Sequence record: MK327935.1
Length of the DNA stretch: 64,000 nt
From: Escherichia phage vB_EcoM_G2494
Direction: 5' to 3' (one strand)
The position numbers and the translations under genes were made by a program. Shown in pieces: positions 1 through 64,000 of the stretch (positions are counted from its first letter, which is position 1; every line of letters begins with the position of its first letter). A model generated the notes under the pieces. It was not told the origin of the DNA and made no database searches. It worked only from the letters and a program-made list of their open reading frames with translations.

Positions 1-704
1 AAATCATCGAAACGTTCAAAGGTTTTACCTTCATTTGCTTCGCCAAATTTAACCATTCTCAGGCCGTAACGACTACTAAACAGACGTTTCAACTGTCCAA
101 CGATTTTAGAATCAGTGGTTATAACTTCCAATTCTTCTACTTCACGAAAGAATTTTCTATCAGAATCAATAAACCAGCTAGTTCCTTTATGGTCTCTATC
201 TTCGGTTGCGCTCATTAGAGTATGGTCTTTACCATCAATTTCAATTACATCAATTTGCCCACATGGACTAACATTTTTAACAGTAAAAGGTCTATAATTT
301 ATTGCTCGTGCAATAACATAATTAAGGTTAGATACGTTTTCAGCATAATGGCAGAAGTCTGTCATAGCATTCGCATCTTTCCAAGTATAAGTTTTACCAA
401 CTTCCCATTTCTGGGGAACTTCTTCAACTTCACGAAAGAATTTTCGATCGAATGGACTAAAGAAATATGTTGCAGTCCAAATGTCTTTTCCTGTAGCAGT
501 TTTTGCCGTATGATAAACACCGTCTAGCTCTATTGCATTAATCCAACCGTTACCCTCGATCTCGATGATGGTAAATGGCTTGTCACCAATAGCTGCACTA
601 ATATCGCTGTTAAGTGGAGAAAGAACACCTTCTCCGTTAGTAATAAACTCAGTTTTAGCGTTTTCATCTTTCCAGGTGTAAGTTTTACCAATTTCCCATT
701 TCAT
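1..704 (-). CDS. hypothetical protein, 3'-truncated at window edge; two internal ~95-aa repeats
   Basis: Hand translation of minus strand from ATG near 704 (SD AAGGGGAA upstream) stays open to position 1; repeats each begin KWE(I/V)GKTYTWKD and end DRKFFREVEE. Not in ORF track because no stop in window. Confidence 0.45.
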   Translation of the reverse strand, partial: MKWEIGKTYTWKDENAKTEFITNGEGVLSPLNSDISAAIGDKPFTIIEIEGNGWINAIELDGVYHTAKTATGKDIWTATYFFSPFDRKFFREVEEVPQKWEVGKTYTWKDANAMTDFCHYAENVSNLNYVIARAINYRPFTVKNVSPCGQIDVIEIDGKDHTLMSATEDRDHKGTSWFIDSDRKFFREVEELEVITTDSKIVGQLKRLFSSRYGLRMVKFGEANEGKTFERFDD

Positions 705-716
705 AATATATTCCCC

Positions 717-1196
717 TTAACCGATTTTATCAAGTTCGTTTAATGCTTTCTCTGCTTCCTGTATAGCTTGCACTCTTTCCGGCATTTTGTCAAGAAAATC
801 TTTCAACTCTTCAAAACTGGAGATATGACGCAAGGCATTAGCACCGATAGCCGCATGTGATTTGCATTCAAAGCGAATTTTATAATTATCCATCGCCAAT
901 TTGAGAAGATCAATTAATTTAGATTCTTCTGGAATAATAATTTCTTCAAATCTGCTACGGTCATGATCCAGAAACCAACAAGATAGACCTACATCGGTTG
1001 AACTCATATAAGTTCCATCATGAAGATAAACAGACCGCACGTATCCTTTTTTCGCATCAACCGACGCAACTTTAAACGGTAATCGCAGATATTTCAAATA
1101 ATCAACATCATACCATTTAAAAAATTGGTTTGCATCTTTTACATCTTTCCACGCATAGGTCTTACCAGCTTCCCATTTCATAATATCATCTCTCAT
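717..1196 (-). CDS. hypothetical protein, paralog of neighbouring WExGKTY-domain genes
   Basis: ORF track 159 aa; N-terminal MKWEAGKTYAWKD motif shared with flanking ORFs. Confidence 0.5.
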   Translation of the reverse strand: MRDDIMKWEAGKTYAWKDVKDANQFFKWYDVDYLKYLRLPFKVASVDAKKGYVRSVYLHDGTYMSSTDVGLSCWFLDHDRSRFEEIIIPEESKLIDLLKLAMDNYKIRFECKSHAAIGANALRHISSFEELKDFLDKMPERVQAIQEAEKALNELDKIG

Positions 1197-1722
1197 TTTT
1201 GATACGTGATTCTAATTGGATCATACGGTCGCGCGTTTGCTTGTATTCGCGGATAGCACCGATTCGGCTAGGCATACCATCCAGTACGCTCTTAATCCCT
1301 TCTAGGGTAGTGATTTTAGCAATACTATTATGTAATCCCATCTTATCGATTAACTGAATGTCGTAGGCTTCCATAAGCAGACCCAGACGTTCTAAAGTTA
1401 GGTCTTCTTCTTTTTCTTCCGATTCTGGAATCTTAGGTTCAATAGTAACTTCGGTAAAGAAACGACGCTCACCAGACCAAAACCACACACCGGAACAGCC
1501 AATAGGGGATTCTTTTAACGTCATAGAGTCGTAACCACTGCCGATAATAGTAATTTCTCTAACATCACCATCATCGTCAAGGTCTTCTACCCTAAACGGG
1601 CGACCAGCCAACAAGTCAACAATACATCTGTTAATAGACGACGAAAATTTAGTCAGTTCGGCTTTCGACGCTTCGCATTCAATCTTGTAAGTTTTACCAA
1701 CTTCCCATTCCATAATAATCAC
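1186..1722 (-). CDS. hypothetical protein, WExGKTY-domain paralog
   Basis: ORF track 178 aa; N-terminal MEWEVGKTYK motif. Confidence 0.5.
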   Translation of the reverse strand: MIIMEWEVGKTYKIECEASKAELTKFSSSINRCIVDLLAGRPFRVEDLDDDGDVREITIIGSGYDSMTLKESPIGCSGVWFWSGERRFFTEVTIEPKIPESEEKEEDLTLERLGLLMEAYDIQLIDKMGLHNSIAKITTLEGIKSVLDGMPSRIGAIREYKQTRDRMIQLESRIKNER

Positions 1723-1723
1723 C

Positions 1724-2233
1724 TCAAATAATTTTCACTGGAATACTATTAACAATCTTGTATTGTACTTGATTGTCAGACCCCCGCCACGGCTTCTTCG
1801 TTGGCATATCTTTAATATAACGCCCATCGATGAACATGTCAACTGATTCTACAATTTTTCTTTGCTCATCATTCAATTGGTCAAGGGTATAACCAGACCA
1901 TAGCCAAATATCTTTATTTGGCATCCATGATTTTACTTCATCGATGATCCGTTGTACACCCTTTAAATTGCGTTTATACAGTGGATCGCCACCTAAGAAT
2001 GTTAGCCCCTGAATAAAATCAGGTCTAAGCAGATCCAGAATTAATCCCATTGTATCATCGGTGAATAGTTCCCCGTTCTTAGGATTGAGTAGACTGGAAT
2101 TAAAGCAACCATCACATGCGTGTGAACATCCGGTAACGTAAAGGGAGACTCTCACTCCCTCACCGTTAACCATATCACAATCTTTAATATCGGCATAGCG
2201 TAGTTTGCCGTATGTATCAGAACTCATATTCAA
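1724..2233 (-). CDS. nrdG: anaerobic ribonucleotide reductase activating protein (radical SAM)
   Basis: 169 aa; DMVNGEGVRVSLYVTGCSHACDGCFN cysteine cluster resembles T4/E. coli NrdG N-terminus; near nrdD. Confidence 0.85.
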   Translation of the reverse strand: MNMSSDTYGKLRYADIKDCDMVNGEGVRVSLYVTGCSHACDGCFNSSLLNPKNGELFTDDTMGLILDLLRPDFIQGLTFLGGDPLYKRNLKGVQRIIDEVKSWMPNKDIWLWSGYTLDQLNDEQRKIVESVDMFIDGRYIKDMPTKKPWRGSDNQVQYKIVNSIPVKII

Positions 2234-2444
2234 TTACCCCGAACTCGTTTACAATCTGCGCTTTATAGTAACCACCGCGAGATGCTAATAGATAAGCTGG
2301 GCTTAGGTATTCGTATTCACGGATTTCTACTTGTGCGTTTTCAGTTTCCCAAATCAGTAAAGTCCACATATTTGATTCTCCTGTAAAGTTGTATCTCGTC
2401 TTGATGAATATAGTATAGGGGATCTCGCGATCCCCGTCAAGCAT
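2217..2444 (-). CDS. small hypothetical protein (start possibly internal ATG near 2369 with AGGAGA SD)
   Basis: ORF track 75 aa, same strand as neighbours. Confidence 0.3.
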   Translation of the reverse strand: MLDGDREIPYTIFIKTRYNFTGESNMWTLLIWETENAQVEIREYEYLSPAYLLASRGGYYKAQIVNEFGVIEYEF

Positions 2445-2449
2445 TTATT

Positions 2450-2992
2450 TTAAATTTTTCGAATGTATTCAGACCATTCCTTCCCTGTCATTTCGGACCC
2501 GTTCTGGAAACTGAAATATTCATACGGCATCGAGTCAAGATAAAACAGGATCATACATCGCGCCATATAATACCAATCACGATTAAAGTAAACTACGTTA
2601 TCACCAGTACCATCAACCCCTTTATCATAACCATCGCGGGTACGGGCGACCCATTGAATGGTATCATTTTTCTCACGGATAGTAACAGGTTCCCAATATC
2701 CAGCACATCCAGCATGACCACACGAACAAGTAAGGAAATATTGACCTTTTGCTTTGTTGTCATCCCATTCACGATGAATTGGTTTGATTTCGTGAAACAG
2801 TGCCAAACAATCATGATTATGCAACACTGGCTTACCATCAATCAATGCATGGAATGTATACAAACGACCAGTAGACAAATAGCTATCCTCACGCTCAACC
2901 AGTTCAATAGCAATCTTTTTAGCTTGTTCTTTGTGTCGTTGTGCTTTACGCTTACGGTTTAATGATTTCATATTCACCTCACACATTATCAA
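2450..2992 (-). CDS. hypothetical protein, Cys/His-rich
   Basis: ORF track 180 aa. Confidence 0.5.
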   Translation of the reverse strand: MIMCEVNMKSLNRKRKAQRHKEQAKKIAIELVEREDSYLSTGRLYTFHALIDGKPVLHNHDCLALFHEIKPIHREWDDNKAKGQYFLTCSCGHAGCAGYWEPVTIREKNDTIQWVARTRDGYDKGVDGTGDNVVYFNRDWYYMARCMILFYLDSMPYEYFSFQNGSEMTGKEWSEYIRKI

Positions 2993-3534
2993 AGGTCGCG
3001 ATATAGTACATTATGAAAATGAGAACTTGCATTACCAATATTGTAGATAATAAATTCTTCATCCGGCGCTTGCGCTACAAATTGAGTATGAGCAACCGCC
3101 ACAACCTTAAAAATACGATCCGTGATCTTGTGTTTAATTTCTGCCCCTACTTCCATAGGAACATATTCATTTGTTTCTGTTTCAGTCGCAAAACAGCCAT
3201 CTTCTTCATAAGCACGAACAAATCGGTCGCAATCAGTACGCTTAACAAATTCAAGAGTATATAATTCTCGTGAATTGTCGGTATAGACCAATACAGAATT
3301 ATTATGATAGCGAATCACATACAGGTTATTATCATCGTCAATTACGCAAAAGCTACGGATTCCTTCGCCTTTACTCCAGCAGATATTAACCACCGTTCCT
3401 CTAATAAAAAAACTTTCCTTTAAATTAAAACTAGCCAATGTGCTAGCGTGCATTTTAACAACAACACCATCGCCAATTTCCAGTTTACGAAGTTTAACTT
3501 CTTTGCTCAGTACACAAAACATCATCATCATCAT
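2989..3534 (-). CDS. hypothetical protein
   Basis: ORF track 181 aa; promoter 3564-3591 upstream. Confidence 0.5.
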   Translation of the reverse strand: MMMMMFCVLSKEVKLRKLEIGDGVVVKMHASTLASFNLKESFFIRGTVVNICWSKGEGIRSFCVIDDDNNLYVIRYHNNSVLVYTDNSRELYTLEFVKRTDCDRFVRAYEEDGCFATETETNEYVPMEVGAEIKHKITDRIFKVVAVAHTQFVAQAPDEEFIIYNIGNASSHFHNVLYRDL

Positions 3535-3563
3535 GTTGTCCTCTCGTTGTTTTCGATGTGAGC

Positions 3564-3591
3564 ATTATACATTAGCTAATCAGGTTGTCAA
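3564..3591 (-). promoter_or_regulatory. sigma70-like early promoter (TTGACA-16-TATAAT)
   Basis: Minus strand reads TTGACAacctgattagctaatgTATAAT; member of a repeated promoter family. Confidence 0.6.
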
Positions 3592-3628
3592 CACCCCAAA
3601 ACGAAAAAGCCGACCCTTTCGGATCGGC
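3592..3628 (-). terminator. rho-independent terminator downstream of nrdD
   Basis: Minus-strand RNA hairpin gccgaucc-gaaa-gggucggc followed by UUUUUCGUUUU; 6 nt after nrdD stop. Confidence 0.6.
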
Positions 3629-3634
3629 TGAAAA

Positions 3635-5497
3635 TTACATGTGCTTAACGCGGTTTACCATCTCGGAGTGTTTCCCGTGGTTAAATGGACGCAGATCAAC
3701 AGATCCAAGATATCCACTAACGCGACGGATAACATTCATCTTTTCCAGATTGTCATTGCCGCAATCAGGACAAACAAAACCAGACTCGGTCGCTCTCATT
3801 TCCTTATTAGATCCGCATACATGACATACATCAGAAGGAGTATTAACACCGAAGTAGTGCAATTTATCCATTGCATAGTCCACTACAGTTTCAAGACCTT
3901 TCAGGTTGTTTTTCATGTCTGGGAACTCAACATAAGAGATCATGCCACCGGACGCCAGCCAGTGATAATCTTTCTCAAAGTCGATTTTCTCAAATGGAGT
4001 GACTTTCCGGTCTACGTCAAGGTGGAATGAGTTGGTGTACCAGTCTTTATCGGTAGCACCCTTAACAATACCAAATTGCTCTCGGTCCAGTCGATTAAAT
4101 CGATAGCAAAGGCTCTCGGCTGGCGTACCGTAAAGACTAAACCCAAGTCCGGTTTCGTCCTTCCATTTTTCAGTATAATGACGCAAGATCTTAAGAATAT
4201 GTTTACCGTATCGCTGCGCATCTTCCGAATCAAACGGATGAACATCAAACAGGACGCTCAATACCTCATGTAAACCAATATATCCAAGAGAGATACTAGC
4301 GCGACCATCTTTCAGAACTTCCAAAATTTCATCGTTTTGATGAATACGGAAAAACGCACCTTCGGTATACAGTACAGGAGCAACATTAGCTTTAGCGCCT
4401 TTTAAAGCGTCTACGCGACTCATGAGCGCATCAAAACAAATAGGCATACGATTAGCTAGCTCTTGTTCGAATAGCTCAATTCTGCGCATTACAGACGCTT
4501 TACCAGCACGACGCGCGGCAATAAGGGCAATACGCGGAAGATTCAGAGTCACAACACCTAAGTTATTACGTCCGTCTAATACTTCTTCGCCTTTCTCATT
4601 ATGCCACACACCCAGGAAGCTACGACAACCCATCGGGCTAACCGGAACACTAGATCCAGTGATACTACGGTTATTCTTCGCAGAGATATAATCAGGGTAA
4701 AGACGCTTACTAGAACATTCCAATGCAAGTTGCTTAATGTCGTAGTTCGGATCTTCCGGTTTAAGGTTTAATCCTTCTTCTAAGAACATCACCAGCTTAG
4801 GAAACACCGGAGTGATACCATCTTTACCTAAACCTTTAGTTCGAACTTTCAGGATCGCTTTCTGAATCAGTTTTTCTTCCCAGCTAGTCCCCATACCAAA
4901 TGTTAAAGTCACAAAAGGTGTTTGACCGTTGGTGGAGAACAAAGTGTTGATTTCATATTCCAACGCTTGATACCCGTCTAGCGTTTCTTTTTCTGTCTTC
5001 TCTTGTGCATAGAGAGTATCCGCTTTGATTCCGTAGGTTTCGGCATCAGCAAGGTGTTTATGATATGTTTTCTCAACATACGGTGCTAACACCTGATCGA
5101 TGTTTGCAATTGTGGTCCCGCCATATTGATGACTTGCCACCTGTGCGATAATTTGAGCGGTTACAGCACATGCAACACCGATCGATTTAGGACTTTCGAT
5201 TTGTGCGCTACCCAATTTAAAACCATTCTCTAACATGTCTTTGAGATTAACAAGACAGCAGTTAGTAAACGGCATAGCGGGTGCATAATCCATATCATGA
5301 TAATGAATGTCACCGTCTACATGCGCTTTATAGATGTGCTCAGGTAACACGGTTTTAGCAATCTGTTTAGACACAGCACCAGCAATCAGATCTCGACGTG
5401 TCGGGAATGTTCGCGCGTCTTTGTTCGCGTTCTCTTTGCTTACTTCGTTTTCTTTACCCGTTGCGATCTCTGTAATGTCTTTGATTAGTTTTTCCAT
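3635..5497 (-). CDS. nrdD: anaerobic ribonucleoside-triphosphate reductase
   Basis: 620 aa; resembles T4 NrdD along its length; C-terminal glycyl-radical motif RRVSGYLG and Cys-x2-Cys zinc site; no intron interruption. Confidence 0.9.
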   Translation of the reverse strand: MEKLIKDITEIATGKENEVSKENANKDARTFPTRRDLIAGAVSKQIAKTVLPEHIYKAHVDGDIHYHDMDYAPAMPFTNCCLVNLKDMLENGFKLGSAQIESPKSIGVACAVTAQIIAQVASHQYGGTTIANIDQVLAPYVEKTYHKHLADAETYGIKADTLYAQEKTEKETLDGYQALEYEINTLFSTNGQTPFVTLTFGMGTSWEEKLIQKAILKVRTKGLGKDGITPVFPKLVMFLEEGLNLKPEDPNYDIKQLALECSSKRLYPDYISAKNNRSITGSSVPVSPMGCRSFLGVWHNEKGEEVLDGRNNLGVVTLNLPRIALIAARRAGKASVMRRIELFEQELANRMPICFDALMSRVDALKGAKANVAPVLYTEGAFFRIHQNDEILEVLKDGRASISLGYIGLHEVLSVLFDVHPFDSEDAQRYGKHILKILRHYTEKWKDETGLGFSLYGTPAESLCYRFNRLDREQFGIVKGATDKDWYTNSFHLDVDRKVTPFEKIDFEKDYHWLASGGMISYVEFPDMKNNLKGLETVVDYAMDKLHYFGVNTPSDVCHVCGSNKEMRATESGFVCPDCGNDNLEKMNVIRRVSGYLGSVDLRPFNHGKHSEMVNRVKHM

Positions 5498-5507
5498 TGT
5501 ATCACCT

Positions 5508-5532
5508 ATGAAAAAGCGGGATTTCTCCCGCT
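5508..5532 (-). terminator. hairpin plus U-run immediately 5' of nrdD ribosome-binding site (terminator or attenuator-like)
   Basis: Minus RNA agcggga-gaaa-ucccgcu then UUUUUC, then AGGTGA SD and nrdD ATG. Confidence 0.45.
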
Positions 5533-5541
5533 CGTTGATAG

Positions 5542-6036
5542 TTATTTTACCAGTTCTGCTAATTCTTTTTCCGCCGCTTCCAGTTCAGCTTTAAGCTGTT
5601 TAATCTCTTGTCGCTTCTTATTAGCGGCTTCCTGCTTACTATTTCGGATAACCTGATCTAGATACAACTCCCAATCCTGAATATTTTTGATAATGTATCC
5701 GTCAACATTAATTGGTCGGAGATTCAGTACAGCTTCCAGTTTAGTCGCAAAAACTTTAATTGCTGGTGTGAAGTATTCATATTCGTTATCTTCAAACCAA
5801 TAACCTAGACTTGCATTATCAATACGAAGACGAAGTTTAAGATCAAGGTCTTTATCGTCGGTGTAAAGATCTTTCACCTGCCCCATCGAGCTAACAACAA
5901 CTTTAAAACGAATTTTATCTACACCGCCAAAAACATCTTCAAGAATATCAGCAATTGAGCTATTAGCGCAAGATTGGTCGCTGAATGCGTCAAGGTTTTC
6001 TTTAGTTACAGTATACCAAACATCTTGTACCCACAT
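5542..6036 (-). CDS. hypothetical protein
   Basis: ORF track 164 aa; start preceded by GAGGATTATATTATG context. Confidence 0.55.
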   Translation of the reverse strand: MWVQDVWYTVTKENLDAFSDQSCANSSIADILEDVFGGVDKIRFKVVVSSMGQVKDLYTDDKDLDLKLRLRIDNASLGYWFEDNEYEYFTPAIKVFATKLEAVLNLRPINVDGYIIKNIQDWELYLDQVIRNSKQEAANKKRQEIKQLKAELEAAEKELAELVK

Positions 6037-6066
6037 AATATAATCCTCTCGTTGTTAAGTGGGAGT

Positions 6067-6094
6067 ATTATAGCATACTCCCTTCGCATGTCAA
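6067..6094 (-). promoter_or_regulatory. sigma70-like early promoter with inverted repeat across the -10
   Basis: Minus strand TTGACAtgcgaagggagtatgcTATAAT; inverted repeat gggagta...tactccc. Confidence 0.55.
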
Positions 6095-7269
6095 GCACTA
6101 ACTTTTTTCTTTACTGCTTTCACCTTCTGGCGAATTGCTCGAATCTCTTCGATCTCTTTTTCAGTCTCTTTAACAATTTCTTTGCGATTCTGAATATCTG
6201 TATCGAGATTATCATCAAGTTTAGGCAGCATGTCAATCAAGAACTTTTTAAAGTCTTTCAGGTTTCGGATAACAGCACCTTCACCCATTACCGCAACACC
6301 CACACCATCCGGCAGATCACCAAACAGCTTAACCAGTTCAGACAGATGATCATGATCTTCTAGTGCTTCTTCCGGTTCAGATGGCAGTTCAACAAAGTTA
6401 TAACGTTCATCATTGCTGATCAAGTGATACCAGCAAAGCCCGAAAGATTTCGGTGTATATTCTACACCATCAATTTCAACCGCGTCAACACTTCCATAAT
6501 CATCTACTTTAGTTACCTTAAATCCTTGTCCCAGCTTTTGAACAATTTCAACAACATGACTTGATACAGTTTCAGCGGTAAACCAATATGGCAAATTATG
6601 CTGATTTGGCTTGTAGCGTTCACCTACTTTAAATCTCTGACCAGCCGCTTGCATAGAATGAAATTGTTGTTTCGTGATTTCCGCGAAGTATTCAAATTCG
6701 CCACCATCAAACACACAAGCCCATTGATCACAAAAACGATCTGCCTTAACAGTTTCACCTTTCGCGGTGATCGTGGTAGCTGATCCGTGCAATTCTTCTT
6801 CAACTAAAAAGCCATATTCGACAAAATCAACAAGTTTCATAGCTTCTTTGTGATCTGGATCATGCTCTCCCCAGAATCGCTTAAATTCTTGCAAACCTTC
6901 TGGGGTAAACGAATAACATTTACCTTTTTCAAAGTAAGTCGGCATTGCATCCTCTTTCTTGTTCATCGCTTCGTATGCCTCTTTTGAGATGCGTTTAAAG
7001 TATTTACGCTCACTGTGCATAATCATAGTAGCCCAATAATCCACAATATCATTAGCGGAATAAACTACATCTCCAGCTTCAATAGTAATAACATGACCGT
7101 GGTCATCTTTTTCTAATACTTTAAAGCCCTTTTCTACGATTTCAGCAACCCGAATATGACCACGGCGCGAAGCATCGGTCAGAATAATTGAATAGCGAGA
7201 AAAGTCTAGAAACTCATCTTTACCGCCTTCACGGAATGCATAGTAATGACCTTCAAAGAATTTAGCCAT
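6091..7269 (-). CDS. hypothetical protein (shares ERKYFKRI motif region with next two genes)
   Basis: ORF track 392 aa; GAGGATTATATTATG start context. Confidence 0.55.
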   Translation of the reverse strand: MAKFFEGHYYAFREGGKDEFLDFSRYSIILTDASRRGHIRVAEIVEKGFKVLEKDDHGHVITIEAGDVVYSANDIVDYWATMIMHSERKYFKRISKEAYEAMNKKEDAMPTYFEKGKCYSFTPEGLQEFKRFWGEHDPDHKEAMKLVDFVEYGFLVEEELHGSATTITAKGETVKADRFCDQWACVFDGGEFEYFAEITKQQFHSMQAAGQRFKVGERYKPNQHNLPYWFTAETVSSHVVEIVQKLGQGFKVTKVDDYGSVDAVEIDGVEYTPKSFGLCWYHLISNDERYNFVELPSEPEEALEDHDHLSELVKLFGDLPDGVGVAVMGEGAVIRNLKDFKKFLIDMLPKLDDNLDTDIQNRKEIVKETEKEIEEIRAIRQKVKAVKKKVSA

Positions 7270-7300
7270 AATATAATCCTCTCGTTGTTTAGACGGGAGT

Positions 7301-7329
7301 ATCTTACTACTCCCGTTTCATCATGTCAA
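7301..7329 (-). promoter_or_regulatory. sigma70-like early promoter (TTGACA-17-TAAGAT) with embedded hairpin
   Basis: Minus strand TTGACAtgatgaaacgggagtagTAAGAT; inverted repeat acgggagta...tactcccgt. Confidence 0.55.
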
Positions 7330-7892
7330 GCGTTAAATGACTTTTGGATCTCTTTCAGTTCAGCTACTTTATCGGCGCTGAATTTAGCGTAGGTATCATG
7401 TCGAATAATTTCACTTTCAAGAAAGGTTTCCAGCCGAGTTCTATTTTCAATAAGGAACTCTTTCAGGTCTTCCGCGTTCTTGATAAAGATTTTATTGTCG
7501 GTAATGTCATCTTCAATCGCAAAGGAGATAGAGCGAACTTTACCAAACAAGTTAATCAGATCTTCCAGAGATTCTTCTTTCTTAACTGGTTTCATTTCTT
7601 CAAACTGCTTTTTAGTGATACGTTTAAAGTATTTGCGCTCGTTTGCAGCAATCAGAACAGATGCACCTTCATACTCATGAGTTTCTACCAGATACACACG
7701 CCCCATCGCATCAACAGTTAGAACTTTAAAGCCGTTACAAAGCACGTCATACAAGAACTTATTATGTTGCGGACATCGTTTGATAAATTCCTCTGCGGAC
7801 TCAGCATTACGGAAAGTGTAATAACGACCTCGTTCAAAAACAGCATCAGTTGAAGACTTAGCCGGATACAATTTATACGTTTTCTGTACCAT
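7326..7892 (-). CDS. hypothetical protein, paralog of 6091-7269
   Basis: ORF track 7326-7910; start refined to ATG at 7892 preceded by GAGGATTATATT; ERKYFKRITK motif. Confidence 0.5.
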   Translation of the reverse strand: MVQKTYKLYPAKSSTDAVFERGRYYTFRNAESAEEFIKRCPQHNKFLYDVLCNGFKVLTVDAMGRVYLVETHEYEGASVLIAANERKYFKRITKKQFEEMKPVKKEESLEDLINLFGKVRSISFAIEDDITDNKIFIKNAEDLKEFLIENRTRLETFLESEIIRHDTYAKFSADKVAELKEIQKSFNA

Positions 7893-7906
7893 AATATAAT
7901 CCTCTA

Positions 7907-8179
7907 TCATTTCACTAATTGAACAGCACGAAACAGAATGCGGTCACACGGAAGAAGCATAAATTCCCAACGCGGATCAAAGTCTTTAGCGGTATATGTT
8001 TTCCCATCAACCGAGATTTCACTTACATAACCAATAGGTGACACTTTAAGAACAGTAAACCCATTCTTGATGACTTCGTAGGTATCTTTCAATCCTTCGT
8101 AGTCATCCTCTAGGAAGTCTTTACGTGCTTGCTCAGATTTAAAAACATAGGCCACACCAGCTTTAAACATCTTACGCAT
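7907..8179 (-). CDS. hypothetical protein, paralog of the two upstream genes
   Basis: ORF track 7907-8239; start refined to ATG at 8179 with AAGGAG SD; promoter 8211-8239 lies upstream of this start. Confidence 0.45.
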   Translation of the reverse strand: MRKMFKAGVAYVFKSEQARKDFLEDDYEGLKDTYEVIKNGFTVLKVSPIGYVSEISVDGKTYTAKDFDPRWEFMLLPCDRILFRAVQLVK

Positions 8180-8210
8180 TGTTGATTCTCCTTCTTGATT
8201 AGATGGGAGT

Positions 8211-8239
8211 ATTTTACTACTCCCATTTCTTATTGTCAA
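8211..8239 (-). promoter_or_regulatory. sigma70-like early promoter (TTGACA-17-TAAAAT) with embedded hairpin
   Basis: Minus strand TTGACAataagaaatgggagtagTAAAAT. Confidence 0.55.
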
Positions 8240-8242
8240 CTA

Positions 8243-8716
8243 CTATCTTAATCTTTGTATAAATTGTTTCTTATACTTCTTCGTGATTTCTTCTCGTGTA
8301 TCAGCGTCGCAGTAATCGAAACCTTCTGCGTCCATAATAGCAACCATCTCCGCGCGTGTCAAGCGTGAAAATCGTTTTACTTTATCAACAGCATATTGAG
8401 GATGTAAATGATTGTCGGTGTAGTCTCCTTTGATGTAATTAACATAGTTTGTAGCCCAAACAACGAAATCAGCACCTAAAGCACCAACACCAAACCGTTT
8501 AAAGTCTCCGGTCAACGATCCTTCTAGGCGGTTGCAACACGAATGAAGCAATCCCCTTACGCGGCCTTGCCCTTTCCCATCTAGATCGTGGTCGTGGTCA
8601 AGATGGTTTTTGCTCATATCCTCAAAAAGTGGCAATTGACAAAGGGGGCAAATGCCCCCCTGTTTTTCGAATAGTTCTTGTTTGTACTCTTTAGCACTCT
8701 TAGCAGTCAGTAACAT
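8243..8716 (-). CDS. 49: endonuclease VII (Holliday junction resolvase)
   Basis: CPLCQ...NHLDHDHDLDG...RGLLHSCCN resembles T4 gp49 zinc/HNH-like core; start refined to MLLT (157 aa) with GGAGGG SD. Confidence 0.85.
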   Translation of the reverse strand: MLLTAKSAKEYKQELFEKQGGICPLCQLPLFEDMSKNHLDHDHDLDGKGQGRVRGLLHSCCNRLEGSLTGDFKRFGVGALGADFVVWATNYVNYIKGDYTDNHLHPQYAVDKVKRFSRLTRAEMVAIMDAEGFDYCDADTREEITKKYKKQFIQRLR

Positions 8717-8740
8717 AAATTCACCCTCCAAAGAAGGTAT

Positions 8741-9022
8741 TTAACCATTAATCTTGTTTTTGACTACAAAGGATCGGAACTCATCAAAACCACCGATATA
8801 ATCACCATCATAGAAAATCTGCGGCATGGTGGCAATAACTTCTACCCCTGCGCGATCCTGAATGTCGGCAATGATAGAATCAATCTTTACCGGACGACCG
8901 TTTTCGTCTACACCATCATTAACCGGAATGTAGATGTAAGGGATCTTACGCGATTCACAAAGGCGCTTTGCATTCTGGCAATACTTACAGTTGTAACCTT
9001 CAAAACCAAAAATTTCTACCAT
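8741..9022 (-). CDS. nrdC: glutaredoxin/thioredoxin-like protein
   Basis: CKYCQNAKRL active-site CxxC and TMPQIFYDGDYIGGFDE resemble T4 NrdC; start refined to ATG at 9022. Confidence 0.75.
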   Translation of the reverse strand: MVEIFGFEGYNCKYCQNAKRLCESRKIPYIYIPVNDGVDENGRPVKIDSIIADIQDRAGVEVIATMPQIFYDGDYIGGFDEFRSFVVKNKING

Positions 9023-9030
9023 GTTATACC

Positions 9031-9843
9031 TCAATCTACGTTAGTTACATAAACTTCTTGCGTATCAGAAGACTTACCACCTGAACGATCTAGGCAATAG
9101 GTCTTATTCAACAGGACGCAGTTTAAATCATTCCGCTTGATAAAGTCAAGGAGATGATCATTTACCTTTCCCTTATGATGTGTGACATTACTGATACCAA
9201 ACTGAAAACCACGCGCCATAATCGATTCTACCCACTGATAGAATTTAATCTCTTCCTCGTCACTCCAGAACTTATTATATTCCGCAGAAGTGATAAGGTA
9301 CGGCGGGTCCAAATAAACGAAATCACCTGGCAAGATCTCGATCTCGTCATAACGACCAGACGTAAAACTGATTCGACCGTCTTTGTTTTCTTCCTTAAAA
9401 TTCAGGACACGCTCTACCGCGTTTTCGTTAAAAGTCCGTCGGCCAAAATTAGCATTAAATTCTCCCTTCCTGTTATGGCGGTTAATGTTGCTAAAACTGT
9501 GCTGAATCAGAACAAACAGAGATAGCGGATCTGGATTCTCATTATACTTCTTACGGAATGTCATGTAAGCGTCTTTATCATCACGAGACAAACCATTTTC
9601 GGCAATAATACGCTTGATCGTAGAAACCGGATCAGGACACTCGTCAATCGCTTTGTACGCGTCAATTAAGCGGTGATCATAGTCATTAGCCAGCACATCC
9701 CCTTCGACGTACAGAGACACGCTCAAGCCGCCACAGAAGGCATCAACAAAGCGGTTATAGTGCTTAGGGAAATACTTACTAACACCCGGCAATAACTTTT
9801 CCTTATTGCCAGTATAGGGAATTAAACCTAATGCTTTCTTCAT
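9031..9843 (-). CDS. dam: DNA N6-adenine methyltransferase (Dam-like)
   Basis: 270 aa; motif I DAFCGGLSV and motif IV DPPY; N-terminus resembles T4 Dam. Confidence 0.85.
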   Translation of the reverse strand: MKKALGLIPYTGNKEKLLPGVSKYFPKHYNRFVDAFCGGLSVSLYVEGDVLANDYDHRLIDAYKAIDECPDPVSTIKRIIAENGLSRDDKDAYMTFRKKYNENPDPLSLFVLIQHSFSNINRHNRKGEFNANFGRRTFNENAVERVLNFKEENKDGRISFTSGRYDEIEILPGDFVYLDPPYLITSAEYNKFWSDEEEIKFYQWVESIMARGFQFGISNVTHHKGKVNDHLLDFIKRNDLNCVLLNKTYCLDRSGGKSSDTQEVYVTNVD

Positions 9844-10274
9844 TATCCCTTCCTCAAATAAGTTCGCTCAATCTCTACCAGTTCGAAAAATTCATCCCAA
9901 TCACACGGAAAGTTGCAGTTTCCAAAATGGTCCTCTTTGTAAAGTTCTTTACCGGATGGCAGCTTAATATCTGTTACGCTGTAGTATCCGCAACAATCGC
10001 AATCACCCTCTGTATATTCTGTTTTAGTAGGAATATCCATCATTGCCAGATACAAAGGTACATCGTCTTGCTCAAAGTTCATGTAACCTTCATGGTCGAA
10101 TGAAACAAAGTTATCATCGCCACCGAAAGGGATATAATGGTCATAATCGGTTACAGGTTGACCGTGTAATTCCCATTCTACAATTTTAACATTACCGCTA
10201 AACTTGATACCCATAATTTCAACAAGAAAATGAGTATCGTCAATGTAAATCTTACTAGGGGTTGGATAAACCAT
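9843..10274 (-). CDS. hypothetical protein
   Basis: ORF track 143 aa. Confidence 0.5.
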   Translation of the reverse strand: MVYPTPSKIYIDDTHFLVEIMGIKFSGNVKIVEWELHGQPVTDYDHYIPFGGDDNFVSFDHEGYMNFEQDDVPLYLAMMDIPTKTEYTEGDCDCCGYYSVTDIKLPSGKELYKEDHFGNCNFPCDWDEFFELVEIERTYLRKG

Positions 10275-10284
10275 TATATAATCC

Positions 10285-10581
10285 TCATATCTCAGAGAAT
10301 AGAATCTCTGTTAGCTTCACTGACTGCTCTCTGAATGTTAGCGTATACTCGAAAGGAAAGTCAACGCCTAATTTCAGAAGAGAATAGCCTACCGCCTCTT
10401 TATGCTTATCGGTTAGGGCGATCCTAACCAATTCCCGTTGAATCTCTTTAGGCGGTGAATGGATAGTAACACGGGTATCATGCAATGTCCAGTCACCATT
10501 TCGAATTAAGATTAACGGTTTATCATCATTGAAGATCACCGACCCCTTTCCGGTCGGTGAGTGTTTTATACTAATCATCAA
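10285..10581 (-). CDS. hypothetical protein
   Basis: ORF track 98 aa. Confidence 0.45.
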   Translation of the reverse strand: MMISIKHSPTGKGSVIFNDDKPLILIRNGDWTLHDTRVTIHSPPKEIQRELVRIALTDKHKEAVGYSLLKLGVDFPFEYTLTFREQSVKLTEILFSEI

Positions 10582-10792
10582 ATTCTAAGAAATATTCTGG
10601 AACGATATAACCGTTAAAGTCATTACACTTATAAAAATGTGGTGCATTTAATGCTGGATGAGCATTAGTAAAGAGTTTACCCTCTAGAAACAGAATGTAA
10701 TTAATAGGTCTAATACCTACAGAATCAGGGTCTAAACCTTTTTCTTTCAGTTCAGCCAGCGTTAAAACTCGTCCAGATCGTAACTTAGCCAT
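10571..10792 (-). CDS. hypothetical protein
   Basis: ORF track 73 aa. Confidence 0.4.
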   Translation of the reverse strand: MAKLRSGRVLTLAELKEKGLDPDSVGIRPINYILFLEGKLFTNAHPALNAPHFYKCNDFNGYIVPEYFLEFDD

Positions 10793-11078
10793 GATTTACC
10801 CCTAATTCATCAAGATTATGTCGCAGCATTTCAGAGTATTTTTCTACTTCCTTGATCTTAGTGTGGATCTCCACGATCTCATCTTCACTATCAGATAGTT
10901 TAATGGCAATCGCGAGCGTGCTTTTACCAGCTTTCATAGTCTCTTTCCGTTCAACCAATAGATCCGCGTGTTTCAATAGCAATTCTTCACGTCGAACATA
11001 AGCGACGGTCAAAGCCTCATCAGCGATTTCTAAAGCATTTTCAGCGACACCAACAACCATTTTACGAGTAGACAGCAT
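10785..11078 (-). CDS. hypothetical protein (coiled-coil-like)
   Basis: ORF track 97 aa. Confidence 0.45.
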   Translation of the reverse strand: MLSTRKMVVGVAENALEIADEALTVAYVRREELLLKHADLLVERKETMKAGKSTLAIAIKLSDSEDEIVEIHTKIKEVEKYSEMLRHNLDELGVNHG

Positions 11079-11092
11079 AAATTCACCTCACA

Positions 11093-11401
11093 TTATTTCA
11101 CGTTAACGCCGTTATCAATCCAGCCGACGCTATTTGGTTTAACAGTTTTACCATAGGATGCATACTTAATCAAGCATGGTTTAACATCATTATCAAATCT
11201 TCCTAAACGTACTCCCAAATCAGGAATATCCATGTATGCGGCTTTATATCCCCATGTACCGTATTCAGAATCAATCTCAACCGGACGGCCTTTAAAAGCA
11301 TACACTACACCGTGACGGTCAACGATAACATAGCGATAGCCAGCCGGAAGATACACAGTTTCGCCGTAAACTTTAACTGGAGTAGCAGAAGAGATAAACA
11401 T
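11093..11401 (-). CDS. hypothetical protein
   Basis: ORF track 11093-11437; start refined to ATG at 11401 with GAGGATTATATT context, downstream of promoter 11436-11464. Confidence 0.5.
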   Translation of the reverse strand: MFISSATPVKVYGETVYLPAGYRYVIVDRHGVVYAFKGRPVEIDSEYGTWGYKAAYMDIPDLGVRLGRFDNDVKPCLIKYASYGKTVKPNSVGWIDNGVNVK

Positions 11402-11435
11402 AATATAATCCTCACATCGTTCATTTGATGCGGTC

Positions 11436-11464
11436 ATTATATGATAACCGCATTTTCATGTCAA
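11436..11464 (-). promoter_or_regulatory. sigma70-like early promoter (TTGACA-17-TATAAT)
   Basis: Minus strand TTGACAtgaaaatgcggttatcaTATAAT with hairpin gcggt...accgc. Confidence 0.6.
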
Positions 11465-11470
11465 CAGTTT

Positions 11471-11779
11471 TTAAAAATCTTCTTCCGGTTTATATCGACC
11501 GTCATCGACTGGTTTTGGACTGAATCCTTTATGCGTGCGCGGCTTCGCTTCCGGTTTACCAGCAATCATCAAACCAAAACATTTCAGCCCCTTATAACAC
11601 ATAACAATATCAACCACGGTCCACGTTATAGGCCATACGATTGCAGCAATACAAAATGCTCCTATATCGACCTCTTTGGTGTCCTTGTCGAATCTGGCGT
11701 ACAAGCAGAATACTAGATACGAGATCATTGCACCAGTAGTCCAGATATAAAGCACATTAACAATATCTTGTGTTGTCAC
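11471..11779 (-). CDS. small membrane protein (probable GTG start after AAGGAGG SD)
   Basis: ORF track 11471-11893; hydrophobic segments; strong SD precedes an in-frame GTG near 11779. Confidence 0.4.
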   Translation of the reverse strand: MTTQDIVNVLYIWTTGAMISYLVFCLYARFDKDTKEVDIGAFCIAAIVWPITWTVVDIVMCYKGLKCFGLMIAGKPEAKPRTHKGFSPKPVDDGRYKPEEDF

Positions 11780-11789
11780 ATTATCCTCC

Positions 11790-12068
11790 TTACATGTCTT
11801 GTAGTGCATAAAAGCATTTTTCTTCATAGTCATAGAAAATGTCAAAGTATGCTTTTTCCACATACTCGCCATTAATCCAAGCGGTAGTAACAATCAGAGT
11901 GGTCCAGTTAGATCCGCTCTCAACGGTAAAGGTTTTAATACCCAGCTTCGCTGCCAAGTCGAACGCAAACCGGACGCAACCACGGCAGGAAGTGATATTG
12001 GAAGTTTTGATTTTAAAGCCACCGCGAGTTTTAGAAATTTCTACTTTAGCGAAAGACAGGTTGCTCAT
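11790..12068 (-). CDS. hypothetical protein
   Basis: ORF track 11790-12125; start refined to ATG at 12068 with AAGGAG SD. Confidence 0.45.
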   Translation of the reverse strand: MSNLSFAKVEISKTRGGFKIKTSNITSCRGCVRFAFDLAAKLGIKTFTVESGSNWTTLIVTTAWINGEYVEKAYFDIFYDYEEKCFYALQDM

Positions 12069-12110
12069 TTTGATTCTCCTTAAGAAAGTGTGTTTCGTTT
12101 TGATGTGTGT

Positions 12111-12139
12111 AGTATAAGGGATCACCGATCCCCTGTCAA
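12111..12139 (-). promoter_or_regulatory. sigma70-like early promoter (TTGACA-17-TATACT)
   Basis: Minus strand TTGACAggggatcggtgatccctTATACT. Confidence 0.5.
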
Positions 12140-12148
12140 CAACTTTTT

Positions 12149-12478
12149 TTATGATTTTAGTGAATTAACCACTACATCAAAATGATGTACAGAGCACACC
12201 TTACGAAACACATATTCATCATGTTTCGGAATCGCCCCCAACCGCTTTATTTCGCTCGCCGACACGATAAACCGTTTATCAGGTGCATTTACCTTATATG
12301 CTTCAACAACGCACGGAAAACGCGTTTTAGAGAGTTCGGGATAGTTTTCTGACTCCATCAGGACAATGAATACCCTATTACATTGATTGTAGAATCCGGT
12401 TTTTGATTTCATCAAGTTTTCTTCTCTGTGAAATTCGTGCAATCTTCCTTTCATGATTTCGTTGGTTCTTGTCTTCAC
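12149..12478 (-). CDS. hypothetical protein (start uncertain)
   Basis: ORF track 109 aa; overlaps upstream ORF. Confidence 0.35.
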   Translation of the reverse strand: MKTRTNEIMKGRLHEFHREENLMKSKTGFYNQCNRVFIVLMESENYPELSKTRFPCVVEAYKVNAPDKRFIVSASEIKRLGAIPKHDEYVFRKVCSVHHFDVVVNSLKS

Positions 12479-12719
12479 AGTTTACCCACTCAACAAGGTC
12501 TTTACCTAACTCGAAAGCCCATTCTCGGTCCTGCTTTACGTTTTGTAGGTATGGACTTTCTGACACTCGACGCAGTGATCTTGTCGTAACAAGAATGATC
12601 CCAGGAATGTTCGGATGTTCCTTTCCATATACAATAGGACGCGAGTCACTATCAATACCTTGTAAGAAGGTGTATCCTGAATCACTTAGAATCATATACT
12701 TTTTCATTTCGTTCATCAC
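12378..12719 (-). CDS. hypothetical protein
   Basis: ORF track 113 aa. Confidence 0.4.
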   Translation of the reverse strand: MMNEMKKYMILSDSGYTFLQGIDSDSRPIVYGKEHPNIPGIILVTTRSLRRVSESPYLQNVKQDREWAFELGKDLVEWVNCEDKNQRNHERKIARISQRRKLDEIKNRILQSM

Positions 12720-12973
12720 AGTTTCCTCAACCAGTTATTCAAGCGAGTAAACCATGACGATTTTCGTGCTTTTTCTGTTTTACGGGCAAATCTATCCAAG
12801 AAACACCATTCATAATCATCATTGTAAATTCCCTCAAAGGAAGCTCCAGCTTTGCGTAATTCTTTGGTTGTTACCAAGAAACTATCATAGAATGGAGTTC
12901 CTCGAACAATGATCGGAAGTTTAACACCTTTCAAGAAAGAATAATCGGCATCATTAATAATTTCAATTTTCAT
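12716..12973 (-). CDS. hypothetical protein
   Basis: ORF track 85 aa. Confidence 0.45.
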   Translation of the reverse strand: MKIEIINDADYSFLKGVKLPIIVRGTPFYDSFLVTTKELRKAGASFEGIYNDDYEWCFLDRFARKTEKARKSSWFTRLNNWLRKL

Positions 12974-13218
12974 TTTACATTATCTCCATAGATCTTTCCA
13001 TCAATATCAATTTCACCAGCGCGAACATCTAGGATAAGATGCGGTAGGTGTATGCAGTTTTCCCACCCTACGCGCTTCATTTCTGAAACAGTGACGTAAG
13101 CCCACCCGTTCGCTGTAATAAAGTCTACTTCAACCTTGAGAGGAAAGCAAGACTTTTCTATGTCTTCGAATCCGATAATGTGTTTTGTCGTTGAATATGG
13201 AATATATCCGATGATCAT
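12970..13218 (-). CDS. hypothetical protein
   Basis: ORF track 82 aa. Confidence 0.45.
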   Translation of the reverse strand: MIIGYIPYSTTKHIIGFEDIEKSCFPLKVEVDFITANGWAYVTVSEMKRVGWENCIHLPHLILDVRAGEIDIDGKIYGDNVK

Positions 13219-13649
13219 TTTGTGATCTCCTTATACTCAACACACCATAAGCGGGTAGCCCATGATAAACGCTCATAACGCTGACAGAAATCGGACCATA
13301 GATATTGTGTACCGTTCGGCATAGTTGAAATATGCGTTTTCTCTCCAACTTTCACGAAAGAAGTATTCGATTTTGTGATCTCGACCGGAGTATATCCGAA
13401 AGCGGGTTCCAAGCCAACATCTGAACTAAATGCTAATTTAACAGAATTTGTTTTTCTGACCGCTGTCCGGTTTCCTTCTGGGTATAGCACAGCAGGTTTA
13501 GCGCCTAAGCGGATAAACTCAGTGTTTTTAATAAACAGAATATCATGATAACCGTCATATTCCGACACTTCCATAGTAACAGGAAAATCGACATGTTTTA
13601 AACCTGGTGGATCTCGCATATCATGAAATGTAGCCATCAACTTTTTCAT
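13215..13649 (-). CDS. hypothetical protein (C-terminal domain paralogous to 13660-13905)
   Basis: ORF track 144 aa; shared ITKSNxSFVxVGExTHIxTM...QYxWSxFC...LSWA motif. Confidence 0.5.
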   Translation of the reverse strand: MKKLMATFHDMRDPPGLKHVDFPVTMEVSEYDGYHDILFIKNTEFIRLGAKPAVLYPEGNRTAVRKTNSVKLAFSSDVGLEPAFGYTPVEITKSNTSFVKVGEKTHISTMPNGTQYLWSDFCQRYERLSWATRLWCVEYKEITK

Positions 13650-13659
13650 TCTATATTCC

Positions 13660-13905
13660 TCACTCTTCTGTAATTACTTCATATTCAATTTTCCATACAT
13701 CAATCGCCCAGCTTAAAAGCTCATACGATTTACAGAAAGATGACCAAATATACTGTTTTCCGTGCATCGTTGTTATGTGTGTATGCTCACCAACTTCAAC
13801 GAAAGACATATTTGACTTTGTGATAACTATAGGAATGCGACCGAAAGGTGGCGGTATTACTGATTCGTTGGTCTTCATTCTATATTCCTCACTCTTCTGT
13901 TTCAT
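13660..13905 (-). CDS. hypothetical protein (paralog of 13215-13649 C-terminal domain)
   Basis: ORF track 81 aa. Confidence 0.45.
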   Translation of the reverse strand: MKQKSEEYRMKTNESVIPPPFGRIPIVITKSNMSFVEVGEHTHITTMHGKQYIWSSFCKSYELLSWAIDVWKIEYEVITEE

Positions 13906-14125
13906 TTCTTTTATATGGTACTATAACAGGATTAATACAGCAAGCACCAATTACGTTATGAGCACCACAATTTAAGCATTTATAATCATGGAACTTATTA
14001 AGGAATCGCCCGAACTCATAACCGACTAACGCCGCGTGTACTTGAGTCTCGATCTCATCCATGTCAGCCAATGTTTTAACCTTCATAATATAATCCTCAA
14101 ATACTGGTTTTGCGAAGATGGTCAT
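13889..14125 (-). CDS. hypothetical Cys-containing small protein
   Basis: ORF track 78 aa; CLNCG...CC motif. Confidence 0.4.
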   Translation of the reverse strand: MTIFAKPVFEDYIMKVKTLADMDEIETQVHAALVGYEFGRFLNKFHDYKCLNCGAHNVIGACCINPVIVPYKRNETEE

Positions 14126-14387
14126 TACATGCTTTTAATGCATCAGTCGAGGTGTCATAGCGAGTATTATCATAGCACCAATAACCATCTGTCAACTGAT
14201 AAATTAATCCATCCTTTTTAGCGTCGATGAAAGACAATTCTTTGAAAGTTTCTACTTTCTTTGCTGATACTCCACGGTCACGGCGTTTATAGAGTTTAGC
14301 TAAAACGCGTTCAGCTTGTTCCTCTTTATCGCCAGACAGATCCCAGATGACGTTTCTGATATGCTTGATTAATTGTTCAGTGGTCAT
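14097..14387 (-). CDS. hypothetical protein
   Basis: ORF track 96 aa; promoter 14418-14445 upstream. Confidence 0.5.
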   Translation of the reverse strand: MTTEQLIKHIRNVIWDLSGDKEEQAERVLAKLYKRRDRGVSAKKVETFKELSFIDAKKDGLIYQLTDGYWCYDNTRYDTSTDALKACNDHLRKTSI

Positions 14388-14417
14388 ATTTGATTCTCCT
14401 TAGTTGGTATGGTTATC

Positions 14418-14445
14418 ATTATACGGGGATTTCTCACCGTGTCAA
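14418..14445 (-). promoter_or_regulatory. sigma70-like early promoter (TTGACA-16-TATAAT)
   Basis: Minus strand TTGACAcggtgagaaatccccgTATAAT. Confidence 0.55.
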
Positions 14446-14448
14446 CAA

Positions 14449-14670
14449 TTAAATGATCTCTGCTTCACCGTTAAGGAAGAAGGACCATGTTTTGTTAGGA
14501 TAACGAAGCGCCCATGATTCAGCAGTTTTAACACCAGCTTCGAACAATTGACGGCTGGTTACTTTAGCCATACCATCTTCGATGGCAACGTTTTCAATAA
14601 TCATCGGGTACTTAGCGCCACGCATGAAACCGAAGCCAGCGGAAGATTTGATGATTTTAACAGTTGCCAT
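14449..14670 (-). CDS. hypothetical protein
   Basis: ORF track 14449-14724; start refined to MATVK at 14670 with AGGAGA SD. Confidence 0.45.
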   Translation of the reverse strand: MATVKIIKSSAGFGFMRGAKYPMIIENVAIEDGMAKVTSRQLFEAGVKTAESWALRYPNKTWSFFLNGEAEII

Positions 14671-14709
14671 TTTTGATTCTCCTAGAAAGTGTCGTGTTTC
14701 GATGGGTGT

Positions 14710-14738
14710 ATTATGCAATAACACCGGATAGCTGTCAA
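14710..14738 (-). promoter_or_regulatory. sigma70-like early promoter (TTGACA-17-CATAAT)
   Basis: Minus strand TTGACAgctatccggtgttattgCATAAT followed by conserved acacccatcgaaac leader. Confidence 0.55.
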
Positions 14739-14756
14739 CACTTTCTAAGAAAAATT

Positions 14757-15041
14757 TTAAATTAATCGAATATAACCAAGAATTTCAGCGCCTTTAGCCA
14801 GTCCTAAAACTTCCCATTCAAGGTCGCCGTAGTCATAATTTGCAACCATCAACTGACCATTTTTCATGCAGCAATCATGAGAGAAAATTTGCCCCGCATA
14901 AACTACGATAGTAATAAACTTTCCTGATTCTGGCGGTGTGGAAGACAAAGCGACCATATGACCATTCAGCTTAGTAACCAGTGATGGAACAATAAAATTC
15001 GGGCTTACCTTAATACCGTTAAATTCGTTTGTGTCTTTCAT
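14757..15041 (-). CDS. hypothetical protein
   Basis: ORF track 94 aa. Confidence 0.45.
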   Translation of the reverse strand: MKDTNEFNGIKVSPNFIVPSLVTKLNGHMVALSSTPPESGKFITIVVYAGQIFSHDCCMKNGQLMVANYDYGDLEWEVLGLAKGAEILGYIRLI

Positions 15042-15388
15042 GCCAGACCTCGCAAAACACTAATAGCATAATCATGCTGGTTATTCATAATATCAATTGC
15101 ATTGTGATAACGAGCTAAACCATCAAGGATAAATTCTTGTTTATCCTGTTTCAGTTTGGTATCACGCGCAGCCATAAGAGCATCAAGAACAGGTCCAAAG
15201 TGATTATCTAATTCATCTTCGGTTGCAATGTTTCCTATTGCCTCGTCGATCCGTGATTCTAATGCTTGCTTTTCGTTGATCACTTGCTGGGTATATTCCA
15301 ACACATCAAGAATATCGCGGGTAACGTCGCCATGATAAGGTATTCCCGCATGAAGATGATCAATTAATCGCTGAATATCAATGTTCAT
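15038..15388 (-). CDS. hypothetical protein
   Basis: ORF track 116 aa. Confidence 0.5.
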   Translation of the reverse strand: MNIDIQRLIDHLHAGIPYHGDVTRDILDVLEYTQQVINEKQALESRIDEAIGNIATEDELDNHFGPVLDALMAARDTKLKQDKQEFILDGLARYHNAIDIMNNQHDYAISVLRGLA

Positions 15389-15723
15389 TTGTAACCCTCC
15401 TCTGAAAGCACATCCCAGATCGTTGAGTCAAGGTGCATTAAATTCCACATAATAGAGTCATAACTACCGAAGCCAGAAGTAAAAATTACATCACACTGGC
15501 GATATGTCTTATGAAAATCGGTGGCTGTCTCTGCATCAATCGGCATATCGTCACCTGAAAGCACCAGACATTTAAGAATCATAACTCTGTTAGCCGTTGG
15601 CGCTTGCTTAGTCTTTTCAGCATATTTTTCGATGATCCGTTTTGCCTTTTCTTCTTTGATACGTCCAGACCAAATCCGGTTTCGGTATTGATTCATAATA
15701 ATTTCAATCACATCATTTTGCAT
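15385..15723 (-). CDS. hypothetical protein
   Basis: ORF track 112 aa. Confidence 0.5.
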   Translation of the reverse strand: MQNDVIEIIMNQYRNRIWSGRIKEEKAKRIIEKYAEKTKQAPTANRVMILKCLVLSGDDMPIDAETATDFHKTYRQCDVIFTSGFGSYDSIMWNLMHLDSTIWDVLSEEGYK

Positions 15724-15922
15724 TCTTCACGGTCTCCATAATTGTTTTGTAAGCCAGCTTAAGATGATCACCGAAAAACTTTGCAGTGTTACCCTTCGGA
15801 TCACGGAGCATGGTTTCTACGATCTCATCGGCAGTAACAATTTCTCCTTTCTTTGCTGCATGTTCTACCATATACTTCAAAGTTTCTTCGGAAGCAAGTG
15901 CTGCGGCTACTGGATTAATCAT
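15713..15922 (-). CDS. hypothetical protein
   Basis: ORF track 69 aa; GGAGAA SD; promoter 15952-15980 upstream. Confidence 0.45.
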   Translation of the reverse strand: MINPVAAALASEETLKYMVEHAAKKGEIVTADEIVETMLRDPKGNTAKFFGDHLKLAYKTIMETVKNAK

Positions 15923-15951
15923 TTTGGTTCTCCTTTGTTGTCGATGTGTGC

Positions 15952-15980
15952 ATTATGCTATACCATATTCCGGTTGTCAA
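15952..15980 (-). promoter_or_regulatory. sigma70-like early promoter (TTGACA-17-CATAAT)
   Basis: Minus strand TTGACAaccggaatatggtatagCATAAT. Confidence 0.55.
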
Positions 15981-15985
15981 CACCT

Positions 15986-16020
15986 AAAAACGAAAAAGCC
16001 ACCCTTTCGGATGGCTTTTT
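15986..16020. terminator. bidirectional rho-independent terminator (conserved hairpin family)
   Basis: gccaccc-tttc-ggatggc flanked by A-run upstream and T-run downstream; same motif as 3592-3628 and 21826-21857. Confidence 0.55.
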
Positions 16021-16250
16021 GATTATATTTTATTCACGTCCATTTGTATAGTAGTGTTTGAATCGACCTTTGCTAAACTCGTTAAACATAGTAACCAATT
16101 CACCATCCCTTTCCAATGATAAACCTTCCTCGTCTTAGACGGGTCTTCCGATTAGGTAGTAATTGAACACGCGAAAGTATGAGGAAGCCAAATAGTTGTG
16201 TTAATGCTAGTATTCTTTTACTTCTGGTATGTATCCCACAGTGACTAACA

Positions 16251-16649
16251 TTAAGCCAGTCGAGTGAGTTTATAAATTGTTTTAAAGCATAGAGCTTTGA
16301 TATCGTCTAAAACGCTCTGTAACGAGCTATCAACATCATTATAAATCTCACTAGCCATTTGCGTTAACTCTTGCAAATAGGCAATTTCGCTAATCTCCTT
16401 GCGGACGACCAACTTTGGCTGATAACGACCAGTGATCCCAATATTGGTTTCAGTGAAATTATCAACCAATTCTTGCATTTCAAGATAGAACTCTTCTAGA
16501 GCCTTATGTTTTGCATAAGATCCAGGACCAGTTACCCCAAAATGCGCAGAATGCATATAAGTAACACTCATCAGACATTCACCGATAAAGCGGTCAACTT
16601 TATTAGCCTTTCCCTCTTCGGACGTCTTTAGAAAATCACTGAATTTCAT
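16251..16649 (-). CDS. hypothetical protein
   Basis: ORF track 132 aa. Confidence 0.5.
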   Translation of the reverse strand: MKFSDFLKTSEEGKANKVDRFIGECLMSVTYMHSAHFGVTGPGSYAKHKALEEFYLEMQELVDNFTETNIGITGRYQPKLVVRKEISEIAYLQELTQMASEIYNDVDSSLQSVLDDIKALCFKTIYKLTRLA

Positions 16650-16938
16650 GTTCTCGATTCTCCATATTATTCAACAGAACAAATTGTTGTGCGGCATATC
16701 CCCCCATAATAAAACACTGCCTAGAATCCATACATTTACTACGAGCATACATCTTCATAATATGGGCATGAAATTTCTGGCTGGTTTCAATGGAAGGAGA
16801 TATTTTGTTTACATATACTATCATTGCGCCGTCGAAATAATCAGTAAAGTCACCAGTTGGATCATATTGATCAGCACTGACACTTCCGACCGCAGTCAAG
16901 CATATTGCCGCTGTTAGAGTTTTACGAATAAATGACAT
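16636..16938 (-). CDS. secreted small protein (N-terminal signal peptide)
   Basis: ORF track 100 aa; MSFIRKTLTAAICLTAVGSVSA signal-like N-terminus. Confidence 0.5.
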   Translation of the reverse strand: MSFIRKTLTAAICLTAVGSVSADQYDPTGDFTDYFDGAMIVYVNKISPSIETSQKFHAHIMKMYARSKCMDSRQCFIMGGYAAQQFVLLNNMENREHEIQ

Positions 16939-16971
16939 AAGTCATTCCCCCAGATTGAAAATATTCAATTA

Positions 16972-16979
16972 TATTTATA
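16972..16979 (-). promoter_or_regulatory. T4 late-promoter-like box TATAAATA
   Basis: Minus strand TATAAATA about 35 nt upstream of ATG at 16938, inside hairpin ccccagatt...aatctgggg. Confidence 0.4.
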
Positions 16980-17006
16980 ATCTGGGGCTTTATTTATGAT
17001 TAACTC

Positions 17007-17603
17007 TTATTTGGTAGTACCGTCAATAAAATGTTTACGGCACACAGAAACATATTTATCCTCTGCACCGACTTCTATTTGAGCACCATCGCGAATAACA
17101 TTACCCTCTTTATCTACACGAAGGACCATTGTTGCTTTCTTACCACAATGACAAATACCCTTCATTTCGACCAGTTTATCAGCAAATGCCATTAATGCCG
17201 CAGATCCCTCAAATAGATTGCCCTGAAAGTCGGTGCGAAGCCCATAACACAAAACAGGGATATTGGCATCATCAACCAGTGCACACAAGCCTAAAACATG
17301 CTCTTTAGTCATAAATTGGGCTTCATCTACAAACACAGCATCAGGACGCCAGCGATCTGGTCTACGCTTACCTAGTGATTCACGATAAACCAAATCGAAA
17401 AGATCATCTGATTTAGTGAATGTGATCGCTGGAGCACTTAGACCAATTCGGGAAACAACTTCACTCTCTGAATCTCGATTATCAATCGCTGGCTTAAGAA
17501 TTAATACTCGCATATCACGTTCGGTATAGTTATAAGCACTTTGTAACAGGGAAGTTGATTTGCCAGCGTTCATAGATGCATAGTAGAAATATAATTGCGC
17601 CAT
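17007..17603 (-). CDS. tk: thymidine kinase
   Basis: 198 aa; P-loop MNAGKSTSLL and C-terminal Cys cluster, resembles T4 Tk. Confidence 0.9.
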   Translation of the reverse strand: MAQLYFYYASMNAGKSTSLLQSAYNYTERDMRVLILKPAIDNRDSESEVVSRIGLSAPAITFTKSDDLFDLVYRESLGKRRPDRWRPDAVFVDEAQFMTKEHVLGLCALVDDANIPVLCYGLRTDFQGNLFEGSAALMAFADKLVEMKGICHCGKKATMVLRVDKEGNVIRDGAQIEVGAEDKYVSVCRKHFIDGTTK

Positions 17604-17896
17604 TAATTAATCTCCAAAAATCCAACAAGACCTAAACCGATATAAGTCCAGTTACAAAGGAAAAAGAAGCAAACACCCATAGCAAAGATAAATCCGCGTA
17701 GTGTCTTTGGATAACCTACCCAATATTCCCGACCATCTTCTAACCGGATCAGTTTATTTCCTTGCGAGTCCATATCAACTACAACATGTTTATTTCGAGA
17801 TTGCAATAGATATTGTTTTACAATCTCAATACCCGCCATAATAACAATAACGAAAATAAAAGTCCACACAACAAGATTAATGATAGTCTCAAGCAT
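17603..17896 (-). CDS. membrane protein
   Basis: ORF track 97 aa; hydrophobic N- and C-terminal segments. Confidence 0.45.
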   Translation of the reverse strand: MLETIINLVVWTFIFVIVIMAGIEIVKQYLLQSRNKHVVVDMDSQGNKLIRLEDGREYWVGYPKTLRGFIFAMGVCFFFLCNWTYIGLGLVGFLEIN

Positions 17897-26411: not shown

Positions 26412-26633
26412 TTATAGTTGATCAGCGATGTAAGCGTGACAAGCGCGGAGTTTCATTAATGCACTACCTTTCACTTCGCCTACGATGTTCATAACTTCTA
26501 AGCGGTCGGATGGATTCATCTTAGAGCACCAGATCTGGTTAGCCAATTCCAGTTTACTCATATTTGGTTCCATCTCAAACAGTTCACGCTCAAAGTCGAT
26601 AATTTCTTTTGCTGCGTCTTTAAAGTTAATCAT
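26412..26633 (-). CDS. hypothetical small protein
   Basis: ORF track 73 aa; promoter 26663-26691 upstream. Confidence 0.45.
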   Translation of the reverse strand: MINFKDAAKEIIDFERELFEMEPNMSKLELANQIWCSKMNPSDRLEVMNIVGEVKGSALMKLRACHAYIADQL

Positions 26634-26662
26634 TTTGATTCTCCCGTTTCGTTGATGTTTGT

Positions 26663-26691
26663 ATTGTAGGGGAGTTATCCTCCCCTGTCAA
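26663..26691 (-). promoter_or_regulatory. sigma70-like early promoter (TTGACA-17-TACAAT)
   Basis: Minus strand TTGACAggggaggataactccccTACAAT with hairpin ggggag...ctcccc. Confidence 0.5.
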
Positions 26692-26699
26692 CACTTTTA

Positions 26700-26885
26700 T
26701 CAGAAATATGCAATATAGTTTGCCAGTCCTACAGAGTCATCATTCGGCATTGCTTTTACTGCCAGTTCAAACCCTGCTTCAACTTTCTGTTTAGCGGATT
26801 CTTCGTTATAACCCCAGATTACCAGAATAGCTACTACGTTTTCTTTGCTTACTGCTTTCAGTGCTTTAGTGATGCGACGTGCCAT
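26700..26885 (-). CDS. hypothetical small protein
   Basis: ORF track 61 aa; promoter 26932-26960 upstream. Confidence 0.4.
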   Translation of the reverse strand: MARRITKALKAVSKENVVAILVIWGYNEESAKQKVEAGFELAVKAMPNDDSVGLANYIAYF

Positions 26886-26931
26886 AATTTGATTCTCCGT
26901 TTAAGAAAGTGTGTTTCGTTTCGATGGGTGT

Positions 26932-26960
26932 ATTATGCTATAGGCCGGATCTGGTGTCAA
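26932..26960 (-). promoter_or_regulatory. sigma70-like early promoter (TTGACA-17-CATAAT)
   Basis: Minus strand TTGACAccagatccggcctatagCATAAT. Confidence 0.55.
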
Positions 26961-26985
26961 CAACTTTTTTAAAAAATTTTAGGCA

Positions 26986-27012
26986 ATAAAAAAGCCACTC
27001 CGAAGAGTGGCT
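26986..27012 (-). terminator. rho-independent terminator
   Basis: Minus RNA agccacuc-uucg-gaguggcu followed by UUUUUUAUU. Confidence 0.55.
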
Positions 27013-27162
27013 TATAGGGAAGGTAGCGAATCTTCCTTGTCTCCAACCTGCTAGCGGCCTAGCAAGTGAATGCTTTAGCGTACCGGATCGCCCACATACG
27101 CTGTAATAAATGCGGCTAGGTGACGTCCAAATCATTCTAACCGCGCTGTCTTTAGTTCACTA

Positions 27163-27381
27163 TTATTTATATCGCTTTCTCTCGCGACGTTTTTGATCTT
27201 CTTCCTTGATAGAGTTAAATGCATCAAAAAGACACATGAAACTAATAATAAACATAACCGTATTTTCTATGATATCCCACGGCTTCGCATCAGTACAGAT
27301 CCCCCAAACGGTAAGAAATGCAAATAGTGCAGAAGAGATCACAAGCATGATACTTGCTAAGATATAAAAAGTCATTTTCAT
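27163..27381 (-). CDS. small hydrophobic membrane protein
   Basis: ORF track 72 aa. Confidence 0.35.
   Translation of the reverse strand: MKMTFYILASIMLVISSALFAFLTVWGICTDAKPWDIIENTVMFIISFMCLFDAFNSIKEEDQKRRERKRYK
27164..27171 (-). promoter_or_regulatory. T4 late-promoter-like box TATAAATA
   Basis: Minus strand TATAAATA overlapping the stop of ORF 27163-27381 and facing a ~150-nt ORF-free interval that ends at terminator 26986-27012. Confidence 0.35.
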
Positions 27382-27572
27382 GGTTTTACCTCAATTCTTC
27401 GATATTCATCACACATCCACGCAGTAAGCAAGAATCCCAACACATAAGCAACAAAATACGTTAATGCTTCTTCTGGTTCGGTGCTATGCGCCATCATCAG
27501 ACCAGCGAGAAAGGTCTTAACAATTACATTTAAAATAATTAGCCACGCAAATAATTTCATCGTTTGCCCCAT
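27378..27572 (-). CDS. small hydrophobic membrane protein
   Basis: ORF track 64 aa. Confidence 0.35.
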   Translation of the reverse strand: MGQTMKLFAWLIILNVIVKTFLAGLMMAHSTEPEEALTYFVAYVLGFLLTAWMCDEYRRIEVKP

Positions 27573-27796
27573 TTCGGTCGAGTCTTTTCAAACTTATACA
27601 TTCCGTAACAATCTCGAATCATCCACGTAACAAGAGCACCAGTCAACACAGACAATACACAGAAGAAGTAAAACGGTCCGGTTGCATTATCAACATGAGC
27701 AAGCCAGGTAAAGAAAACACATGCTAAGAATGTGAAGAACATCATAAAACACAAGAAAGCAAAATATTTTATGCTACTCATAGCGCCACCATACAA
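27557..27796 (-). CDS. small hydrophobic membrane protein
   Basis: ORF track 79 aa. Confidence 0.35.
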   Translation of the reverse strand: MYGGAMSSIKYFAFLCFMMFFTFLACVFFTWLAHVDNATGPFYFFCVLSVLTGALVTWMIRDCYGMYKFEKTRPKWGKR

Positions 27797-27884
27797 CAGA
27801 TCATAAGAAAACCCAACGCAATAAGAATTGCATCAAATTTAGTGAACTCCGGTCCACCTATCAACATCATTCGTTCTATTTCGT

Positions 27885-28127
27885 TCATAGCGTACAAAGC
27901 CATTTAAAAGCACCACATAAAGCGAGCAGAATACTAGGTATAAACGAGATCAAAACAAGGTTGCAAAAATCATCTAAGGTAACACCGGAATAGCTACCTA
28001 CTGTAACAACACCGATCATCAGACACAGAAAGAAAACAAATGCAATCAGAAACAAAGTATTACTAAACAGTTTAGTGATCATTAGACACCCCACGACGAT
28101 CAATTTCAAAAACTTTTTTATCATCAA
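27885..28127 (-). CDS. small hydrophobic membrane protein
   Basis: ORF track 80 aa. Confidence 0.35.
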   Translation of the reverse strand: MMIKKFLKLIVVGCLMITKLFSNTLFLIAFVFFLCLMIGVVTVGSYSGVTLDDFCNLVLISFIPSILLALCGAFKWLCTL

Positions 28128-28275
28128 CGAAGCATGTCACAACTGCCTCGTTGACTTCCGCAAATTGTTGTGTTACCCACTTAAGGTCAGAGCGAAACAA
28201 TGTTCTATTAATAACAAATGTTTTACCGCTCTTATCCTTACCCATAAATTTTGCTTTAACCATATCAAATTCCAT
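28072..28275 (-). CDS. hypothetical small protein
   Basis: ORF track 67 aa. Confidence 0.4.
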   Translation of the reverse strand: MEFDMVKAKFMGKDKSGKTFVINRTLFRSDLKWVTQQFAEVNEAVVTCFVDDKKVFEIDRRGVSNDH

Positions 28276-28474
28276 ATTATCACCTTATTTGCTAATCGCT
28301 AAACCCAATCCGAAGAGAGCACCCGATGCTACAGTATACCCGAAAGTTTCAAAGGCAGTAAAGATATCTAAGCCACCAGCTAACAGAGTTGCAGTAAACA
28401 GAGTACCAGCTACGAACATAAAAGTTTTACCGATGAATTTCATTTTGATTCTCCTTTCGTTTGTTTGTGGGGGT

Positions 28475-28503
28475 ATCTTACTACCCCCGTTTCATGTTGT
28501 CAA
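28475..28503 (-). promoter_or_regulatory. sigma70-like early promoter (TTGACA-17-TAAGAT) with embedded hairpin
   Basis: Minus strand TTGACAacatgaaacgggggtagTAAGAT; inverted repeat gggggta...taccccc. Confidence 0.55.
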
Positions 28504-28509
28504 CTATTT

Positions 28510-28884
28510 TTAAGAATATTTTACTTCGTCTACAATGTCTTTCATGACATTGATTTCCATTCCGGTCAGAACACGTTGGAACATGTGCTGCACATACGCT
28601 TTCAGGTATTCATTTGATGGCTTGCTATCGAAAGTCTTTTTAGTGTAGTAGTCATCACCGAAAGCTACTGTAATTACATTTTCGTCGTCGTTCCAAGCGA
28701 TATAAGCAAATTTGCCGTTATCCCAGAAGCGAGCACTAATTGCTACTTTTGTTGAATCGAATCCTACTTCGCTGTGAGATTCAAGAACTACTTGCGTACC
28801 AGTTTCTTTATGAATGTAGTAGCGGGATACTAAGTCAAAGTTACGGGTGTAGTGACATTCGAATTTATCTTTAAACATCATCAT
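28510..28884 (-). CDS. hypothetical protein
   Basis: ORF track 28510-28953; start refined to ATG at 28884 with AGGAGA SD, downstream of promoter 28922-28950. Confidence 0.5.
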   Translation of the reverse strand: MMMFKDKFECHYTRNFDLVSRYYIHKETGTQVVLESHSEVGFDSTKVAISARFWDNGKFAYIAWNDDENVITVAFGDDYYTKKTFDSKPSNEYLKAYVQHMFQRVLTGMEINVMKDIVDEVKYS

Positions 28885-28921
28885 TTTGATTCTCCTAAGT
28901 GTGTTTCGTTTCGATATGTGC

Positions 28922-28950
28922 ATTATGCTATAGTCGTTTATGGTTGTCAA
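28922..28950 (-). promoter_or_regulatory. sigma70-like early promoter (TTGACA-17-CATAAT)
   Basis: Minus strand TTGACAaccataaacgactatagCATAAT. Confidence 0.55.
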
Positions 28951-28951
28951 C

Positions 28952-28986
28952 ACCTAAAAACAAAAAACCCCGAAAAATTTTTCGGG
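28952..28986 (-). terminator. rho-independent terminator
   Basis: Palindromic hairpin ccccgaaaaatttttcgggg; minus RNA followed by UUUUUUGUUUUU. Confidence 0.55.
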
Positions 28987-28994
28987 GTATAGAA

Positions 28995-29465
28995 TTACAG
29001 TTTGGTCGTCCACTCCAGGTCTAGATCTTCGACATACTCATGAGATCGGACAATCTCTAAATCGAACTCTAGGTTAGTGCCAAATTTACGCGCACCAACA
29101 TCATAAGAAAGCGTGATATGCGGTACATATTCAGGATAATCCCACGTCGCACCTAAAGCAGTGCCGATATCGTGTCTGAATTGCATGTAGTCGCTTTCAA
29201 ATGCCAGCACAAGCGCATTAGTACCGGATTGAGTTTCAAACACTTTCAGATGGCATAGAGAGCCTAAGAACTTCTCCCCTTCTTCTGGGATAAACGGAAC
29301 ATAGACACGAGAATATAAGATAGTGCTATGCAGTTTATCACGAGGAACGGCATTAGGCAGATCGTAGAACTCCTGCAATTTTTCAATGCGGTCTAGTGTA
29401 TCCTCAGTGAATTTAACCGCCGCATATGTACCTTTAACGGATTCTCGAAACGGGGTCATAATCAA
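28995..29465 (-). CDS. 2H-phosphoesterase-fold protein at the T4 57B (Acb1) position
   Basis: 156 aa; two H-x-T/S-x motifs (LHSTIL and PHITLS); located immediately upstream of 57A and gene 1 as T4 57B is. Confidence 0.5.
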   Translation of the reverse strand: MIMTPFRESVKGTYAAVKFTEDTLDRIEKLQEFYDLPNAVPRDKLHSTILYSRVYVPFIPEEGEKFLGSLCHLKVFETQSGTNALVLAFESDYMQFRHDIGTALGATWDYPEYVPHITLSYDVGARKFGTNLEFDLEIVRSHEYVEDLDLEWTTKL

Positions 29466-29728
29466 GCCTCCGTGATCAGTTCTACTTCCTCTTTAGCGTC
29501 TTCCGCTGCTTCGTCTTTAGGGAGAAGTGCTTTCACTTCTTCGACAATAGCATCAAGGGAAACAGTCCCGTTTTCGTCTGGCTGAATACCCAGAATGCGT
29601 ACCAGTTCCATCAATACACGCTCACGATCTTTCAGTTGGCCTTCTAAGAATGCGGCCTTTTCTTGAGTGTCAAACAGACGTACTTTCAGGACATTAATCA
29701 TTTGTTCATGCTGATTGGACATATTCAC
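29462..29728 (-). CDS. 57A: tail-fibre assembly chaperone gp57A-like
   Basis: 88 aa; LKVRLFDTQEKAAFLEGQ resembles the T4 gp57A coiled-coil N-terminus; position next to gene 1. Confidence 0.6.
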   Translation of the reverse strand: MNMSNQHEQMINVLKVRLFDTQEKAAFLEGQLKDRERVLMELVRILGIQPDENGTVSLDAIVEEVKALLPKDEAAEDAKEEVELITEA

Positions 29729-29754
29729 ATCTCCTACTTGTTGATAACTTTTTA

Positions 29755-30411
29755 TTAAATGTTCGCGAGAATCGCGCTTTCAAATTCTTCTAATGTACCA
29801 TTATTTATGATAATGGTTTCACCGTCAATAGGCAAAATTCCTTTTTCGGTGGAGTGAGTCGATACAATACCAGTATCACGCTGAATATGCAACACCTTAG
29901 CACCCATAGAACGCACGAGAGCAATTTCAATAGGCTGACGCACATCAACCACTACAAAATAACCTTCTTCATTTTTGCGCTTCATAAACTCATTCACGAA
30001 GAGATTACACCAATAAAGCGGATTGATCAAGTTAACCATTATATCAGTACCGAGAGTGGTTAACATGAGACGAATAGACCAGACGTTATTATGTTTTTCG
30101 CCAATCTCATTAACGACCTTGTAAATCTCAGCCAGACGATCACAAGTAAAGGAACTACCGCCATACTTCGAATCTAGCATAAGCAGACACTGAATAAACC
30201 ACTTATGCGCGGTATAGGTATCAATACCTAGATCGGATTCTCTGTCACGCCCTAACCCGTCAAAGTCAAGATAAGTCAGACCTAAGTCTGGTTGACATTC
30301 GCACAATATTTCTTTGATCGGTGCTGCCAGTTGATAACTATGTCCATCAATGATTAACGCGGCAGTGTCTTTTCCTACTCGCTTTTTACCACAAAGTGCA
30401 ATCAATTTCAT
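29755..30411 (-). CDS. 1: deoxynucleoside monophosphate kinase
   Basis: 218 aa; P-loop MKLIALCGKKRVGKDT and overall resemblance to T4 gp1. Confidence 0.85.
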   Translation of the reverse strand: MKLIALCGKKRVGKDTAALIIDGHSYQLAAPIKEILCECQPDLGLTYLDFDGLGRDRESDLGIDTYTAHKWFIQCLLMLDSKYGGSSFTCDRLAEIYKVVNEIGEKHNNVWSIRLMLTTLGTDIMVNLINPLYWCNLFVNEFMKRKNEEGYFVVVDVRQPIEIALVRSMGAKVLHIQRDTGIVSTHSTEKGILPIDGETIIINNGTLEEFESAILANI

Positions 30412-30426
30412 TATATAAGCCTCTTA

Positions 30427-31017
30427 TTACTTTCTAAAAGCAGGGTGCATAGCTTTAATACCTTCCACCCTCTGACGATCCGCCGCCTGAATTGCTGGGC
30501 GAGGAACGATCAGTTGACCATCACGTTCAATGCTCATTGTTTTAAAGGGAAGAATTGCAGTACACACCAGAGATTCATGCATATCATCGGTGTATGTTAA
30601 CTCAAGTTCCCCCAATTGTGAACACCAACAACCATAAAAGTTAAAAGTGCACACAATGTTACGTCGTTCGTTGTCCATCATGTGAACTTGAACGGCTTCC
30701 GGCATTGAATCCTTCCACGCAGTGGAGTTACCGTTATTGTAGTCTACTATAGAAAGCATCCATGTGTAAAGGTTTAGATAACTTTCCAAATGCTCATCGA
30801 CAATAAACCGGACTACCAGCGGGTCAAACTCTACATGACTAGACGGATAATCAGCAACCGCCAAACCATATTGACCAGCAACTTGTTTAGTCGGTGGAAT
30901 GGTTATAGCAGGAAGTGTAACACCTTGAGCATTTAAAGTAAAGCCTTTTGTTAGTTGCCCATCTGGAATATTGATCTGCCAGTTGCTGGGGTTAGCATAG
31001 TTAAAGAGATTAGACAT
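30427..31017 (-). CDS. 3: tail tube terminator / tail completion protein
   Basis: 196 aa; T4 order 1-3-2-4. Confidence 0.65.
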   Translation of the reverse strand: MSNLFNYANPSNWQINIPDGQLTKGFTLNAQGVTLPAITIPPTKQVAGQYGLAVADYPSSHVEFDPLVVRFIVDEHLESYLNLYTWMLSIVDYNNGNSTAWKDSMPEAVQVHMMDNERRNIVCTFNFYGCWCSQLGELELTYTDDMHESLVCTAILPFKTMSIERDGQLIVPRPAIQAADRQRVEGIKAMHPAFRK

Positions 31018-31206
31018 TACTGATTCCTCAAATGAAAATATTTATTAACAATTGTCGCTTTGCGACGTGCCGTAGGCACTGACTACTTTTTAACCTAAAC
31101 AAATTTTTATTATTCTAAAGATCTTTCTTCGTTTTGGTTATGTTTTAACCAATAACTATATTTTTATACAGTAATAAATAAAACGGGTACTATACGAGGA
31201 CTTCTT

Positions 31207-31461
31207 ATGACAGAAGACATTTTGTTAAAACTCTATGATCGTTTGGACAACGAATTGGCAACATTGCGGGGTGAAGTTCTCTATTTGTCTAAATGCAATA
31301 CAGATCTGCTTAAGCAGATTGCAGAAAGGGATGATCAAATAAAATCCCTTTCAGGTGCATTACGTGATCGCGACAAGGCATTAGAGATTTTACAGCGTGT
31401 TACCAATAAGGAAGAATTAAAAGACTTCTTACATGGTTATGCTCATGCTATCGATCTATAA
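31207..31461 (+). CDS. hypothetical coiled-coil protein on opposite strand between genes 3 and 2
   Basis: ORF track 84 aa; GAGGA SD 7 nt upstream of ATG; preceded by a 189-bp intergenic region. Confidence 0.4.
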   Translation: MTEDILLKLYDRLDNELATLRGEVLYLSKCNTDLLKQIAERDDQIKSLSGALRDRDKALEILQRVTNKEELKDFLHGYAHAIDL

Positions 31462-31486
31462 TAAAAAAAGCCCGTCAATGACGGGC
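31462..31486 (-). terminator. rho-independent terminator downstream of gene 2
   Basis: Minus RNA gcccguc-auu-gacgggc followed by UUUUUUUAUU. Confidence 0.55.
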
Positions 31487-31492
31487 TTAATG

Positions 31493-32314
31493 TTATGCAT
31501 CCTTCCAAACTTTCCTTGCGTCGTATTTCTTGCCTTTTGACATAAACTGATATGTCGGCATATAGATAATATTGCTCCAGTCTTTCGGGCTAATCTCAAC
31601 AAGTTTTGTTTTAATGTGTCCCGGTAGATATGCTTTGATCATGTGATCACTTCCACGCATACCTTTTACATCGCTCCATTTGATTTTTAAGCGTGTTTTA
31701 TTGCTCAAGGTAGGAGTAGATGCATATTGCTTTAAAAGTGCTTCCAGAAACTGCTGACGGGCTTTAGGCGTTACATAGTGTAAGTTAAGACCCAGCATTA
31801 CAGTATTACCCGCCTTTGTCTTAGAATCACCCAGACAAATGATCAGCGGGAAAACATCCCAATATGGCAAAGTGTCTTTATACTTCGCATCATACATAAA
31901 GGTATAGATTCGCCCTACTTGCGGTTTTACAATCTGGTGTCCCTTTATTCCCGCTTTTATTGTTTTAGTAAACCACTCCTGTGATTTTTCTTTAGGACGA
32001 CTCTTTGATACAGCACGCATAGACGCACGAAAATCATTAATCATCATCATTGCGCGTTGCTGCTTATTGAGACCCTTTGCGCCTTTCCCTTTTAGTTTTT
32101 CAACTTCTATTGCTGTTTTAATTTCGCTGGCATAACGAGACATACTTTTAGTGAAAGTCGCATAGGCTATTCCCTTAGAATCTGCAAATGCTTTAGCTGT
32201 CATGCCTTTGGCTTTTGCTTTCGCAAATTCTACACCCAATTCGACCCACTGTTTAGACTTTCGTTTTTGGGGAGACGGCTTTTCGTCTTCTGTGATTATT
32301 TCAAATACGCTCAT
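31493..32314 (-). CDS. 2: DNA end protector protein
   Basis: 273 aa (T4 gp2 is 274 aa); synteny. Confidence 0.7.
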   Translation of the reverse strand: MSVFEIITEDEKPSPQKRKSKQWVELGVEFAKAKAKGMTAKAFADSKGIAYATFTKSMSRYASEIKTAIEVEKLKGKGAKGLNKQQRAMMMINDFRASMRAVSKSRPKEKSQEWFTKTIKAGIKGHQIVKPQVGRIYTFMYDAKYKDTLPYWDVFPLIICLGDSKTKAGNTVMLGLNLHYVTPKARQQFLEALLKQYASTPTLSNKTRLKIKWSDVKGMRGSDHMIKAYLPGHIKTKLVEISPKDWSNIIYMPTYQFMSKGKKYDARKVWKDA

Positions 32315-32325
32315 AATATTATCCT

Positions 32326-32802
32326 CTATTTGTTAAGCCCTTTAAAGCCAAACACTTTCTTTAATGCATGTTCGGTGATGATCTTAAACTCCATGTTATG
32401 CTTTTGACATAAATCAACCGCAGCTTTCCACTTTTCCGTGTTTACAGTATATGTGTAACACTCTTGCATATATCTTTGCTTAGTCTTAGTGGTTATTCTT
32501 TTTGGCCTTTCTGGTGGCCTTGTCTCTTTTGCTGGTTTTATTTCCCATAAATGCTCTTTACCATCATCAAACTTAACGTATATATCCATGTAGTAGCGCC
32601 TTTTTTTGTTATCGGCGCTGGACCAGTATGGAATCACTACGGTCTCTGACCCCCATTTAGCGACTCTAGGGTTACGGTCTAGCCACTTAAAAATGTGCAA
32701 CTCCCAGCTTGACCTATACGTTATTTTATGCAAGTTATTCCCTTTGTACTTCTCAGGATTTTCCGGTCTATACTTGCCCTTATAAGTGTTAGATCCTCCC
32801 AT
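32326..32802 (-). CDS. 4: head completion protein (nuclease-like fold)
   Basis: 158 aa; synteny; YRSSWELHIFKW...YYMDIYV...HLWEIKP motif block. Confidence 0.7.
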   Translation of the reverse strand: MGGSNTYKGKYRPENPEKYKGNNLHKITYRSSWELHIFKWLDRNPRVAKWGSETVVIPYWSSADNKKRRYYMDIYVKFDDGKEHLWEIKPAKETRPPERPKRITTKTKQRYMQECYTYTVNTEKWKAAVDLCQKHNMEFKIITEHALKKVFGFKGLNK

Positions 32803-32817
32803 TTTAGCACCCTTTAT

Positions 32818-32825
32818 TATAAATA
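32818..32825 (+). promoter_or_regulatory. T4 late promoter box TATAAATA (gene 53)
   Basis: TATAAATA about 32 nt upstream of gp53 ATG. Confidence 0.55.
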
Positions 32826-32857
32826 CATAATACTATTTATCAATTGAGGGTGCTAAA

Positions 32858-33412
32858 ATGCTCTTTTCTTTCTTCCCTGCCATTGAATACAACGGCAAGA
32901 TGATTACTGACATTGTGCGCAATTACCGCGCATATTTCAACGCAATAATTTCTGATTATAACATACAAACATATTACATTCAAGGTAGTCCACGACCGGA
33001 ACAAGTTGCATATGAAGTATACGGAAACCAACAACTTTATTGGATCTTGCTGATGCTTAATGACGTATACGATCCGTTCCATGACTGGATCACCGATCAA
33101 GAGACAGCATATGAATCAGCCGAACAGCGATATGCAAATGTAGGAGGAAATCAAGTATTATACCATGTTGATATTGACGGAAACAAGTATTGGAATCTTA
33201 CCGAATATCCGAAAGGATCAAGCAATTGGTATGATAAAGGGGATATTCATCACCGTTATTTGCAGTTTCAGGGTGCATTGTCGGCAGTAGACACACTGGA
33301 AGATGCGATCCTCCGCAATGAGGAACGACGCAAGATCAAGATCATAGATCCTACACAAATTAAACAATTTATTAACGCATTCATTCGAGAAATGGAAAAG
33401 GCTGATGTGTAA
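32858..33412 (+). CDS. 53: baseplate wedge protein gp53
   Basis: 184 aa; immediately upstream of gene 5 as in T4. Confidence 0.7.
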   Translation: MLFSFFPAIEYNGKMITDIVRNYRAYFNAIISDYNIQTYYIQGSPRPEQVAYEVYGNQQLYWILLMLNDVYDPFHDWITDQETAYESAEQRYANVGGNQVLYHVDIDGNKYWNLTEYPKGSSNWYDKGDIHHRYLQFQGALSAVDTLEDAILRNEERRKIKIIDPTQIKQFINAFIREMEKADV

Positions 33413-33423
33413 GGTGATTAATT

Positions 33424-35223
33424 ATGCTAATGTTTAATAACTCCGTTAAATGGTTTACCGGAATTGTAGAAAACAGGGAAGACCCATTAATGCTGGGGCG
33501 TGTTCAGGTTAGGATTCATGGTATACATCCCTCGCTATCCGCGCACGGTGACATTCAAGGTCTTCCAACCGAAGATCTATTATGGATTACGCCAGTACAA
33601 GATATTACAAGCGCGGCGATCTCCGGTATAGGTCAAAGCCCTACTGGTATTGTTGAAGGTTCAATGGTATTTGGTTTGGCTTTAGATGAACGTTATTTAA
33701 ACTGCGTTATTCTGGGTACTATTGCCGGACAATATACAGAGAAACCACTCACTACAGAGGGTTTTTGTGACCCTTCTGGTGCATATCCTCGTTATATTGG
33801 TAATGATGTTAATATTCTTGCTCGTGGCGGTATTAACCCAGAAACCGGGCAAACAACAAAACCTGATAGTGTCTATATTCGAGATGAAAACACTGGAGTT
33901 GCAGTAAATCCAGACGACGAGCCATTAGACCAAATTCCGGTTGATGATAATCCTGATTTTACAATAGAAAAAATGCTGCGGGGCGATGAGGGATATCGCG
34001 AGAAATGGTATCTTGATTCAGAAGGATATCCGACAATAGGCATCGGGCATTTGATCATTTATAAGAAAACCAGTGATCTGGGTATTATCAATAATGAACT
34101 TTCTAAGCTGGTAGGGCGTGAAGTTACAAACGGAAGACTTACAGCCGAAGAAGTTAGTAAAGTATTTGCTGACGATATAGAAAAGACTCGTCGTGATATG
34201 CGCAAACATCCACGAATTGCACCTGTCTATAATAAATGTAATGCCTCACGTCGTATGGCATTAGAAAATATGGCGTTTCAAATGGGTGTTAGTGGATTGG
34301 GTAAATTTAAGAATAGTCTTGCTGCGATGTTAGCGGAAGAATGGAAACAAGCCTATGATGGATTACGTCAATCGGTGTGGGCTAACCAAACTCCAGGACG
34401 TTCAAGCCGTGTTTCTAAAATTATTCTTACCGGTAACTTAGAATCATATGGCGTAATTGCTCCAAAGAAAGAGGAATCTGTTTCTGAGGATCCGCGAGCA
34501 CGTTTGAGAAATGCCCGTATTGCTGCCTATAAGACGCAGAGAGCAGAAGAAGACCCAGAAGCACCGTTTACCCCACAAGACACACGAATCATGTTTAAAG
34601 AGCCTAAGAGTTCGTATTCTGCAAGGTATCCATATAACCATGTGTACGAGTCAGAGAGCGGTCATATTATCGAGATTGATGATACTCCTTCTCATGAGCG
34701 ATATCATCGTAAACATCCTTCGGGTACATTTGAAGAAACCAGACCGGACGGAACGAGGGTAGAAAAGATTGAAGGTGATGATTATCTGATCGTTAAGCAA
34801 GGCCGTAAAGTAAACGTTAAGGGTAATTTGCAAGTTGTTGTTGAAGGTGACGCGCAAGTTTATTATATGGGTAATGTGATGCAAACCGTTGATGGTAACG
34901 TCACTGAATTTATTCGTGGCAATGTTAATCAGACCGTTGAAGGTACTGCTAACATGCATGTTGTCGGTGATGTTATCGCACAGCTTGACGCTAATTTAAC
35001 GGCTAATGTCAAGGGTAATGCTGAATTAATGATCGAGGGTAACACTACCGAAACAATTAAAGGTAACTATGATTTAACCGTTGAGGGTAATTTTAATATG
35101 ACCGTCAATGGCACTAAATCAGATCAGGTTAATGGTGACTGGTCCCGTAATTGTGGTGCAAGCGTTAAAGATATTGCATCTGGCACAGTTAAAATTGATG
35201 GTAGCCGTATTGATCTTGGGTGA
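33424..35223 (+). CDS. 5: baseplate hub / tail-associated lysozyme gp5
   Basis: 599 aa; N-terminal domain, T4-lysozyme-like GYPTIGIGHLI region and C-terminal VxGxxxV beta-helix repeats match T4 gp5. Confidence 0.9.
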   Translation: MLMFNNSVKWFTGIVENREDPLMLGRVQVRIHGIHPSLSAHGDIQGLPTEDLLWITPVQDITSAAISGIGQSPTGIVEGSMVFGLALDERYLNCVILGTIAGQYTEKPLTTEGFCDPSGAYPRYIGNDVNILARGGINPETGQTTKPDSVYIRDENTGVAVNPDDEPLDQIPVDDNPDFTIEKMLRGDEGYREKWYLDSEGYPTIGIGHLIIYKKTSDLGIINNELSKLVGREVTNGRLTAEEVSKVFADDIEKTRRDMRKHPRIAPVYNKCNASRRMALENMAFQMGVSGLGKFKNSLAAMLAEEWKQAYDGLRQSVWANQTPGRSSRVSKIILTGNLESYGVIAPKKEESVSEDPRARLRNARIAAYKTQRAEEDPEAPFTPQDTRIMFKEPKSSYSARYPYNHVYESESGHIIEIDDTPSHERYHRKHPSGTFEETRPDGTRVEKIEGDDYLIVKQGRKVNVKGNLQVVVEGDAQVYYMGNVMQTVDGNVTEFIRGNVNQTVEGTANMHVVGDVIAQLDANLTANVKGNAELMIEGNTTETIKGNYDLTVEGNFNMTVNGTKSDQVNGDWSRNCGASVKDIASGTVKIDGSRIDLG

Positions 35224-35231
35224 GGTAACTA

Positions 35232-35798
35232 ATGGTTGAAATTCTTCCGATGAGTTCAAAATTGGAGGATATCAGCGAGCGAGAAATCTTTGAGGTGGTG
35301 TTCTCTTATAAAGCAACGCCACCGGATGCAAATACCACATACACGATTAAAGAGTTTAAGATCAGCGAGTATCGCCCTAATAAGGGCGTTACCGTTGAAG
35401 AAACTAAAATATCTGGTGAGTATCGTGATAGTTTTTCGCTTGGCGCGGATTCTCTTAAATATATAACGAAAGATCGAATTAAAAAATCTGCCGGAAGTTT
35501 TGATGATTTACCAGATCCAACTACCGCAGATCTATATTATTTTAACGCTCCTACACGTCTACAGGAGGTTTATACTTATAAAGTAACCCTAACCTATATC
35601 CAATCTGTTTCAGAGTCTTCTGGGGGTTCTGGTGAAGGAAATAGTGGTGGTTCCAATAGCCGAGAGGGTGCTGGTGAAACTAATCCGCCTCCGGTAGTAA
35701 CAGAACACACAATAGAGAAAGTTTATACTCAAACCGTTTTTGGAAATTGGGATGTGTGGGCGCAGCAACTAAGAGATTATGTACATAGGGGTGTTTAA
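35232..35798 (+). CDS. hypothetical protein (position of T4 5.1)
   Basis: ORF track 188 aa; Gly/Ser-rich C-terminal segment. Confidence 0.45.
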   Translation: MVEILPMSSKLEDISEREIFEVVFSYKATPPDANTTYTIKEFKISEYRPNKGVTVEETKISGEYRDSFSLGADSLKYITKDRIKKSAGSFDDLPDPTTADLYYFNAPTRLQEVYTYKVTLTYIQSVSESSGGSGEGNSGGSNSREGAGETNPPPVVTEHTIEKVYTQTVFGNWDVWAQQLRDYVHRGV

Positions 35799-35852
35799 TG
35801 GCTGGCGGGTGTCGATGCCCCGCCGTCATAAATAGTTATATAATGATTTAAT

Positions 35853-36605
35853 ATGAGGTGTTTTATGATTAAAGTGCATGACGATTTCAAAGAACTTTAT
35901 AATGTATGCTCTGAACGTTTTTATTATGATGAAACGAGCGGAACAATTAGACGAAAATATGATTGTAAGAGCAATCATTATAAAGCGGGTGATGTAGTAG
36001 GATATAAAAGAAAACAAAAAAGAACAAATAGTGAAGATGATGTGTTCTATATGTTTACTAAGATTGATGGAGTTTCTTATTCAATTCAACAAATTGTCTT
36101 CTTGCTTACCGAAGGGTATATACCCAATTGCATCGATCATATTAACAGAGACACACTAGATAATCACCGTGAAAATCTTCGTGATGCATCGCGAAGCGGA
36201 AATGCTCGCAATAAATGCAAGGTATATAAAAATGGTTTCGCCTCTTCCGATTACATTGGTGTGTCTAAGCGGGGTTCTGGATTTAGGTGTCGTATTAGAA
36301 TAGACCATGTTATTGCATATGATGAAACGTTCGAAAATGAAACATCTGCCGCATATGCATATAACGTAGAATGTATAAAATTAGGTGTCAGTGAGTATAC
36401 CAACTTTAATAAATTTGAAGACGAAGAATCTGTTAGGAAACTTTACGAAAAAGAGAAAGAAAATAAAGAGTTTCAAGAATATTGGAAGGGAACACATAAA
36501 CAGGGTAAACGATGGGGCGCTAAAGTTAAGAGTGTGCGTTTGGGTACATTCGAAACAAGGGAAGAAGCTAGACTAGCTATAATTCGCTACAAAGAGGGGT
36601 TTTGA
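35853..36605 (+). CDS. HNH homing endonuclease (AP2/HNH_3-like), freestanding
   Basis: 250 aa; [21 protein letters not shown] motif; inserted between 5.1-like gene and gp5.4; own CATAAATA/TATAAT-like upstream signals. Confidence 0.75.
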
Positions 36606-36898
36606 TGGCTGGTTTATCATATGACAAAGCAAAAACTACTGGACATGGTAATTACGGTCCGACAATAATTAATGCAACTCAATCTAAGGTATTTGTTGAG
36701 GGTATCCCTGTATTAGTCGAAGGAGACCCAATTACACCACATACAAAAACAACAAAGCCTTATGATACACACGGGGGAACTACGGTCGCCAGTACCCCGA
36801 AAGTATTTGTTACCGGAAAGAAAGCAATTCAAATGGCAGATCGTATTAGCTGTGGCGATACCGTCGCTATGGCATCACCGAAGGTATTCATAAAATGA
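36602..36898 (+). CDS. 5.4: baseplate spike tip PAAR-repeat protein gp5.4
   Basis: 98 aa (T4 gp5.4 is 97 aa); position between 5 and 6. Confidence 0.7.
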
Positions 36899-38799
36899 CA
36901 AAGCAAAAGATTACACAAATTCCTGATATTTTTAATGCTGCTACATTCGATGAAATTAAAAGCGCATTAACAGACTGGATGAGAAACCAGGAAGAATTTA
37001 AAGATTTTGATTTTAATGGTGCTGGTATTAACGTATTGATGGACTTGCTCGCATATAACACTCTGTATATTCAGCAATTCGCTAACGCCGCGCTATATGA
37101 ATCTTTTATCAGAACGGCAATTAAGCGTAGTTCAGTTGTTCAAGCCGCGCAAGATTTAGGATATTTGCCAGCAAGTAAAACTAGTGCATCGACCACAATT
37201 ATGTTGCACGTATCACATCCGCGAAATCCGGCAAGTATTCGAATCCCACGAGGAACTAAATTTATTGCAAGTGTGGATCGCCAGACTTCTTACCCGTTTG
37301 TGACTACAGAAGACGTTGTGAGCGTTTTAGGTTCAAATGGTTTATATACGCCTATGCTTAAAGTCGCACAAGGTCGTATTGTTCGTACAGAAATGTTATT
37401 TGATCCGAAGAAACAAATTCTGATCCGTGATCCTGATATTGACCGCGCTCAGGTTAAGTTGTGGGTAGATGGTGCTGAATGGAAAGACTGGACACGAGAA
37501 AGCATTGTTAACGCAACTGGCGCTAGTAATATTTTCTATATGCGTGAAACCGTAGACGGTCATACAGAAATCTTCTTTGGTGAAGGTGAATCAACTTTAT
37601 CTGCTGCTGGCGGGGCGCTGGAAGCAAATTATATTGGTGGACTTAAGCCGTCAACTGGTGCTAATATTGTTATCGAATATATTAGCACTAAAGGCGCGGA
37701 AGCAAACGGTTCAGTTAATTTTACATATGCGGATACCCTTGCATCTATCTCTATTGTTAAAATTATTGAGAATCCGACAAATGATCGTGATTATGTCGGT
37801 GCAGATGGTGGTGGTGATCCTGAATCAATCGAACGTATCCGTGAACTTGCTCCGGTAATGCGTGAATCTCAGCGTCGTTGTGTGACTGCTTCCGACTATG
37901 AGGCTTTTGTGTCTAGCCGTTTTGGTAGTATTGTTCAGGCGGTACAATGTTTCACCGACCGAGAAAAACCGGGTTATGCTTTTGTTGCTGTTAAGCCTAA
38001 ATCTGGCTTGCGCTTGACAACCGTTCAAAAAGAAGATATGCGGGATTATCTGGCAAAATATAACCTTGCCCCTATCACGCCGAGCATCATTGACCCTAAC
38101 TATCTGTATATTAAACAGAATATTAAAGTTTCCTATTCAATCAACGACTTGTCAGAATCAGAGCAGTGGTTGCGCGGTGCGGTTATTGATCAGATTGATG
38201 CATATTATACCGACGAAGTGGAAATTTTTAACCAGACCTTTAGTAAGTCTAAAATGCTTGCGCGTATTGACAAAGCTGATGTATCTGTGATAGGTTCTAG
38301 TGCAGAAATCGAGATGGTGCGCGAGATCGACAACTTCTATAAAGCACCGATGGCGGGAATCAAGTTTTTAAACCAGTATAAGAGCGGAATCAAGTCTAGT
38401 TCATTCAACTTCGAAAAGGACGACAAGCAATATCCGATCCATTATGTAAGTACAGAAATGAACAAAGAATCAGGTTTAGCTAAATTGTTGGTTGGACCTT
38501 TCCCTGTTGATTCTACAATCGCTTTACCGCACTATTCCGGCACTGATTTTGATAAAGAGGTTATTGACGGGGCGGACCTATACTTTGAGGTTGGAGAAGT
38601 TCAGCATTATGACGACCTTATTTCATGGGATCTGGGTAAACTGAATATCAATAGCGATCGCTTTACTGGTTCATATATTGAGTTGACAGCTAAACCGATT
38701 GCTGATAACATCTTTACTAAAGACGGTTCTTTGATCGTGTTTGAAAACGATCTCCGTCCTCAGTACACAACTATTAGTCTGGAGGCAATTGCTCAATGA
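36895..38799 (+). CDS. 6: baseplate wedge protein gp6
   Basis: 634 aa; synteny and size (T4 660 aa). Confidence 0.8.
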
Positions 38800-41700
38800 T
38801 TAAAGCGCCTAGTGTAACTAGCTTGACAATAGAAAAATTGTCTGCTAATCAGGCGTATATCACATGGGATGACGTAGGCGAAAACTTCTTTTATTTTGTG
38901 GAGTTAGCCGAAACCAGAACACGAGACGGGGAGATCATCCCCGTCGATGAGTTAAGCTGGGTAAACCTGGGATATACTGCCGACCAAAACTGGTTTGAGG
39001 ATAAAAACCTTTTTCCAGAATATTATTACAAATTTCGTGTAGCAGTAGCCGCAGAAGGATTTGAACAAAGTAAATGGATTGAAACCGAAGAGTTTCAGAC
39101 ATTTAAAACAAACGCATATAATTTTTCTATGATGCGAGAGTTCAACCTTGCAAACGAGTTTATAAAGGAAAAATTTACATACGATAATCGAGAGTATGTC
39201 AAGTTTAATACCGACCTTATTCAAGCATCATTGATGAAGGAAGATTTTGTCTTTAGTCCTGAATATGCAAACATGACAAATATCTCAAACTACATTGTAG
39301 TTGATGAGAACTTTCATGAAATACAGGATCACATAGAAAAAGTTTGTATTGATATAAACCGCACTATGTTAGCGGAAATGAACGGTGTTTTGTACCTTTT
39401 CGAACGGTTCCAGCCGATTGTGAAAGTGTCAAATGATAAAGGTCAATCATGGAAAGCATACAAGGCTTTTAATGACCGTGTAGGAAATCCGGTTTCCCGC
39501 ACATGCGTTTATCAGTCTAAAACCACTACTTACGTTTTAGGATATGACCGAATCTTTTACGGACGACAAGCTAGCGATACTCGATGGAGCGCGGACGATG
39601 TTCGATTTAGTGATGATACGATCACTTTTGCAAAGGTTGGTGACGAGAACGATTTAGGCATTGACGTTGAGGTCTTTGGTGTATTTTCCAGATTAACAGG
39701 GGACACCACAAAATACGCCGAAGCTATGGCGTGCAGTGATGACTATTTGTGGGTTGGTGCTAAAGATGTTATTCGCCGGATTCGTCTTAAGAATACTCCA
39801 GTTGATACCGTACAGGGTTCGCCTACGTTTGGAGAAAAAATATTCGATCCTGATGTTATCCGAGTAACAGGAAATGATAAAGCTGTCATTCAGAAAATGG
39901 ATGTGATCGACGGTAAATTGCTTGTATTTGTTACTGGTGAAGTTAAACAGCGTTATCAAGATCCAACCAAACCAGAAAACGTTGTTCCGTCAGATGATGC
40001 GGGTGTATACTTAATAGGGAGTGATGGTCTGTCTTTTCAGAGAGTATTTGGCAACACTCCGCAGGAAAGGGAATATATTCAGCATGGGTTCAGTAATATG
40101 TCAACCAATGGTGATGAGGTGTTTATAAGCCATTATAATCATCACTTCGAAAGCATTTTACCTGATCCAGAAACTGCCGCGAAATATGAATTGGGCGAAG
40201 CTGTAAAATATTCTCAGGAGCCAACTTATCTAACTGATAAGAAAATACATCAAACTACTTTCAGAGCAAGTTATGATGATTTGCGTATTTGGGAGTTAGG
40301 ACCGCAAGCGTATTATAATGAGGCCGACTATACATGGATGCGTCGAAACGGTGTTCGTGTATGGATCACAAATGATAATCGCCCGTTGGTTGTTTATCCA
40401 GAAGTTGTCTATACGCAGGAAGTTGATACTTCCGGCATTCTTGATAAAAACAGAATTAACCGTGAAGTTTATGATAAAGGGACCGTGACCTGTTATCTTA
40501 ACAATGTTAAATTTGAAGGATTCAAACAATATGCATCCGGTGTAATGTTCCATAAAAACACGGGAGAGATCATTGGATTCTATCAATTTAATTATCGTGT
40601 TCGTGACCAAGTTGGTGTATATTGGAAACCTACAAATGTAGCATTTGTTGCTGAATTGCAAAATCAGGTTCGAGAGGTTCCCTGGGTTCCGGTTCACTAC
40701 GATCGAGAGCAAGATCCAGATTTGCGACCTTTACTGAATAAGATGACACCTGATAGCTTTTTACTTGAGAACGAAAATTTCAGAAAATTCTCTGAATATT
40801 ATCTGCAATTCTTAAGTGATGGTTCAGGAACATATTATAATAAACTAAAAAATCTGATTAAAAACAAATATCCACGCGAGCAAGATGCATATGAGTATCT
40901 TTGGTCAGAGATGAACAAACGAAACATCTATGCAGATAAAAACAAGCGAGATGCGGTAGTAAGATTCTTTGAATCCCGCAAATCAGATTTTTATTCCACT
41001 AAGGGCGTGGAGGCTTCTTATAAGTTCTTGTTTAAGTTACTTTATAATGAAGATGTGGAAATTGAGGTTGAATCACAAGCCGGACTAGAGTATGATATTG
41101 TTGTTAGTTCAACGAACATTGACGAGGATATCGTAGGTCGCACGATTTATACCCCGACCGGACGGGCTAACGTGACTTATCTTGAAAGGGAATATGAAGG
41201 TGGACGTCTACGCTGGCGAGTAACCATTCATAACCTGATCGGGCGGTTCGAAGAAGGTCAAGTGATCAAATCAGAGAAAACAGCGTTTGAAGGGATGATC
41301 CTTGTTGGTGTGCGTGGTAAAGAGTTGTTGAGTAGTTCAATCGACTATATCAACCGCTCACGAAGCCAATACACCATGAAGATTAAAAGTGCATTGCCAG
41401 TTTCGCGCTATGCAAATGATGTAATGCGATTCGTTCATCCTGTCGGCTTTGGGTTTATCGGTGTTACCCTGCTTACGATGTTCATTAACAGCGGGTTGAG
41501 CATGAAGCACACCGAGACGATAATTCAATCTCTGAAAAATTATAAGTTTGACAGCGGATTGCCTAGCGTGTATCCTGATCGGGTGGCAGACCTTGACGTT
41601 GACGGAAACATTAAGAAAGACCCACTAACAGGGAAACCATTATACTTAACGTCACCGACAATGGGCGAAGAGTTCCCCGTTCCTCCTGAATATGATCAGG

Positions 41701-41882
41701 AGAACAGCGAATTGTTCCACGGACTTAAAGCAAGCGAACGAAGATTTGCAATGAGTCCACTGTTTGACCAGTCGGCGGTAACATTCTCTATGTTCCGTGA
41801 ACTTGTAGATAAACGGTTGAAGGATAATATAGGGAATCCACGCGATCCGAAGAATCCGACACAGAGGAAAATTAATGGCTAA
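38796..41882 (+). CDS. 7: baseplate wedge initiator gp7
   Basis: 1028 aa (T4 1032 aa); synteny. Confidence 0.8.
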   Translation: MIKAPSVTSLTIEKLSANQAYITWDDVGENFFYFVELAETRTRDGEIIPVDELSWVNLGYTADQNWFEDKNLFPEYYYKFRVAVAAEGFEQSKWIETEEFQTFKTNAYNFSMMREFNLANEFIKEKFTYDNREYVKFNTDLIQASLMKEDFVFSPEYANMTNISNYIVVDENFHEIQDHIEKVCIDINRTMLAEMNGVLYLFERFQPIVKVSNDKGQSWKAYKAFNDRVGNPVSRTCVYQSKTTTYVLGYDRIFYGRQASDTRWSADDVRFSDDTITFAKVGDENDLGIDVEVFGVFSRLTGDTTKYAEAMACSDDYLWVGAKDVIRRIRLKNTPVDTVQGSPTFGEKIFDPDVIRVTGNDKAVIQKMDVIDGKLLVFVTGEVKQRYQDPTKPENVVPSDDAGVYLIGSDGLSFQRVFGNTPQEREYIQHGFSNMSTNGDEVFISHYNHHFESILPDPETAAKYELGEAVKYSQEPTYLTDKKIHQTTFRASYDDLRIWELGPQAYYNEADYTWMRRNGVRVWITNDNRPLVVYPEVVYTQEVDTSGILDKNRINREVYDKGTVTCYLNNVKFEGFKQYASGVMFHKNTGEIIGFYQFNYRVRDQVGVYWKPTNVAFVAELQNQVREVPWVPVHYDREQDPDLRPLLNKMTPDSFLLENENFRKFSEYYLQFLSDGSGTYYNKLKNLIKNKYPREQDAYEYLWSEMNKRNIYADKNKRDAVVRFFESRKSDFYSTKGVEASYKFLFKLLYNEDVEIEVESQAGLEYDIVVSSTNIDEDIVGRTIYTPTGRANVTYLEREYEGGRLRWRVTIHNLIGRFEEGQVIKSEKTAFEGMILVGVRGKELLSSSIDYINRSRSQYTMKIKSALPVSRYANDVMRFVHPVGFGFIGVTLLTMFINSGLSMKHTETIIQSLKNYKFDSGLPSVYPDRVADLDVDGNIKKDPLTGKPLYLTSPTMGEEFPVPPEYDQENSELFHGLKASERRFAMSPLFDQSAVTFSMFRELVDKRLKDNIGNPRDPKNPTQRKING

Positions 41883-42870
41883 TGAAAATAGTGTGATCTA
41901 TCGCTCAATCATTACTAGTAAATTCAGAACGGAAAAACTTCTGAATTTCTATAATTCTGTAGGCGATGAGGCAAATCAAATTACAATTTATGGAACGTTT
42001 GGACGTTCGGAGCCGTGGTCAGAAAACGAAAAAGAGGTGGGCTTTGCCCCACCTTATCCGACCGATTCAACGGCTGGTGTTGTTGACATGTGGACCCATA
42101 TGATGGGGGCGGTTAAGATTAACAAATCACTTCTTGATGCGGTTATCCCTCGTAAAGATTGGGGTGATACCGGACAGGATAACCCGCGCACATTCTTTAT
42201 CAATGACATTGTTGTTGTCAACTCAGCACCATATAACCGAACTGATGTTGGTAGCGGCTGGATGGTGTATCGCGTAACCGATGTTCCTGATCGCGGTTAC
42301 TGCTCGATTTCAAGCATTGACGCTAAAGTAGAGTGTTTGAAGTTGGGCGGAAAGTGGACACCCACTCATGAATCAATTGCGCCACCTGTAGGAAAGGGCG
42401 ATTCTATTGATATGGGTGATGGGTATCGTTGGGAATATCTGTACACAATTCCACCTGATGCGGCGATCAACCGTTGCACCAATGAACATATTGTTGTACC
42501 GTTCCCCGATGAACTGCGACAAGATCCGGCGCGTTGGGGCTATGACAATGTGATCACATGGTATAATGACTATAATCTTCTTTATCGGCTGAAAGTAGTA
42601 ACTTTGCGTTTTCAGGCTTATATGGACTCTGCGCAATTCCCAACTACCGCGTTAGTGGGTAATACTGGTTTCCGTCAGTTAAGCATTATCCTTAACCCAT
42701 TGGAAAAGAAAGCACGCCCTAGCGATCCAGACGTTAAAGCGGTCAAAGATAAGTACCGACCGCAAGACTTAGAGCCACACTCAGGCGAAATGATCTACAT
42801 GGAAAACCGACAACCTATCGTTCGGTCATTAGATCAAACAGAACTTGTTTCTGTATTGTTTGAGTTCTAA
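41875..42870 (+). CDS. 8: baseplate wedge protein gp8
   Basis: 331 aa (T4 334 aa); synteny. Confidence 0.8.
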   Translation: MANENSVIYRSIITSKFRTEKLLNFYNSVGDEANQITIYGTFGRSEPWSENEKEVGFAPPYPTDSTAGVVDMWTHMMGAVKINKSLLDAVIPRKDWGDTGQDNPRTFFINDIVVVNSAPYNRTDVGSGWMVYRVTDVPDRGYCSISSIDAKVECLKLGGKWTPTHESIAPPVGKGDSIDMGDGYRWEYLYTIPPDAAINRCTNEHIVVPFPDELRQDPARWGYDNVITWYNDYNLLYRLKVVTLRFQAYMDSAQFPTTALVGNTGFRQLSIILNPLEKKARPSDPDVKAVKDKYRPQDLEPHSGEMIYMENRQPIVRSLDQTELVSVLFEF

Positions 42871-42883
42871 GTGTATGATTTTA

Positions 42884-42918
42884 AAAGCCAATTCGAGAGA
42901 GTTGGCTTTTTCTATTTT
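42884..42918 (+). terminator. rho-independent terminator after gene 8
   Basis: Hairpin agccaa...ttggct followed by TTTTCTATTTT. Confidence 0.55.
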
Positions 42919-42923
42919 GAGTG

Positions 42924-42951
42924 TTGACAATCTTATTTGGTAAGGTATAAT
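42924..42951 (+). promoter_or_regulatory. consensus sigma70 promoter (TTGACA-16-TATAAT) inside the late module
   Basis: gtgTTGACAatcttatttggtaaggTATAATac, followed by GGAGGA SD and ATG at 42981. Confidence 0.65.
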
Positions 42952-42980
42952 ACACACATCTAAACAACGGAGGATAAATT

Positions 42981-43238
42981 ATGGCACGTCGTAAATTTAC
43001 AGATAATTGTGAAGCAATTCAGGTATCCCCTTGCGGTTGGGATGTGATCGCGAACGGTGAAAAGATCGGAGAGATCATCGATCATACTCATTCATCATTA
43101 GCCGATTACACCGATGAACTGTGGGAGGGTATCAACTTCATGAATGACACTAAACGATTCAAGACTATCGACGAAGCTATCTATTTTGTGTATAATCCAA
43201 CTTTCGGTATGTGGGGAACTAGAAAATGGCACGCGTAA
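42981..43238 (+). CDS. hypothetical protein (first gene of inserted cassette)
   Basis: ORF track 85 aa; strong SD. Confidence 0.5.
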   Translation: MARRKFTDNCEAIQVSPCGWDVIANGEKIGEIIDHTHSSLADYTDELWEGINFMNDTKRFKTIDEAIYFVYNPTFGMWGTRKWHA

Positions 43239-43558
43239 ATATTAAATTGCATTACACAATGAATAAAGCTAAGTTCCCAATGCAAAAGCATTACTATGGT
43301 CTACGTGCACAAGATCCTAAACTCTATGGTACTCATTGGTTTTGTAAACATGATAACCAATGGCACACATACGAAGAAATGCACGAGATGATGAAACAGG
43401 GTATTGAATTTAGTTATTCTAATTATGACCATCGTATAACTTGCATTCGAAAATTGAAACGATGGATTCGTAAGAATCCGCAATTTAAAAACTTTGTGTT
43501 CTTTATGTCTCATGTTTATTTGGGACATAGCGTTACCGTCACAGCAAAGGTTAAATAA
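43226..43558 (+). CDS. hypothetical protein (second gene of cassette)
   Basis: ORF track 110 aa; overlaps neighbours (translational coupling). Confidence 0.5.
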   Translation: MARVNIKLHYTMNKAKFPMQKHYYGLRAQDPKLYGTHWFCKHDNQWHTYEEMHEMMKQGIEFSYSNYDHRITCIRKLKRWIRKNPQFKNFVFFMSHVYLGHSVTVTAKVK

Positions 43559-44397
43559 TGGCACGACTTTCTAAACAAGAACAAAAATTACACGATCGGG
43601 CGATGGAGTTGATTAATTCAGATCGTCCATTGACATTTGAAGAAAAAGAATTTTGCTATAACAATTATCATGGCGATGGACTAGGTGGTTCCGGTGCATT
43701 CTTTACCCCAGAATGGCTTGCCTGGGATTTTACCATTGATGCACACTGCACCGGAAAAGTATTAGATCTTTGTGCGGGGATCGGTCGCTTATCTTTTTGT
43801 ATGTTACATCGTTGTAAGCCAGAAAAGATCGTATGCGTCGAACTCAATCCAGAATTTGCGCGGATTGGCAAGCGACTATTACCGGAGGCAGAATGGATCA
43901 CCAGCGATGTATTCGAATTTGAGTCAAACGAAAAATTCGATGTGGTGATCAGCAATCCACCTTTCGGTAAAATCAATACTACAGACACAAAGGATGTATT
44001 TGAATATACTGGCGGTGAGTTTGAATTTAAGGTTATGACGTTAGGCCAGAAGTTTGCCGATGTAGGTTATTTTATTGTTCCTGCTAGTTCCGCTGGGTTT
44101 GCTTATTCCGGTAGACCTTATTATGATGAATCAGTGAAGTCTAATAAATATCTAAAATGGAGCAAACAAACTGGTTTGGTGACTTACGCCGGATGTGGGA
44201 TCGATACATCAATCTATCGCGATGAATGGCATAGTACCAACGTTTTAACAGAAGTGGTTGAGGTTCGGTATTACGAGAAAGAAGCCGTAGAAGCGCCTAA
44301 ATCACGTCCTAACGAACAAATAGAAGAAAGTAAGGAGATCACCTTACCGAAACAGGAAAGCGAGTCTGGGACGCTCTCAGATTTGTTTGACATTTAA
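43558..44397 (+). CDS. SAM-dependent amino-methyltransferase (probable N6-adenine DNA MTase, gamma-type motif order)
   Basis: 279 aa; FFTPEWLAWDF, motif I VLDLCAGIGRL, motif IV VISNPPFGK in order X-I-IV. Confidence 0.7.
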   Translation: MARLSKQEQKLHDRAMELINSDRPLTFEEKEFCYNNYHGDGLGGSGAFFTPEWLAWDFTIDAHCTGKVLDLCAGIGRLSFCMLHRCKPEKIVCVELNPEFARIGKRLLPEAEWITSDVFEFESNEKFDVVISNPPFGKINTTDTKDVFEYTGGEFEFKVMTLGQKFADVGYFIVPASSAGFAYSGRPYYDESVKSNKYLKWSKQTGLVTYAGCGIDTSIYRDEWHSTNVLTEVVEVRYYEKEAVEAPKSRPNEQIEESKEITLPKQESESGTLSDLFDI

Positions 44398-44402
44398 TTA
44401 TA

Positions 44403-44428
44403 AGCCGTCCTTGTGGGCGGCTTTTTTG
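44403..44428 (+). terminator. rho-independent terminator after the methyltransferase cassette
   Basis: Hairpin gccgtcc-ttgt-gggcggc followed by TTTTTT. Confidence 0.65.
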
Positions 44429-44448
44429 TATGTATTTTATAAATAATA

Positions 44449-44456
44449 CATCATAA
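44449..44456 (+). promoter_or_regulatory. T4 late promoter box TATAAATA (gene 9)
   Basis: TATAAATA 17 nt upstream of the gp9 ATG. Confidence 0.55.
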
Positions 44457-44472
44457 CATGAGGAATTAAACA

Positions 44473-45327
44473 ATGGCACAAGTTCCAAAGAAAAGAATAG
44501 ACACAGGTACTGTCGGCAATCCATCGACTGGCGATATCTTATATGATGGCGGTAATAAAATTAACGATAACTTTGATTCAATATATGACGCATTTGCTGA
44601 TCAACGGTTTAAAGACGTAGACCACGGCGTAGGAAGAATGGTTATTCATGCAACCGGATACTATCAGAAACATCCACGTCAAAGCTACTCTGGGTCCGCT
44701 GTTGAGATTGGGAGTCTACACGATATCGATACAACTCAAGGCGCACTTATTGCTATTCTACCTAAAGCAAAGGTTGGTGAGGGTGTTGTATTCATAAATA
44801 GTAACGGTAGCTTTTCAACGACGACACCGCTCAATATTAGAACTCAAGCAGGTGATTCTATTAGCGGGTATTCCGGTGATGCTATAATAACACAACCATT
44901 TTCAAAAGTCACTGTTTGGTGTACTGCCGTTGAAGGTAGTCGCGTAACATGGCGATTGGGTATCGAAAGTATGTTTACCGATACAACAACGCCATTAGAT
45001 AAAACAGTTAACGTAACTGGAGTAGCAACAAACGTTGCTATTGCCGCAAAAACAGAATACGTTTCCATCAAATTATTAACTACCGCTAGCAATACATCCG
45101 GTTCAAAAATGCGTTCAAGTGAAACGCTACTGATGATTGATTCTAAAGCCGGAAAAGTTTATGCGACGGAATATGCAGTTTTGCAGAAGACAGAAGACGA
45201 ATTATACACGGTTCGTTATTTCATCGGTTCCGGCGATAAAGTATATGCAGAGTATAAGGCTACTGGCGAAAATATTCGTTTAGCAGTTAAAGCCGTAGAC
45301 ACTATTAAAATCGGGGTTGCTACATGA
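44473..45327 (+). CDS. 9: baseplate wedge / long-tail-fibre socket gp9
   Basis: 284 aa (T4 288 aa); synteny. Confidence 0.75.
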   Translation: MAQVPKKRIDTGTVGNPSTGDILYDGGNKINDNFDSIYDAFADQRFKDVDHGVGRMVIHATGYYQKHPRQSYSGSAVEIGSLHDIDTTQGALIAILPKAKVGEGVVFINSNGSFSTTTPLNIRTQAGDSISGYSGDAIITQPFSKVTVWCTAVEGSRVTWRLGIESMFTDTTTPLDKTVNVTGVATNVAIAAKTEYVSIKLLTTASNTSGSKMRSSETLLMIDSKAGKVYATEYAVLQKTEDELYTVRYFIGSGDKVYAEYKATGENIRLAVKAVDTIKIGVAT

Positions 45328-47126
45328 AACAATTAATTAATATCGGTAACGTTGTTGATGACGGTACAGGTGATTATCTAAGAAAAGGCGGTCAAAAGAT
45401 TAATGACAACTTTTCTGAACTTTATACTAAGCTGGGGGATGGTGATATCCCTCATGCATCCGGCGCGTGGAAAACTCACACACAACCAGTATTAAAACCA
45501 AATTTTGGTGATGCATGGGCAATTAATACAACGAACAACGCTGTTTCTGTTGAATTGCCTAAAGGAAGCGCGAGTGATTACAATAAAACAATTAAACTTC
45601 GTGATGTTTGGCGCTCATGGGCTGCACATAACGTAACATTGAAGCCAGCACAAGGTGATACCATTAAGGGATCTCCAATCGACCGTGAGTTGTATAAAGA
45701 TTTTATGGATGTTGAACTGGTTTATTGTGCGCCTGGACGCTGGGAATATATCGAAAACAAGCGAGTTGACACGATCACCACGTCTGACCTAAGCACAGTA
45801 GCTAAGGAAGTTTATATTGCCACAGAAGGGCAAACAGATTTCCCTAATGTATTTGGTTCTAACACATATAACACTCGAAATGTTGAAGTATATTATCGAG
45901 GAAACCTTTTATATTATGGCAAGTCTTTTAGTAATGACTCTAACTACGGTTCAATTGGTGAGGATGGATCACTTGTTGAACTTGATGGCAAAAGCATAAA
46001 ACTTCGTTTTCCTTGTTCGGCTGGGGACACCGTTCAAATTATTACATATATGGACGGAATTGCATCATTCCGATCTAGTTATATCACACACACAATTAGA
46101 GTGTATGATACCGGAATGACAGCACTAGAAACTATTCCGGGTGAAGTGTGGGTAGGTGATTTATCGACGAAAAAAGAATTTACCAATGCTGATTTGGGAG
46201 TTAGTAAACGTGATATAATTAACCCAAATTCATTTGAGTTATTAATAAATGGCACTCAAATGATTAAAGCTGGTGATGCTGATCTTCCTTCGTTTGTTTG
46301 TGAAGGTGCTGACGGAGAAACCGAAGAGAGTTGCGCACTTGCTGGCGGTCAGTGGGTACAGTCTGGAGAAGATTATTCACTGGTATTTGATGAGAATAGC
46401 ATTGTAACAGGGATTAAATTAGCTAAAGCGTTGGACAATAGAGATACTATAACAATTCGTTGGTTTAATAACGATATCGGAACTCTATTAGAATGGGATG
46501 GTGTCGGCGGAATTAAAGAAAAAGCAGACAAGATTTATCTCAATAACGAAGACGAAGTTAATTTAACAAAACAAATTGAATATACAGACTTCCAGAATCC
46601 TAGTCAGAAAAACACTCGTCCGGCAGAAGAGTATTCAGGTCGAATTATGGATATATATTCACTGTTTGATATTTTTCATCCGGTCGGCACGATATACGAA
46701 AACGCACATAACCCAGCTAACCCAGCGACCTATATGGGGTTTGGTATCTGGGTTCGGTATGCGGAAGGAGAATTTCTTGCTGGTTGGTCTTCCGATGCCA
46801 GCGACCAGAATTTTGCATTAAACAATAACGATCTTGATATTCATGGACAACCTACACACACCGCTGGTGGTACTGGTGGTGAAGTTGCCTATCAAATCAA
46901 GAAAGATATGATTCCTGAATTACAATCCAGCGATCGTGTTTTGGTGAAAGACGATACAGGGTCAATTATCATTGGTGGCTGTCAAGTTGATCCTGATGCG
47001 GCAGGTCCAGCGTTTACGAAATATAGAGAGGATATCGTAAAAGTTAATTCTGGAAATGCTGATCCATCAATGATGGGCATTCTTCCTCCATATCGCACCG
47101 TTCATCGCTGGTTAAGGGTAGGTTAA
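45324..47126 (+). CDS. 10: baseplate wedge / short-tail-fibre attachment gp10
   Basis: 600 aa (T4 602 aa); synteny. Confidence 0.8.
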   Translation: MKQLINIGNVVDDGTGDYLRKGGQKINDNFSELYTKLGDGDIPHASGAWKTHTQPVLKPNFGDAWAINTTNNAVSVELPKGSASDYNKTIKLRDVWRSWAAHNVTLKPAQGDTIKGSPIDRELYKDFMDVELVYCAPGRWEYIENKRVDTITTSDLSTVAKEVYIATEGQTDFPNVFGSNTYNTRNVEVYYRGNLLYYGKSFSNDSNYGSIGEDGSLVELDGKSIKLRFPCSAGDTVQIITYMDGIASFRSSYITHTIRVYDTGMTALETIPGEVWVGDLSTKKEFTNADLGVSKRDIINPNSFELLINGTQMIKAGDADLPSFVCEGADGETEESCALAGGQWVQSGEDYSLVFDENSIVTGIKLAKALDNRDTITIRWFNNDIGTLLEWDGVGGIKEKADKIYLNNEDEVNLTKQIEYTDFQNPSQKNTRPAEEYSGRIMDIYSLFDIFHPVGTIYENAHNPANPATYMGFGIWVRYAEGEFLAGWSSDASDQNFALNNNDLDIHGQPTHTAGGTGGEVAYQIKKDMIPELQSSDRVLVKDDTGSIIIGGCQVDPDAAGPAFTKYREDIVKVNSGNADPSMMGILPPYRTVHRWLRVG

Positions 47127-47127
47127 T

Positions 47128-47772
47128 ATGATTTCTAAAACACGTTCTAAAGCAAGCGTATTTTCTAGCGACGCAGCATTCATTTCATACGATCCGGGGT
47201 CTAAAGACCCCATTATTGGTGACATTCGCCCAATTGGTGGATTAAACGTAGACCAATCTCGCAAAGGTTCTTTTATTAACAACGTACAATCAGCCATTGA
47301 TGATTTGTATAGCATTTCTATGCTTAATGTCGGTGATGTATTGGTAACTACAAATTCAACTCCACCGGAAGCGGCGGGACAAATAGAAACTCTTTCTTTC
47401 ACTGGAACGGTAACAAATAAACACGATCCAGCCGCGAAAAAAGTTGTGATTGAAGTTTTGGGTTATCCATTTGTTGTTAATGTTGGAACATCGAATGTTG
47501 CATTATGCGAAATGGTCACAACAAAATTTACTGAATTGAAAGACAAAAGTATCTTATTCTCTAGAGTTGAGAGGAAAGGTACTGGCAACGATAAAATAGA
47601 GATTCAGTATATTGATTCAAATGCACACGAAGCAACGGTCGTAGAAAAATATGGTATTAGCGTTCGTGGGGAAATAAATTCCCCTGCTCGTTATGGTTAT
47701 GGTGCATGGTCCAGAATGGGAACGGAAGAAAAATTTGGTTCAACACTATTTTATTTTAAGCGTATTGCGTAA
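47128..47772 (+). CDS. 11: baseplate wedge gp11
   Basis: 214 aa (T4 219 aa); synteny. Confidence 0.75.
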   Translation: MISKTRSKASVFSSDAAFISYDPGSKDPIIGDIRPIGGLNVDQSRKGSFINNVQSAIDDLYSISMLNVGDVLVTTNSTPPEAAGQIETLSFTGTVTNKHDPAAKKVVIEVLGYPFVVNVGTSNVALCEMVTTKFTELKDKSILFSRVERKGTGNDKIEIQYIDSNAHEATVVEKYGISVRGEINSPARYGYGAWSRMGTEEKFGSTLFYFKRIA

Positions 47773-47782
47773 GGTGTAAATT

Positions 47783-49186
47783 ATGAATAACACTATTAAT
47801 CACGTAAAAGACGATGCACAGTATGTTAAGTTTGACCCTACCGGAAATTGGCCTAGCAATATAAAAAACGTACAAGCGGCATTAGCCGCTATTCAGGGGT
47901 TTGCTATTGCAGGTCTTCCAACGGCAACCGAAGAAACAGCGGGTATTGCTGAAATTGCTACTCAAAAAGAAGTAGATGATGGGTTGGATGGAACTAAAAT
48001 TGTTACCCCAAAAACATTGGCTGTTAAGCTGTCAAGACCGGACGCAACAAAACTTGTCAAAGGGATCACTCGCTATGCTAATAACGATGAAGCTATGGGC
48101 GATACTCCAAATATTGCAATTGGTCCTGATACATTAACCCATGTATTCGAGAAGAAGAAGGCAACGGAAACCGTACAGGGTACAATTAAAATTTGTTCTA
48201 TGGATGCGGCAAAAATAGGTAGCGATGACACTATGGCAGTAACGCCTAAAAAGATGCACGCTGCGATTGCTCAGATTGTTCCTGGATTGATCCCAGAGCA
48301 AAATACCGCTTCCGAATCCCGTGAGGGTCTAGTTAGGCTGGCAACAAGCCAACAAACGCTTGCTGGTACTATCAGAGAAGGATTTGCCGTTAGCCCATAT
48401 GCATTTTCCAACGCAAGAGCCAATGAAAATCAGGCGGGTACTGTTAAAATTGCGTCATCCCAACAAATGATTGACGGTAATGACAACACAGTAGTAGTAT
48501 CAGCACAAAAATTTGCGAACACTAAAGCAACCACTGGACAATTCGGTGTTGTTAAGCTAACAGATAATCCCAGTTCCGGTGAAGCAAATGCTGCGTTATC
48601 TGCAAATGCTCGTGTATTGCCTCTAAGCGGTGGTGTCGTTACTGGTGATGTGTATCGTCATAGTGGAGGTGACGGAAACCAGTTTACCACTAAAAACGAA
48701 ATGGATGCATGGTGTATGCCAATTGGTGCAATTATTCTAACTGCATTCAATAGCAATGATCACGGCGCATTTAAAATTTGTAACGGTCAATGGTTAAATA
48801 AACACCAATATCCAGTATTATTTTCACGAATCGGTTTCACTTACGGCGGAGATGGCGGAGACAACTTTGCTCTACCCGATATGCGAGGGCTTGTTGCTAG
48901 AGGATGCGACCACGGTCGAGGACTAGACCCAGGTCGTGGATTTGGTACTTATCAAGACGACACCATGCAACATATGACAGGTAACTTCCCTGTAGCTAAC
49001 CGTTGGCGCGGTTGGACTGGTGGTGCATTTGCCATCACAGGCGGTCAATGGAGCACGAACTATAAAAACGGTGGTGGTGATGATTGGGGTAGTATTGTTA
49101 ACTTTGACAGCGCAAGACAGGTTAGAACGTCTGGCGAAACTCGCGTTAAAAGCCTTGCATTAAACTACATGATAAGGGTACAATAA
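47783..49186 (+). CDS. 12: short tail fibre gp12
   Basis: 467 aa; repeated AGxxxxAT...DG...VTPK motifs; synteny. Confidence 0.8.
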   Translation: MNNTINHVKDDAQYVKFDPTGNWPSNIKNVQAALAAIQGFAIAGLPTATEETAGIAEIATQKEVDDGLDGTKIVTPKTLAVKLSRPDATKLVKGITRYANNDEAMGDTPNIAIGPDTLTHVFEKKKATETVQGTIKICSMDAAKIGSDDTMAVTPKKMHAAIAQIVPGLIPEQNTASESREGLVRLATSQQTLAGTIREGFAVSPYAFSNARANENQAGTVKIASSQQMIDGNDNTVVVSAQKFANTKATTGQFGVVKLTDNPSSGEANAALSANARVLPLSGGVVTGDVYRHSGGDGNQFTTKNEMDAWCMPIGAIILTAFNSNDHGAFKICNGQWLNKHQYPVLFSRIGFTYGGDGGDNFALPDMRGLVARGCDHGRGLDPGRGFGTYQDDTMQHMTGNFPVANRWRGWTGGAFAITGGQWSTNYKNGGGDDWGSIVNFDSARQVRTSGETRVKSLALNYMIRVQ

Positions 49187-50955
49187 TGATCGAACAGTTA
49201 AACATTCGAAAGATCCCTAACGTCGATGGTGTCCCTGGAGAGGGACAGCATTCTATTAGCTGGATTAAAAATGGTGAATGTCTAAGCGCAGCAACCACAG
49301 AAACAGGACACGAGGGGACGCTTAACCGCGCCCCTTATGCGATTCAAGAAAATATTGTTCGTCTGGATGAAAATTCTAAGACAACGGTAACAAAAGTTAA
49401 CGAAGTTGTTACAGCAGTTAATGATATTAAAACTACTTTAGGCGCGGTTGCTGATGGTAGTATTATTGATATTGTCAATCAAACTATTGCAAAGGTTGAG
49501 TCTGTAGAAGAAAATTTAGGAGAAACTTCAAGGACATTACAAACCACAGTAGATGAACTGGCAGAAACAGGAAAGAAAATTGGTGTTCGTCCGGCAGCAG
49601 ATCCGAGTACACGAACAATATATGATGATATTTCTTTCATCAAACAAGAATTGGGTGCTTTCCCTAACTTCACTATCAACGGTTCTCCAGATCCGGGTAG
49701 TTCAGGTTCCGGTATCAAATATCGAGTTATCCAGAATACGGAAGCATTAAACAACCACGATCAGCGAATCCGCCAACTAGAAAACGACTGGCAAGATTCT
49801 GACGTTGGAGAGCTAACAAAACAAGTTAACAAAATACGAAGCGAGCTAGGCGATACATCACTAGCAACACAGGACAATGTTTATCTTCGTCTTCGCACAA
49901 ACACTAGCAATATCGCTAGTATATCAAACGAAGTTCAGGAAGTAAAGAAAGCGATTCTATTTGAATCAATTCCTGATATCGGGACTAAAGTAACTAAGCT
50001 ACAATCTGATTATACACAGCTTAATGATGAAGTCAACGGCTTTGACGCTGGTATCCGTCCTCGTTTAACTCTTCTGGAAAATACGATTGGCAATCCTCAA
50101 GCCGCTGGAAGTATTGATTATCGATTGACTAATCAAGAACGGGAATTTGTAGATCTTAAATCTATTGTCGGTGTTAGTGGTGCTGATGGCCTACGTGGTG
50201 AGGTTGCACGAATCTCTAACACAGTTGGTACTGATAGTGAGCGTCATACTATCGCAGGTCGTCTAAAAATTGTAGAAAATACACAGGGACGACTAGAAGC
50301 TAGCGTACAGGATATCGAGCAAATGATCGGAGATCGAGATTCCGGTCTAACCGCCGGGGTTATTAAGCTGTCAAGCGACATGTACGGCAATCCAGAAGGA
50401 AGCACGCAGCTTGAACAAGATGGGGTCGTGAAAACTGTTAAGGAATTGAGCACATCAAATGCAAGCAAGGTAACAGACGTTCCTGATGATGGTTTCCATT
50501 ATCTACGTAAGCACGGGGAATGGGTTCAGGTCGCATGGGCGGCTGGTACATTTAAAAACACCGCTCAGATTGATATTACTCTCGACGGACAAGATCAATA
50601 CAAAGGAATCCCGCTAAACGATATGACCGAAGAAGTTCCTGCGCGTGGAATGGTTAAGAGCGAATCTCTTGTTACGGTTAACGACAAAGGCTTATTCCGT
50701 TGTGATTTCCGTTGTTCTGTACATGCGGCAAATAACGCTACTTTCGTAGTCGGTATTGCTAAAAATGGTCTGATTGTACATGAGGTACGAAATGGTCATT
50801 ATGGAACTGATGATTTAATTAGCTATTCTACCAGTGCTTTCCTAAATATTGAAAAGGGCGACCGGATCGATATTCGCATTAAGGGCGTATCCGAAGAAGC
50901 ATTAGCGCAACAGCTACAAATTAAAGAGTTCCTCTTTGGAATTTCTCCGGTATAA
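49186..50955 (+). CDS. wac: fibritin (whisker) with C-terminal extension
   Basis: 589 aa; N-terminus VDGVPGEGQHSISWIKNGE resembles T4 Wac; foldon-like DGFHYLRKHGEWV followed by about 130 extra residues. Confidence 0.8.
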   Translation: MIEQLNIRKIPNVDGVPGEGQHSISWIKNGECLSAATTETGHEGTLNRAPYAIQENIVRLDENSKTTVTKVNEVVTAVNDIKTTLGAVADGSIIDIVNQTIAKVESVEENLGETSRTLQTTVDELAETGKKIGVRPAADPSTRTIYDDISFIKQELGAFPNFTINGSPDPGSSGSGIKYRVIQNTEALNNHDQRIRQLENDWQDSDVGELTKQVNKIRSELGDTSLATQDNVYLRLRTNTSNIASISNEVQEVKKAILFESIPDIGTKVTKLQSDYTQLNDEVNGFDAGIRPRLTLLENTIGNPQAAGSIDYRLTNQEREFVDLKSIVGVSGADGLRGEVARISNTVGTDSERHTIAGRLKIVENTQGRLEASVQDIEQMIGDRDSGLTAGVIKLSSDMYGNPEGSTQLEQDGVVKTVKELSTSNASKVTDVPDDGFHYLRKHGEWVQVAWAAGTFKNTAQIDITLDGQDQYKGIPLNDMTEEVPARGMVKSESLVTVNDKGLFRCDFRCSVHAANNATFVVGIAKNGLIVHEVRNGHYGTDDLISYSTSAFLNIEKGDRIDIRIKGVSEEALAQQLQIKEFLFGISPV

Positions 50956-50960
50956 GAAAT

Positions 50961-50986
50961 TAAAGGGGCGTTAAGCCCCTTTTCCG
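50961..50986 (+). terminator. hairpin/terminator after wac
   Basis: aggggc-gttaa-gcccct followed by TTTTCCGTTT. Confidence 0.45.
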
Positions 50987-51001
50987 TTTATAGGTGATAT
51001 T

Positions 51002-51934
51002 ATGTCAGGATATGTAACCAATAACCCAAGAGAATTAAAAGACGCTATTCTGCGTCGTTTAGGCGCACCAGTAATTAACGTAGAAGTCACAGAAGACCAG
51101 ATTTACGATTGTATTCAGAGAGCACTAGAACTCTATGGGGAATATCATTTCGATGGTGTGAATAAAGGATATAAAGTATTTCGTGTTAGTGCAGAGCAAG
51201 CGCAACATGGGGTATTTGATTTAAGCGATTCTGGTGTATTCGCAGTAACTAAAATAATTCGAACAAACGTAGGTAGCGCGGCTACGATGGATGGCACTGC
51301 CGTTTATCCGTGGTTTACCGACTTTCTGTTGGGTTTAGCGGGTGTAAATGGCGGTTTAGGATCTGGCTGTAGTAAATTTTATGGTCCAAATGCAATGGGC
51401 GGTGATCTAGGATATTTCGAACAGCTTATGAGCTATCGAGCCACTATGCAAAATATGCTCAATCCGCTGCCAGACTATTGGTATAATAGCGCAAACGGAC
51501 AACTTAAGATTACAGGAAACTTCCGAGAAGGTGATCTCATTGTTGTTGAATTATATGTTAAAAGCTATATAGACGTTCCTGATATGATCGGCGCGGTTGC
51601 TGGTTATGCTCATGCAGGAGGATGTTCTACCGCTGGCGGGATTAGCGCCGTTTATGATAATCCAACTGCTGGTTTAAGCGGGATTGTTGCTGGAATGGGA
51701 CCGATCCGTGATAACAAGCAGGGCGCATATAATAACCGTTGGGTTAAAGACATGGCAACCGCTTTCACTAAGGAGGTTTGGGGGTCCATCATGGCTAAAC
51801 ATCAAGGTCTGCAATTACCCGGCGGTGTCACTGTTGATGGTATCCGAATCATTGAAGAAGCACGCGCCGACATTGAGAAATTGCGACAAGAACTAGAATT
51901 ATTAGATCCTCCGTTCGGCATCCTCATGATTTGA
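51002..51934 (+). CDS. 13: neck protein gp13
   Basis: 310 aa (T4 309 aa); synteny. Confidence 0.75.
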
Positions 51935-51970
51935 TTTATTGGGGGAGTATTCCCCCATTTGGAGTAACAT

Positions 51971-52711
51971 ATGTTTAACAACACTCTTTTTGCTCGCCTT
52001 GAATCGCAGAAGGACTACGAGAATACACGACAAACAGAGATTCTTAATCCTTATGTGAACTTTCACAAATATACAAATACTCAGACGTTAGCCGACGTTA
52101 TGGTCGCCGAAGCTATTCAGATGCGAGGTGTAGAATTATATTACATCCCTCGTGAATTTGTCAAACCAGATATGATCTTTGGTGAGGATGTTCAAAGCAA
52201 ATTTACTAAAGCATGGAAATTTGCGGCTTATATTAACTCATTTGATGGGTATGAAGGAGCGGGTAATTTCTTCTCTAGTTTCGGGTATCAAGCTAATGAT
52301 GAACTAACTTTTACGGTTAACCCCAACCTATTCAAGCATCAAGTAGATGATCAAGAGCCAAAATCAGGTGACTTAATTTATATTCCAATGAGTAATGATC
52401 TCTTTGAAATTAATTACGTCGAGCCATATCAGCCGTTTTTTCAGGCTGGAAAAAATGCCATGCGTAAAATTATTGCAGAGAAATTCGTGTATAGCGGTGA
52501 GGAATTGCGACCAGAATTACAACGCAATGAGGGAATTAATGTTGATGAGTTTGCGGATCTGGATCTTGCACCGATCACTAATCTGGACGGGTTAACAGAT
52601 ATCAACTTAGATCAGTACAAAGAAGATAAGCAATTCAGAAGCGAAGGACAAGATTTTATTGATCCGTTTGATCCTATTAATGGCAAGGGTTCACCTTTCG
52701 CCGATTTTTGA
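51971..52711 (+). CDS. 14: neck protein gp14
   Basis: 246 aa (T4 256 aa); synteny. Confidence 0.75.
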
Positions 52712-52751
52712 TAAATACTTGTATTGATATAATATAAGGATCTAATGACTT

Positions 52752-53507
52752 ATGAAAAACTATTATCTATACGAAATAAAGAACAATATAAATGGTAAGA
52801 TATATGTTGGCATTCGTGGGTATGATGGTGACATAAGTCAAGATCCTTATATGGGTAGTGGATTGACTCTTAAGAGGTCTATTAAAAAGAACGGGATAGA
52901 AAACTTCACAAAAACAATTCTCAAAACGTTTGACTCATGGAAAGAGGCAAGGAAAGCAGAAAGAGAAATAGTTACAGAGGAATTTGTAAAAAGAGAAGAT
53001 ACCTATAATGTTTCGGTTGGTGGACAAGGTGGAAATACTCACGCTGGGATGAGCGAAGAACGAAGAAAACTTGCAAGCGAAAGACACGCAGAAGCAAACC
53101 GAAATAGAGTATGGAAGCAAGAATCTAGAGATAAGGTTAGCGCAAGATTCAAAGGTCATAAGCTATCACAGAAGCAGATAGACGCGCTAAAGAAGGCAAA
53201 CACAGGAAGAAAGTTCACAGAAGAACACAAGTTCAAAATAGGTAAAACGTGGCGAGGAAAGAAACGACCAGATATAGGAGAGAAGGTTGCGGCAAAATTA
53301 ACAGGGAGAAAACTACCCCCAGAACATGTGGCAGCAATAACGCAAAATACACCGAGAGGAAAACAACACTTTAGGGCAAAAAGATTCTTCATCGACGATA
53401 TGGAATTTTATATTTTGAGTGACGCAGCTAAAATGTTTGGTATAAGTTATAAAACGGTTAAAGCTAGACTTCTCTCAGATAAGTTTCCTACATGGAGATA
53501 TGAATAA
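52752..53507 (+). CDS. GIY-YIG homing endonuclease (Seg-like) with NUMOD-type repeats and C-terminal HTH
   Basis: 251 aa; YLYEIKNNINGKIYVGI (GIY-x10-YVG), downstream R/E/N catalytic residues, repeated GxKxSxE-like modules; inserted between genes 14 and 15. Confidence 0.8.
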   Translation: MKNYYLYEIKNNINGKIYVGIRGYDGDISQDPYMGSGLTLKRSIKKNGIENFTKTILKTFDSWKEARKAEREIVTEEFVKREDTYNVSVGGQGGNTHAGMSEERRKLASERHAEANRNRVWKQESRDKVSARFKGHKLSQKQIDALKKANTGRKFTEEHKFKIGKTWRGKKRPDIGEKVAAKLTGRKLPPEHVAAITQNTPRGKQHFRAKRFFIDDMEFYILSDAAKMFGISYKTVKARLLSDKFPTWRYE

Positions 53508-54396
53508 ATGTTTTCACATTTTTACAATTCGTCAATTAGACGGTATATTGTATTGCTGGGTAATTTATTCTCCGGCGTACAAATTAAAAGGGTGCGTAGC
53601 GACGGTGAGCGTTTTATTAAAGTTCCTATCACCTACGCAAAGAAAGAAAAATTCATGATGAGTCTGGACAAATATAACAATATCTCAAGTGAGGAAGACG
53701 TAGCAAAGGTAGAAACTATTTTACCGCGTATGTGTCTTTCTTTGATTGATATGACATACGCCCAGAACTTTAAAACAAATATTGCAAATAAGACAGTACC
53801 AAAATATACGGCTGATGGAATCAGGAGCGTAACACAATATAATCCTGTACCATATAAGTTTACTTTCGAGTTAGGGATTTATACGCGTACAATATAATCC
53901 TGTACCATATAAGTTTACTTTCGAGTTAGGGATTTATACGCGTAACGAAGATGATATGTTTCAGATAATTGAACAGATTCTTCCTTACTTCCAGCCTCAT
54001 TTTAACTGTAAGATTAAAGAACTACACGGTAATGATGTATGGATTGATCGAGATATTCAGGTCACTATTAGTTCTATTACTCCAGATGAACAGGTAGGCG
54101 AAGATAAGTTTTCTCGTCGTCGTCTTGAGTGGACCATTATGTTCGAATTTATCGGCTTTATATATCCTCCAGCTACCGACGTTAAGGGGGAAATTAGAAC
54201 GATTTATCTTGATTTTCATGCTAATTCTCGTGAATTAAATCCTAGCGGTAATTTTGAATCAGTGGATCACGAGGTCGTTAAACGTGACGTCGAGCAAGAA
54301 GATTGGGACGGAACAATCAAAGAATCATATTCTAGTGATATTCCAATACCAGTTGCACCAACTCCACCGGGTCCACGTATTGTAAGAGAATTTTAA
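53508..54396 (+). pseudogene. 15: gene 15 (tail sheath stabiliser/terminator) split by a frameshifting 55-bp tandem duplication
   Basis: ORF track gives 53508-53897 (129 aa) and 53956-54396 (146 aa) in different frames; combined length about 277 aa matches T4 gp15 (272 aa); second ORF has no SD; removing one repeat copy restores one frame. Confidence 0.7.
53834..53943 (+). repeat. perfect tandem direct repeat, 2 x 55 bp
   Basis: acaatataatcctgtaccatataagtttactttcgagttagggatttatacgcgt occurs twice head-to-tail (53834-53888 and 53889-53943). Confidence 0.85.
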
Positions 54397-54409
54397 GAGG
54401 TATTTTATT

Positions 54410-58018
<3,609 letters not shown>

Positions 58019-58049
58019 CGATAATGCATAAAAAGATGAGGAAATTCTA

Positions 58050-60053
58050 ATGACTCTATTATCACCGGGTTTCGAAACGAAAGAAACTACTCTCTCCACT
58101 ACCATTGTGCAATCTGCGAGTGGTCGCGCGGCGATGGTAGGTAAATTTCAATGGGGTCCAGCTTTCCAGATTGTTCAAGTAACTAATGAAGTTGAATTAG
58201 TTAATAAATTTGGTCAGCCGGATAATAACACCGCAGACTATTTCATGAGCGGGGCTAACTTCCTCCAGTATGGCAATGACCTGCGTGTTGTTCGTGTACT
58301 CAATAAAGAAAAAGCAAAAAACGCAACCGCACTGGCTGGTAACGTCGAGTTTGAAATCACAAACGAAGGTTCAAACTATGAAGTAGGCGATACCATCAAG
58401 ATTAAACATAACCGTCAAGATATTGAAACGGCTGGTAAAGTAACTAAAGTTGATGGTGATGGTAAAGTTAAGGGCGTATTTATCCCAACTGGTAAAATTA
58501 TCGCTCACGCTAAAGCAATCGGTGTATATCCAGAACTTGATGGCGGTTGGACGGCAGAGTTCACTTCTTCGTCAGGTAACGGTAGTGCGGCGCTGTCAGT
58601 AACTAAAATTGTTACTGATTCCGGTCTTCTGTTAACGGATCTGGAAACTTCCCGCGCCAATATCACAAATCAAACTTTCTTGACTAAACTCCAGAAGTAT
58701 GATATGCCAGCGGTAAGCGCGATCTATGCTGGTGAGATTGGCAACTCGCTGGAAGTTGAAATTCTGGCACGTAGCTCGTTCAGTGGCGCGGTAGCACCTG
58801 AATTAACTATGTATCCGTTCGGCGGAACTCGTTCCGCAGCACGCAACCTAATTCCATATGCACCGCAGAATGATAATCAATATGCGTTTATTGTTCGTCG
58901 AGATGGTGTTGTGGTAGAATCCTATGTACTGTCTACTCTGAAAGGGGATAAAGACGTATACGGCAATTCTATCTACATGGACGACTTCTTTGCTCGTGGT
59001 TCTAGCCAGTACATCTATGCAACCGCTCAGGGCTGGGTCGATGGTTTCAGTGGTATTATCTCTCTCGCTGGTGGTGTTTCTGCTAACGAAGCAACGACTG
59101 GTGGAGTTGGTTCTGATCCGTTCATCGGTGCGATGATGCAAGGTTGGGATCTGTTTGCTGAACGAGAATCTATTCACGTAAACCTGTTGATCGCTGGTGC
59201 ATGTGCTGGCGAAGGCGATGCGTTCTCTACCGTACAGAAACATGCTGTTTCCATCGGTGATGAGCGTCAGGATTGCTTAGTAATAGTTTCTCCGCCGCGT
59301 AGCACTGTTGTTAATATTCCGGTGACTACCGCAATTGATAACCTGATTGCATGGCGCGAAGGTTCAGGAAACTATAATGAAAACAACATGAACATTAATA
59401 CCACTTACGCGGTTATTGATGGTAACTACAAGTATCAGTATGACAAATACAACGACGTAAACCGTTGGGTTCCGTTGGCTGCTGATATTGCTGGTTTGTG
59501 CGCTCGTACTGATGCTGTATCCCAGCCGTGGATGAGTCCGGCAGGTTATAACCGTGGTCAGATCATGAACGTGGTTAAACTGGCTATTGAGCCTCGCAAG
59601 GCACACCGTGATCGTCTGTATCAGGCTGCAATTAACCCGGTGATCGGTGCTGGTGGTGAAGGGTTTATCCTGATGGGTGATAAAACCGCTACGACTGTTC
59701 CTAGCCCGTTTGACCGCATTAACGTTCGTCGTCTGTTTAACATGCTGAAAAAGAATATCGGCGATTCAAGCAAATACAAACTGTTTGAAAACAACGATAA
59801 CTTTACTCGCGCTTCCTTCCGTATGGAGGTTTCGCAATATCTCAGCACGATTCGCTCTCTTGGTGGCATTTATGACTTCCGAGTACAATGCGACACCACG
59901 AACAACACGCCGGATGTAATTGATCGTAACGAATTTGTTGCTAGTATGTTCATCAAACCAGCAAAATCGATCAACTATATCATGCTCAATTTCACTGCTG
60001 TTGCAACTGGTTCTGATTTTGACGAAATTATCGGTCCAGCTAACCAGGCATAA
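58050..60053 (+). CDS. 18: tail sheath protein gp18
   Basis: 667 aa (T4 659 aa); synteny. Confidence 0.9.
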   Translation: MTLLSPGFETKETTLSTTIVQSASGRAAMVGKFQWGPAFQIVQVTNEVELVNKFGQPDNNTADYFMSGANFLQYGNDLRVVRVLNKEKAKNATALAGNVEFEITNEGSNYEVGDTIKIKHNRQDIETAGKVTKVDGDGKVKGVFIPTGKIIAHAKAIGVYPELDGGWTAEFTSSSGNGSAALSVTKIVTDSGLLLTDLETSRANITNQTFLTKLQKYDMPAVSAIYAGEIGNSLEVEILARSSFSGAVAPELTMYPFGGTRSAARNLIPYAPQNDNQYAFIVRRDGVVVESYVLSTLKGDKDVYGNSIYMDDFFARGSSQYIYATAQGWVDGFSGIISLAGGVSANEATTGGVGSDPFIGAMMQGWDLFAERESIHVNLLIAGACAGEGDAFSTVQKHAVSIGDERQDCLVIVSPPRSTVVNIPVTTAIDNLIAWREGSGNYNENNMNINTTYAVIDGNYKYQYDKYNDVNRWVPLAADIAGLCARTDAVSQPWMSPAGYNRGQIMNVVKLAIEPRKAHRDRLYQAAINPVIGAGGEGFILMGDKTATTVPSPFDRINVRRLFNMLKKNIGDSSKYKLFENNDNFTRASFRMEVSQYLSTIRSLGGIYDFRVQCDTTNNTPDVIDRNEFVASMFIKPAKSINYIMLNFTAVATGSDFDEIIGPANQA

Positions 60054-60086
60054 TCAGTAAATTAGCATAGATTAAAAGTTAAATCA

Positions 60087-60107
60087 AGCGGGGAGAAAAT
60101 CCCCGCT
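60087..60107 (+). other. GC-rich stem-loop downstream of gene 18 (no U-tract)
   Basis: agcgggga-gaaaa-tccccgct; similar hairpins follow gene 19 (60634-60652) and gene 13 (51941-51956). Confidence 0.4.
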
Positions 60108-60126
60108 CTATTAAGGAATATCAATT

Positions 60127-60621
60127 ATGGCACTCGATTTGAATGATATTACACGCGGTTTCGAGTCTGGCGATTTTGCTCGTCCTAACCTGTTTGAAGT
60201 TGAGATCCCGTATCTGGGGCAAAACTTTAAGCTGATGTGTAAGGCTGCGACTGTCCCTGCTGCTACCGTAGAAAAAATTGCTGTAGGCTATCAAAACCGT
60301 AAAATTAACATCGCTGGCGACCGTGTATACGACGACTGGACCATCACTGTATTCAACGATGACGCACACAAGATCCGTGATGCTATCGTTGCATGGAGCG
60401 ATCAGACACATGGCACAGGTTCGGCGATCACTGGTGCAACTCCTGCACAATATAAGAAACAAGCTATTGTTCGTCAACTTAACCGTAACACCGAATCAAC
60501 TAGCGAAAAAACATTGTACGGTATTTTCCCGACCAACGTTGGTGAAGTAACCCTCGATTGGGAACAAAACAACGAAGTTGAAACGTTTGAAGTTACTTTT
60601 GCTATCGATTGGGTAGAATAA
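60127..60621 (+). CDS. 19: tail tube protein gp19
   Basis: 164 aa (T4 163 aa); synteny. Confidence 0.85.
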   Translation: MALDLNDITRGFESGDFARPNLFEVEIPYLGQNFKLMCKAATVPAATVEKIAVGYQNRKINIAGDRVYDDWTITVFNDDAHKIRDAIVAWSDQTHGTGSAITGATPAQYKKQAIVRQLNRNTESTSEKTLYGIFPTNVGEVTLDWEQNNEVETFEVTFAIDWVE

Positions 60622-60679
60622 ATATATTATCATGCGGGGAGAAGTTCCCCGCCTAATTTCTCCCAATTCGAGGTGAATA

Positions 60680-62245
60680 ATGTTTAGTAGATTAAAAATG
60701 CTTGCGCGTTGGGCTGATTTTGACAACGACAAATACGAAGAACAAATTAAAGATAAAGCAGAGTCTATCGCCGCACCTAAAAACAATGATGGTGCTACGG
60801 AAGTAGAAATTAATGATAATTTACCTGCTAGCGCGTGGAACTCTCTTACCCAGCAATTTTACAGCACCGACCAGAAAATCAGCACAACTAAGCAATTAGT
60901 TAACACATATCGCGGTTTGATGAATAACCATGAAGTCGAAAACGCTGTACAAAATATCGTTAACGATGCGATTGTATTTGAAGAAGGTCATGAAGTTGTT
61001 TCATTAAATCTTGAGGAGACTGGCTTTAGTGAATCTGTAAAAGAGCGCATTCATGAAGAATTTAAAGATCTTTTAAACACTATCCAGTTTGATAGGCGCG
61101 GTCAGGATATGTTCCGTCGCTGGTATGTCGATTCTCGTATTTTCTTCCATAAAATCATCGGCAAAAATCCAAAAGATGGTATCGTAGAATTACGCCAGCT
61201 TGACCCACGTAATCTTGAATATGTTCGCGAGATCATTACAGAAGACACACCGGAAGGTAAAATTTATAAAGCAACGAAAGAATATTTCATTTACACTGTA
61301 GGCAATAGCTCTTATTGCGCAGGTGGTCAAGTATTCTCTCCTAATAGTCGCGTTAAAATCCCGCGTAGTGCTATTACATACGCTCACAGCGGCTTGATGG
61401 ATTGCGATGATAAATATATCATTGGTTATTTGCATCGGGCTGTTAAGCCAGCAAACCAGCTTAAATTGTTGGAAGACGCAATGGTCGTTTATCGTATCAC
61501 GCGTGCACCGGAACGCCGAGTGTTCTTTATTGATACCGGAAACATGAACAACCGCAAGGCTGCACAGCACATGAACTCAGTGGCACAGTCTTTTAAAAAC
61601 CGCGTTGTTTATGATGCATCGACTGGTAAACTTAAAAACCAGCAAGCAAATCTATCAATGACAGAGGACTACTGGTTACAGCGTCGAGATGGTAAAGCAA
61701 TAACCGACGTTACTACTTTACCCGGTGCATCCGGTATGAGTGATATCGATGATATTCGCTACTTTAACCGTAAATTGTATGAAGCGTTGCGTGTACCATT
61801 GTCCCGTAGTAATCTCTCTGATGCTAATATGGTTATTGGTGGTGACGGTTCAGAAATTACTCGCGATGAGTTGGAATTTTCGAAATTCATTAGAACTCTG
61901 CAATCACAGTTTTCGGAAGTATTGCGCGATCCACTTAAATATAATCTGATCCTTAAAAATGTAATTACGGAAGACGATTGGGATCGTGAAATAAATAATA
62001 TCAAGGTGGTTTTCCATCGGGACTCTTATTATACAGAAGTTAAAGACGCGGAAATTTTAGAACGTCGAATCGGTCTAATCGAACGTATCGCCCCTTACAT
62101 TGGTAAGTATTTCTCTAACCAGACAGTGATGCGTGACATTCTGAAATATACCGATGACCAGATGGACACCGAGAAGAAACAGATCGAAGAAGAAGCGAAC
62201 GATCCGCGCTTTAAACAAACTCCCGATGAAATAGAGGATTTTTAA
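60680..62245 (+). CDS. 20: portal vertex protein gp20
   Basis: 521 aa; resembles T4 gp20 (for example GYLHRAVKPANQLKLLEDA, RDSY...ELKEAEILERR). Confidence 0.9.
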   Translation: MFSRLKMLARWADFDNDKYEEQIKDKAESIAAPKNNDGATEVEINDNLPASAWNSLTQQFYSTDQKISTTKQLVNTYRGLMNNHEVENAVQNIVNDAIVFEEGHEVVSLNLEETGFSESVKERIHEEFKDLLNTIQFDRRGQDMFRRWYVDSRIFFHKIIGKNPKDGIVELRQLDPRNLEYVREIITEDTPEGKIYKATKEYFIYTVGNSSYCAGGQVFSPNSRVKIPRSAITYAHSGLMDCDDKYIIGYLHRAVKPANQLKLLEDAMVVYRITRAPERRVFFIDTGNMNNRKAAQHMNSVAQSFKNRVVYDASTGKLKNQQANLSMTEDYWLQRRDGKAITDVTTLPGASGMSDIDDIRYFNRKLYEALRVPLSRSNLSDANMVIGGDGSEITRDELEFSKFIRTLQSQFSEVLRDPLKYNLILKNVITEDDWDREINNIKVVFHRDSYYTEVKDAEILERRIGLIERIAPYIGKYFSNQTVMRDILKYTDDQMDTEKKQIEEEANDPRFKQTPDEIEDF

Positions 62246-62485
62246 ATGAAACAATTTATCGAAGCAATTAAAACTCGCGATCTAACGCTGATCGAAAAAG
62301 AATTTGATAAGATCATGGAGGCTAAAAAAGCCCAGATCATCGAATCCCAGCGTGTCGAAATCGCATCCAGCGTCATGATCGAAGGTGAAGAAGAAAAAGA
62401 CCGCGATGATGAAGATATGGAAGATGAGGACGACGAAGACGAAGATCGCAAAGACGATAAAAAAGACAAAGAAGACGACGAATAA
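62246..62485 (+). CDS. 67: prohead core protein gp67
   Basis: 79 aa with strongly acidic C-terminus; position after gene 20. Confidence 0.6.
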   Translation: MKQFIEAIKTRDLTLIEKEFDKIMEAKKAQIIESQRVEIASSVMIEGEEEKDRDDEDMEDEDDEDEDRKDDKKDKEDDE

Positions 62486-62497
62486 TAGGAAGCCAAC

Positions 62498-62905
62498 ATG
62501 ATTAAAGATTTTACTCCTAAAGCTGACTTAGAAACTTTTCTGCCGGAAGCACAGGAAAAATTGGACATGTTGGCTATGTTTGAGTCAGAAGAACTATTGA
62601 AAATCGTTGAAGGTATCTCCGAGGATGAGCCGGAACTGGCGGTAGCAATGCTGTCTATCATCGACGGAATTACTGTAAATGAAGCAATGGTTAAACATGT
62701 AAACGCACGCGGGGAAGTTGCACGTAAGAAAGATCGCAAAACCCGTGAGCGTAATGCTTACATGACTACTGGCCTAAGCAAAGCTAAACGCCGTCAAATT
62801 GCCCGTCGTGCTGCAAAAACCAAACGTGCAAATCCATCTATCGAACGTCATGCGGAACGTAAGCGCAAAAAAGCAATGCGTAAACGTAAGGCGTTAGGAT
62901 TATAA
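62498..62905 (+). CDS. 68: prohead core protein gp68
   Basis: 135 aa; basic C-terminus; synteny. Confidence 0.6.
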   Translation: MIKDFTPKADLETFLPEAQEKLDMLAMFESEELLKIVEGISEDEPELAVAMLSIIDGITVNEAMVKHVNARGEVARKKDRKTRERNAYMTTGLSKAKRRQIARRAAKTKRANPSIERHAERKRKKAMRKRKALGL

Positions 62906-62916
62906 CAGGAAACAAC

Positions 62917-63612
62917 ATGGAAAAGAACGAATTACTGATCGAACAATGGGGCGTTCCTTGTGCTCGCGGTAGTTCGTCATTGCTTGAATCATTTGATGAT
63001 AAGGCTACAGGAAATCTCTATATTCAAGGGATTTTCCTGCAAGCCGAAACAGTAAACCGTAATAAACGCTGGTATCCTCGCAGTGTTCTAGAAAATGCGG
63101 TTACTAAATACATACATGAACAAGTTGAGACACATCAAGCTCTAGGCGAACTTAATCACCCAGCAAGAGCAATGCCAGATCCATCCAATGCTTGCATCAT
63201 AATTGAAAAATTATGGTGGGAAGGTAATAACGTGATGGGTAAAGCCCGTGTTATTGAAGGGGATAAAGGCGCAGGTGATAAACTTGCTGCACTGATTCGC
63301 GCTGGCTGGATTCCTGGCGTTTCCTCCCGTGGGTTGGGTCGGTTGAAAGACTCTGGTCGCGGATACAATATTGTACAGGAAGGTTTTGTGTTGACGGTTG
63401 GTGTTGATGTTGTATGGGGTCCGAGCGCACCAGATGCGTGGGTAACTCCTGTGGTTGAGTCAACGGATAGCGATTCTAGCGCGTCAGACGCACCAGAAAG
63501 CGATAAAACCGAAAAAGTGATTAACCCTACAGCCTCACAACAAAACATCGTAGAATCGAATAATAGCGCGTTTATGGCGCTCGCAGAAGCGTTATCTAAA
63601 CGCTATAAATAA
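62917..63612 (+). CDS. 21: prohead core protease gp21
   Basis: 231 aa (T4 212 aa); synteny between 68 and 22. Confidence 0.75.
   Translation: MEKNELLIEQWGVPCARGSSSLLESFDDKATGNLYIQGIFLQAETVNRNKRWYPRSVLENAVTKYIHEQVETHQALGELNHPARAMPDPSNACIIIEKLWWEGNNVMGKARVIEGDKGAGDKLAALIRAGWIPGVSSRGLGRLKDSGRGYNIVQEGFVLTVGVDVVWGPSAPDAWVTPVVESTDSDSSASDAPESDKTEKVINPTASQQNIVESNNSAFMALAEALSKRYK
63604..63611 (+). promoter_or_regulatory. T4 late promoter box TATAAATA (gene 22)
   Basis: TATAAATA about 33 nt upstream of the gp22 ATG. Confidence 0.5.
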
Positions 63613-63643
63613 TAACGTCGTTATCAACAAGAAGGTTATAACC

Positions 63644-64000
63644 ATGCTTAAAGAAATGCTGCTCGAAGAAGCAAAACAGATCACCGTAGACGTTGCTCTC
63701 GATGACCTGTTTGAATCCGTCGAACTGTCGCCGGAAGTAAAAGAAAATTTTGGTACTATCTACGCTCAGGCGGTAAAAGCTAATGCTGTTGCACTGGCAG
63801 AAAGCCACATTGAAAAAATCGCCGCTAAAGCCGATGAACTGGTAGAATCAAAGGTCGAAGAAGCACGCACCGAGATTGAAACCAAACTGTACGAAGATGC
63901 AGATAAATTCCTGAATCACTTAGGCGCTAAATGGCTGGCGGAAAATAAAGAAGCCGTTACCCGTAATATTAAAGCGGATCTGTGCGAATCCCTGATTGGT
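63644..64000 (+). CDS. 22: prohead core scaffold protein gp22 (3'-truncated by window end)
   Basis: Hand translation MLKEMLLEEAKQITVDVALDDLFESVELSPEVKENFGTIYAQAVKA... resembles the T4 gp22 N-terminus; open to window end. Confidence 0.6.
   Translation, partial: MLKEMLLEEAKQITVDVALDDLFESVELSPEVKENFGTIYAQAVKANAVALAESHIEKIAAKADELVESKVEEARTEIETKLYEDADKFLNHLGAKWLAENKEAVTRNIKADLCESLIG

What the first reader, a model, noticed from the sequence alone, without database searches (positions are those of the whole stretch)
53834..53943. Essential gene 15 disrupted by a perfect 55-bp tandem duplication
A 55-nt segment is present twice head-to-tail with no mismatches. Because 55 is not divisible by 3, the gp15 frame runs into a TAA six nucleotides into the second copy, and the rest of gp15 continues in the +1 frame without its own Shine-Dalgarno. 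Deleting one copy restores a single ~277-aa gp15. A perfect, recent duplication in an essential tail gene suggests an assembly artefact, a defective genome, a repair scar from the adjacent GIY-YIG endonuclease, or a recoding event (a +1 shift or a 55-nt ribosomal hop between identical codons would give full-length protein, reminiscent of T4 gene 60 bypassing).
Basis: seen in the sequence. Interest (0 to 1): 0.8.

Follow-up and report, generated by a model that had tools for sequence, protein, structure and literature searches.

The report
Leftover 55-base assembly overlap in gene 15
The perfect 55-base doubling that breaks the tail gene 15 of this T4-like coliphage is really in the sequence, but it is almost certainly an untrimmed assembler overlap (55 is a standard SPAdes k-mer size) left where contig ends were joined, so it is an ordinary data error and not biology.

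Summary
Window 53834-53943 is a 55-nt unit repeated twice head to tail with no mismatch. It splits gene 15 (gp15, tail sheath stabiliser/tail terminator) of a Krischvirus (RB49/JSE-like phage) into a 129-aa and a 146-aa ORF. Removing one copy gives a 277-aa protein identical to gp15 of two other contigs.

The duplication is private to this sequence. All 57 related phage records that match across the junction have one copy, as do all 22 fetched loci that contain gene 15. Twenty of those loci encode an endonuclease or gp16 identical to the window's. The junction is absent from three large contig collections.

Ninety-two other FL20 ORFs are intact in the window, so general sequence quality is good. 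The repeat length is exactly 55, the last k of the SPAdes/metaSPAdes 21-33-55 series. Circularly permuted T4-type genomes assemble as circles whose ends overlap by k, and authors then re-open such genomes elsewhere.

The best explanation (about 0.87) is therefore a k-mer overlap left untrimmed at a contig join. A real lethal duplication (about 0.08), an endonuclease repair scar (about 0.02) and programmed recoding (about 0.01) have no supporting evidence. Only the reads or a PCR can settle it. Interest is low.

The parts
53834..53888 (+). Copy 1 of the 55-nt unit ACAATATAATCCTGTACCATATAAGTTTACTTTCGAGTTAGGGATTTATACGCGT. It encodes gp15 residues about 109-127, (T)QYNPVPYKFTFELGIYTR.
   Evidence: It aligns to T4 gp15 SQYNPSPIKMIYELSIFTR.
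53889..53943 (+). Copy 2 of the 55-nt unit, identical to copy 1. The proposed contig-join point is 53888|53889.
   Evidence: The blastn alignments to FL20 and phiS break at the copy boundary (window 53887-53889). The two pieces align to the same stretch of each reference, about 54 nt in FL20 (L001 10325-10378) and 56 nt in phiS.
53895..53897 (+). Premature TAA created by reading copy 2 in the wrong frame.
53508..53897 (+). 5' part of gene 15 as it stands (129 aa: gp15 residues 1-127 plus T-I).
   Evidence: Pfam PF16724, profile positions 1-118.
53956..54396 (+). 3' part of gene 15 in the +1 frame (146 aa from the first ATG; the frame is open from 53875). No SD-like motif lies upstream.
   Evidence: Pfam PF16724, profile positions 122-242.
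52752..53507 (+). Seg/I-TevI-like GIY-YIG homing endonuclease between genes 14 and 15. It is a neighbour of the duplication and not its cause.
   Evidence: Pfam. The identical protein lies next to an intact 277-aa gp15 in 10 of 10 contigs shown.
54410..54907 (+). Gene 16, terminase small subunit. It is the downstream neighbour and was used as a marker to fetch close relatives.
   Evidence: Pfam PF11053. 10 of 10 contigs with the identical gp16 have a 277-aa gp15.

Best explanation
The second 55-nt copy is not in the phage DNA. It is a finishing artefact of a de Bruijn-graph assembly run with final k = 55, as in the SPAdes/metaSPAdes series 21, 33, 55. A T4-type genome is circularly permuted and terminally redundant, so it assembles as a circle. 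The assembler writes that circle as a linear contig whose first and last k bases are the same sequence. The contig happened to open inside gene 15. Someone then joined the ends, either to re-open the genome at a conventional start or to concatenate two graph-adjacent contigs, without trimming the overlap. The same result would arise if this window was cut across the ends of a circular record. In each case the 55-mer appears twice head to tail and gene 15 looks frameshifted. In the real phage, gene 15 is a single 834-nt ORF encoding a 277-aa gp15. Shown here: the duplication is exact and exactly 55 nt, it is unique to this sequence, and the rest of the window is clean. Inferred: the assembler, the k value and the joining step.
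For: (1) The repeat is two perfect 55-nt copies with no spacer and no other change. Alignments to FL20 and phiS break at the copy boundary, and both pieces align to one single-copy stretch of about 55 nt in each reference. (2) 55 is a standard SPAdes k. The canonical set 21, 33, 55, 77, 99, 127 is given in PMC8172020. A circular replicon with 'contig ends overlapping by 55 bp' is reported in PMC8851603. [quoted passage not shown] (3) The Phage Annotation Guide says circular assembly of circularly permuted phage genomes is common and that authors re-open them, for example after rIIB in T4-like phages (PMC8785237). That is the step at which an untrimmed overlap becomes internal. (4) The duplication is private to this window. 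All 57 related phage records that match the 81-nt query across the junction have a single copy, and the hits listed from the 1101-nt search span 55 nt less than the query part they cover. All 22 fetched loci with gene 15 have exactly one unit and no junction. The junction 42-mer is absent from the viral, metagenome and genome contig collections, and neither truncated product is on record. (5) Removing one copy gives a protein identical (0 of 277 mismatches) to gp15 of L007 and L012, and full-length against Pfam and T4 gp15 structures. (6) The rest of the window is clean. 92 FL20 ORFs are intact, and the only other split gene, TerL, has the same layout in phiS. One join error therefore fits better than poor sequence quality. 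(7) From established T4 genetics, gene 15 is essential, so a fixed frameshifting duplication in a propagated lytic phage is biologically implausible.
Against: No reads, assembly log or source record could be inspected, so the assembler and k are inferred from the length alone. Exactly 55 nt could be a coincidence. Four related records checked at their ends showed no leftover overlap, so I could not demonstrate the artefact in a sister genome. Tandem duplications do arise in T4-type phages, and the 1-nt border identity (A) is compatible with either origin.
Confidence: 0.87

Rival explanations
1. The duplication is real DNA. A spontaneous 55-bp tandem duplication (replication slippage or illegitimate recombination) inactivated gene 15. 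It was captured because the sequenced material was a defective or minority genome, a metagenomic variant, or a stock carried by co-infecting wild type.
For: The sequence as given contains it. The perfect identity of the copies means that, if real, it is very recent. A 1-nt border identity is compatible with illegitimate recombination. The rest of the window is of good quality.
Against: It would be lethal or strongly counter-selected, because gp15 is split at profile positions 118/122 inside a conserved core and the 3' fragment has no SD. By inference, 55-bp direct repeats would be removed quickly by recombination in a T4-type phage. It is not seen in any of the 57 records or 22 loci, nor in any large collection. 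The exact match of its length to a default assembler k would be a coincidence.
Confidence: 0.08
2. The duplication is a scar of double-strand-break repair after cleavage by the adjacent GIY-YIG (Seg-like) homing endonuclease.
For: The endonuclease gene ends 327 nt upstream of the duplication. From general knowledge, Seg-type enzymes cut near their insertion site and trigger repair with co-conversion of flanking DNA.
Against: 10 of 10 contigs encoding the identical 251-aa endonuclease at the same site have an intact 277-aa gp15 with one unit. So do the phage records with this endonuclease (TB34, SAP, JSE, FL20, MIZ4/5, AV108). Endonuclease-free relatives such as RB49 are the same at this site. 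Homologous repair does not normally create out-of-frame tandem copies, and the product would be lethal.
Confidence: 0.02
3. The duplication is real and tolerated because full-length gp15 is made by recoding. This could be a 55-nt ribosomal hop between identical codons (T4 gene 60-like), a +1 frameshift in the 53875-53897 frame overlap, or a split gp15 assembled from two polypeptides.
For: Because the copies are identical, every codon of copy 1 has a matching codon 55 nt downstream. The last pair is CGT 53886-8 and CGT 53941-3, and landing there would restore the exact wild-type protein. The duplicated palindrome UACGCGUA can form an 8-bp stem that encloses the 52-nt gap. A stop codon lies shortly after the take-off region.
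Against: No relative carries the duplication, so no selection could have shaped a recoding signal. The stop lies two sense codons after the last matched codon, not directly after it as in gene 60. The fold is not better than shuffled sequence (z = -1.64, 14 of 200 shuffles fold at least as well). There is no SD-like stimulator or restart signal and no Rfam match. A +1 shift would insert about 18 duplicated residues into a conserved core.
Confidence: 0.01

Closest known systems
Untrimmed k-mer overlap at the ends of circular de Bruijn-graph contigs (SPAdes 'artificial overlaps'; 127 bp in PMC5923482, 55 bp in PMC8851603)
   Same: A perfect direct repeat whose length equals a default k (55). The genome type assembles as a circle. 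The lesion has no biological counterpart in any relative. Removing one copy restores a normal gene.
   Different: In the usual case the two copies sit at the two ends of the record. Here they are adjacent and internal, which needs one further step: joining or rotating the contig, or cutting the window across the record origin. That step is inferred and not shown.
Translational bypassing in T4 gene 60 (50-nt coding gap)
   Same: A non-coding gap of about 50 nt in an essential gene of a T4-type phage, matched codons on either side of the gap, a nearby stop codon, and a possible stem.
   Different: Gene 60 has a stop directly after the take-off GGA, a specific take-off stem-loop and a nascent-peptide signal, and the element is inherited. 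Here the codon match is a trivial result of the duplication. The stop is two codons later, the stem is not significant, and 0 of about 79 relatives carry the gap.
T4 gp15 tail sheath stabiliser / tail terminator (Pfam PF16724; PDB 3J2M, 4HUD)
   Same: The repaired 277-aa protein matches over its full length (E 2e-97 and 5e-100). It sits between gene 14 (with an inserted endonuclease) and gene 16, as in RB49, JSE and FL20.
   Different: As written in the window, the gene is in two frames (129 aa and 146 aa).

Membership tests
De Bruijn-graph k-mer overlap artefact | The two copies are exactly identical and directly adjacent or terminal, with no other change | tested here: met
   100% matches and 0 indels. 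The alignments to FL20 and phiS differ only by the extra copy.
De Bruijn-graph k-mer overlap artefact | The repeat length equals the assembler's final k (SPAdes series 21/33/55/77/99/127) | tested here: met
   The period is exactly 55. The k series and a 55-bp end overlap are documented in PMC8172020 and PMC8851603. The one extra matching base is expected by chance in 1 of 4 cases.
De Bruijn-graph k-mer overlap artefact | Absent from independent sequences of the same or near-identical genomes | tested here: met
   0 of 57 phage records, 0 of 22 loci, and 0 hits for the junction in three contig collections.
De Bruijn-graph k-mer overlap artefact | The genome assembles as a circle and was joined or re-opened | not testable with these tools
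   Circular permutation of T4-type genomes and the practice of re-opening them come from the literature (PMC8785237). The history of this record is unknown.
De Bruijn-graph k-mer overlap artefact | Reads support only one copy | not testable with these tools
   No read data are available.
T4 gp15 family (PF16724) | Full-length profile match and match to the solved T4 gp15 | tested here: met
   Repaired protein: PF16724 positions 1-242 of 245, E 2e-97; 3J2M/4HUD residues 1-271, E 5e-100.
T4 gp15 family (PF16724) | A single uninterrupted ORF of about 270-280 aa between genes 14 and 16 | tested here: not met
   As written, there are two ORFs in different frames. The feature is met only after one copy is removed. 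All relatives have 277 aa.
Programmed translational bypass (T4 gene 60 type) | Matched take-off and landing codons flanking the gap | tested here: met
   CGT 53886-8 and CGT 53941-3. The match is a trivial consequence of the duplication.
Programmed translational bypass (T4 gene 60 type) | A stop codon immediately 3' of the take-off codon | tested here: not met
   Two sense codons (ACA ATA) separate the last matched codon from the TAA.
Programmed translational bypass (T4 gene 60 type) | A stable take-off stem-loop or structured gap | tested here: inconclusive
   An 8-bp stem forms from the duplicated palindrome. The MFE is -16.8 kcal/mol and z is -1.64, with 14 of 200 shuffles folding as well.
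Programmed translational bypass (T4 gene 60 type) | The element is inherited or conserved in related genomes | tested here: not met
   0 of 57 records and 0 of 22 loci.
Programmed +1 frameshift (prfB/RF2 type) | A slippery codon followed by an in-frame stop or hungry codon, with an upstream SD-like stimulator | tested here: not met
   No SD-like motif lies in 53860-53960. ATA-TAA offers no +1 re-pairing. The feature is not conserved.
Homing-endonuclease repair scar | The lesion co-occurs with the endonuclease or its cleavage site | tested here: not met
   10 of 10 contigs and 8 records with this endonuclease have an intact gp15. The cleavage site is unknown.

The most novel reading that the evidence does not exclude
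The duplication is real and fixed in a viable phage, and wild-type-length gp15 is made by a ribosome hop. The hop would go from CGU 53886-8 to the identical CGU 53941-3, over a 52-nt gap closed by the 8-bp UACGCGUA stem that the duplication itself creates. This would be a newly arisen translational bypass needing no evolved signals. It would show that bypassing can rescue fresh tandem duplications.
Probability: 0.01. Interest if true: 0.8.

Novelty: not a real feature. Interest (0 to 1): 0.07.

Why it matters
As biology it most likely does not matter, because the phage almost certainly has a normal gene 15. It matters as quality control. An untrimmed 55-base overlap makes an essential structural gene look like a pseudogene or a recoding candidate. 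It adds two false ORFs to protein databases and inflates the genome length by 55 bp. A perfect head-to-tail repeat whose length equals a default assembler k (21, 33, 55, 77, 99, 127, or 141 for MEGAHIT) should be treated as an artefact in genome scans until reads show otherwise. If the reads did support it, a viable phage with this lesion would be a striking case of recoding or of a split tail-terminator protein.

Tried and rejected
(1) I looked for the source genome or any other carrier of the junction. Exact 42-mer scans of viral contigs, metagenome contigs and genome contigs found nothing. Exact look-ups of the 129-aa and 146-aa fragments and of both TerL ORFs found nothing. The source is not in the held collections, so its record ends and history could not be examined.

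(2) I tried to show the same artefact in sister genomes. The first and last 400 nt of FL37, PTE-Eco09, ELT4 and FL04 share no terminal overlap. This was a dead end and counts neither for nor against.

(3) Repair scar from the GIY-YIG endonuclease: rejected, because identical endonucleases sit next to an intact gp15 everywhere.

(4) Recoding: I checked codon register, SD-like motifs and RNA structure and Rfam. Nothing was found beyond what any duplication produces.

(5) General poor sequence quality, such as homopolymer errors: rejected. 92 FL20 ORFs are intact. The apparent partial matches are alternative upstream starts or spurious antisense ORFs. Of the unbalanced 1-nt indels against FL20, I checked only the one at 47778, which lies in the gene 11/12 spacer.

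(6) Several literature searches for an explicit statement about 55-bp overlaps returned mostly organelle papers. The useful statements came from PMC8851603, PMC5923482, PMC8172020 and PMC8785237. One search call failed on a formatting limit.

Full report
**What is there**

The window is part of a Krischvirus genome, an RB49/JSE-like T4-type coliphage. Megablast of 40000-64000 finds FL20 (98.9%), phiS and JSE as the closest records. The local gene order is gene 13, gene 14, a Seg/I-TevI-like GIY-YIG endonuclease (52752-53507), gene 15, gene 16, then gene 17.

Inside gene 15, positions 53834-53888 and 53889-53943 are identical 55-nt copies lying head to tail. TRF gives period 55, 2.0 copies, 100% matches and no indels. 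A direct comparison shows 56 consecutive positions equal to the base 55 nt downstream, which is 55 plus one chance or microhomology A. It is the only perfect tandem array in the 64 kb. A chance origin is excluded, at roughly 5e-29 by my arithmetic.

**Consequences for the gene**

From ATG 53508 the frame reads to ...GIYTR, then T-I, then TAA at 53895-53897. The remainder of the gene is in the +1 frame, open from 53875, with its first ATG at 53956 and its end at 54396. No Shine-Dalgarno-like motif lies within 100 nt upstream.

The two pieces match the T4 gp15 family profile PF16724 at positions 1-118 and 122-242. With one copy deleted, the 277-aa product matches positions 1-242 (E 2e-97). It also aligns end to end with the solved T4 gp15 (3J2M/4HUD, E 5e-100). 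The duplicated segment encodes a conserved core stretch, QYNPVPYKFTFELGIYTR, which aligns with T4 SQYNPSPIKMIYELSIFTR.

**Is it shared?**

No. In the phage collection, the records that match 53400-54500 align as two pieces, and each listed match spans 55 nt less than the part of the query it covers. For example, 1101 query bases map to 1046 bases in TB34, SAP, JSE and FL20. An 81-nt query centred on the junction matches 57 records, always as two pieces that fall back on one 56-nt stretch.

FL20 and phiS are annotated with an intact 834-nt gene 15. Blastn of the window against them breaks at the copy boundary (window 53887-53889), and the two pieces reuse one stretch of each reference, about 54 nt in FL20 and 56 nt in phiS. 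There is no other difference at the site.

The exact 251-aa endonuclease is on record in 65 blocks of the assembly collection, and the 10 contigs shown all have a 277-aa PF16724 gene directly downstream. The exact gp16 is in 181 blocks, and again 10 of 10 contigs shown have a 277-aa gp15. Across all 22 fetched loci that contain gene 15, there is exactly one unit-like site and no junction.

The repaired protein is identical (0 of 277 mismatches) to gp15 in L007 and L012. The junction 42-mer occurs in none of the viral, metagenome or genome contig collections. Neither truncated product is on record.

**Quality of the rest of the window**

Of 110 gene-like ORFs taken from the FL20 loci, 92 are intact in the window. 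The seven 'partial' cases are gene 15, TerL, and five explained by alternative upstream start codons, variable small ORFs or antisense ORFs. TerL is split by an insertion that phiS carries in the same layout, so that split is real. The one unbalanced 1-nt indel I placed against the FL20 annotation, at 47778, lies in the gene 11/12 spacer. Gene 15 is therefore the single anomalous lesion in otherwise clean sequence.

**Explanation**

The length is the clue. 55 is the last k of the SPAdes/metaSPAdes series 21-33-55, and the canonical series is cited in PMC8172020. A de Bruijn-graph assembler writes a circular path as a linear contig whose two ends repeat the same k bases. PMC8851603 reports a circular replicon recognised by 'contig ends overlapping by 55 bp'. 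[quoted passage not shown]

T4-type genomes are circularly permuted, so they assemble as circles. The Phage Annotation Guide calls this circularisation a common assembly artefact and recommends re-opening such genomes at a conventional point, such as after rIIB in T4-like phages (PMC8785237).

If the contig opened by chance inside gene 15 and was rotated without trimming, the result is exactly what is seen. The same follows if two graph-adjacent contigs were pasted together, or if this window was cut across the origin of a circular record. In each case there is a perfect, spacer-free 55-nt tandem copy at an arbitrary position, private to this record, creating an implausible lesion in an essential gene. 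I put this at about 0.87. The assembler, the k and the joining step are inferred; the reads were not available.

**Rivals**

- *A real spontaneous duplication (about 0.08).* This cannot be excluded without reads. It would inactivate an essential tail gene, would be lost quickly by recombination between the repeats, and would match a default k only by coincidence.
- *A scar of repair after cleavage by the neighbouring endonuclease (about 0.02).* This is contradicted by the many genomes with the identical endonuclease and an intact gene 15.
- *Recoding (about 0.01).* The duplication trivially provides matched codons 55 nt apart. The last pair is CGT 53886-8 and CGT 53941-3, and landing there would restore the wild-type protein. 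The duplicated palindrome UACGCGUA gives an 8-bp stem around the gap. However, the stop is two codons beyond the last matched codon, not adjacent as in T4 gene 60. The fold is not better than shuffles (z = -1.64). There is no SD-like stimulator and no Rfam match. No relative carries the element, so nothing could have selected for a signal.

**Comparison with known things**

The gene is an ordinary member of the gp15 family once repaired. The duplication behaves like the documented SPAdes end overlap, differing only in being internal. It resembles the gene 60 coding gap only superficially and fails the tested defining features.

**Verdict**

It is most probably not a real feature of the phage, and its interest is low. 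The decisive tests are read mapping across the junction, the assembly log (k and contig ends), or a 166-bp versus 221-bp PCR.

**Seen in passing**

The large terminase gene is in two overlapping ORFs, 54904-56655 and 56636-58015, with the second in the +1 frame. Their junctions read IYIDE|CVSG... and ...ESHN|CAF..., and the insertion is 1288 nt relative to FL20. This looks like an atypically split intein with a short N fragment and an IntC of about 105 aa, plus a TnsA/endonuclease-I-like nuclease domain fused after the N fragment. It is comparable to the AceL-TerL and GOS-TerL split inteins described in the literature (PMC11766414). The layout is shared with phiS and L023. Other relatives carry a different, contiguous LAGLIDADG intein in a 938-aa TerL.

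Noticed in passing
window 54904-58015 (insertion about 55670-56953): The large terminase gene 17 is split into two overlapping ORFs of 583 aa and 459 aa, the second in the +1 frame. Their junctions carry intein hallmarks (IYIDE|[10 protein letters not shown]... and ...NNVESHN|CAFIKNW). The first ORF continues after a short N-intein piece into a TnsA-like/endonuclease-I-like nuclease domain. The second ORF starts with about 106 aa of intein before Terminase_6N resumes at the exact profile position. This looks like an atypically split intein of the AceL-TerL/GOS-TerL kind (IntN 25-37 aa, IntC 104 aa per PMC11766414) in a cultured-type coliphage lineage. The same two-ORF layout is in phiS (annotated only as 'DNA packaging enzyme' plus 'terminase large subunit') and partly in L023. 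Splicing was not tested, and no alignment to AceL-TerL was made.
   Followed up: partly
L012, L022, L030, L031 (TerL at about 10495-13311 or 12098-14914): Other Krischvirus contigs carry a different insertion in TerL: a contiguous 938-aa protein with a faint LAGLIDADG hit, which is a classical intein. FL20, JSE and most others have the uninterrupted 607-aa TerL. The same gene is therefore occupied by at least two distinct intein types in this clade.
   Followed up: no
window 52752-53507; L003 13004-13588; L010 8368-9183; L025 7498-8394; L028 7810-8394: Seg-like GIY-YIG endonuclease genes are polymorphic in the neck module. One lies between genes 14 and 15 in the window, FL20, JSE and TB34. One lies between genes 13 and 14 in phiS, L025 and L028. 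L010 has both, and RB49-like genomes have neither.
   Followed up: partly
window 35853-36605: A 250-aa ORF is present in the window but absent from FL20, as an insertion of about 790 nt between the homologues of FL20 CDS 77528-78094 and 78094-78387. It has an HNH-like motif ([17 protein letters not shown]) and a C-terminal AP2-like stretch, so it is probably another free-standing homing endonuclease. No profile search was run.
   Followed up: no
window 53882-53889 and 53937-53944: The 55-nt unit ends in the perfect palindrome TACGCGTA, which contains an MluI site (ACGCGT). Because it is duplicated, the two copies can pair as an 8-bp stem enclosing copy 2. The fold is not significant against shuffles (z = -1.64).
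   Followed up: yes
window about 21804-21819 versus L002 23543-24139: FL20 has a 197-aa hypothetical ORF (L002 23540-24133) with no counterpart in the window. Nearby stretches (window 21819-22080 and 26200-26530) are rich in indels relative to FL20. This is a variable early-gene region.
   Followed up: no
window 47778: There is a single-base deletion relative to both FL20 and phiS in the 11-nt spacer between genes 11 and 12. It is outside coding sequence, so it is probably natural variation.
   Followed up: partly
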